Assembly (NCBI GenBank): GCA_964646785.1
Contig: CAZYGU010000024.1
Location: 1 to 12,121 of the forward strand
Length of the DNA stretch: 12,121 bases
Direction of reading: 5' to 3'
DNA from: an uncultured Candidatus Saccharibacteria bacterium
GTDB taxonomy: Bacteria > Patescibacteriota > Minisyncoccia > Phycocordibacterales > Zambryskibacteraceae
The position numbers were made by a program, and so were the translations under genes. The notes beneath the pieces were generated by a model that saw only the letters and a list, made by a program, of their open reading frames with translations, was not told the DNA's origin and did not search any database. This document shows, piece after piece, positions 1 to 12,121 of the stretch; within the stretch, counting starts at the first letter, position 1; each line of letters starts with the position of its first letter.

Positions 1-558
1 CTTATTACTTTTTTTATTCCCCAGCAAAATGAATGGAAAAGGGTTTTTGTCTCCGATCTCGGCATTTCATTTACATCACCAACAGAAATCAGTGAACCAA
101 GAATATATAGCGGAGAAACCGGAAAAGGAATTCGTTTTAATATGAAACTTCTATCTGGATCTAAAATATTTGTTAACGCAACTACAAAAGATTATTCTGA
201 CGGAAAAGATAGTTTCGGCGTCGGCACGGAAGGTTTTATTGAACAAGATGGTAAGTATTTAGCTATTTCACATGGAGTAGTGTCAGACAAATCTTCAAGC
301 GCGTTCGTACCAGACGAAATCCTTAGACTAAAAGACGGTACGCCTGTACTTATACAATATGGTAAAAATTACATTTCCAATGCGGATTATCCAGAAGCTT
401 CAATCAAAGCAATAGTAAACTTACCTGGACCAAACTTTACCGGTGTAGGTATTCTCCTTTATACCATTGATGAAGAAGGACCCCACCCTGCCTCCGCACG
501 TGACATAGCTGATTTTAAAAAGGTAATGTCATCAATTGAAATCACACCTCAAAATTAG
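1..558 (+). CDS. Hypothetical protein, probably 5'-truncated by the window edge (first in-frame ATG is at 142)
   Basis: Frame 1 is open from nt 1 to the stop at 556-558 and has no in-frame ATG before 142. The track ORF 142..558 has only a weak AAGGAA 13 nt upstream. Low GC. No recognisable family. Confidence 0.5.
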   Translation, partial: LITFFIPQQNEWKRVFVSDLGISFTSPTEISEPRIYSGETGKGIRFNMKLLSGSKIFVNATTKDYSDGKDSFGVGTEGFIEQDGKYLAISHGVVSDKSSSAFVPDEILRLKDGTPVLIQYGKNYISNADYPEASIKAIVNLPGPNFTGVGILLYTIDEEGPHPASARDIADFKKVMSSIEITPQN

Positions 559-594
559 TTCCAGTTTAGTACCCAGTCGTTAAGCCAAAACCTT

Positions 595-603
595 TGTTAT
601 ACT
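595..603 (+). promoter_or_regulatory. Extended -10 (TGtTATACT) ending 6 nt before the ATG at 610. The transcript is probably leaderless.
   Basis: TG at 595-596, TATACT at 598-603, ATG at 610-612. There is no SD sequence. Confidence 0.4.
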
Positions 604-609
604 CTACAT

Positions 610-1038
610 ATGACAACAATAAGCCCGTGGATTAATTTTAATGGTAACGCAGAAGAAGCGTTTACTTTTTATAAGTCAGTGTTTGGTGGTGAGTTTACAA
701 AAGTGCTTAGTTTAAAAGATCTCGCGAGTCCAGAATTCCCTGTTGATGAAAAGGATGAGAATAAAATCATGCAAATCATTTTGCCGATCAATGGTGAAAA
801 TGTATTGATTGGAAATGACGTGCCAGAATTTATGGGAAAAGTAAGTGAAAACGAAAACAGAAGTAAGATTTATGTAAACACGGATACCAAAGAAGAAGCT
901 GAGAAAATATTTACCGGACTTTCTGTAGGAGGACAAGTGGAGATGCCGTTCGGCGATAGCCCATGGGGTACGTACTTTGTTATGTTTAGAGACAAATACG
1001 GTATTGAGTGGACAATAGAATTCAACCCAAACAAATAG
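610..1038 (+). CDS. VOC-superfamily (glyoxalase/bleomycin-resistance fold) protein, PhnB/YjdN-like
   Basis: 142 aa. The N-terminal 'WINFNGNAEEAFTFYKSVFGG' and C-terminal 'PWGTYFVMFRDKYGIEWTI' motifs are typical of the PhnB-like VOC family. Confidence 0.85.
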   Translation: MTTISPWINFNGNAEEAFTFYKSVFGGEFTKVLSLKDLASPEFPVDEKDENKIMQIILPINGENVLIGNDVPEFMGKVSENENRSKIYVNTDTKEEAEKIFTGLSVGGQVEMPFGDSPWGTYFVMFRDKYGIEWTIEFNPNK

Positions 1039-1084
1039 AGTTGGAAATCCTTACCATCTTCCCAAACGATTAGCATCGTTAATT

Positions 1085-1093
1085 TGATAAAAT
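1085..1093 (+). promoter_or_regulatory. Extended -10 (TGaTAAAAT) ending 6 nt before the ATG at 1100. It sits inside the palindrome TTGATAAAATTATCAA (1084-1099).
   Basis: Same geometry as at 598-603 and 3278-3283. No SD sequence. Confidence 0.4.
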
Positions 1094-1099
1094 TATCAA

Positions 1100-1549
1100 A
1101 TGCAAAAACACAACTTTATTCTCTCAATCTTAAATGTGCTTGTTCTCTGCATCATAGTTGGTGCTGTTTCTATTTTCTTTGTATATAAGTCAGCTCTCAT
1201 TGGCTTCGTTTTAATTGGATTAAGTTTAGTGTGTCTCGCCTCTTTAACTCTATTTCGTATTAAAATTTCATCCACAAAACCTGATGTTATTTTTGGAATT
1301 ATTGATAACGGAATACTTGCTGTAATGGCAGTATACGGCGGAGAAATTGCTGGCGTTGCTGGTGCCATTGCAGGTGGAGTAGTTGGAAATGCAATCACAG
1401 ATGGTATCGCAGGAATATTTGAAGGCTACTGGGCAGAACATGCAAAAGATGACCACAGAACGATTCTTGGTTCAGCAGTTGGAAAAATGTCTGGATGTCT
1501 CCTTGGTGCAGGTATCGTACTCGCTGGTGCAAGCCTCATGAGTGTTTAA
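1100..1549 (+). CDS. Small integral membrane protein with glycine-zipper (GxxxG/AxxxG) repeats
   Basis: 149 aa. Two N-terminal hydrophobic helices, then 'GGEIAGVAGAIAGGVVGNAITDGIAGIFEG' and a C-terminal 'GCLLGAGIVLAGASLM' stretch. Low GC. Confidence 0.7.
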   Translation: MQKHNFILSILNVLVLCIIVGAVSIFFVYKSALIGFVLIGLSLVCLASLTLFRIKISSTKPDVIFGIIDNGILAVMAVYGGEIAGVAGAIAGGVVGNAITDGIAGIFEGYWAEHAKDDHRTILGSAVGKMSGCLLGAGIVLAGASLMSV

Positions 1550-1578
1550 ATGTTTCTCTATTCAACAAACTTACATGC

Positions 1579-1607
1579 TTGACGCACCTGTGACTTGGTG
1601 CTAATTT
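1579..1607 (+). promoter_or_regulatory. Sigma70-type promoter: TTGACG, 17-nt spacer, TGcTAATTT (extended -10)
   Basis: -35 at 1579-1584, TG at 1599-1600, -10 at 1602-1607. It marks the start of the first GC-rich segment. Confidence 0.5.
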
Positions 1608-1644
1608 TCACGCAGAAACACTCACCCTTTAGCGGAGTTCATCT

Positions 1645-1959
1645 ATGCTATATCCTGTTGGGTATCTGCAAAACACCGCCACGAATCGGTACCATCCAAT
1701 CTTTTTTCGCCCTGCACCTGCGCCGAGTGAACGAAGTTCGGACAGTATGCATCGATATCGATCCAGCGGTCACCATACCAATGGATTCGATACTCTTGAG
1801 CTAGCTCAAGAGTGGATCAAAACCTGGACAAGAACAAAACCCGACATGGAGGATACTGGACTCGTCTGGCTATGGAACGGAGAAGGTGTGCCTGCCCTAA
1901 TGGAGTGGTTCACCAAGAAAACCACAGTCGAGCATCGCGAAGCAGTTACAGCTGGATAA
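1645..1959 (+). CDS. Hypothetical W-rich 104-aa protein. Coding status is uncertain.
   Basis: GGAG at 1634-1637, 7 nt before the ATG. The C-terminal half shows a G-first codon bias. The N-terminal half is compositionally odd (R/S/H/P-rich). The ORF contains a 22-bp perfect palindrome. Alternative frames are also open in this GC-rich stretch. Confidence 0.4.
   Translation: MLYPVGYLQNTATNRYHPIFFRPAPAPSERSSDSMHRYRSSGHHTNGFDTLELAQEWIKTWTRTKPDMEDTGLVWLWNGEGVPALMEWFTKKTTVEHREAVTAG
1792..1813. repeat. 22-bp perfect palindrome ACTCTTGAGCTAGCTCAAGAGT
   Basis: Read directly from the sequence. It lies inside ORF 1645..1959. Confidence 0.9.
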
Positions 1960-1978
1960 ATCTTGCGTTACGAACACC

Positions 1979-2010
1979 TAGCCGATACTCACATGTATCG
2001 GCTATTTTTT
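1979..2010 (+). terminator. Rho-independent terminator: stem tagccgatac / gtatcggcta, loop tcacat, then TTTTTT
   Basis: 10-bp perfect stem followed by T6, 20 nt after the stop at 1959. Confidence 0.7.
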
Positions 2011-2049
2011 ACAATAAAAAATCACACCCAACTCCCTTCTCACCCATAC

Positions 2050-2078
2050 TTGACAAATGCTATTTATTCTTCTATGAT
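2050..2078 (+). promoter_or_regulatory. Sigma70-type promoter: TTGACA, 17-nt spacer, TATGAT
   Basis: Consensus -35 at 2050-2055 and -10 at 2073-2078. AGGAG RBS at 2111-2115, 7 nt before the ATG at 2123. Confidence 0.55.
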
Positions 2079-2122
2079 AAATTTCAGCAGTTCTTCTTCA
2101 ACACAAACACAGGAGCTCGATC

Positions 2123-2782
2123 ATGCGAGAGAGTGTCTACGAACGCTATGGTGAGGACACCATGACACGTGGTGCGTTTTACTTCATCATCGGCTCGGTA
2201 CTCACGTACGGGTTCGTGGCAACCTACATTGCTTCGACCATGTCTGCGAACTGGATTCCGAGCGGATGGGCTATTTTGCTCGTCGGTTTGGGACTACCGA
2301 TTCTTGGGATTCTCTTGAGTGCTTCGAGCGGAAACCCGTTTCTCTCGTTCGTGGGTTTCAACCTCGTCGTCATTCCATTCGGACTGATCCTAGGACCCGT
2401 GCTTCAGCTATACCACATCGGACAACCGGGTGTTGTCGCAAAGGCTGCGACACTCACTGCGTGCGTCACTGGTGTGATGGCACTGTCTGGCACAATGTTC
2501 CCGAACTTCTACAAGTCGATCGGAGGTGCCCTCTTTGGTGCTCTCACGGCACTCGTCATCGTCAGTGTGGCGTCAATATTCATTCCGGCTCTTGCTGGAT
2601 TCACTGTGATCCACTACATTGCCGCGACCATCTTTGCGCTCTACATCGGATACGACATGTGGCGCGCAAGTGAGACTCCCGCTACGCTCGACAACGCAAT
2701 CGATGTGAGCGTCAGTTTGTATCTCGACATTCTGAACCTCTTTCTCCGGATTCTTTCCATTCTTGGAGATGCTGACGACTAA
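2123..2782 (+). CDS. Bax inhibitor-1 / YccA family (TMBIM-like) 7-TM membrane protein
   Basis: 219 aa with about seven hydrophobic helices. The C-terminal 'SLYLDILNLFLRILSILG' is the hallmark of the BI-1/YccA family. GC about 55%. Confidence 0.85.
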   Translation: MRESVYERYGEDTMTRGAFYFIIGSVLTYGFVATYIASTMSANWIPSGWAILLVGLGLPILGILLSASSGNPFLSFVGFNLVVIPFGLILGPVLQLYHIGQPGVVAKAATLTACVTGVMALSGTMFPNFYKSIGGALFGALTALVIVSVASIFIPALAGFTVIHYIAATIFALYIGYDMWRASETPATLDNAIDVSVSLYLDILNLFLRILSILGDADD

Positions 2783-2797
2783 CACAAGGAGAAAACC

Positions 2798-3172
2798 GTG
2801 AGCTCTGAATTCAAACAGTTCCTCGATACACTCAAGCGTTTAGGAATTGCACATGAGATGAACTGGCTGCCAAGCAAAGAGGAATGGCAACAGATTATCC
2901 TCGATGCGGGATACAACATTACCGCACTCGCGTGCACAGTGATCAGCGTCGGTGATATGGATTTCCTGTTCTGCAACTCATCTGTCATTTGGACTGATGA
3001 TGAACAGCCAATCGGTCCTTCTGGCCTTCTTCTTCTGTCTCGAAAAAAGTCAGGAGAGATCATCCCGCGAGTTCGATACAACGCAAGGGATGGCAGACAA
3101 GTGCCAAGTCAGAATCTTGATGCCATCAAGGCTCAATATCATCTGCAGGCTGAGACCTTGATGACCACCTGA
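2798..3172 (+). CDS. Hypothetical 124-aa protein with a GTG start, co-transcribed with the BI-1-family gene
   Basis: AAGGAG at 2786-2791, 6 nt before GTG 2798. The start lies 13 nt after the upstream stop. No recognisable family. Confidence 0.55.
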   Translation: MSSEFKQFLDTLKRLGIAHEMNWLPSKEEWQQIILDAGYNITALACTVISVGDMDFLFCNSSVIWTDDEQPIGPSGLLLLSRKKSGEIIPRVRYNARDGRQVPSQNLDAIKAQYHLQAETLMTT

Positions 3173-3188
3173 TGCAGTTTGAGTTATG

Positions 3189-3224
3189 AACCGCCTAGTA
3201 ACGAAAGTGAACGGCGGTTTTTTG
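3189..3224 (+). terminator. Probable intrinsic terminator: stem aaccgcc / ggcggtt, 17-nt loop, then TTTTTTGTTTG
   Basis: The hairpin starts 17 nt after the stop. The large loop lowers confidence. Confidence 0.45.
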
Positions 3225-3274
3225 TTTGCTAAAAGTTTATACAAAATATTTATCAATACTCTGTAGCTGAATTT

Positions 3275-3283
3275 TGCTATAAT
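3275..3283 (+). promoter_or_regulatory. Extended -10 (TGcTATAAT) ending 6 nt before the ATG at 3290. The transcript is probably leaderless.
   Basis: Consensus TATAAT at 3278-3283. No SD sequence before the ATG. Confidence 0.45.
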
Positions 3284-3289
3284 CCAAAA

Positions 3290-3874
3290 ATGACAGATAC
3301 CACATGGAAGGAATATTTCGAAAATACGAAAAATAGTAATCCGAGACCCTTACTTACTAAAGCAGTTAAGTTAGTGCAAAAAAAGAACGAGGCACTTGAT
3401 CTTGGATCAGGAGCGTTTAATGACGTACACTTTTTATTATCTACTGGCTTTAATCATATCGTAGCAGTTGATAAAGTATCTGTTGCAAACGATCTATTAA
3501 AAAAACTATTACCAACACAAGTTTCTTATGTAATTTCTCGATTTGAAGATTTTGATTTTATCAAGCAAAACTATGATTTGATTAACGCACAGTATTCCCT
3601 TCCATTTATTAATAAACATAGTTTTACAGATGTGTATAAAAAAATAATACAATCACTTAAATCCGGAGGAGTTTTTACTGGCCAGTTTTTTGGTGATAGA
3701 GATGAGTGGAATACAGGAATTAGTAATATGACCTTTCATACCAAAAATGAAGCCTTAGCTCTACTTAAAGGATTGAATGTTATTGAATTTACTGAAGAAG
3801 AGAAAAATGGGAATACCGCAGCAGGAAAACTTAAGCATTGGCATGTTTTTCACTTTATTGCAGTAAAAGAATAA
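3290..3874 (+). CDS. Class I SAM-dependent methyltransferase, TehB-like
   Basis: 194 aa. Motif I 'ALDLGSGAFNDV', and overall length and order similar to tellurite methyltransferase TehB. Low GC (about 35%). Confidence 0.8.
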   Translation: MTDTTWKEYFENTKNSNPRPLLTKAVKLVQKKNEALDLGSGAFNDVHFLLSTGFNHIVAVDKVSVANDLLKKLLPTQVSYVISRFEDFDFIKQNYDLINAQYSLPFINKHSFTDVYKKIIQSLKSGGVFTGQFFGDRDEWNTGISNMTFHTKNEALALLKGLNVIEFTEEEKNGNTAAGKLKHWHVFHFIAVKE

Positions 3875-3889
3875 AACACAAAAGAAAAA

Positions 3890-3912
3890 GGGCGACGGAA
3901 ATTCCGTCGCCC
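3890..3912. terminator. Bidirectional intrinsic terminator: gggcgacgg-aaatt-ccgtcgccc, with T-tracts on both strands
   Basis: Perfect 9-bp GC stem. The minus strand is followed by TTTTTCTTTTGTGTTTT and the plus strand by TTGTACAATTTT. It sits between the convergent MTase and flotillin genes. Confidence 0.75.
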
Positions 3913-3953
3913 TTGTACAATTTTAAACTGGAGAAACACTACTGCGCCAATGA

Positions 3954-5783
3954 TTAGGCAGCGGGAGAAAGTTCAGACCGCTTCTCGGCCTGGTCGCGAA
4001 TAAGATTCGCGAGCAGAACGTTGACGAGTCCACCGCTCTGACTACCGTCACCACCGCCCGCCATGATGCTCGGGACGATAGGAACCTGACTCTTCGAGAG
4101 AGAGTCGGCAACCTGAATCAACGCGTAGTTGTTCGGGTTGATTGCTTCACCCTTCTTCTTGAGAACGTCGGCTTCGGCGTTACCAATAGCCTGGATCTTT
4201 CCGGCTTCGGCAGTACCAGTGAGCGTCGTCACCTCAGCATCAGCCTTGGCGTTGATTGTCTTCGACTGCGCGTCACCTTCCGCTGTCTTCACCATGGCGG
4301 AAGCGTTGAACTCGGCGATTTGCACGCTCCGTTCGGCATCCACGACTCGAGCTTGCGTATCCGCAAGTGCACGAGCTTGCTGAAGTTCCTTGCGGACCCC
4401 TTCAGCTTGCCGCTGAGTTTCGTACGTTACTTGCTCCTGCTCAGCGATTTTTCGGTCTGTCAGTGTCTTCATCAGCTGTTCTGGCGGAACGATATCACCG
4501 ATCAAGGTGTTCACCGCACCGACATTGTATTCACCGAGAGCATCCGCAATTGCCTTGCGTGCTTCGGTCTGACGTGCGACTCGATTCTTCAGGAAGTCGA
4601 TCACATCGGAACCCTGTGCCGCGTTTCGGAAATAGTTACCGATCGTCGGTTCGAGTACCTGCGTGACGAGATTCGCCACGCTGCCGAATCGTGCGATAAC
4701 CTTAGGGGCATCGACGCTCGGGATGTGAATGATCTGACTAACATCGAGGTTGTAGGTAAAGCCGTCCGATGAACGAACAGTGATGCTTGAGAGCCGCTCA
4801 TCGAGCTTGTGGGCTTCGCTCTTTTCGTTTGCCCAGTTGAGCACCACGTTTGCCGTCGGGACAACTTCGATCTTGTGAGTGTGCGTATTGATAGGGTACT
4901 TTCCCGGGTCAAGCGGAGTTGCCCAAACACCCTTATTGCCACTTTCCACCAGATTACCGTGCTTGAAATCTGCGCCAGAAATATCGTCACCGTTATTTCC
5001 TACGTAGGAAATAACGACGCCGACATGCGCGATAGGTACTTCGGTCAGACTGATGCGCTCCACCGTAGCGAAGAGCGGGTTGATAAAGTATCGACCCGCG
5101 AGCATCACCTGTTCCTGAAGACCCTTGTAACCTCCACCGTTGATGAACGCCTGGGCATCCTGGAACATGTTATGTCCAGAAATTTCCTTACCGGCAATTT
5201 CACCACCAACAAGTGGTAAGCCTTCCTTGGTGGTGACGATGCCAACCATCTTGTCGGCGATATCAGTCTGCTCAGCATCTCTGACATCGAAAAGCTGAGT
5301 ATTGATTCGATACGTACCTGGCGGAATAACTGCCAGCTGCGGACCACGCTCGCCACCGTTCGTGAGAAATGCTCGCGCGTTCTGAAATGAATCACACGCA
5401 ACGGAGGTACCGAGAACACGACCAGCAGCCATGGGAATACCGTCTCGTGAATCCACGACGCCGATCATTCCCTCCTTGATGGTCACGAAATCTTCCTGCT
5501 CGACACTATACTGCCAAGGCCACAAAAAGTAGTGGACACCGGGAGCTAGTGTATCGGCCTGAATACCAGCTTCGCCGTTCAATGCGACGATCTTACCGTC
5601 AGGCAAGGTCCGATTCGATCCGAAAATCACAAACTTCTTGTTGACGATACCGATCGAGTCATTCGGAATGATGACCACACCGAAGATGCGCAGAACGAGC
5701 TTGTAGCCACCGAGAAGCAAGATGATCAGAACGATCCACCAGTACGACTTCACGAGCCCAAAGAAAAAGTCCAGAACGTCCAT
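3954..5783 (-). CDS. Flotillin/SPFH (band-7) family membrane protein, YqiK/FloT-like
   Basis: 610 aa. N-terminal TM helix (WWIVLIILLLGGYKLVLRIFGVVII), an SPFH core, and a C-terminal Ala/Glu/Gln-rich coiled coil. The true start is the ATG at 5781-5783 with AAGGAG 8 nt upstream. The track start at 5873 is a TTG inside the -35 box. Confidence 0.9.
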   Translation of the reverse strand: MDVLDFFFGLVKSYWWIVLIILLLGGYKLVLRIFGVVIIPNDSIGIVNKKFVIFGSNRTLPDGKIVALNGEAGIQADTLAPGVHYFLWPWQYSVEQEDFVTIKEGMIGVVDSRDGIPMAAGRVLGTSVACDSFQNARAFLTNGGERGPQLAVIPPGTYRINTQLFDVRDAEQTDIADKMVGIVTTKEGLPLVGGEIAGKEISGHNMFQDAQAFINGGGYKGLQEQVMLAGRYFINPLFATVERISLTEVPIAHVGVVISYVGNNGDDISGADFKHGNLVESGNKGVWATPLDPGKYPINTHTHKIEVVPTANVVLNWANEKSEAHKLDERLSSITVRSSDGFTYNLDVSQIIHIPSVDAPKVIARFGSVANLVTQVLEPTIGNYFRNAAQGSDVIDFLKNRVARQTEARKAIADALGEYNVGAVNTLIGDIVPPEQLMKTLTDRKIAEQEQVTYETQRQAEGVRKELQQARALADTQARVVDAERSVQIAEFNASAMVKTAEGDAQSKTINAKADAEVTTLTGTAEAGKIQAIGNAEADVLKKKGEAINPNNYALIQVADSLSKSQVPIVPSIMAGGGDGSQSGGLVNVLLANLIRDQAEKRSELSPAA

Positions 5784-5844
5784 GAGGGTTACTCCTTTTG
5801 AATTGTGATGGTACAGGCCTGGATTTCTCCAGTTCCCGAGGATT

Positions 5845-5873
5845 TTATTAGCATTTATTTGACAAAAAGTCAA
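5845..5873 (-). promoter_or_regulatory. Sigma70-type promoter for the flotillin gene: TTGACT, 17-nt spacer, TGcTAATAA
   Basis: On the minus strand, the -35 is at 5873..5868 and the extended -10 at 5850..5845. The leader is about 55 nt. Confidence 0.5.
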
Positions 5874-5894
5874 TCATATATCATTTGTGTAACA

Positions 5895-5924
5895 TTGACA
5901 GATAGCCAAATGACGTGATATACA
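5895..5924 (+). promoter_or_regulatory. Sigma70-type promoter: TTGACA, 18-nt spacer, TGaTATACA
   Basis: -35 at 5895-5900 and extended -10 at 5916-5924. GAGGTG RBS at 5964-5969 before the ATG at 5975. Confidence 0.5.
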
Positions 5925-5974
5925 TTTTCGAGATTCCTTTGTCCCTGTTCCCTTCCCACACGTGAGGTGTCGAT

Positions 5975-6763
5975 ATGTTACAAAAGCTTATTCAGATCTT
6001 CTTTGGAACACCGAAGAAGAAGTCAAAGCCACCAAGAAAAGTCTACAGCGCCATTTCACCAACTAGTACCTCATCTGAAGCCAATCGAGAAACTTCATCA
6101 CCCATCGATCATCTGCGGCAGATGAGTGAAAAGCAACTCGAGCAAAGACGAAAGCAGGATGCTGAAGAGGCGGCTCATCGCGATGAACTACGTGAGCAAC
6201 TCAGATCGGCAGCAGATTTCAGTGCCTGCATCGAAATTTATCATGAAGCTTACGCAATGAGAGAGGATGAAGGTATTAGTACACTAGCACTCGAAAAAGC
6301 TCTCGCTCTTGCGACTACAGCTGAAGAGTTCCAAGTAGTATACGACTCAGCTGGCGACAGTGATCTTGAGAAGAAGGCAGCTGAAAAGCAGGAGCAAGTG
6401 TTTCTCGAGCGAATTGATCGAGCAACTACCACTTCAGAATGCATCGACATCGAAAACGAAGCAGACAATGACTTCAATTTGGAGATCGATGCTGATGCTG
6501 TGGTGAAAAAAGCTCTTTCACTCGCAACAAGCGCAAGTGATTGTCGTATCATTCTCGAGGATCGGGATTTTGATGATCCTGAGGACAACACTCTTCTTCG
6601 TGAGATCTACGAAAAAATGGTTTTGTTCTTTACCACAGTTGATGAATGTGAAGAACTGTGGGACGAAGAAGGAACAGACAGTATCGCAGGAACACTAGCA
6701 ATTGTTCGTGCGGCGGAAATCATTCGTTCCCAGTACATCACCGATCATCTCGCTCGCGCATAA
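5975..6763 (+). CDS. Hypothetical highly acidic protein with five internal repeats of about 35 aa
   Basis: 262 aa. Basic N-terminus (KKKSKPPRK), then a D/E-rich body. Repeats: ADFSACIEIYHE / TTAEEFQVVYD / TTSECIDIENE / TSASDCRIILED / TTVDECEELWDE. Divergent from the flotillin gene. Confidence 0.6.
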   Translation: MLQKLIQIFFGTPKKKSKPPRKVYSAISPTSTSSEANRETSSPIDHLRQMSEKQLEQRRKQDAEEAAHRDELREQLRSAADFSACIEIYHEAYAMREDEGISTLALEKALALATTAEEFQVVYDSAGDSDLEKKAAEKQEQVFLERIDRATTTSECIDIENEADNDFNLEIDADAVVKKALSLATSASDCRIILEDRDFDDPEDNTLLREIYEKMVLFFTTVDECEELWDEEGTDSIAGTLAIVRAAEIIRSQYITDHLARA

Positions 6764-6783
6764 CGAAGCAGATATATACAAAA

Positions 6784-6820
6784 GCCACCGTTCAGTACGA
6801 ACGATGGCTTTTTTCTTTTC
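6784..6820. terminator. Bidirectional intrinsic terminator: gccaccgttc-agtac-gaacgatggc, then TTTTTTCTTTTC
   Basis: 10-bp stem with one mismatch. Plus-strand T-tract; minus-strand TTTTGTAT. Lies between the convergent acidic-protein and ftsX genes. Confidence 0.75.
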
Positions 6821-6825
6821 TTGTA

Positions 6826-7746
6826 TTAAACCTTTAGATATTTTCGTACAGCAAGGAAACTGGATATAGCACCGATGACGATACCAGAGAGCATAATAAT
6901 CCCAAATATCTGTGCAAAGTTGTGTGTGTAGTAATCAAACAAATTGATACCAATAATAGAGCTGTATTTTGCAACCCAATAGGTAATCGGATAAAAAAGC
7001 ATCAAGGTCAGTATCCCTGACACAGCGCCGTAAATCATACCAACAACAACAAACGGTCCTCTGACATACATTGCACTTGCTCCAACGAGTCTCATCACAG
7101 CAATTTCCTCTCGTGAAATATAGATAGCGAGACGAATTGTGTTAAAAGTAATAAGAACAGAAATACCAACAAGTACTAATGTAAAGATAGAACCAAGTTT
7201 TTCTGCAGCATTGATGATACGAGTAAGTTTGTCTATCGATTCCTTGTTTCGGAAATAATCGATGTTATCAATAATAGAAGAGCCATCTTTTGAAAGTACA
7301 GGTTTTGTTTGAAGGAAATCAGCAATTCCTTGGTACTGTGCTGGGTTTTTCGCTTTGATATTGAGTGATGCACCAAATGGATTATCTGATACTTCTTCAA
7401 GAGCTTGGATCGTTGAGTGATCGTTCTCGTGTCTTGTTTTGAAATCTTCGAGAACTTGTTCTCGTGAGGTATATACAACTGACTGCACTTCGGGTAGCCC
7501 TTCAAGCGTCTTTTGAAGCGAGAGAACATCATCTTCGTTTGCAGTAGTGACGAATGAAACACTAACATCAACTTTGTTACGAATTTCTTCAAGCCATGTA
7601 TGGAGTGTTGTTGATGTAAAAATAAGTGAACCAATCACAGACAATGTGATGATCATCACCAAGATAGAAGAAAGTGACACGAATGCATTTCGTGAAAAGT
7701 TAAAAAAACCACTTCGTATAATTCTTTTTACATTTGTCCAAACCAT
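6826..7746 (-). CDS. ftsX: Cell-division ABC transporter permease FtsX
   Basis: 306 aa. N-terminal TM, a periplasmic domain and three C-terminal TM helices. It lies immediately downstream of ftsE, with only 3 nt between them. Confidence 0.9.
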   Translation of the reverse strand: MVWTNVKRIIRSGFFNFSRNAFVSLSSILVMIITLSVIGSLIFTSTTLHTWLEEIRNKVDVSVSFVTTANEDDVLSLQKTLEGLPEVQSVVYTSREQVLEDFKTRHENDHSTIQALEEVSDNPFGASLNIKAKNPAQYQGIADFLQTKPVLSKDGSSIIDNIDYFRNKESIDKLTRIINAAEKLGSIFTLVLVGISVLITFNTIRLAIYISREEIAVMRLVGASAMYVRGPFVVVGMIYGAVSGILTLMLFYPITYWVAKYSSIIGINLFDYYTHNFAQIFGIIMLSGIVIGAISSFLAVRKYLKV

Positions 7747-7749
7747 ATG

Positions 7750-8439
7750 TTATATCGTATATCTTCCCTCTTTATCGTCACGTACAATCTTACCACTATC
7801 CATCGTTAGTACGCGACGTCCTAATGAATCAATAACTCCTTTGTTATGTGTTGTGAGGATAACTGTTGTTCCAAGATCGTTAATCTTTTTTAAAATTTGA
7901 ACAATCTCATATGTATTCACAGGATCAAGGTTACCCGTAGGCTCATCAGCAATAATAATGTCGGGCTGATTTACGATTGCTCGGGCAATAGCAACGCGCT
8001 GTTTCTCTCCACCTGAAAGTTCATTCGGAAAATTCCAAATTTTCTTTCCAAGATCAACAAGCTCAAGCACGTGAGGTACATCTGACTCGATTTCTTCATC
8101 GGTTCGTCCAGCGGCTTCCATAGAGAATGCAATATTTTCATATACATTCTTATCTGGGAGCAAACGAAAATCTTGGAATACGACTCCAATCTTTCGGCGA
8201 TATTCTGGAATGTCACGTGAACGAAGATTATGAATATCTGTTGAACCAAAAAAAACTTTACCTTCAGTCGGTTTATCTTCAGCGAGGATGAGTTTTACGA
8301 GAGTAGTCTTCCCTGCACCTGAGTGCCCTACAATAGAGACGAATTCCTGAGGTTCTATGGCAAAAGTAATGTCCTCAAGGGCGACAGATTCGTCTGGATA
8401 TACTTTTGAAACTTTATCGAAATAGATCATTGGTGTCAT
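7750..8439 (-). CDS. ftsE: Cell-division ABC transporter ATP-binding protein FtsE
   Basis: Walker A 'GHSGAGKTT', ABC signature 'LSGGEKQRVAIARA', Walker B 'IIIADEPTGNLD'. 229 aa. Confidence 0.95.
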   Translation of the reverse strand: MTPMIYFDKVSKVYPDESVALEDITFAIEPQEFVSIVGHSGAGKTTLVKLILAEDKPTEGKVFFGSTDIHNLRSRDIPEYRRKIGVVFQDFRLLPDKNVYENIAFSMEAAGRTDEEIESDVPHVLELVDLGKKIWNFPNELSGGEKQRVAIARAIVNQPDIIIADEPTGNLDPVNTYEIVQILKKINDLGTTVILTTHNKGVIDSLGRRVLTMDSGKIVRDDKEGRYTI

Positions 8440-8455
8440 TCAGTGTTACCTGACA

Positions 8456-8485
8456 ATTCTACCATAAAAAAAGCTTCTCTCTCAA
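8456..8485 (-). promoter_or_regulatory. Candidate ftsEX promoter: TTGAGA, 18-nt spacer, TAGAAT
   Basis: On the minus strand, the -35 is at 8485..8480 and the -10 at 8461..8456. It overlaps the U-tract of the upstream terminator. Confidence 0.35.
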
Positions 8486-8514
8486 ACAAAACCCCGCAAC
8501 TTTGCAGTTGCGGG
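8481..8514 (-). terminator. Intrinsic terminator: cccgcaact-ttgc-agttgcggg, followed on the minus strand by GTTTTGTTTG
   Basis: 9-bp stem with a tetraloop, 27 nt downstream of the 73-aa ORF stop. Confidence 0.65.
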
Positions 8515-8540
8515 ACCTTTCTTCTCACTTATAGAGAACA

Positions 8541-8762
8541 CTAACGGTCTTCTAATGCTTCGAACCCGTACATCTCACATTGCATGGGATACAGCTGTTC
8601 CCTCTCCTTTTCAGAGAGAGAGCCATACTTGAATTCGAATTCAGCTTTGAACAATCGGCTGGCCCATGTTCGTGCAACGGAGGTCACAACGACCATCGTG
8701 ACACCGAACGTGAGGAACAACATGACGAACAAATAGAAATTCTGTTCCGAACAAGAACCCAT
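8541..8762 (-). CDS. Hypothetical 73-aa single-TM peptide
   Basis: GGGGG RBS, its own promoter and its own terminator. TM 'FYLFVMLFLTFGVTMVVVTSV', then a charged tail. GC-rich. Confidence 0.45.
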   Translation of the reverse strand: MGSCSEQNFYLFVMLFLTFGVTMVVVTSVARTWASRLFKAEFEFKYGSLSEKEREQLYPMQCEMYGFEALEDR

Positions 8763-8798
8763 AATGCCCCCGAGTGAAGTGTGTACTGACTAAAAAAT

Positions 8799-8828
8799 AC
8801 TATATCACGAAAATGAGACTTCAGTCAA
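8799..8828 (-). promoter_or_regulatory. Sigma70-type promoter: TTGACT, 18-nt spacer, TGaTATAGT
   Basis: On the minus strand, the -35 is at 8828..8823 and the -10 at 8804..8799. It shares ACATTGACnGA-N11-CGTGATATA with the promoter at 5895-5924. Confidence 0.5.
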
Positions 8829-8846
8829 TGTCACTTATAATCTAAA

Positions 8847-9722
8847 TTACAGATTTTTTTCTGCTTCCAAAAATTCTTCGATATCTCCCTCGAGTACAGC
8901 ATCAATGTTTGCGGTTTCTGCATTTGTTCGGTGGTCTTTCACCATTTTATATGGATGCATAACATATGAACGAATTTGATTCCCCCATTCGATCTGAGTC
9001 GTCTTTGATACGTACATTCCCTTCTCTTGCGCGATTCTATCTTCTTCCATTTTCTTATACAGTTTTCCAGTCAGGATTGCGATTGCTTTTTCTTTATTTT
9101 GAGCTTGTGAACGTTCGCTCGTGACATGTGCAGATAGATTGGTCGGAACATGTATAACACGCACTGCCGTCTCACGTTTATTTACGTTTTGGCCACCAGG
9201 TCCACCGGATTTTGAAAGTTCAACACGGATATCAGATTCAGGAATATCAATCTCACCCGTTTTTTCAAATTTAGGAATTACTTCAACAAGCGAGAAGGAA
9301 GTGTGTCTTAGTTGTTTTGCATTAAAAGGTGAGATACGAACAAGACGATGTACTCCTGATTCGTTTTTTAGTGTGCCATATGCATCCTTGCCAGAAATTT
9401 CAATTGTTACATTACGATACCCTCCATGATCATTTTGATTTTCATGAAGAAGTGTTATTCCCCAGTTTCTCTTTTGAAAATATTTCATATACATCTGAAG
9501 AAGAATTGCTGAAAAATCTTCAGAATCATCACCCCCCGCACCAGAAAAAATTGTCATGATTGCATCACCTCTATCAAACTTTCCTACACCCGCTATCTCA
9601 TCTTTCAATGTTTGAATATCACGAATTGTTTTTTGTGCTTTTTCTTTATCATTCCAAAAATCAGCAGACATCATATCTGCCTCCATCTGTTCAAGTTGTT
9701 TTTGCTTTACTTCTTTGTCCAT
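8847..9722 (-). CDS. prfB: Peptide chain release factor 2 (compact form without a frameshift leader)
   Basis: GGQ motif (SGGPGGQNVN) and the RF2-specific SPF motif (RISPFNAK). 291 aa. It begins at the residue equivalent to E. coli RF2 position 27. Confidence 0.9.
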   Translation of the reverse strand: MDKEVKQKQLEQMEADMMSADFWNDKEKAQKTIRDIQTLKDEIAGVGKFDRGDAIMTIFSGAGGDDSEDFSAILLQMYMKYFQKRNWGITLLHENQNDHGGYRNVTIEISGKDAYGTLKNESGVHRLVRISPFNAKQLRHTSFSLVEVIPKFEKTGEIDIPESDIRVELSKSGGPGGQNVNKRETAVRVIHVPTNLSAHVTSERSQAQNKEKAIAILTGKLYKKMEEDRIAQEKGMYVSKTTQIEWGNQIRSYVMHPYKMVKDHRTNAETANIDAVLEGDIEEFLEAEKNL

Positions 9723-9745
9723 ATAATCTTAACGGTATAACGAAA

Positions 9746-9766
9746 GCCCGCTCTTGTGAAGCGGGC
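9746..9766 (-). other. GC hairpin (gcccgct-cttgtga-agcgggc) 23 nt upstream of the prfB start codon
   Basis: 7-bp GC stem. On the minus strand it is followed by TTTCGTTAT. Possible attenuator or 5'-UTR structure. Confidence 0.4.
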
Positions 9767-9951
9767 CGGAATGTACTGTGATAGTGGTAAGGGTGTTGAA
9801 GGTGTGGGTCAAAAAAATTGCTGTTTGTGGGTGAACGTCTCAAATGAGAACGATCGAGAAACTGAAAGGCAATTAAGATGACCAACCTTGCAACAACGAT
9901 ACTACTATCAATGTTCCGGGTTAATTATAGCAAGAAGACGCTTTCTGTCAA

Positions 9952-9981
9952 GAAAAAAGTGCTGAGCAATTGCTCAGCACT
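9952..9981 (-). terminator. Intrinsic terminator: 24-bp perfect palindrome agtgctgagcaattgctcagcact plus a T6 run on the minus strand
   Basis: It overlaps the stop codon of the 84-aa ORF at 9981-9983. Confidence 0.65.
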
Positions 9982-10235
9982 TACACCAAAGAAAGTTGAA
10001 ACTGCTGACTTTCAAGAGCGCTTCTTCGATCAGCCTCTTCGATCAACTCCTTATCTGAATAATCATCAAGGTCGATGCCGATCGGAACATGGATACGAGA
10101 CATCGCTGCTTCGAGAAGCGTTGATTCCTTGCTCCTCCGCATTGATATCCCACCAACATCATACCGCTGCCACAACTGCCTCATAAGCAACCGGGCGATT
10201 TCAACATCAGTAAGTGCCTCAACAGGTTTCTTCAT
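9981..10235 (-). CDS. Hypothetical 84-aa protein
   Basis: GAGGG RBS 5 nt before the ATG, its own terminator, GC about 50%. No recognisable family (MKKPVEALTDVEIARLLMRQLWQRYD...). Confidence 0.5.
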   Translation of the reverse strand: MKKPVEALTDVEIARLLMRQLWQRYDVGGISMRRSKESTLLEAAMSRIHVPIGIDLDDYSDKELIEEADRRSALESQQFQLSLV

Positions 10236-10270
10236 CGATCCCTCATGGTAAGAAGAAATGTTCTGTCACT

Positions 10271-10298
10271 AAATTACCATACTCTCAAAAAGTTACAA
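10271..10298 (-). promoter_or_regulatory. Candidate promoter: TTGTAA, 16-nt spacer, TGgTAATTT
   Basis: On the minus strand, the extended -10 is at 10279..10271. The -35 is weak. Confidence 0.35.
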
Positions 10299-10331
10299 AA
10301 AGGTGCCAGTTTCCCGAAGGAAACTGGCACC
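10291..10331 (-). terminator. Strong intrinsic terminator: 13-bp stem ggtgccagtttcc / ggaaactggcacc with a CGAA tetraloop, then a minus-strand TTTTTGTAACTTTTT
   Basis: Perfect hairpin at 10302-10331 with a U-tract at 10291-10301. It terminates the leftward tRNA transcript. Confidence 0.75.
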
Positions 10332-10536
10332 AACTGTTCGAACATCATCGACCATGACCCGAAGGTTCAAATGGATCGATAAGGTCACGGCTGGCAGCTG
10401 GGTAAAATCCCCCAACCATGCAGACCTGTGCCCCAAACAGTTACCCTTCCTTCAATCGTCACTGAAGAAAAGGTGGAACCAGTATGATATTTACAACTAA
10501 AGAAATCAAGGAGTCGTCTCACCTACTACGTTCGTG

Positions 10537-10609
10537 AGCCACCTCGCGGGATCGAACCGCGGACCCCCACTTTACGAAAGTGGTGCTCTACCAACTGAGC
10601 TAAGGTGGC
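10537..10609 (-). tRNA. tRNA-Thr (anticodon CGU)
   Basis: Cloverleaf: acceptor GCCACCT/AGGTGGC, D-arm GCTCAGTTGGTAGAGC, anticodon loop TTCGTAA, T-arm CGCGGTTCGATCCCGCG. No CCA is encoded. Confidence 0.85.
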
Positions 10610-10631
10610 AATAAAAACCAATCGCAATTTT

Positions 10632-10707
10632 TGGAGCCGTTGAGCAGGATTGAACTGCTGACCTCGTCATTACCAATGACGTGCTCTACCAACTGAGCTA
10701 CAACGGC
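10632..10707 (-). tRNA. tRNA-Thr (anticodon GGU), CCA encoded
   Basis: Acceptor GCCGTTG/CAACGGC, anticodon loop TTGGTAA, T-arm AGCAGTTCAATCCTGCT, 3' TCCA. Confidence 0.9.
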
Positions 10708-10711
10708 ATAT
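10684..10711. repeat. 28-bp direct repeat, copy 1 (tRNA-Thr(GGU) 5' end plus 4 nt upstream)
   Basis: Identical to 10812-10839: ctctaccaactgagctacaacggcatat. Confidence 0.9.
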
Positions 10712-10744
10712 TCGCACTAACAGTCACAAGTATTTTTTTACTAA

Positions 10745-10835
10745 AAAATCTCGCGACCCCTCCTCGCGCCGTCGCGCTCCGGCCTTGCGACTGGGCCCCA
10801 TCCCAGTCTCACTCTACCAACTGAGCTACAACGGC
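10745..10835 (-). pseudogene. Truncated tRNA-Thr(GGU) copy (acceptor 5' strand plus D-arm only) fused to a GC-rich hairpin element and a T-run
   Basis: The first 25 nt are identical to the tRNA-Thr(GGU) 5' end. They are followed by GAGACTGGGATGGGGCCCAGTCGCAAGGCCGGAGCGCGACGGCGCGAGGAGGGGTCGCGAGATTTTTT. There is no anticodon arm or T-arm. Confidence 0.5.
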
Positions 10836-10839
10836 ATAT
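10812..10839. repeat. 28-bp direct repeat, copy 2
   Basis: Identical to 10684-10711. Confidence 0.9.
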
Positions 10840-10861
10840 CACCCACCCAAACAGTTTCACC

Positions 10862-10890
10862 ATCATAGGGAATTTTGAATCATTTTGCAA
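10862..10890 (-). promoter_or_regulatory. Candidate tRNA-operon promoter: TTGCAA, 17-nt spacer, TATGAT
   Basis: On the minus strand, the -35 is at 10890..10885 and the -10 at 10867..10862. It is immediately downstream of the pyrF stop. Confidence 0.4.
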
Positions 10891-10900
10891 AACAAGAGTA

Positions 10901-11710
10901 TTATCTATTTTTTCCAGTAGACATTCGTATCTCTTCGCAGAGTTTCCTTGCTTCCTCCTCTGGATTTTTCGCAAAGATAATTCTCCGTGATGCATTAATA
11001 ATGAGGCCAAGACCATCTTTATTCAGGCCACTTTGTACTACACTTTTTATATTAATTCCCTCGTCACTTACACCAGGAACTAACAATGTCATCTCTTTAG
11101 AAATTTCTCGTACTTTTTTTATTTCCTCAGGATGAGGTGCTCCAACGACTAACATACAATTTCCATTTGTATTCCATTCACTAGTAACTCGCTCTGCAAT
11201 TGTTTGCCACAACGGTTTACCTTCAGAAAGAAGATTTTGAAATTCTTCTGCGCCTGTGTTTGAGGTACGACAAAGAATAATTGAGATCTTATCCTTTCTC
11301 TCAAGAAACGGTGCCATTGCCTCATGTCCCATATAAGGATGGAGTGTCACAGCATCAGCACCGAGCAGATCAAACGCGAATTCAGCATATCCAACATTTG
11401 TATTACTTGTATCTGCACGCTTTGCATCAAGGATAAGAAATATATTTGAGTGATACAAAGCAAGGTAATCAAAGGTCATTTTTAACTCACGAAGTCCCTG
11501 CTCCCCTCGTGCTTCATAAAATGCACTATTCAGTTTGTAAGCAGAAACATATGCATGAGTTTGTTCAATAATCCATGTGTTAAATTCAAACTGTGGAAAT
11601 GGTTTTTGCAAAAAACGTTCAGGAAGTTTTGAAAAATCTGCATCAAGCCCTACACATAGTAGTGAGTTTACTTTTTTTGCTCGGTTGTTGTACTTAATAA
11701 GAGCATTCAT
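10901..11710 (-). CDS. pyrF: Orotidine 5'-phosphate decarboxylase, type 2 (long form)
   Basis: 'LCVGLDA', 'LDAKRADTSNT', 'ADAVTLHPYMG', 'LVVGAP' and 'LLVPGV' match the type-2 ODCase motifs. 269 aa. Confidence 0.9.
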   Translation of the reverse strand: MNALIKYNNRAKKVNSLLCVGLDADFSKLPERFLQKPFPQFEFNTWIIEQTHAYVSAYKLNSAFYEARGEQGLRELKMTFDYLALYHSNIFLILDAKRADTSNTNVGYAEFAFDLLGADAVTLHPYMGHEAMAPFLERKDKISIILCRTSNTGAEEFQNLLSEGKPLWQTIAERVTSEWNTNGNCMLVVGAPHPEEIKKVREISKEMTLLVPGVSDEGINIKSVVQSGLNKDGLGLIINASRRIIFAKNPEEEARKLCEEIRMSTGKNR

Positions 11711-11719
11711 ATCTTTTTC

Positions 11720-11920
11720 TTAAAACGTTGAAATCGTACTGTATGTACTAAGAAAAGAAGGTACAACAAACATAAGACCGACTAATGGAAGTACGATCAT
11801 CGCGACTGTAATAATGAGTATCCACTTAAAGTAATTTTTTAATTCCCGAACCGAATCGGCCATTTCATCAATTTTTGCATTCAACTCTTCTATTTTTTTT
11901 GTAAGTTCTTCGTTTAACAT
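11720..11920 (-). CDS. Small coiled-coil plus TM protein (66 aa from the ATG at 11920; the track's GTG start at 11938 is less likely)
   Basis: A TATACT -10 at 11932..11927 ends 6 nt before the ATG (leaderless geometry). N-terminal 'EELTKKIEELNAKIDEM', then a TM helix. The gene is 9 nt upstream of pyrF. Confidence 0.5.
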   Translation of the reverse strand: MLNEELTKKIEELNAKIDEMADSVRELKNYFKWILIITVAMIVLPLVGLMFVVPSFLSTYSTISTF

Positions 11921-12020
11921 AAATATAGTATAACCCACACTATCAATAAGAATATAGAGAGTATTGAACTTAAAATCACTGAAGAAGCACCAAGATAGAA
12001 ACTTTCTTTAATCATGCAGC

Positions 12021-12046
12021 AAAAAACCCCTTACGGGGTTTTTGTT
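12021..12046. terminator. Bidirectional terminator-like hairpin aaaaaacccc-ttac-ggggtttttg
   Basis: Only a 4-bp GC core, extended by A/U pairs, with T/A tracts on both sides. Confidence 0.5.
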
Positions 12047-12047
12047 G

Positions 12048-12119
12048 CGCGGCTGATGGGTGCTGACCCCACGGCCTCTCGCGTGACAGGCGAGTGCTCT
12101 ACCGTTGAGCTACAGCCGC
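12048..12119 (-). tRNA. tRNA-Asp(GUC)-like, with an atypical T-loop
   Basis: Acceptor GCGGCTG/CAGCCGC, D-arm GCTCAACGGTAGAGC, anticodon loop CTGTCAC, discriminator G. The T-loop reads GTCAGCA rather than TTCRANT. Confidence 0.55.
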
Positions 12120-12121
12120 AA

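What the first reader, a model, noticed from the sequence alone, without database searches (positions are those of the whole stretch)
1560..10335. GC-rich cassettes with canonical sigma70/SD/terminator architecture interleaved among low-GC, leaderless housekeeping genes
Seen directly: segments at about 1560-3230, 3915-6825, 8490-8830 and 9950-10335 run about 50-57% GC, against about 35-40% for ftsEX, prfB, pyrF, the MTase and the VOC gene. Every GC-rich unit is a tidy cassette. Each has a -35 TTGACn, an extended -10 (TGn), an AGGAG/GAGG RBS at 5-8 nt, one or two ORFs, and a perfect hairpin plus T-run. The low-GC genes lack SD sequences and -35 boxes, and several are leaderless. Two unrelated expression grammars alternating at gene scale point to foreign origin of the GC-rich genes. 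The alternatives are multiple insertions, an eroded island, or an engineered or chimeric assembly. The GC-rich gene set (flotillin, BI-1-like, acidic repeat protein, four small unknowns) is not a recognised operon or defence system, so it may be a novel, co-acquired membrane-associated system.
Basis: partly seen in the sequence, partly recalled or inferred. Interest (0 to 1): 0.75.

Follow-up and report, generated by a model that had tools for sequence, protein, structure and literature searches.

The report
Foreign gene cassettes in a Parcubacteria chromosome
A small, low-GC genome of an uncultured ultra-small bacterium (Parcubacteria) has picked up several separate GC-richer genes that still carry donor-style promoter, ribosome-binding and terminator signals; this is ordinary horizontal gene transfer seen unusually clearly, not a new multi-gene system.

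Summary
The GC mosaic is real. GC3 is 0.39-0.61 in seven genes against 0.22-0.36 in nine (p=9e-5), and codon usage is far from a host reference. The two expression grammars are also real. Shine-Dalgarno (SD) motifs precede 6/7 GC-rich genes and 0/9 low-GC genes, and low-GC genes often have a -10 box 6 nt before the ATG.

The contig is Parcubacteria/Patescibacteria. Its backbone, tRNA-Thr x2-prfB-ftsE-ftsX, is conserved in eight related species. None of those carries the SPFH, BI-1, hyp104, hyp124 or acidic genes nearby.

Seven independent metagenome assemblies reproduce the junctions, which argues against chimerism or engineering. They also reveal three haplotypes: with the methyltransferase, without it, and without methyltransferase+SPFH+acidic protein. 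All breakpoints lie at terminator T-runs.

The GC-rich genes are therefore several independent, moron-like acquisitions from SD-using, GC-richer donors. BI-1 and the acidic protein have Parcubacteria relatives. SPFH/YqiK is 66-74% identical to proteins in 60-70% GC genomes. hyp104 has relatives on giant-phage contigs.

They are not one co-acquired system; only SPFH plus the acidic Sel1/TPR-like protein behave as a unit. Low-GC genes (methyltransferase, pyrF) are also indels, and small73 and hyp84 have syntenic homologues. This is a known kind of event and of modest interest.

The parts
1579..2010 (+). hyp104 cassette: TTGACG(1579-1584)-17-TGcTAATTT(1602-1607), GGAG 1634-1637, ORF 1645-1959 (104 aa), terminator 1979-2004 plus T-run
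   Evidence: Sequence. GC3 .46, codon bias .46. 41-44% identical homologues on two large viral contigs, 371 kb and 161 kb. Co-diverged with the backbone against L006.
2050..3224 (+). BI-1 + hyp124 two-gene unit: TTGACA-17-TATGAT (2050-2078), AGGAG 2111-2115, BI-1 ORF 2123-2782, AAGGAG 2786-2791, hyp124 ORF 2798-3172 (GTG start), terminator 3189-3224
   Evidence: Pfam Bax1-I 2.8e-26. The nearest homologues, 60-71% identical, are Parcubacteria/Patescibacteria proteins. hyp124 belongs to a small unannotated family of 56 clusters. GC3 .61 and .51.
3230..3879 (+). Low-GC methyltransferase cassette with host-type grammar: TGcTATAAT (3275-3283), 6 nt, ATG 3290; ORF 3290-3874. It has no terminator of its own.
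   Evidence: Class I SAM methyltransferase. GC 31.8%, GC3 .22. Absent in L004 and L057, where 8 nt (ACATATAT) replace it. Present in L064-L066.
3888..3914 (.). Bidirectional terminator shared by the methyltransferase and SPFH genes
   Evidence: 12-bp stem with 8 GC pairs and T-runs on both strands.
3954..5873 (-). SPFH/YqiK-like flotillin gene: ORF 3954-5783 (609 aa), AGGAG 5796-5792, -10 TAATAA 5850-5845 with TGc, -35 TTGACT 5873-5868
   Evidence: Pfam Band_7 4.9e-27. 66-74% amino-acid identity to proteins in 60-70% GC genomes and in a Parcubacteria MAG. GC3 .59, codon bias .70. NJ tree. Two alleles about 10% apart in flanks that are 1-5% apart.
5895..6815 (+). Acidic Sel1/TPR-like helical-repeat protein: TTGACA 5895-5900, 18 nt, TGaTATACA -10 at 5919-5924, GAGG 5964-5967, ORF 5975-6763 (262 aa), terminator 6782-6815 (also serves ftsX)
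   Evidence: No Pfam hit. The family is limited to Parcubacteria (P0268 79%, P0269 30% from Zambryskibacteria). It lies adjacent to SPFH in L057, L002 and L030. AF2 model pLDDT 82, all-alpha repeats. Weak Sel1/TPR matches, top hit COA7 at E=0.03.
6826..8439 (-). Host backbone ftsX (6826-7746) and ftsE (7750-8439), with promoter TTGAGA-18-TGgTAGAAT at 8485-8456 and no SD
   Evidence: Pfam. Syntenic prfB-ftsE-ftsX in L005-L014.
8493..8828 (-). small73 cassette in the prfB-ftsE spacer: promoter TTGACT-18-TGaTATAGT (8828-8799), ORF 8541-8762 (73 aa, one TM segment), terminator 8514-8493
   Evidence: GC3 .60, codon bias .61. The spacer is about 50 bp in L007, L010 and L012. A 52% identical, 83-aa homologue sits at the same site in L005.
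8847..9722 (-). Host backbone prfB (291 aa, no frameshift)
   Evidence: Pfam PCRF + RF-1.
9957..10298 (-). hyp84 cassette: -35 TTGTAA 10298-10293, TGgTAATTT -10 at 10276-10271, GAGGG 10244-10240, ORF 9981-10235 (84 aa), terminator 9982-9957
   Evidence: Absent in L005, where terminator and next promoter abut. A 38% identical homologue sits at the same site in L007. GC3 .47.
10536..10707 (-). tRNA-Thr(CGU) and tRNA-Thr(GGU), backbone markers
   Evidence: ARAGORN and Rfam. Conserved upstream of prfB in relatives.
10901..11710 (-). pyrF: low-GC, promoterless, and itself a gene-scale indel
   Evidence: Pfam OMPdecase. In L005 the small72 stop abuts the homologue of window 10893.

Best explanation
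**What it is.** The window is a complete 12.1-kb contig of a low-GC (about 38%) Parcubacteria/Paceibacteria chromosome.
- Its resident genes are expressed without Shine-Dalgarno sequences. Many have an extended -10 box placed 6 nt before the ATG, which implies leaderless mRNAs.
- Self-contained accessory transcription units have been inserted between these genes, always in the gap between one gene's intrinsic terminator and the next promoter.
- Each unit brings its own -35/-10 promoter, a 5' UTR with an SD, one or two ORFs and a terminator. Each keeps a GC3 and codon usage 15-35 points above the host's.

**How many events.** The units are independent acquisitions of different age and source:
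1. hyp104-BI-1-hyp124 is older and has co-diverged with the backbone.
2. SPFH/YqiK plus the acidic Sel1/TPR-like protein form a 2.9-kb module that is still polymorphic and is exchanged between strains.
3. small73.
4. hyp84.
5. A low-GC, host-grammar methyltransferase later dropped into the island.

**Donors (inferred).** They are mostly GC-richer, SD-using Patescibacteria, with the wider mobilome behind them. SPFH ultimately comes from high-GC diderm bacteria, and hyp104 has relatives in giant phages.

**Insertion mechanism (inferred, not shown).** DNA uptake by natural competence, followed by homologous or illegitimate recombination. No integrase, transposase, inverted repeats or target duplications are present, and all breakpoints are at T-runs.

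**Function (inferred).** BI-1 (YccA-like) and SPFH are membrane-quality-control and scaffold proteins. The acidic repeat protein is a likely cytosolic partner of SPFH.
For: - **Host identity and backbone.** Searches identify the relatives and the conserved backbone.
- **GC3 and codon usage.**
- **Two grammars.** SD is tied to GC-rich genes in the window, L006 and L015 (Fisher p=1.5e-7).
  - The host clade has SD at 7% of 91 genes (background 6%) and a -10-abutting-ATG motif at 33% (background 11%).
  - GC-richer loci have SD at 35-42%.
  - L002 Parcubacteria has SD at 11/15 genes.
  - Loss of the anti-SD in a Parcubacteria subgroup is published (PMC9297842).
- **Haplotypes and breakpoints.** Three haplotypes with exact breakpoints at terminator T-runs.
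- **hyp84 and pyrF.** Indels relative to L005.
- **Decoupled history of SPFH/acidic262.** Third-position divergence is 23-27%, against 8-13% in flanks. In L004 it is 23% in SPFH against 1.6% in hyp124.
- **SPFH source.**
  - In the tree the window clusters with a 67%-GC contig whose gene GC equals its flank GC.
  - Low-GC recipients are scattered through the tree.
  - SPFH exceeds its flank GC by 6-16 points in most of the low-GC recipient loci.
- **Other relatives.** BI-1 and acidic262 have Parcubacteria relatives. hyp104 has relatives on viral contigs.
- **No mobility signatures.** No cassette-flanking repeats.
- **Literature.** HGT islands in Patescibacteria, mostly transferred within the phylum, are documented (PMC12455944).
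Against: - No direct donor is identified. The best non-self hits are only 71-74% (SPFH) and 71% (BI-1) identical.
- small73 and hyp84 have homologues at the same positions in related species, so they are not recent arrivals. Their persistent GC excess is not explained by simple amelioration.
- acidic262 deviates only weakly in codon usage.
- The direction of each indel (gain or loss) cannot be polarised. T-run microhomology would equally fit deletions.
- Promoter calls rest on motif matches that are not enriched overall.
- Leaderless starts and actual expression are not shown.
- The host 16S 3' end is not on the contig.
- The NJ tree is rough.
Confidence: 0.78

Rival explanations
1. One co-acquired, novel membrane-associated system (flotillin + BI-1 + acidic repeat protein + small unknowns) that arrived as a single island and was later eroded.
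For: The genes sit within 5.3 kb (1560-6825). Two encode membrane proteins. SPFH and acidic262 do co-occur in three unrelated contexts. No known system matches.
Against: - L006 carries hyp104-BI-1-hyp124 without SPFH/acidic262.
- BI-1 homologues in L015 and L016 lack hyp104 and hyp124.
- No SPFH locus outside this species (40 metagenomic loci plus L002/L003) has BI-1, hyp104 or hyp124 nearby.
- Divergence of the two blocks differs 2-15 fold.
- GC3 ranges from .39 to .61.
- The acidic homologue in Zambryskibacteria is not next to an SPFH gene.
Confidence: 0.05
2. Assembly chimera, contamination or an engineered construct that joins DNA from two organisms.
For: Sharp GC steps at gene boundaries. 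Textbook promoter, RBS and terminator modules.
Against: Seven contigs from other assemblies and samples span every GC junction at 90-100% identity with natural polymorphism: ENA ERZ4198739 and ERZ4216102; Logan SRR31968663, SRR25018320, SRR25018341, SRR12487046 and SRR12487035.
Confidence: 0.02
3. Remnant of a prophage or integrative element. The cassettes would be true phage morons, or cargo of an element integrated at a tRNA gene (tRNA-Gln or tRNA-Thr), with the mobility genes since lost.
For: - The architecture equals the definition of a moron: own promoter and terminator, and deviant GC (PMC3594210).
- hyp104 has homologues on viral contigs, and SPFH hits phrog_200.
- In L006 the block hyp124..VOC lies between ftsX and tRNA-Gln, whereas in L005 tRNA-Gln follows ftsX by 64 bp.
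- A 28-nt perfect duplicate of the 5' half of tRNA-Thr lies at 10812-10839.
Against: - There are no integrase, structural, replication or lysis genes.
- No direct repeats flank any cassette.
- The cassettes are separated by housekeeping genes that are syntenic in eight species.
- The tRNA-Thr half-copy is also present in L005 and is not at a cassette border.
Confidence: 0.1
4. The GC-rich genes are long-resident genes of the lineage. Their composition and SD would be kept by selection, for example for expression level, mRNA structure or amino-acid content.
For: small73 and hyp84 have syntenic homologues in related species. SPFH is GC-richer than its flanks in most of the low-GC genomes sampled. 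hyp104-BI-1-hyp124 co-diverged with the backbone.
Against: - The excess is at third codon positions.
- Housekeeping genes, including prfB and ftsE, are low-GC and SD-less.
- The genes are absent from close relatives and polymorphic among strains.
- The 66-74% amino-acid identity of SPFH across phyla is incompatible with vertical descent.
- One SPFH in a 26% GC background has GC3 of .20, so there is no intrinsic constraint.
Confidence: 0.05

Closest known systems
Horizontally acquired genomic islands or islets in Patescibacteria (Gios et al. 2025, mSystems, PMC12455944)
   Same: Compositionally deviant, strain-variable accessory genes in streamlined CPR genomes. Donors are mostly other Patescibacteria. 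Competence-mediated uptake is proposed.
   Different: Here the units are single-gene to two-gene cassettes scattered between housekeeping genes rather than one contiguous island. They have no mobility genes and carry a donor-type translation signal (SD) in an SD-free host.
Phage morons (Hendrix; Cumby et al. 2012, PMC3594210)
   Same: Autonomous promoter-gene-terminator units with GC content different from their neighbours, inserted between conserved syntenic genes and recognised by comparison with relatives that lack them.
   Different: The recipient is a bacterial chromosome backbone (tRNA-prfB-ftsEX), not a prophage, and no phage genes are nearby.
SPFH/flotillin YqiK family (E. coli YqiK, usually paired with the NfeD-like YqiJ) and BI-1/YccA family
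   Same: Band_7 and Bax1-I domains score above the Pfam thresholds. Sources label the homologues 'membrane protein YqiK' and 'FtsH-binding integral membrane protein'.
   Different: There is no NfeD partner. Instead, a Parcubacteria-specific acidic Sel1/TPR-like protein lies next to the SPFH gene in three contexts. NCBIfam equivalog models (FloT, HflC, YccA) score far below their cut-offs.
Parcubacteria subgroup lacking the 16S anti-SD motif (Tsurumaki et al. 2022, RNA, PMC9297842)
   Same: The resident genes of this clade show no SD enrichment, which is what that loss would predict.
   Different: The 16S rRNA of this organism is not on the contig, so its membership of that subgroup is untested.

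Membership tests
Classical genomic island / integrative element | Deviant base composition and codon usage | tested here: met
Classical genomic island / integrative element | Variable presence among close relatives | tested here: met
   Three haplotypes. Absent in eight related species.
Classical genomic island / integrative element | Integrase, transposase or other mobility gene | tested here: not met
   Pfam, NCBIfam and PHROG scans of all ORFs found none.
Classical genomic island / integrative element | Flanking direct repeats or insertion at a tRNA 3' end | tested here: not met
   No repeats flank any cassette, and junctions lie at terminator T-runs. tRNA-Gln adjoins the far end of the block only in L006.
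Phage moron | Own promoter and intrinsic terminator, with GC unlike the neighbours | tested here: met
   By sequence motifs only. Transcription was not measured.
Phage moron | Located within a phage or prophage genome | tested here: not met
   The neighbours are ftsEX, prfB, pyrF and tRNAs, which are syntenic in relatives.
Integron cassette array | attC recombination sites, an intI integrase, and promoterless co-oriented cassettes | tested here: not met
   The cassettes have their own promoters and lie on both strands. No GTTRRRY core is seen at the junctions, and there is no integrase.
SPFH/Band 7 superfamily | Band_7 domain above the Pfam gathering score, with an N-terminal membrane anchor | tested here: met
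   PF01145 scores 95.5 bits against a cut-off of 23.6. A hydrophobic N-terminus is visible in the translation.
SPFH-NfeD operon (YqiJK/QmcA-YbbJ type) | Adjacent NfeD-family gene | tested here: not met
   No NfeD domain in any neighbour.
BI-1 / YccA (Bax1-I) family | Bax1-I domain above the Pfam gathering score, covering the full length | tested here: met
   PF01027 scores 93 bits against a cut-off of 34.1, covering profile positions 10-207 of 207. The YccA equivalog is not met: 22 bits against 353.
Known anti-phage defence systems (PADLOC-DB 2.0) | Match of any component to a defence-system model | tested here: not met
   The only match is a weak methyltransferase hit to mad2 (5e-6). There is none for the GC-rich genes.
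Leaderless-mRNA gene organisation | Transcription start at or within a few nt of the start codon | not testable with these tools
   Only the proxy was measured. TAnnnT lies 5-8 nt before the ATG at 33% of host-clade genes against 11% background, and at VOC, memb149, the methyltransferase and small72 in the window.

The most novel reading that the evidence does not exclude
In an SD-free Parcubacteria lineage, possibly one lacking the anti-SD, gene gain proceeds mainly by insertion of 'moron-like' promoter-SD-gene-terminator cassettes into terminator-to-promoter gaps. No dedicated mobility machinery is involved. The fossil SD then marks the direction of transfer from anti-SD-retaining lineages. 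Within this flux, the SPFH + acidic Sel1/TPR-like pair is a self-contained membrane-scaffold module circulating among Parcubacteria.
Probability: 0.3. Interest if true: 0.5.

Novelty: new member of a known kind. Interest (0 to 1): 0.33.

Why it matters
- It is a clean, strain-resolved example of how an ultra-small, streamlined symbiont genome gains genes one transcription unit at a time.
- It shows that translation-initiation grammar (SD-led against SD-less or leaderless) can serve as a second marker of foreign origin in Patescibacteria, independent of composition.
- It raises a testable question: can ribosomes of SD-free Parcubacteria still use the SD of acquired genes?
- It nominates a recurrent SPFH + Sel1/TPR-like pair for study of membrane organisation in bacteria that cannot make their own lipids.
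- It does not reveal a new class of system.

Tried and rejected
- **Chimeric or engineered assembly.** Rejected, because seven independent assemblies span the junctions.
- **Single co-acquired system.** Rejected by the haplotypes, the lack of co-occurrence elsewhere and the unequal divergence.
- **Integron, IS, MITE or att-flanked element.** No flanking repeats, attC-like cores or mobility genes.
- **Defence system.** PADLOC was negative.
- **Prophage.**
  - PHROGs gave only a generic SPFH hit (phrog_200) and a methyltransferase hit.
  - Viral-contig scans were negative for BI-1, hyp124, hyp84 and small73.
  - They were positive only for hyp104 (two large viral contigs, 41-44%) and for one distant SPFH at 53%.
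- **Rfam.** Nothing beyond the three tRNAs at gathering or E<1 thresholds, apart from spurious terminator-driven hits.
- **Polarising AT-ward amelioration.** Third-position differences between SPFH alleles show no directional signal (62 against 73).
- **Exact look-up of the SPFH protein.** It returned no contig, although the protein is in the clustered collection.
- **Fold search for the acidic protein.** It gave only weak Sel1/TPR-like matches (E >= 0.03), so no specific function could be assigned.

Full report
**1. Observation**

A 300-bp GC profile and per-gene statistics confirm a gene-scale mosaic.
- Seven ORFs have GC 45.5-53.3% and GC3 .39-.61: hyp104 1645-1959, BI-1 2123-2782, hyp124 2798-3172, SPFH 3954-5783(-), acidic262 5975-6763, small73 8541-8762(-) and hyp84 9981-10235(-).
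- Nine ORFs have GC 31.8-39.8% and GC3 .22-.36: hyp138, VOC, memb149, the methyltransferase, ftsX, ftsE, prfB, pyrF and small72. Mann-Whitney p=8.7e-5.
The 50-57% figure is reached only inside BI-1 and SPFH.
- Codon usage was measured against an independent host reference, the genes of relative L005. It is far outside the length-matched null for SPFH (.70), BI-1 (.64), small73 (.61) and hyp124 (.54). It is moderately outside for hyp84 and hyp104, and only marginally for acidic262.

The expression signals are as described.
- TTGACn -35 boxes and TGn-extended -10 boxes lie upstream of most GC-rich units.
- SD motifs lie 4-8 nt before 6 of 7 GC-rich starts and before none of 9 low-GC starts.
- Strong hairpin+T-run terminators sit at each unit's end, and terminator-like sites are enriched: 23 against 9.5 +/- 3.2 in shuffles.
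- Low-GC genes VOC, memb149, the methyltransferase and small72 have TAnnnT exactly 6 nt before the ATG.

- Promoter-like sites overall are not above chance.
- Two terminators are shared bidirectionally with low-GC genes.
- ftsE has a recognisable -35.
- A 12/12 consensus promoter lies upstream of prfB.

**2. Whose genome it is**

The window is an entire NCBI contig.
- ftsX finds relatives only in Parcubacteria, Paceibacterota and 'Saccharibacteria'-labelled MAGs.
- In these relatives and in contig L005, the order tRNA-Thr(GGU)-tRNA-Thr(CGU)-prfB-ftsE-ftsX is conserved, with short spacers.
- None of the eight species-level relatives has SPFH, BI-1, hyp104, hyp124 or acidic262 within 10 kb.

**3. 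Not an artefact**

Independent assemblies from other samples reproduce every junction.
- L001 covers 8501-10648 at 99.5% identity.
- L006 covers 583-3229 and 6799-10591 at about 95%.
- L057 covers 2186-3229 and 3878-9167.
- L004, L064 (1960-5779, 99.9%), L065 and L066 cover the rest.

**4. Modular, independent histories**

Three haplotypes exist at the same locus.
- H1 is BI-1-hyp124-MTase-SPFH-acidic-ftsX (window, L064-L066).
- H2 lacks the methyltransferase (L004, L057).
- H3 lacks window 3230-6798 entirely, so hyp124's terminator abuts ftsX (L006).
- L057 (H2) and L006 (H3) are 98.5-98.9% identical in their flanks. The 2.9-kb SPFH+acidic262 module is therefore a recent gain or loss.

The breakpoints are clean and lie at terminator T-runs...GGCGGTTTTTTGTTTGC| and ...GATGGCTTTTTTCTTTTCTTGT|.

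Other indels relative to L005:
- The hyp84 cassette is missing, and there a terminator directly precedes the next promoter.
- pyrF is missing.
- small73 occupies a prfB-ftsE spacer that is about 50 bp in L007, L010 and L012.

Divergence is decoupled between blocks.
- Between the window and L006/L057, third-position differences are 8-15% in backbone genes, the hyp104-BI-1-hyp124 block, small73 and hyp84.
- They are 23-27% in SPFH and acidic262.
- In L004, hyp124 differs by 1.6% while the adjacent SPFH differs by 23%.

So the set is not one co-acquired system, and the SPFH/acidic module moves between lineages.

GC does not define what is variable. The methyltransferase has the lowest GC and host-type leaderless grammar, yet it is an insertion inside the island. 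small73 and hyp84 have homologues at the same positions in L005 and L007.

**5. Sources**

- **SPFH.** It is a YqiK-like flotillin, 66-74% identical to proteins in many phyla.
  - In high-GC contigs its GC equals that of the flanks.
  - In most of the low-GC contigs sampled it exceeds the flank by 6-16 points.
  - A rough NJ tree scatters the low-GC recipients among high-GC lineages. It groups the window with a 67%-GC contig (L003) and a Parcubacteria MAG (L002).
- **BI-1.** Its closest relatives, 60-71% identical, are Parcubacteria/Patescibacteria proteins.
- **acidic262.** Its family is confined to Parcubacteria. It lies next to SPFH in L057, L002 and L030, but not in Zambryskibacteria. Its model (pLDDT 82) is an all-alpha repeat with weak Sel1/TPR similarity.
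- **hyp104.** It has 41-44% identical homologues on two large viral contigs, one of which is 59% GC.
- **hyp124.** It belongs to a small unannotated family.
- No defence-system, integron, IS or prophage signature is present.

**6. The two grammars map onto lineages**

- In 91 genes of low-GC relatives, SD motifs occur at 7% (background 6%; 2% for GC3<.40). The -10-abutting-ATG motif occurs at 33% (background 11%).
- In GC-richer Patescibacteria-like loci, SD occurs at 35-42%. L002 has GAGG-type SDs at 11/15 genes.
- Another contig from the same metagenome as L005 (L015) shows the same link between GC-rich genes and SD.
- Pooled, the counts are 11/13 against 1/30, Fisher p=1.5e-7.
- The literature reports that the anti-SD motif was detected in only 48% of Parcubacteria 16S rRNAs, the lineages without it forming a subgroup (PMC9297842). 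It also reports that HGT islands, mostly transferred within the phylum, are common in Patescibacteria (PMC12455944).

**7. Conclusion**

The finding is real, and its core inference of foreign origin for the GC-rich genes is largely right.
- The structure is best described as several independent, moron-like cassettes (PMC3594210).
- They were acquired from SD-using, GC-richer donors into terminator-promoter gaps of an SD-free Parcubacteria chromosome.
- The insertion mechanism (competence plus recombination) and the functions are inferred, not shown.
- It is a new example of a known kind of event, and a novel system is not supported.

Noticed in passing
window 10741-10890 (- strand): A perfect 28-nt copy of the 5' end of tRNA-Thr(GGU) lies at 10812-10839, matching 10684-10711. 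It is fused to GC-rich hairpins and a terminator (10768-10752) and is preceded by TTGCAA-17-TATGAT (10890-10862). The 106-nt stretch folds at -42.3 kcal/mol (z=-4.0), and the element is conserved in L005. It may be a tRNA-derived small RNA or a leader of the tRNA-Thr operon.
   Followed up: partly
window 9745-9951 (- strand): A 12/12 consensus promoter (TTGACA-16-TGcTATAAT, 9951-9924) is followed by about 150 nt without an ORF and a terminator hairpin (9767-9745) just upstream of prfB. The unit is conserved in L006 and L005 but not in more distant relatives, and it has no Rfam match. It is a candidate small RNA.
   Followed up: partly
window 10335-10535 (- strand): A stretch of about 200 nt and 50% GC lies between tRNA-Thr(CGU) and a 13-bp-stem terminator (10331-10302). 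It is roughly 80% conserved in L005 with a 4-nt indel, which argues against coding. It is a candidate ncRNA co-transcribed with the tRNAs and has no Rfam match.
   Followed up: partly
window 8847-9722 (- strand): prfB encodes only 291 aa (PCRF + RF-1 domains) and shows no programmed +1 frameshift site or N-terminal extension. Relatives have the same length, with a TGnTATAC -10 box 6-11 nt before the ATG.
   Followed up: partly
L015 1-7206 and L005 11702-12007: Other contigs from a related organism show the same gene-scale mosaic. L015 alternates genes of 50-55% GC with SD and genes of 34-40% GC without it. L005 has a lone 50%-GC, 101-aa ORF among 30%-GC genes. The phenomenon is therefore general in this clade.
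   Followed up: partly
L006 6414-6485; L005 10985-11058: tRNA-Gln(CUG) follows ftsX by 64 bp in L005. In L006 it lies beyond hyp124-BI-1-hyp104-memb149-VOC and on the opposite strand. In more distant relatives pyrG and other genes lie between ftsX and tRNA-Gln. The ftsX to tRNA-Gln interval is a rearrangement and insertion hot spot.
   Followed up: partly
L019-L026, L034, L042 (metagenomic SPFH loci): In most of the low-GC contigs sampled that carry this YqiK-like SPFH gene, the gene is 3-16 GC points above its flanks. Examples are L025 at 57 against 41% and L023 at 60 against 47%. This suggests repeated transfer of the family from high-GC donors into low-GC genomes.
   Followed up: partly
window 5975-6763: The acidic protein has five repeats of about 36 aa with a conserved T-T-x-x-E-C ... 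A-L-x-K-A-L-x-L-A signature. It also has a basic, disordered N-terminus (residues 1-47, pLDDT below 50).
   Followed up: partly

What the first reader, a model, noticed from the sequence alone, without database searches (positions are those of the whole stretch)
3890..6820. Insulated divergent pair: flotillin/SPFH protein and a novel acidic Cys-repeat protein
A 610-aa flotillin-like protein (minus strand) and a 262-aa very acidic repeat protein (plus strand) diverge from a 190-bp control region at 5784-5974. The pair is bracketed exactly by two strong bidirectional terminators (3890-3912 and 6784-6820). Bacterial flotillins normally pair with an NfeD-family partner in the same operon (yqiJK, yuaFG). 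Here no NfeD is present, and the partner is instead an unrelated acidic repeat protein. This may be a new flotillin-associated module.
Basis: partly seen in the sequence, partly recalled or inferred. Interest (0 to 1): 0.6.

Follow-up and report, generated by a model that had tools for sequence, protein, structure and literature searches.

The report
Flotillin gene with new acidic partner
A membrane-scaffold (flotillin-like SPFH) gene sits back to back with a gene for an undescribed, very acidic, membrane-tethered helical-repeat protein. Relatives of that protein lie next to flotillin-type genes in 9 of 10 other informative genome contexts, so it is probably a new flotillin accessory protein of ultra-small (Patescibacteria/CPR) bacteria.

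Summary
An SPFH/Band_7 gene (3954-5783, minus, 609 aa) and a 262-aa acidic repeat gene (5975-6763, plus; pI 4.5, net charge -25) diverge from a 191-bp region, and real terminator hairpins bracket the pair. No ORF tested in the window has an NfeD domain.

The acidic protein matches no Pfam, NCBIfam or PADLOC family. A profile search found 117 cluster representatives. Its own subfamily has four parts:
- an N-terminal TM helix, or an amphipathic plus polybasic N-terminus
- a flexible linker
- 35-residue TPR/PPR-like helical hairpins (AF2 pLDDT 89.7)
- a conserved C-terminal motif, TVEECxExWxxxGxDSxxGxxAICRAAEIIR

In 9 of 10 informative contexts a subfamily member lies within two genes of an SPFH gene. 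There are four gene arrangements with different flanks, and two SPFH subfamilies with no detectable similarity to each other. Four of these loci also carry an NfeD-like gene, so the protein is an additional partner, not an NfeD replacement. This SPFH subfamily has no recurrent neighbour in 16 genomes from other phyla. Its GC3 of 0.59 against 0.22-0.36 for host genes suggests horizontal acquisition.

Physical interaction and mechanism are inferred, not shown.

The parts
3888..3914 (.). Terminator hairpin shared by the convergent SPFH gene (minus) and methyltransferase gene (plus). The U-tract is good only on the minus strand.
   Evidence: 12-bp stem with 8 GC pairs. dG is -22.3 and -22.8 kcal/mol, shuffle z -5.2 and -6.2. 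Sequence read.
3954..5783 (-). Long flotillin-like SPFH gene (609 aa). It has an N-terminal TM segment (about residues 13-35) and tandem beta-rich modules of about 75 aa (residues 99-172, 173-248, and a partial copy at 249-312). These are followed by a Band_7 domain (about 278-461) and a long C-terminal Ala/Glu/Gln-rich helical region.
   Evidence: Band_7 E=5e-27. No Flot hit, and NCBIfam FloT 20 bits against a 700 cut-off. PDB sequence hits: QmcA 3.8e-6 and Flotillin-2 C-terminal region 1.2e-3. Internal duplication z=20. More than 8000 homologues, the best 120 at 55-94% identity across phyla. GC3 0.59 against host 0.22-0.36.
5784..5974 (.). Divergent control region (191 bp). It holds a sigma-70-like promoter for the SPFH gene (-35 at 5901-5896, -10 TATGAT at 5878-5873). 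A TTGACA at 5896-5901 faces the acidic gene. Shine-Dalgarno-like sequences precede both genes.
   Evidence: Promoter scan. Sequence. 95% identical to the same region of relative L001, although the acidic protein is only 79% identical.
5859..5909 (.). Two copies of the palindrome TTGAC-N5-GTCAA (5859-5873 perfect; 5895-5909 with one mismatch), 36 nt apart. They are candidate operators or back-to-back -35 boxes.
   Evidence: These are the only two matches with at most one mismatch in the 12-kb window, where 0.72 are expected for the whole window. The same perfect palindrome sits in the independent divergent SPFH/acidic intergenic region of L026/L027. Repeats listed.
5975..6040 (+). N-terminal membrane-association segment of the acidic protein: an amphipathic helix MLQKLIQIFFG followed by the polybasic stretch TPKKKSKPPRK (residues 1-25 have net charge +7).
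   Evidence: AF2 predicts a helix at residues 2-10, with mean pLDDT 84 for residues 1-10. Hydrophobic moment 0.48. In 16 of 27 subfamily members this position is a TM helix followed by a K/R cluster.
5975..6763 (+). Gene for the 262-aa acidic helical-repeat protein. It consists of a membrane anchor, a disordered Ser/Thr/Pro linker (residues 11-43), a long charged helix (44-78), and five 35-residue helical hairpins (79-261) that end in the subfamily's conserved C-terminal motif.
   Evidence: No Pfam, NCBIfam or PADLOC hit. Profile search found 117 cluster representatives. AF2 pLDDT 89.7, pTM 0.74. Fold searches return only generic TPR/PPR/designed solenoids. Most conserved positions are C225, W229, D235, A242, I243, R245 and A246.
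6780..6823 (.). Terminator hairpin and U-tract shared by the acidic gene (plus) and the convergent ftsX gene (minus).
   Evidence: dG -16.2 kcal/mol on the plus strand with UUUUUUCUUUUCUU, and -20.8 on the minus strand. Shuffle z -5.1 and -6.1. Sequence.

Best explanation
The pair is a two-gene membrane-microdomain module of a Patescibacteria (CPR)-type bacterium.

Gene 1 encodes a long flotillin-like SPFH scaffold, anchored by one N-terminal TM segment. From its charge distribution I infer that its bulk lies in the cytoplasm. It was probably acquired horizontally.

Gene 2 encodes a lineage-specific accessory protein. It is tethered to the cytoplasmic face of the membrane, here by an amphipathic helix plus a polybasic patch and in most relatives by an N-out/C-in TM helix. 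A flexible linker carries a strongly negative TPR/PPR-like alpha-solenoid.

The proposed mechanism is that the solenoid docks on the flotillin assembly through its conserved C-terminal repeat. There it would act as an adaptor or regulator: recruiting or holding clients, or tuning oligomerisation, alongside NfeD where NfeD exists. The shared promoter region, with paired palindromes, would co-regulate the two genes.

Shown: the domain content, the fold prediction, the membrane-anchor pattern, the conserved gene adjacency and the atypical composition of the SPFH gene.

Inferred: topology, physical interaction, adaptor role and co-regulation.
For: Conserved adjacency. Nine independent subfamily members (separate clusters at 50% identity) lie within two genes of an SPFH gene.
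- Divergent from a long SPFH: window/L001, L026/27 (P0124), L031 (P0138).
- Upstream of a long SPFH on the same strand: L040 (P0168) and L044 (P0132; SPFH 56% identical to the window's).
- NfeD-like > Band_7+Flot flotillin > acidic: L030/41/42 (P0144) and L033 (P0133).
- The same with one extra gene: L032/45/46.
- Acidic > NfeD-like > flotillin: L038 (P0137).

Flanking genes differ between these loci.

Two SPFH types. The long SPFH and the canonical flotillin show no significant similarity (BLASTP E=0.21). L038 and L040 share an orthologous M50-protease > acidic context (M50 61% identical) but carry different SPFH types downstream. Adjacency was therefore kept while the SPFH type changed.

Membrane anchor. 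In 16 of 27 members the N-terminus is a TM helix followed by 2-6 K/R. In 8 it is amphipathic plus basic. This places the acidic domain on the cytoplasmic face, where bacterial flotillin and the NfeD OB domain sit (PMC11222466).

Fold. The model is a confident alpha-solenoid, a fold class typically used for protein binding. The strongest conservation is in the last repeat.

Regulation. The control region is 95% conserved against 79% for the acidic protein. A TTGAC-N5-GTCAA palindrome is shared with the independent locus L026.
Against: - No experiment or complex prediction shows contact between the two proteins.
- Only 10 informative contexts could be sampled, out of the 117 family representatives. 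All appear to come from one superphylum, so some adjacency could be inherited rather than selected.
- One member on a 25-kb contig (P0131, L035) has no SPFH gene within 6 kb. The more distant relative P0003 has none.
- Spacers between the acidic gene and the neighbouring SPFH-module gene are about 125-265 nt, so there is no translational coupling. An operon is not demonstrated in the co-directional loci.
- The partner SPFH types share no detectable sequence similarity. A common docking surface would therefore have to be structural, or the link could run through a third factor.
- The palindrome is absent from the third divergent locus, L031, and may simply be overlapping -35 boxes.
Confidence: 0.6

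Rival explanations
1. The two genes are neighbours through shared ancestry or chance and have no functional link. The acidic protein would be one of many lineage-specific CPR repeat proteins with an unrelated role.
For: The wider repeat family is diverse. Its less acidic branch (P0003) lies in an island with HEPN_AbiU2, Fic, SocA_Panacea and NYN genes and has no SPFH gene. P0131 lacks an SPFH neighbour. Spacers of about 125-265 nt allow independent transcription.
Against: Nine of 10 informative contexts have an SPFH gene within two genes. They show four arrangements, different flanks and two unrelated SPFH subfamilies, including a swap of SPFH type at an otherwise orthologous locus. With one or two SPFH genes per roughly 1000-gene genome, I estimate the chance expectation at below 1% per gene.
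Confidence: 0.12
2. The acidic protein is functionally linked to flotillin but is not a structural adaptor. It could be a client or cargo held in the flotillin microdomain. It could be a polyanionic holdase. It could link flotillin to membrane proteolysis (M50 or FtsH).
For: A small M50 protease gene precedes the acidic gene in L038 and L040. A trypsin-like protease gene follows it in L033. A BI-1/YccA-type gene, named 'FtsH-binding integral membrane protein' by one source, lies 1.2 kb from the SPFH gene in the window. Flotillin stabilises unfolded clients in S. aureus (PMC11222466).
Against: The protease neighbours are seen in only two or three loci, and L038 and L040 are related to each other. 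There is no BI-1 hit among the Pfam families shown for neighbours of the long SPFH in other phyla. Nothing separates this reading from the adaptor model with present data.
Confidence: 0.15
3. The acidic protein functionally replaces NfeD.
For: The window has no NfeD. Like short NfeD proteins, the acidic protein is a small membrane-anchored protein with a cytoplasmic domain, encoded next to the SPFH gene.
Against: Four loci carry an NfeD-like gene, a canonical flotillin and the acidic gene together. The long SPFH subfamily shows no recurrent NfeD neighbour in 16 other genomes, which also lack the acidic family. The fold is all-alpha, not an OB barrel.
Confidence: 0.06
4. The acidic protein is a PPR-like nucleic-acid-binding protein or a DNA mimic (anti-restriction type), unrelated to membranes.
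For: The family profile matches a designer PPR protein (6een, E=1.3e-11). The repeats are 35 residues long and align in register with it. One family member gave a weak ArdA hit at 0.0018. The protein is strongly acidic.
Against: - Each single PPR repeat match is weak (independent E 0.1-0.24). No natural PPR or Pfam PPR/TPR model is matched.
- A net charge of -30 on the repeat domain argues against RNA binding.
- The conserved membrane anchors and SPFH adjacency do not fit a soluble DNA mimic.
- There were no viral-contig hits.
Confidence: 0.04

Closest known systems
Bacterial flotillin operons nfeD-floT/floA (B. subtilis yuaF-yuaG and yqeZ-yqfA, E. coli yqiJ-yqiK, S. aureus nfeD-floA)
   Same: A membrane-anchored SPFH scaffold is encoded next to a small membrane-anchored accessory protein whose soluble domain faces the cytoplasm. 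Four related loci found here are nfeD-like > flotillin operons that carry the acidic gene as an extra member. Background comes from PMC2636767 and PMC11222466.
   Different: In the window there is no NfeD, and the genes diverge instead of forming one operon. The SPFH protein lacks a detectable Flot domain and has a 230-residue N-terminal expansion. The accessory protein is an acidic alpha-solenoid, not an OB-fold protein.
SPFH subfamilies without an NfeD partner (SPFH3, 4 and 6-12 of Hinderhofer et al. 2009, PMC2636767) and horizontally acquired orphan SPFH genes such as PaFlo8/9 of P. aeruginosa (PMC13086221)
   Same: The long SPFH family is a stand-alone gene with no conserved neighbour in 16 genomes of other phyla. 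It shows signs of horizontal transfer: 59-74% identity across phyla including an archaeal MAG, and atypical GC3 in the window.
   Different: In the Patescibacteria-type loci it has a recurrent neighbour, the acidic repeat gene. I could not assign it to one of the numbered subfamilies, because their models are not available here.
TPR / PPR / HAT / Sel1-type alpha-solenoid repeat proteins
Flotillin-associated rhodopsin (FArhodopsin, PMC10308929)
   Same: It is a precedent for a lineage-specific protein family recognised through conserved genomic linkage to a flotillin gene in bacteria with streamlined genomes. I saw only the title and the start of the abstract.
   Different: It is an unrelated protein type (a seven-TM rhodopsin) in other lineages (SAR11 and similar). 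I did not read the paper in detail.

Membership tests
SPFH / Band 7 superfamily (for the 609-aa protein) | SPFH (Band_7, PF01145) domain above the curated threshold | tested here: met
   95.5 bits against a cut-off of 23.6, E=5e-27. PDB sequence hit to QmcA at 3.8e-6.
SPFH / Band 7 superfamily (for the 609-aa protein) | N-terminal hydrophobic membrane anchor | tested here: met
   A hydrophobic stretch, WWIVLIILLLGGYKLVLRIFGVVII, lies at about residues 15-39. No dedicated TM predictor was available.
Canonical bacterial flotillin (FloT/YqiK, SPFH2) | C-terminal flotillin domain (Pfam Flot PF15975) or an NCBIfam FloT equivalog score | tested here: not met
   No Flot hit at E<=0.01. NCBIfam FlotScfldFlot scored 20.4 bits against a cut-off of 700. 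Only a weak match to the Flotillin-2 C-terminal helical region, E=1.2e-3. The flotillins in L030, L032 and L033 do hit Flot.
Canonical bacterial flotillin (FloT/YqiK, SPFH2) | Operon with an NfeD gene | tested here: not met
   No NfeD hit in 18 window ORFs. NfeD does not recur among neighbours of 16 family members in other phyla.
Canonical bacterial flotillin (FloT/YqiK, SPFH2) | Assembly into large membrane-attached oligomers or cages | not testable with these tools
   The monomer AF2 model was poor (pLDDT 61.9). No multimer prediction was available.
NfeD (for the 262-aa protein) | C-terminal OB-fold NfeD domain (PF01957) | tested here: not met
   No Pfam hit for the window protein, and NfeD is not among the families listed for the 118 members. 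The AF2 model is all-helical.
TPR/PPR-type helical repeat proteins (for the 262-aa protein) | Tandem helix-turn-helix repeats of 34-35 residues forming a solenoid | tested here: met
TPR/PPR-type helical repeat proteins (for the 262-aa protein) | Match to a curated TPR, PPR or Sel1 sequence model | tested here: not met
   No Pfam hit for the window protein. Single TPR_7 and HEAT hits occur in 1 of 118 members each. Only a designer PPR consensus is matched by the family profile, and the per-repeat E-values are weak.
Proposed flotillin-associated acidic repeat subfamily (defined here) | N-terminal TM or amphipathic/polybasic anchor, acidic ATTxEEC repeats, and the C-terminal motif W-x3-G-x-D-S/T-x2-G-x2-A-I-x-R-A-A-E/D-I-I | tested here: met
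   The window protein has MLQKLIQIFFGTPKKKSKPPRK at its N-terminus, five repeats, and WDEEGTDSIAGTLAIVRAAEIIR.
Proposed flotillin-associated acidic repeat subfamily (defined here) | Encoded within two genes of an SPFH gene | tested here: met
   Window: divergent, 191 bp apart. Nine of 10 informative contexts overall.
Known anti-phage defence systems | Match to a PADLOC model | tested here: not met
   No PADLOC hit for either protein. No relatives on viral contigs.

The most novel reading that the evidence does not exclude
The acidic, membrane-tethered alpha-solenoid is a previously unrecognised, Patescibacteria-specific core subunit of flotillin assemblies. It would bind a structural feature common to very different SPFH cages and so define a CPR-specific membrane-microdomain system. 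Such a system could, for example, organise the cell-surface or transport machinery that these episymbionts depend on. The partnership would be strong enough to survive replacement of the SPFH scaffold by a horizontally acquired, unrelated subfamily.
Probability: 0.3. Interest if true: 0.75.

Novelty: new variant of a known kind. Interest (0 to 1): 0.6.

Why it matters
NfeD is the only recurrent operon partner of bacterial flotillins that I found in the literature I could search. What flotillin scaffolds do, and how their clients are chosen, is still debated.

A second accessory family gives a concrete, testable handle on SPFH cage function. It is unrelated to NfeD, is conserved next to two very different SPFH subfamilies, and has a protein-binding solenoid tethered to the membrane. 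It also sheds light on membrane organisation in the uncultivated, genome-reduced Patescibacteria, where every retained gene pair is informative.

The finding assigns a context-based function to a repeat family absent from Pfam (117 clusters at 50% identity). It also documents an SPFH subfamily that moves between phyla.

Tried and rejected
- The word-indexed homologue search for the acidic protein gave only 3 hits. Repeating it with a 27-sequence alignment gave 4. Only the exhaustive profile search was useful.
- The search for related loci with the 27-sequence alignment failed because no stretch was conserved enough. A 9-sequence alignment gave 3 metagenome loci and no viral loci.
- AF2 of the SPFH protein with 50 homologues was poor (pLDDT 61.9; the SPFH domain was below 50). 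I did not use it for fold search.
- Defence-system reading: rejected, since neither protein has a PADLOC hit.
- NfeD-in-disguise reading: rejected.
- Metal- or redox-active 'Cys repeat' reading: unlikely. In relatives the repeat position is filled interchangeably by C, F, Y, W or L, for example in P0127, which fits a buried hydrophobic core position.
- Taxonomic naming of the window through cluster look-ups gave no names for its own proteins. The Patescibacteria assignment rests on three indirect points: P0003 (Zambryskibacteria), the S7 cluster of L038 (Paceibacterota), and a 71%-identical SPFH named Parcubacteria.
- A shared operator in all three divergent loci: only two of three have the TTGAC-N5-GTCAA palindrome.


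Full report
**1. Observation**

The window holds a minus-strand ORF ending at 3954. Its real start is the ATG at 5783-5781, preceded by GGAG, which gives 609 aa (identical to database protein P0004). A plus-strand ORF at 5975-6763 encodes 262 aa.

The pair is bracketed by two hairpins.
- Hairpin 3888-3914 has 12 pairs. Its dG is -22.3 kcal/mol on the minus strand and -22.8 on the plus strand, with no shuffle folding as well. It has a full U-tract only on the minus strand.
- Hairpin 6780-6812 has dG -16.2 on the plus strand, followed by UUUUUUCUUUUCUU. On the minus strand it has dG -20.8, followed by UUUUGUAU.

The 262-aa protein has 22% D+E, pI 4.5 and net charge -25. It has five repeats of about 35 residues that start A(T/S)(T/S)xx(E/D)C. 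Cys is at the equivalent position in four of them. The only corrections are 609 aa rather than 610, and that the first terminator is not equally good in both directions.

**2. The SPFH protein**

Pfam finds a Band_7 domain only in the middle of the protein, at about residues 278-461 (E=5e-27). There is no Flot domain. The NCBIfam FloT model scores 20 bits against a cut-off of 700. PDB sequence matches are to QmcA (3.8e-6) and, weakly, to the C-terminal helical region of Flotillin-2.

Between the N-terminal hydrophobic anchor and the Band_7 domain lie tandem beta-rich modules of about 75 residues. Residues 99-172 and 173-248 align with z=20, and 249-312 is a partial copy with z=6. Relatives of about 680 aa carry one more copy.

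The family is very large. All 8000 scored candidates were significant, and the best 120 hits are 55-94% identical to the query. They include proteins named for Betaproteobacteria, Acidobacteria (Vicinamibacterales), Bacteroidetes and Parcubacteria. A scan of one genome per species returned 16 loci at 59-74% identity, from Bacteroidota, Ignavibacteriota, Planctomycetota and others, and one MAG labelled Methanoregulaceae.

In those 16 loci no neighbour is conserved beyond close relatives. NfeD does not recur among 79 flanking ORFs, and there is no relative of the acidic protein. This fits the published picture: several SPFH subfamilies have no NfeD partner (PMC2636767), and SPFH genes are often acquired horizontally (PMC13086221).

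In the window the SPFH gene has GC 0.53 and GC3 0.59. The clearly resident genes (ftsX, ftsE, prfB, pyrF) have GC3 0.25-0.31, and the acidic gene has 0.39. The SPFH gene therefore looks like an import placed beside a more native acidic gene. That last step is an inference.

**3. The acidic protein**

It has no hit in Pfam, NCBIfam (one below-threshold FkbH match, E=0.056) or PADLOC. The word-indexed search found only itself, a 79% relative, and a 30% relative from Candidatus Zambryskibacteria.

An exhaustive profile search of 1.84 billion cluster representatives found 117 with E<=1e-3. No Pfam family recurs among the 118 sequences scanned. The family splits into two groups.

- Subfamily (a) contains the window protein. 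It is very acidic (D+E 0.20-0.25) and ends in a conserved motif, TVEECxExWxxxGxDSxxGxxAICRAAEIIR. Positions C225, A242 and A246 are invariant, and W229, D235, I243 and R245 are at least 90% conserved. Its N-terminus is a TM helix immediately followed by 2-6 K/R in 16 of 27 members. In 8 of 27, including the window protein (MLQKLIQIFFGTPKKKSKPPRK, net +7 over residues 1-25), it is a short amphipathic helix followed by a polybasic stretch.
- Subfamily (b) includes the Zambryskibacteria protein. It is less acidic, lacks the C-terminal motif, and starts with a different conserved N-terminal segment.

The interchange of a TM helix and an amphipathic/polybasic segment at the same position, with K/R on the C-terminal side, implies a particular placement. 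The acidic domain should be held at the cytoplasmic face of the membrane. This is an inference from the positive-inside rule.

AF2 with the 118-sequence alignment gives a confident model (pLDDT 89.7, pTM 0.74). It shows a helix at residues 2-10, a disordered segment at 11-43, a long charged helix at 44-78, and five helical hairpins through to 261.

So the fold is a TPR/PPR-like alpha-solenoid and the protein is not a member of any curated repeat family. The repeat Cys is replaced by F, Y, W or L in relatives, which fits a core packing position rather than a metal or redox site.

**4. Genomic context: the decisive test**

Informative contexts for subfamily (a) were as follows.

| # | Member and locus | Arrangement |
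|---|---|---|
| 1 | Window and its 79% relative L001 | Divergent from the long SPFH |
| 2 | P0124, L026/L027 | Divergent from a 683-aa long SPFH (59% identical), 192-bp spacer, different flanks (DoxX, FGGY kinase, BipA) |
| 3 | P0138, L031 | Divergent from a long SPFH (67% identical), 206-bp spacer |
| 4 | P0168, L040 | M50 protease > acidic > long SPFH (63% identical) |
| 5 | P0132, L044 | Acidic > long SPFH (633 aa, 56% identical) |
| 6 | P0144, L030/41/42 | NfeD-like > flotillin (Band_7+Flot, 557 aa) > acidic |
| 7 | P0133, L033 | NfeD-like > flotillin (565 aa) > acidic |
| 8 | P0130/P0239, L032/45/46 | NfeD-like > flotillin > 181-aa carbonic-anhydrase-like > acidic |
| 9 | P0137, L038 | M50 protease > acidic > NfeD-like > flotillin (604 aa) |
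| 10 | P0131, L035-37 | No SPFH gene within 6 kb on a 25-kb contig |

Two further members were uninformative because their contigs end next to the gene (P0134 and P0125). The subfamily (b) protein P0003 lies between a Fic gene and a ClpP gene and has no SPFH neighbour.

The NfeD-like assignments are weak. E-values are 1e-4 to 6e-4, below Pfam's threshold, but they recur at the expected position in four loci.

The long SPFH and the canonical flotillins are not detectably similar (BLASTP E=0.21). The long-SPFH HMM does not hit the canonical flotillins at 1e-5.

L038 and L040 share an orthologous M50 > acidic context (M50 61% identical) but have different SPFH types downstream. This is most simply read as replacement of the scaffold while the acidic neighbour was kept.

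I estimate that with one or two SPFH genes per roughly 1000-gene genome, fewer than 1% of genes would lie within two genes of one by chance. Nine of ten is therefore far beyond chance. The varied arrangements argue against mere inherited synteny.

**5. Lineage**

Named relatives point to Patescibacteria/CPR.
- P0003 is from Candidatus Zambryskibacteria.
- The S7 protein encoded in L038 clusters with Paceibacterota and 'Patescibacteria group' proteins.
- A 71%-identical SPFH is named 'Parcubacteria group'.

The window's own proteins carry no taxon names. No relative was found on viral contigs.

**6. Control region**

The 191-bp region is 95% identical to that of L001, while the acidic protein is only 79% identical. 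It contains a sigma-70-like promoter for the SPFH gene. It also holds two copies of TTGAC-N5-GTCAA, 36 nt apart. These are the only matches with at most one mismatch in the whole 12-kb window, where 0.72 are expected for the entire window.

The same perfect palindrome occurs in the independent divergent spacer of L026/L027, and twice in intergenic regions downstream of the L033 operon. It is absent from L031. It may be an operator for co-regulation, or simply back-to-back -35 boxes.

**7. Mechanism**

Established background comes from PMC11222466 and PMC13086221. Bacterial flotillins are N-terminally anchored, and their SPFH and coiled-coil parts are cytoplasmic. They form large oligomers or cages. 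The cytoplasmic OB domain of NfeD binds them and stabilises oligomers.

My best-supported reading is as follows. The acidic protein is an additional accessory subunit or adaptor. It is tethered to the inner face of the membrane and can reach the flotillin assembly through a flexible linker. It would bind the assembly through the conserved last repeat of a protein-binding solenoid. Its strongly negative surface could engage basic segments of clients or of the scaffold.

I put the functional partnership at about 0.8 and the specific adaptor mechanism at about 0.4, and give 0.6 for the combined statement.

Rivals and their weights:
- No functional link (0.12).
- Linked, but as a client, holdase or protease-related factor (0.15).
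- NfeD replacement (0.06), contradicted by co-occurrence with NfeD.
- Nucleic-acid binder or DNA mimic (0.04), contradicted by charge, membrane anchors and context.

**8. Comparison and novelty**

The module works like an nfeD-flotillin pair, but it is not one. The SPFH protein fails two defining tests for canonical flotillin (Flot domain and NfeD operon). The partner fails the NfeD test.

I found no paper linking flotillin to such a protein. These searches cover only open-access full text, and no Pfam family covers the protein. I rate it a new variant of a known kind: a flotillin module with a new, lineage-specific accessory family.

**9. Limits**

- Only ten informative contexts were sampled, all apparently from one superphylum.
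- No interaction data or multimer model exists.
- The NfeD-like calls are weak.
- The taxonomy of the window itself is indirect.
- The SPFH monomer model was unusable.

Noticed in passing
window 5859-5873 and 5895-5909; L026 7891-7905; L033 8415-8429 and 10098-10112: The palindrome TTGAC-N5-GTCAA occurs twice, 36 nt apart, inside the divergent control region. These are the only matches with at most one mismatch in the window. It recurs in the equivalent spacer of an independent locus and in intergenic regions near another flotillin operon, but not in L031. It could be an operator or overlapping -35 boxes.
   Followed up: partly
window 1600-3250 and 3954-5783: GC3 is 0.59 for the SPFH gene, 0.61 for the BI-1/YccA-type gene (2123-2782) and 0.51 for the 124-aa ORF (2798-3172). 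Resident genes have 0.22-0.36. This suggests one or more horizontally acquired segments. One source names the BI-1 family 'FtsH-binding integral membrane protein', which is of interest next to an SPFH gene.
   Followed up: partly
window 3290-3874: A SAM-methyltransferase gene with very low GC (0.32; GC3 0.22) sits between the 124-aa ORF and the SPFH terminator. It is absent from the otherwise syntenic relative L001, so it is a recent insertion or deletion. It gave a weak PADLOC mad2 hit (5e-6).
   Followed up: partly
window 3954-5783 (protein residues 99-312): The N-terminal part of the SPFH protein contains tandem duplicated beta-rich modules of about 75 residues (z=20 between copies). Relatives of about 680 aa carry an extra copy. 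AF2 models this region better (pLDDT 78-89) than the SPFH domain itself (below 50).
   Followed up: partly
L010-L025, especially L020: The long SPFH family is 59-74% identical across very distant phyla, including a MAG labelled Methanoregulaceae (74%). It has no conserved neighbours, which implies frequent inter-phylum transfer of a stand-alone gene.
   Followed up: partly
L038 2044-6627 versus L040 2-2740: The two loci share an orthologous M50-protease > acidic-protein context (M50 61% identical). One continues with NfeD-like plus canonical flotillin, the other with the long SPFH type. This looks like an in-situ swap of the scaffold.
   Followed up: partly
L002-L009 (acidic-family homologue at L002 10001-10843): The less acidic branch of the repeat family (P0003, Zambryskibacteria) lies in a variable island with HEPN_AbiU2, RhuM/Fic, SocA_Panacea, NYN, LexA-methylase fusion and HNH genes. 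This is a toxin-antitoxin or defence-like neighbourhood with no SPFH gene.
   Followed up: no
window 8847-9722 and 9723-9951: The release factor 2 gene encodes only 291 aa, and the PCRF profile is matched from position 96 onward. It is preceded by a leader of about 200 nt with a hairpin, downstream of a perfect TTGACA-16-TATAAT promoter (9951-9924). I did not check whether there is an N-terminal frameshifted exon.
   Followed up: no
window 10536-10707, 12047-12119 and 1550-2120: There are two tRNA-Thr genes (CGT, GGT) and one tRNA-Asp gene. The stretch 1550-2120 holds no convincing gene (its only long ORFs, a 104-aa one at 1645-1959 and a 117-aa one at 1812-2165, have no family hits) and carries a near-consensus promoter (2050-2078) ahead of the BI-1 gene.
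   Followed up: no

Follow-up and report, generated by a model that had tools for sequence, protein, structure and literature searches.

Why does the window (the whole stretch of 12,121 nucleotides analyzed here) carry the 5′ end of a tRNA-Thr(GGU) gene twice, and what is the GC-rich DNA between the two copies? The sequence CTCTACCAACTGAGCTACAACGGCATAT occurs exactly twice in the window, at 10684-10711 and 10812-10839, and the expectation for such a 28-bp repeat by chance was 0 matches in 200 shuffles. Read on the minus strand, the repeat consists of ATAT and GCCGTTGTAGCTCAGTTGGTAGAG, namely, a 4-nt leader and nucleotides (nt) 1-24 of tRNA-Thr(GGU). The identity breaks off within the 3′ strand of the D-stem of this tRNA, which agrees with an earlier, sequence-only reading of the locus that had reported the repeat and its tRNA origin. 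The features of the locus are as follows.

10862..10890, minus strand: promoter-like TTGCAA-17-TATGAT, 5′ of the pseudo-fragment (consensus match only).
10812..10839, minus strand: upstream repeat copy, a truncated pseudo-5′ fragment with the ATAT leader and tRNA-Thr(GGU) nt 1-24 (exact repeat).
10723-10811, minus strand: whole foreign block of 89 nt with three hairpins (sequence and fold).
10784..10811, minus strand: hp0, the 5′ module, with TGAG, stem GACTGGG, loop ATGGGG, stem CCCAGTC and a GCAAG linker (MFE fold).
10723..10783, minus strand: conserved 61-nt core, with GCCGGA, hp1, GAGGAGGG, hp2 and a GTGAC end (covariance model R1 and covariation).
10766-10777, minus strand: hp1, GCGC-GACG-GCGC (covariation supports the GCGC/GCGC pairing).
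10723-10757, minus strand: hp2, a long hairpin, GGUCGCGAG...CUUGUGAC, with a bulged A (covariation).
10743..10748, minus strand: T-run in the 5′ arm of hp2, pairing with the A-run at 10733-10739 (fold; columns 35-41/46-52 covary).
10712..10722, minus strand: TGTTAGTGCGA, an 11-nt spacer that separates the element from the downstream repeat copy (sequence reading).
10684..10711, minus strand: downstream repeat copy, in which the genuine leader (10708-10711) precedes nt 1-24 of the intact tRNA-Thr(GGU) (exact repeat, tRNA calls).
10632..10707, minus strand: intact tRNA-Thr(GGU), CCA encoded (ARAGORN; Rfam tRNA 69.8 bits).
10536..10609, minus strand: intact tRNA-Thr(CGU), 25 nt downstream of tRNA-Thr(GGU) (ARAGORN; Rfam).

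The pseudo-5′ fragment abuts the start of the element and runs directly into the foreign block; the promoter-to-repeat junction of the window was also present in an independent Logan contig (L001). The insert totals 100 nt and is non-coding. Its element lies on the strand of tRNA-Thr(GGU), 16 nt upstream of this gene, and is accompanied by the 28-nt repeat. The spacer between the two tRNA genes is element-free. The 61 nt next to the upstream repeat copy (10751-10811) have a GC content of 73.8% versus 42.9% for the window, and the claim that a tRNA-derived direct repeat flanks DNA of foreign composition was borne out. The promoter proposed at 10862-10890 was recovered by our scan as a consensus match, and the scan revealed no further promoter-like site between the element and tRNA-Thr(GGU). 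Judging from the sequence, this candidate promoter probably drives a transcript that reads through the element into both tRNAs. A second 5′ tRNA copy within 400 nt upstream was found in none of approximately 120 loci sharing the same tRNA 3′ half; therefore, the tRNA-Thr operon does not carry the pseudo-fragment arrangement as a conserved feature.

Folded alone, the element forms three hairpins (-38.4 kcal/mol, z -4.6). The GACTGGG/CCCAGTC hairpin of the sequence-only reading was retained as hp0, and the module was found with compensatory stem changes in L146, L223, L178, L186 and other copies. However, its second hairpin, CGCGAC/GTCGCG, was not retained because the family supports hp1 with GCGC/GCGC pairing and the long hp2. 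The run ATTTTTT is present, but not as the terminator tail that had been suggested, since it lies inside the covarying hp2 stem, and at least five T residues occur at this position in just 28 of 126 cores. The ends of the element, TGAG... and ...GTGAC, have no inverted-repeat relation. In the fold of a 132-nt stretch, TGCGA of the spacer has TCGCA, located just 5′ of the core, as a possible pairing partner.

The GC-rich block was found to be a member of a large repeat family, for which we used the name GCCGGA...GGGGTCGCG...GTGAC element. The 61-nt family core is GCCGGA-hp1-GAGGNGGGGTCGCG-hp2-YGTGAC, and the core pattern matched in at least 120 metagenome contigs and in several Patescibacteria MAGs. 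Many genomes carry copies, frequently several within a few kb, and nested and tandem copies are among them. By blastn, the window element is 82% identical over 68 nt to L118 and L099, and the nearest independent cores (L135 and L192) are 97% identical to that of the window. Covariance model R1 was trained on 48 distinct cores; it scored 82.7 bits (E 3e-16) at 10723-10783, where the window copy is itself a training sequence. R1 gave 99 further matches at E<=1e-3 in 100 loci, and L108 and L118 were hit in this second batch. In an unbiased tRNA-Thr-centered genome sample, matches at E<=1e-3 were obtained only in L099 (three), L012, L037 and L064. These loci all carry the patescibacterial tRNA form and several are titled Saccharibacteria; loci titled Alphaproteobacteria in this sample gave R1 scores only at E>0.1. 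The restriction of the family to Patescibacteria is based, for the metagenome loci, on MAG titles and contig sizes. A scan with Rfam 15 yielded no match to the window element at the gathering score or at E<=10, including tRNAs with a long variable arm, and no match at the elements of 20 other loci. We found no description of the family in the searchable literature. This family of 60-90-nt folded repeats, located in or beside the tRNA and 5S rRNA genes of Patescibacteria/CPR, is widespread and apparently undescribed.

Core columns 1-7, 19-22, 24-31 and 57-61 were imposed by the search pattern. Their invariance is, thus, circular, and a fair test of the fold is confined to hp1 and hp2. Among the 48 distinct cores, 98% of cells in these hairpins were paired, versus 81.7% in shuffles and 31-49% in slid controls. 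Double-change cells numbered 160, versus 39.6 in shuffles, and compensatory changes were observed in 12 of the 22 pairs. The hairpin sequences drift freely with pairing kept, and the linkers between them are near-invariant and purine-rich. Unconstrained pairs included 39 of the G.U type versus three of the A.C type; because of these conserved G.U pairs, the fold is specific to one strand, the one sense to the neighboring tRNA. Moreover, a tandem G.A/A.G motif flanks hp1, and GYC/GRC covariation was detected (GCC..GGC versus GUC..GAC in L108 and L118).

The copies are located in three genomic contexts. A tRNA on the same strand within 200 nt upstream of a copy was found in 79 cases, and one on the opposite strand in two. 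Approximately half of the copies lie just 3′ of a tRNA, and T-loop 55|56 is their fixed right junction. These are flanked by a direct repeat of the tRNA from nt 56 to its 3′ end and, just 5′ of the core, by an inverted copy. The junction was at 55|56 in 31 of the 35 copies with exact repeats, which had a median length of 20 nt and ended at the tRNA 3′ end. The inverted segment and direct repeat of this type recreate the acceptor and T-stem helices of the adjacent tRNA. Some copies follow a palindrome that extends from a tRNA 3′ end or an ORF end. In the third context, to which the window belongs, hp0 is present and the element is inserted after G-rich sequence without target duplication. When such a copy lies in an essential RNA gene (the tRNA D-arm or T-loop, or the 5′ part of 5S rRNA), a partial duplicate of the 5′ segment of the gene is located upstream, and an intact gene consequently remains.

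Of the 23 copies with hp0, seven showed a repeat of their left flank downstream, beside tRNA or 5S genes or tRNA-like sequence. The repeat measures 28 nt in the window, 19 nt in L142 and L190, 10 nt in L136, 20 nt in L155, 18 nt in L195 and at least 40 nt in L235; it was recognized by eye in L217 and L171. Intergenic hp0 copies had no left-flank repeat, and flanking repeats elsewhere in the family range between 10 and 48 nt. In many cases, a terminator-like hairpin with a U-run stands between the copy and the tRNA. Copies away from tRNAs showed no orientation bias relative to adjoining ORFs, and orientation versus ORFs and GC skew gave no clear signal. None of the mechanisms examined accounts for the order target, inverted target, core, target. 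Selection acting on rare events, instead of the way in which the element inserts, could account for the duplications next to essential genes.

The element is gained and lost, as observed at orthologous spacers with and without it. The spacer between tRNA-Thr(GGU) and the next tRNA measures 6-25 nt in seven loci, including the window. It reaches 144-149 nt in L099 and L012, where it contains a core, and 185-248 nt in L118, L103 and L039, whose inserts are diverged but element-like. No empty allele of the window's own locus was recovered, and the only near-identical strain consists of short contigs that break at the repeat; therefore, the insertion at this site is deduced from the family. The best relatives found through pyrF homologues were 69% identical or less, did not keep the gene order, and provided no empty site.

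We also searched for a mobilizer. The window contains no mobile-element gene, its ORFs being pyrF, RF, ftsE/X and other housekeeping types, and no protein family recurred near the copies in 116 loci. A GIY-YIG endonuclease was rejected as the mobilizer because tblastn detected such genes in just 4 of 245 loci. Separately, L012 carries a 79-aa GIY-YIG gene in a similar arrangement of pseudo-fragment and intact gene. A phage origin was also rejected: two IMG/VR pattern matches were chance hits in GC-rich ORFs without tRNAs, and GenBank phages matched the tRNA part only. Self-priming does not explain the downstream repeat, since by eye the repeat in L099 fits the tRNA and not the complement of the sequence upstream of the element.

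We consider it probable that 10723-10811 belongs, as one of many copies, to a non-coding insertion family of Patescibacteria that depends on structure, and we infer that the family is a non-autonomous mobile element. This selfish element would be moved in trans by an enzyme that reads the folded single strand (ssDNA or RNA). In the window, it is located after nt 24 of the 28-nt 5′ pseudo-copy of tRNA-Thr(GGU), with the intact gene 11 nt further on. The 28-bp repeat may represent homology or a duplication that accompanied the insertion, or the remnant of a tandem copy. The element is probably transcribed passively from the upstream promoter within the pre-tRNA leader and discarded through RNase P cleavage, which would make it harmless at this locus.

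The alternative that survives best, which we regard as possible but unlikely, is a functional structured RNA, cis-acting or small, that is kept beside highly expressed RNA genes for processing, for stability, as an insulator or as a tRNA-minihelix-like molecule. In this case, the flanking inverted and direct copies of the tRNA 3′ part would close the structure with a helix resembling the acceptor/T-arm stack, to which RNase P, RNase Z or the CCA-adding enzyme might be recruited. The tRNA helices recreated by the T-loop type, the 79:2 co-orientation with tRNAs, the tandem G.A/A.G motif around hp1 and the GYC/GRC covariation are consistent with this possibility, and the strong covariation with conserved G.U pairs on the tRNA-sense strand fits a functional RNA equally well. 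However, many copies are separated from the tRNA by the terminator-like hairpin and U-run, non-tRNA copies lack orientation bias versus ORFs, window-type copies have no closing helix, and no Rfam family matches. Furthermore, presence and absence at orthologous spacers, nesting and tandem arrays fit selfish spread.

We speculate, while considering it quite improbable, that the family represents a new kind of mobile element that is protein-less in cis and finds its target by base-pairing. The segment just 5′ of the core is the reverse complement of the flanking target, be it the 3′ part of a tRNA starting at nt 56, a tRNA 3′ end with its trailer, or an ORF end. The inverted segment and direct repeat rebuild a tRNA acceptor/T-arm minihelix capped by the core. 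A folded single-stranded circle mimicking the target duplex may then integrate, similar to CTX-phage attP and integron attC; alternatively, an RNA intermediate or ribozyme chemistry may act at the single-stranded loops of abundant RNAs.

The sequence-only reading had also offered a leader or decoy RNA with its own terminator. Under this explanation, an RNA of approximately 95 nt, consisting of the tRNA 5′ fragment and GC-rich hairpins, would stop at the T-run and would regulate or attenuate the tRNAs that follow. A promoter-like site is located 26 nt upstream, and the consensus scan flagged CGCGAGGAGGGGTCGCG and the T-run as one terminator-like candidate. Folding of the longer transcript allows pairing between the hp1 region and the tRNA 5′ fragment (-56.1 kcal/mol, z -5.9). 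However, the family does not support such a leader as a shared property: the T-run belongs to a covarying hairpin, as its 5′ arm, and most members lack it. None of the other loci retrieved with this tRNA shows the arrangement. If termination were efficient, both downstream tRNAs, which are probably essential, would be silenced, and they have no other promoter-like site upstream. A Rho-independent terminator is also disfavored by the predicted fold, in which the U-run is paired with the A-run in a covarying stem rather than forming a conserved unpaired tract. We consider this explanation very unlikely.

There is even less to be said for a classical attachment-site scar, in which attL/attR remnants and a little foreign DNA would be what remained after the deletion of a tyrosine-integrase island that had integrated into tRNA-Thr(GGU). 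The tRNA-derived direct repeats bracketing foreign-composition DNA had led to this proposal, and the T-loop-type relatives repeat the tRNA from nt 56 to the 3′ end, the block that T-loop-targeting integrases reportedly duplicate. However, the repeat in the window is the tRNA 5′ end (leader and nt 1-24), not the 3′ part, and intergenic copies of the window subtype have no repeat. The proposal that the element had been lost or lies elsewhere does not hold, since the 100-nt non-coding insert is itself the element, with a covarying core that is found at more than 100 sites by various tRNAs, 5S rRNA and ORF ends. An integrase was absent from the window and did not recur near other copies. The attachment-site reading is largely refuted.

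A chimeric assembly join at the shared tRNA 5′ sequence is scarcely credible. In its favor, two contigs of a single Logan sample break off at the repeat or within it (L001 ends exactly at ...GGTAGAG and L246 begins TAGAGCACG...), and at least one further sample had low coverage of the organism (ENA contig L245, cov 1.75). However, these breaks are equally compatible with insertion polymorphism or low coverage, the 28-nt repeat is shorter than usual assembly k-mers, the order of pseudo 5′ fragment, element and intact gene recurs in independent assemblies and different genes (L136, L171, L217, L235 and L099), and L142 and L190 are two assemblies with identical architecture.

Other identities were rejected. 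A split tRNA, intron-containing tRNA, tmRNA, SRP, Y RNA and known ribozymes received no ARAGORN or Rfam support, and the motifs and pseudoknot topology required for HDV-like, hammerhead and twister ribozymes are missing from the consensus (by eye; Rfam). A MITE is excluded by the lack of terminal inverted repeats and of a fixed-length target duplication (none at intergenic window-type copies; 10 to 48 nt elsewhere). A programmed frameshift in the RF gene was dismissed because no CTTTGAC site is present there. Group I introns are well over 100 nt long. A group I tRNA intron is ruled out by this size and by position, the Patescibacteria introns being located at 35/36 according to one study (PMC13011429).

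The reading that we prefer, a non-autonomous mobile element, was compared with known systems. Similar to REP/BIME/REPIN sequences (RAYT, TnpA-REP HUH), the family consists of short, non-coding, GC-rich hairpin repeats in AT-richer genomes, present in many copies per genome, mostly extragenic and often just past gene ends, with structure read on one strand and with singlets, inverted pairs and clusters. However, the stems of the new family are free to vary and its conserved residues lie in the linkers; in REPs, conservation is reversed, with stems rather than linkers conserved. The new family is also tied to tRNA/5S genes with a fixed T-loop junction and target-derived inverted and direct repeats, and no RAYT gene was seen near its copies in loci of up to 14 kb.

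PATEs, which are miniature IS200/IS605 derivatives, and other single-strand HUH transposons share the absence of terminal inverted repeats, subterminal hairpins, strand specificity and, with the window subtype, the absence of target duplication. In IS608, a guide pairs with the cleavage site through a 4-nt complementary segment. The internal segment complementary to the flanking target in the new family is comparable; however, it measures 8-24 nt versus 4 nt. The 16-24-nt direct repeats of the T-loop subtype, the non-conserved hairpin sequences and the lack of an identified TnpA also differ from HUH transposons. In integrative islands, a duplicated T-loop-to-3′-end block restores the tRNA, and the commonest subtype of the new family resembles the tyrosine integrases with T-loop sublocation and their cis-mobilizable derivatives in this respect. 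In contrast, its insert is approximately 100-200 bp with a conserved folded core, an inverted att-like copy and no integrase nearby; the window copy duplicates the 5′ end, and the core is not confined to tRNA genes, being present at ORF ends, intergenic sites and 5S rRNA as well.

Rickettsia palindromic elements (RPEs) are likewise selfish palindromic repeats of a reduced genome with non-lethal insertion into genes, including RNA genes, and the mobilizing enzyme is not known for either family. RPEs are tolerated in frame within genes, whereas in the new family the target copy is dead and the adjacent duplicate is functional; the two have no sequence relationship. The IS110 bridge RNA and TIGR-Tas tandem-spacer guides (PMC12045711) are alike in concept only, as a folded RNA between segments matching both target strands; however, the new family has no associated Nop-domain or DEDD recombinase gene, no array and no internal guide loops.

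The present results indicate that streamlined, tiny Patescibacteria genomes bear many copies of this element at the RNA genes that are most essential to them. With the family absent from Rfam 15 and from the searchable literature, annotation pipelines will continue to list tRNA fragments, long tRNA spacers and odd 23S-5S spacers without explanation; recognition of the family accounts for such fragments and spacer oddities. The element also serves as a marker of recent genome change in uncultured lineages. Its fixed T-loop junction, inverted and direct target copies, and gene-saving duplications point to an uncharacterized transposition or integration mechanism. If true, either the single-stranded-circle or the RNA route would be a targeting principle that has not been described for tRNA genes.

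The window is a chromosome segment of a bacterium of the Patescibacteria (CPR). The named best matches of its pyrF product belong to Paceibacterota, Nomurabacteria, and the Patescibacteria group, and ORFs near by include a class-I release factor, ftsE, and ftsX. In minus-strand order, the features are as follows:

tRNA-Asp, minus strand, first in order, ahead of pyrF
10901-11710, minus strand, pyrF
10812-10839, upstream copy of the 28-bp repeat
10723-10811, minus strand, the 89-nt GC-rich element
10684-10711, downstream copy of the 28-bp repeat
10632-10707, minus strand, intact tRNA-Thr(GGU)
10536-10609, minus strand, tRNA-Thr(CGU), last in order

In the tRNA sense, the repeat consists of ATAT and nt 1-24 of tRNA-Thr(GGU). 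The sequence runs on from its upstream copy as TGAGACTGGGATGGGGCCCAGTCGCAAG GCCGGAGCGCGACGGCGCGAGGAGGGGTCGCGAGATTTTTTAGTAAAAAAATACTTGTGAC, and an 11-nt spacer, TGTTAGTGCGA, separates the element from ATAT and the intact tRNA-Thr(GGU). The tRNA-derived repeat and GC-rich block noted in the sequence-only reading are real because the repeat is exact at just these two sites in the window and the GC content of the GC-rich part of the element is 73.8%, against 42.9% for the window. Between the small ORFs and the tRNA cluster, GGTGCCAGTTTCC-CGAA-GGAAACTGGCACC (10302-10334) forms a perfect 13-bp hairpin that resembles a bidirectional terminator or a further structured repeat. The release-factor ORF (8847-9722, minus strand) is short (291 aa), and the PCRF domain was matched in its C-terminal half only. 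No CTTTGAC frameshift site was found upstream; therefore, the ORF encodes a class-I release factor with a reduced N-terminus rather than a frameshifted prfB.

The arrangement is not conserved in the tRNA-Thr operon because none of the approximately 120 loci obtained by scanning species-representative genomes with the 3' half of the window tRNA-Thr(GGU) carries another copy of the tRNA 5' end in the 400 nt upstream. A comparison with related genomes and an Rfam scan had both been proposed with the sequence-only reading; no Rfam 15 family matched the element, either in the window or at 20 further loci. By blastn, the element core is 82% identical over 68 nt to tRNA-adjoining sequences in three of the other loci compared (L-numbers), namely L118, L099 (three copies), and L012. 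A degenerate pattern derived from these copies (GCCGGAG N8-38 GAGGNGGGGTCGC N15-45 GTGRC) matched at least 120 JGI metagenome contigs; 4 of the ~125 loci listed were judged by eye to be chance matches in GC-rich ORFs. The same pattern gave only two matches in 2.9 million viral contigs, both due to chance. A covariance model trained on 48 distinct 61-nt cores scored the window copy at 82.7 bits. In 100 loci, it gave 99 further matches with E<=1e-3, and a single locus often held two to five. In the tRNA-centered genome sample, which is unbiased for the element, significant matches were found in L099, L012, L037 (all three titled Saccharibacteria), and L064 in the first batch, and the second batch added L108 and L118. 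All matches in loci titled Alphaproteobacteria in this sample had E>0.1.

The core (10723-10783) comprises GCCGGA, the hairpin hp1, a linker, the hairpin hp2, and GTGAC. The invariance of the linker residues is partly built in by the search pattern, and hp1 (columns 8-17) and hp2 (columns 32-56) are the pattern-free regions of the alignment. Both hairpins covary strongly: 98% of their cells are paired (81.7% in shuffles, 31-49% with the partners slid), double-change cells number 160 (39.6 in shuffles), and 12 of 22 pairs show compensatory changes. One pattern-free pair is G.U in 30 of 48 sequences. Since G.U-type pairs outnumber A.C-type pairs 39 to 3 overall, the core fold is a property of the tRNA-sense strand. 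Tandem GA/AG flanks hp1, a 3-bp GYC/GRC helix covaries in L108 and L118, and a bulged A in hp2 is near-invariant. The predicted fold of the window element alone (-38.4 kcal/mol, z -4.6) contains hp1, hp2, and the 5' hairpin hp0 (10784-10811), the stem of which is kept by compensatory changes (ACUGGG/CCCAGU in the window, ACGGGG/CCCCGU in L146). The T-run forms the 5' arm of hp2, and at least five T occur there in only 28 of 126 cores; therefore, a terminator is not a property of the family, and the proposed decoy RNA capped by its own terminator was not borne out. The window hp1 segment CGACGGC (10766-10777) can pair with the acceptor 5' strand in the tRNA-Thr pseudo-fragment (10829-10835), and a longer 132-nt transcript stretch is predicted to prefer a long alternative hairpin through this pairing (-56.1 kcal/mol). 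The complementarity is probably a coincidence because CGACGGC is the commonest hp1 variant in the family.

The element is an insertion present or absent at orthologous positions because the gap between tRNA-Thr(GGU) and the tRNA that follows measures 6-25 nt in L020, L116, L036, L093, L122, L064, and the window, and 144-149 nt in L099 and L012, where it holds a core. In L118, L103, and L039, the gap measures 185-248 nt and holds diverged element-like inserts unmatched by the core pattern. No empty allele of the window's own site was recovered, the only near-identical strain being represented by two contigs of Logan SRR12487046. One (L001, 1423-1456) breaks off precisely where the upstream repeat ends, and the other (L246, 1-10) starts inside the downstream repeat. 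These breaks are consistent with a population polymorphic for the element or simply with low coverage.

Among the 126 credible copies listed, a tRNA ends within 200 nt upstream on the same strand in 79 and on the opposite strand in 2, and nearly all isoacceptor families are represented. In type A (~60 copies, assigned by a crude flank rule), the tRNA stretch running from T-loop C56 to the 3' end recurs directly 3' of the core. Exact repeats of at least 10 nt occur in 35 copies, 31 of which have the junction at T55|C56 and the other 4 one nt further on; these repeats have a median length of 20 nt, and 25 of them stop between -2 and +5 nt from the tRNA end. The reverse complement of the repeated segment lies directly 5' of the core (e.g., GGGGAATCGAAA / core / CGATTCCCC), often reaching through the acceptor 3' strand, and a frequently terminator-like hairpin lies between the tRNA and this inverted copy. 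The resulting order is target, hairpin, inverted target, core, target, and its fold re-creates the adjoining tRNA's acceptor and T-stem helices, with the core as a cap. No known mechanism that could be tested here produces this order. In type B, the core is preceded by a perfect palindrome starting in a tRNA 3' end or an ORF end, including 3' of rplL in L131, L208, and L232. In L192 (about 3190-3290), a copy inserted in the last codons of an ORF supplies a new stop (..GGC ACA AAA GCG TAG), and the displaced original end (CA AAA TAA) is found after the core. The tRNA-Phe loci of two related genomes (L200 and L244) carry the same insertion and differ solely in the palindrome center between the tRNA and the core, which is a 4-nt loop in one and a 28-nt terminator-like hairpin in the other. 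From these sequences, this difference suggests central deletion of long palindromes.

The window element belongs to type C (23 copies), in which a G-rich left flank (...GGGG|, GGTAGAG|) is followed by a TGAG-hp0-CGCAAG module and then the core. Intergenic copies (L146, L159, L173, L196, L223, L234, and L186) have no flanking repeat. Beside a tRNA, 5S, or tRNA-like sequence, the left flank recurs 11-76 nt downstream of the core. This gives a pseudo 5' fragment (a truncated duplicate of the RNA gene), the element, sometimes a partial remainder, a spacer, and the intact gene. The repeats are as follows:

Window, 28 nt
L142 and L190 (two independent assemblies), 5S rRNA, 19 nt
L136, 5S, 10 nt
L155, 20 nt
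L195, by an opposite-strand tRNA-Ser, 18 nt
L235, tRNA-Gly T-loop, at least 40 nt
L217, tRNA-Ser, by eye
L171, tRNA-Ser D-loop, by eye
L099, tRNA-Met, by eye, type C-like without the CGCAAG linker

In L142 (10019-10352), L190 (757-1090), and L136 (1103-1308), the element lies between 23S and 5S rRNA, where it is embedded in a partial copy of the 5S 5' end, with an intact 5S gene directly downstream. L142 and L190 carry a second, inverted copy just 3' of the 5S gene, which forms an inverted pair around 5S in L142. Nested and tandem copies occur in L178, L182, L141, L241, and L181; in L181 (4539-4967, minus strand), four covariance-model matches within ~430 nt form a tandem array downstream of a tRNA-like repeat.

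The window contains no integrase, transposase, or nuclease gene, and the GC-rich block is one copy of a structured repeat family; it is thus not the attachment-site scar of a lost island. All-against-all ORF clustering of 116 metagenome loci revealed no protein family recurring near the element in more than 10 loci, and the largest clusters were housekeeping-like proteins (by eye, not annotated). L012 (6190-6519, minus strand) shows the same pseudo-fragment and intact-gene arrangement with different cargo: an additional 5' fragment (ATGCCGTTGTAGCTCAGTTGG) ahead of the intact tRNA-Thr(GGU) has its D-loop split by an unrelated 40-nt GC hairpin, and a 79-aa GIY-YIG-only ORF (Pfam PF01541, E 4e-15) lies between the two. 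Such GIY-YIG genes were found in only 4 of 245 loci. In L089 and L101 (Methyloceanibacter MAG), a tRNA-Thr(GGU) 3' half without a recognizable 5' half looks like an ordinary integrase-type tRNA 3' remnant of an alphaproteobacterium, unrelated to the element.

The family membership and structure of the GC-rich block are well supported, whereas the mobility mechanism is not. The element is most likely a non-autonomous mobile element moved in trans by an enzyme recognizing the folded single strand; HUH/RAYT-type or hairpin-att-type recombination offers the nearest mechanistic parallel. The target-complementary segment of type A and B copies may act in target choice or form the recombination substrate. 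The window repeat may be homology that arrived with the element, as the Campbell-type product of a circle carrying the repeat, element, and spacer. Alternatively, it may be the leftover of a tandem copy with a decaying disrupted member. The window element would be transcribed from the putative TTGCAA-17-TATGAT promoter within the pre-tRNA leader and removed by RNase P, since this promoter is the only such candidate upstream of the two tRNAs, both of which are presumably required. Away from tRNAs, copies are randomly oriented relative to neighboring ORFs and GC skew, positive on the element-sense strand at 45 of 71 loci, gives a weak signal, which argues weakly against a role dependent on co-transcription.

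We concluded that the element is multi-copy, non-coding, strand-specifically folded, and gained and lost. Its junction is fixed in the T-loop or at other tRNA or 5S positions read as single-stranded, and insertions into essential RNA genes are found only with a duplicate that leaves one copy intact. Literature searches by topic and by literal sequence strings found no description of it. These copies apparently represent a hitherto undescribed patescibacterial family of structured repeat elements targeting RNA genes.
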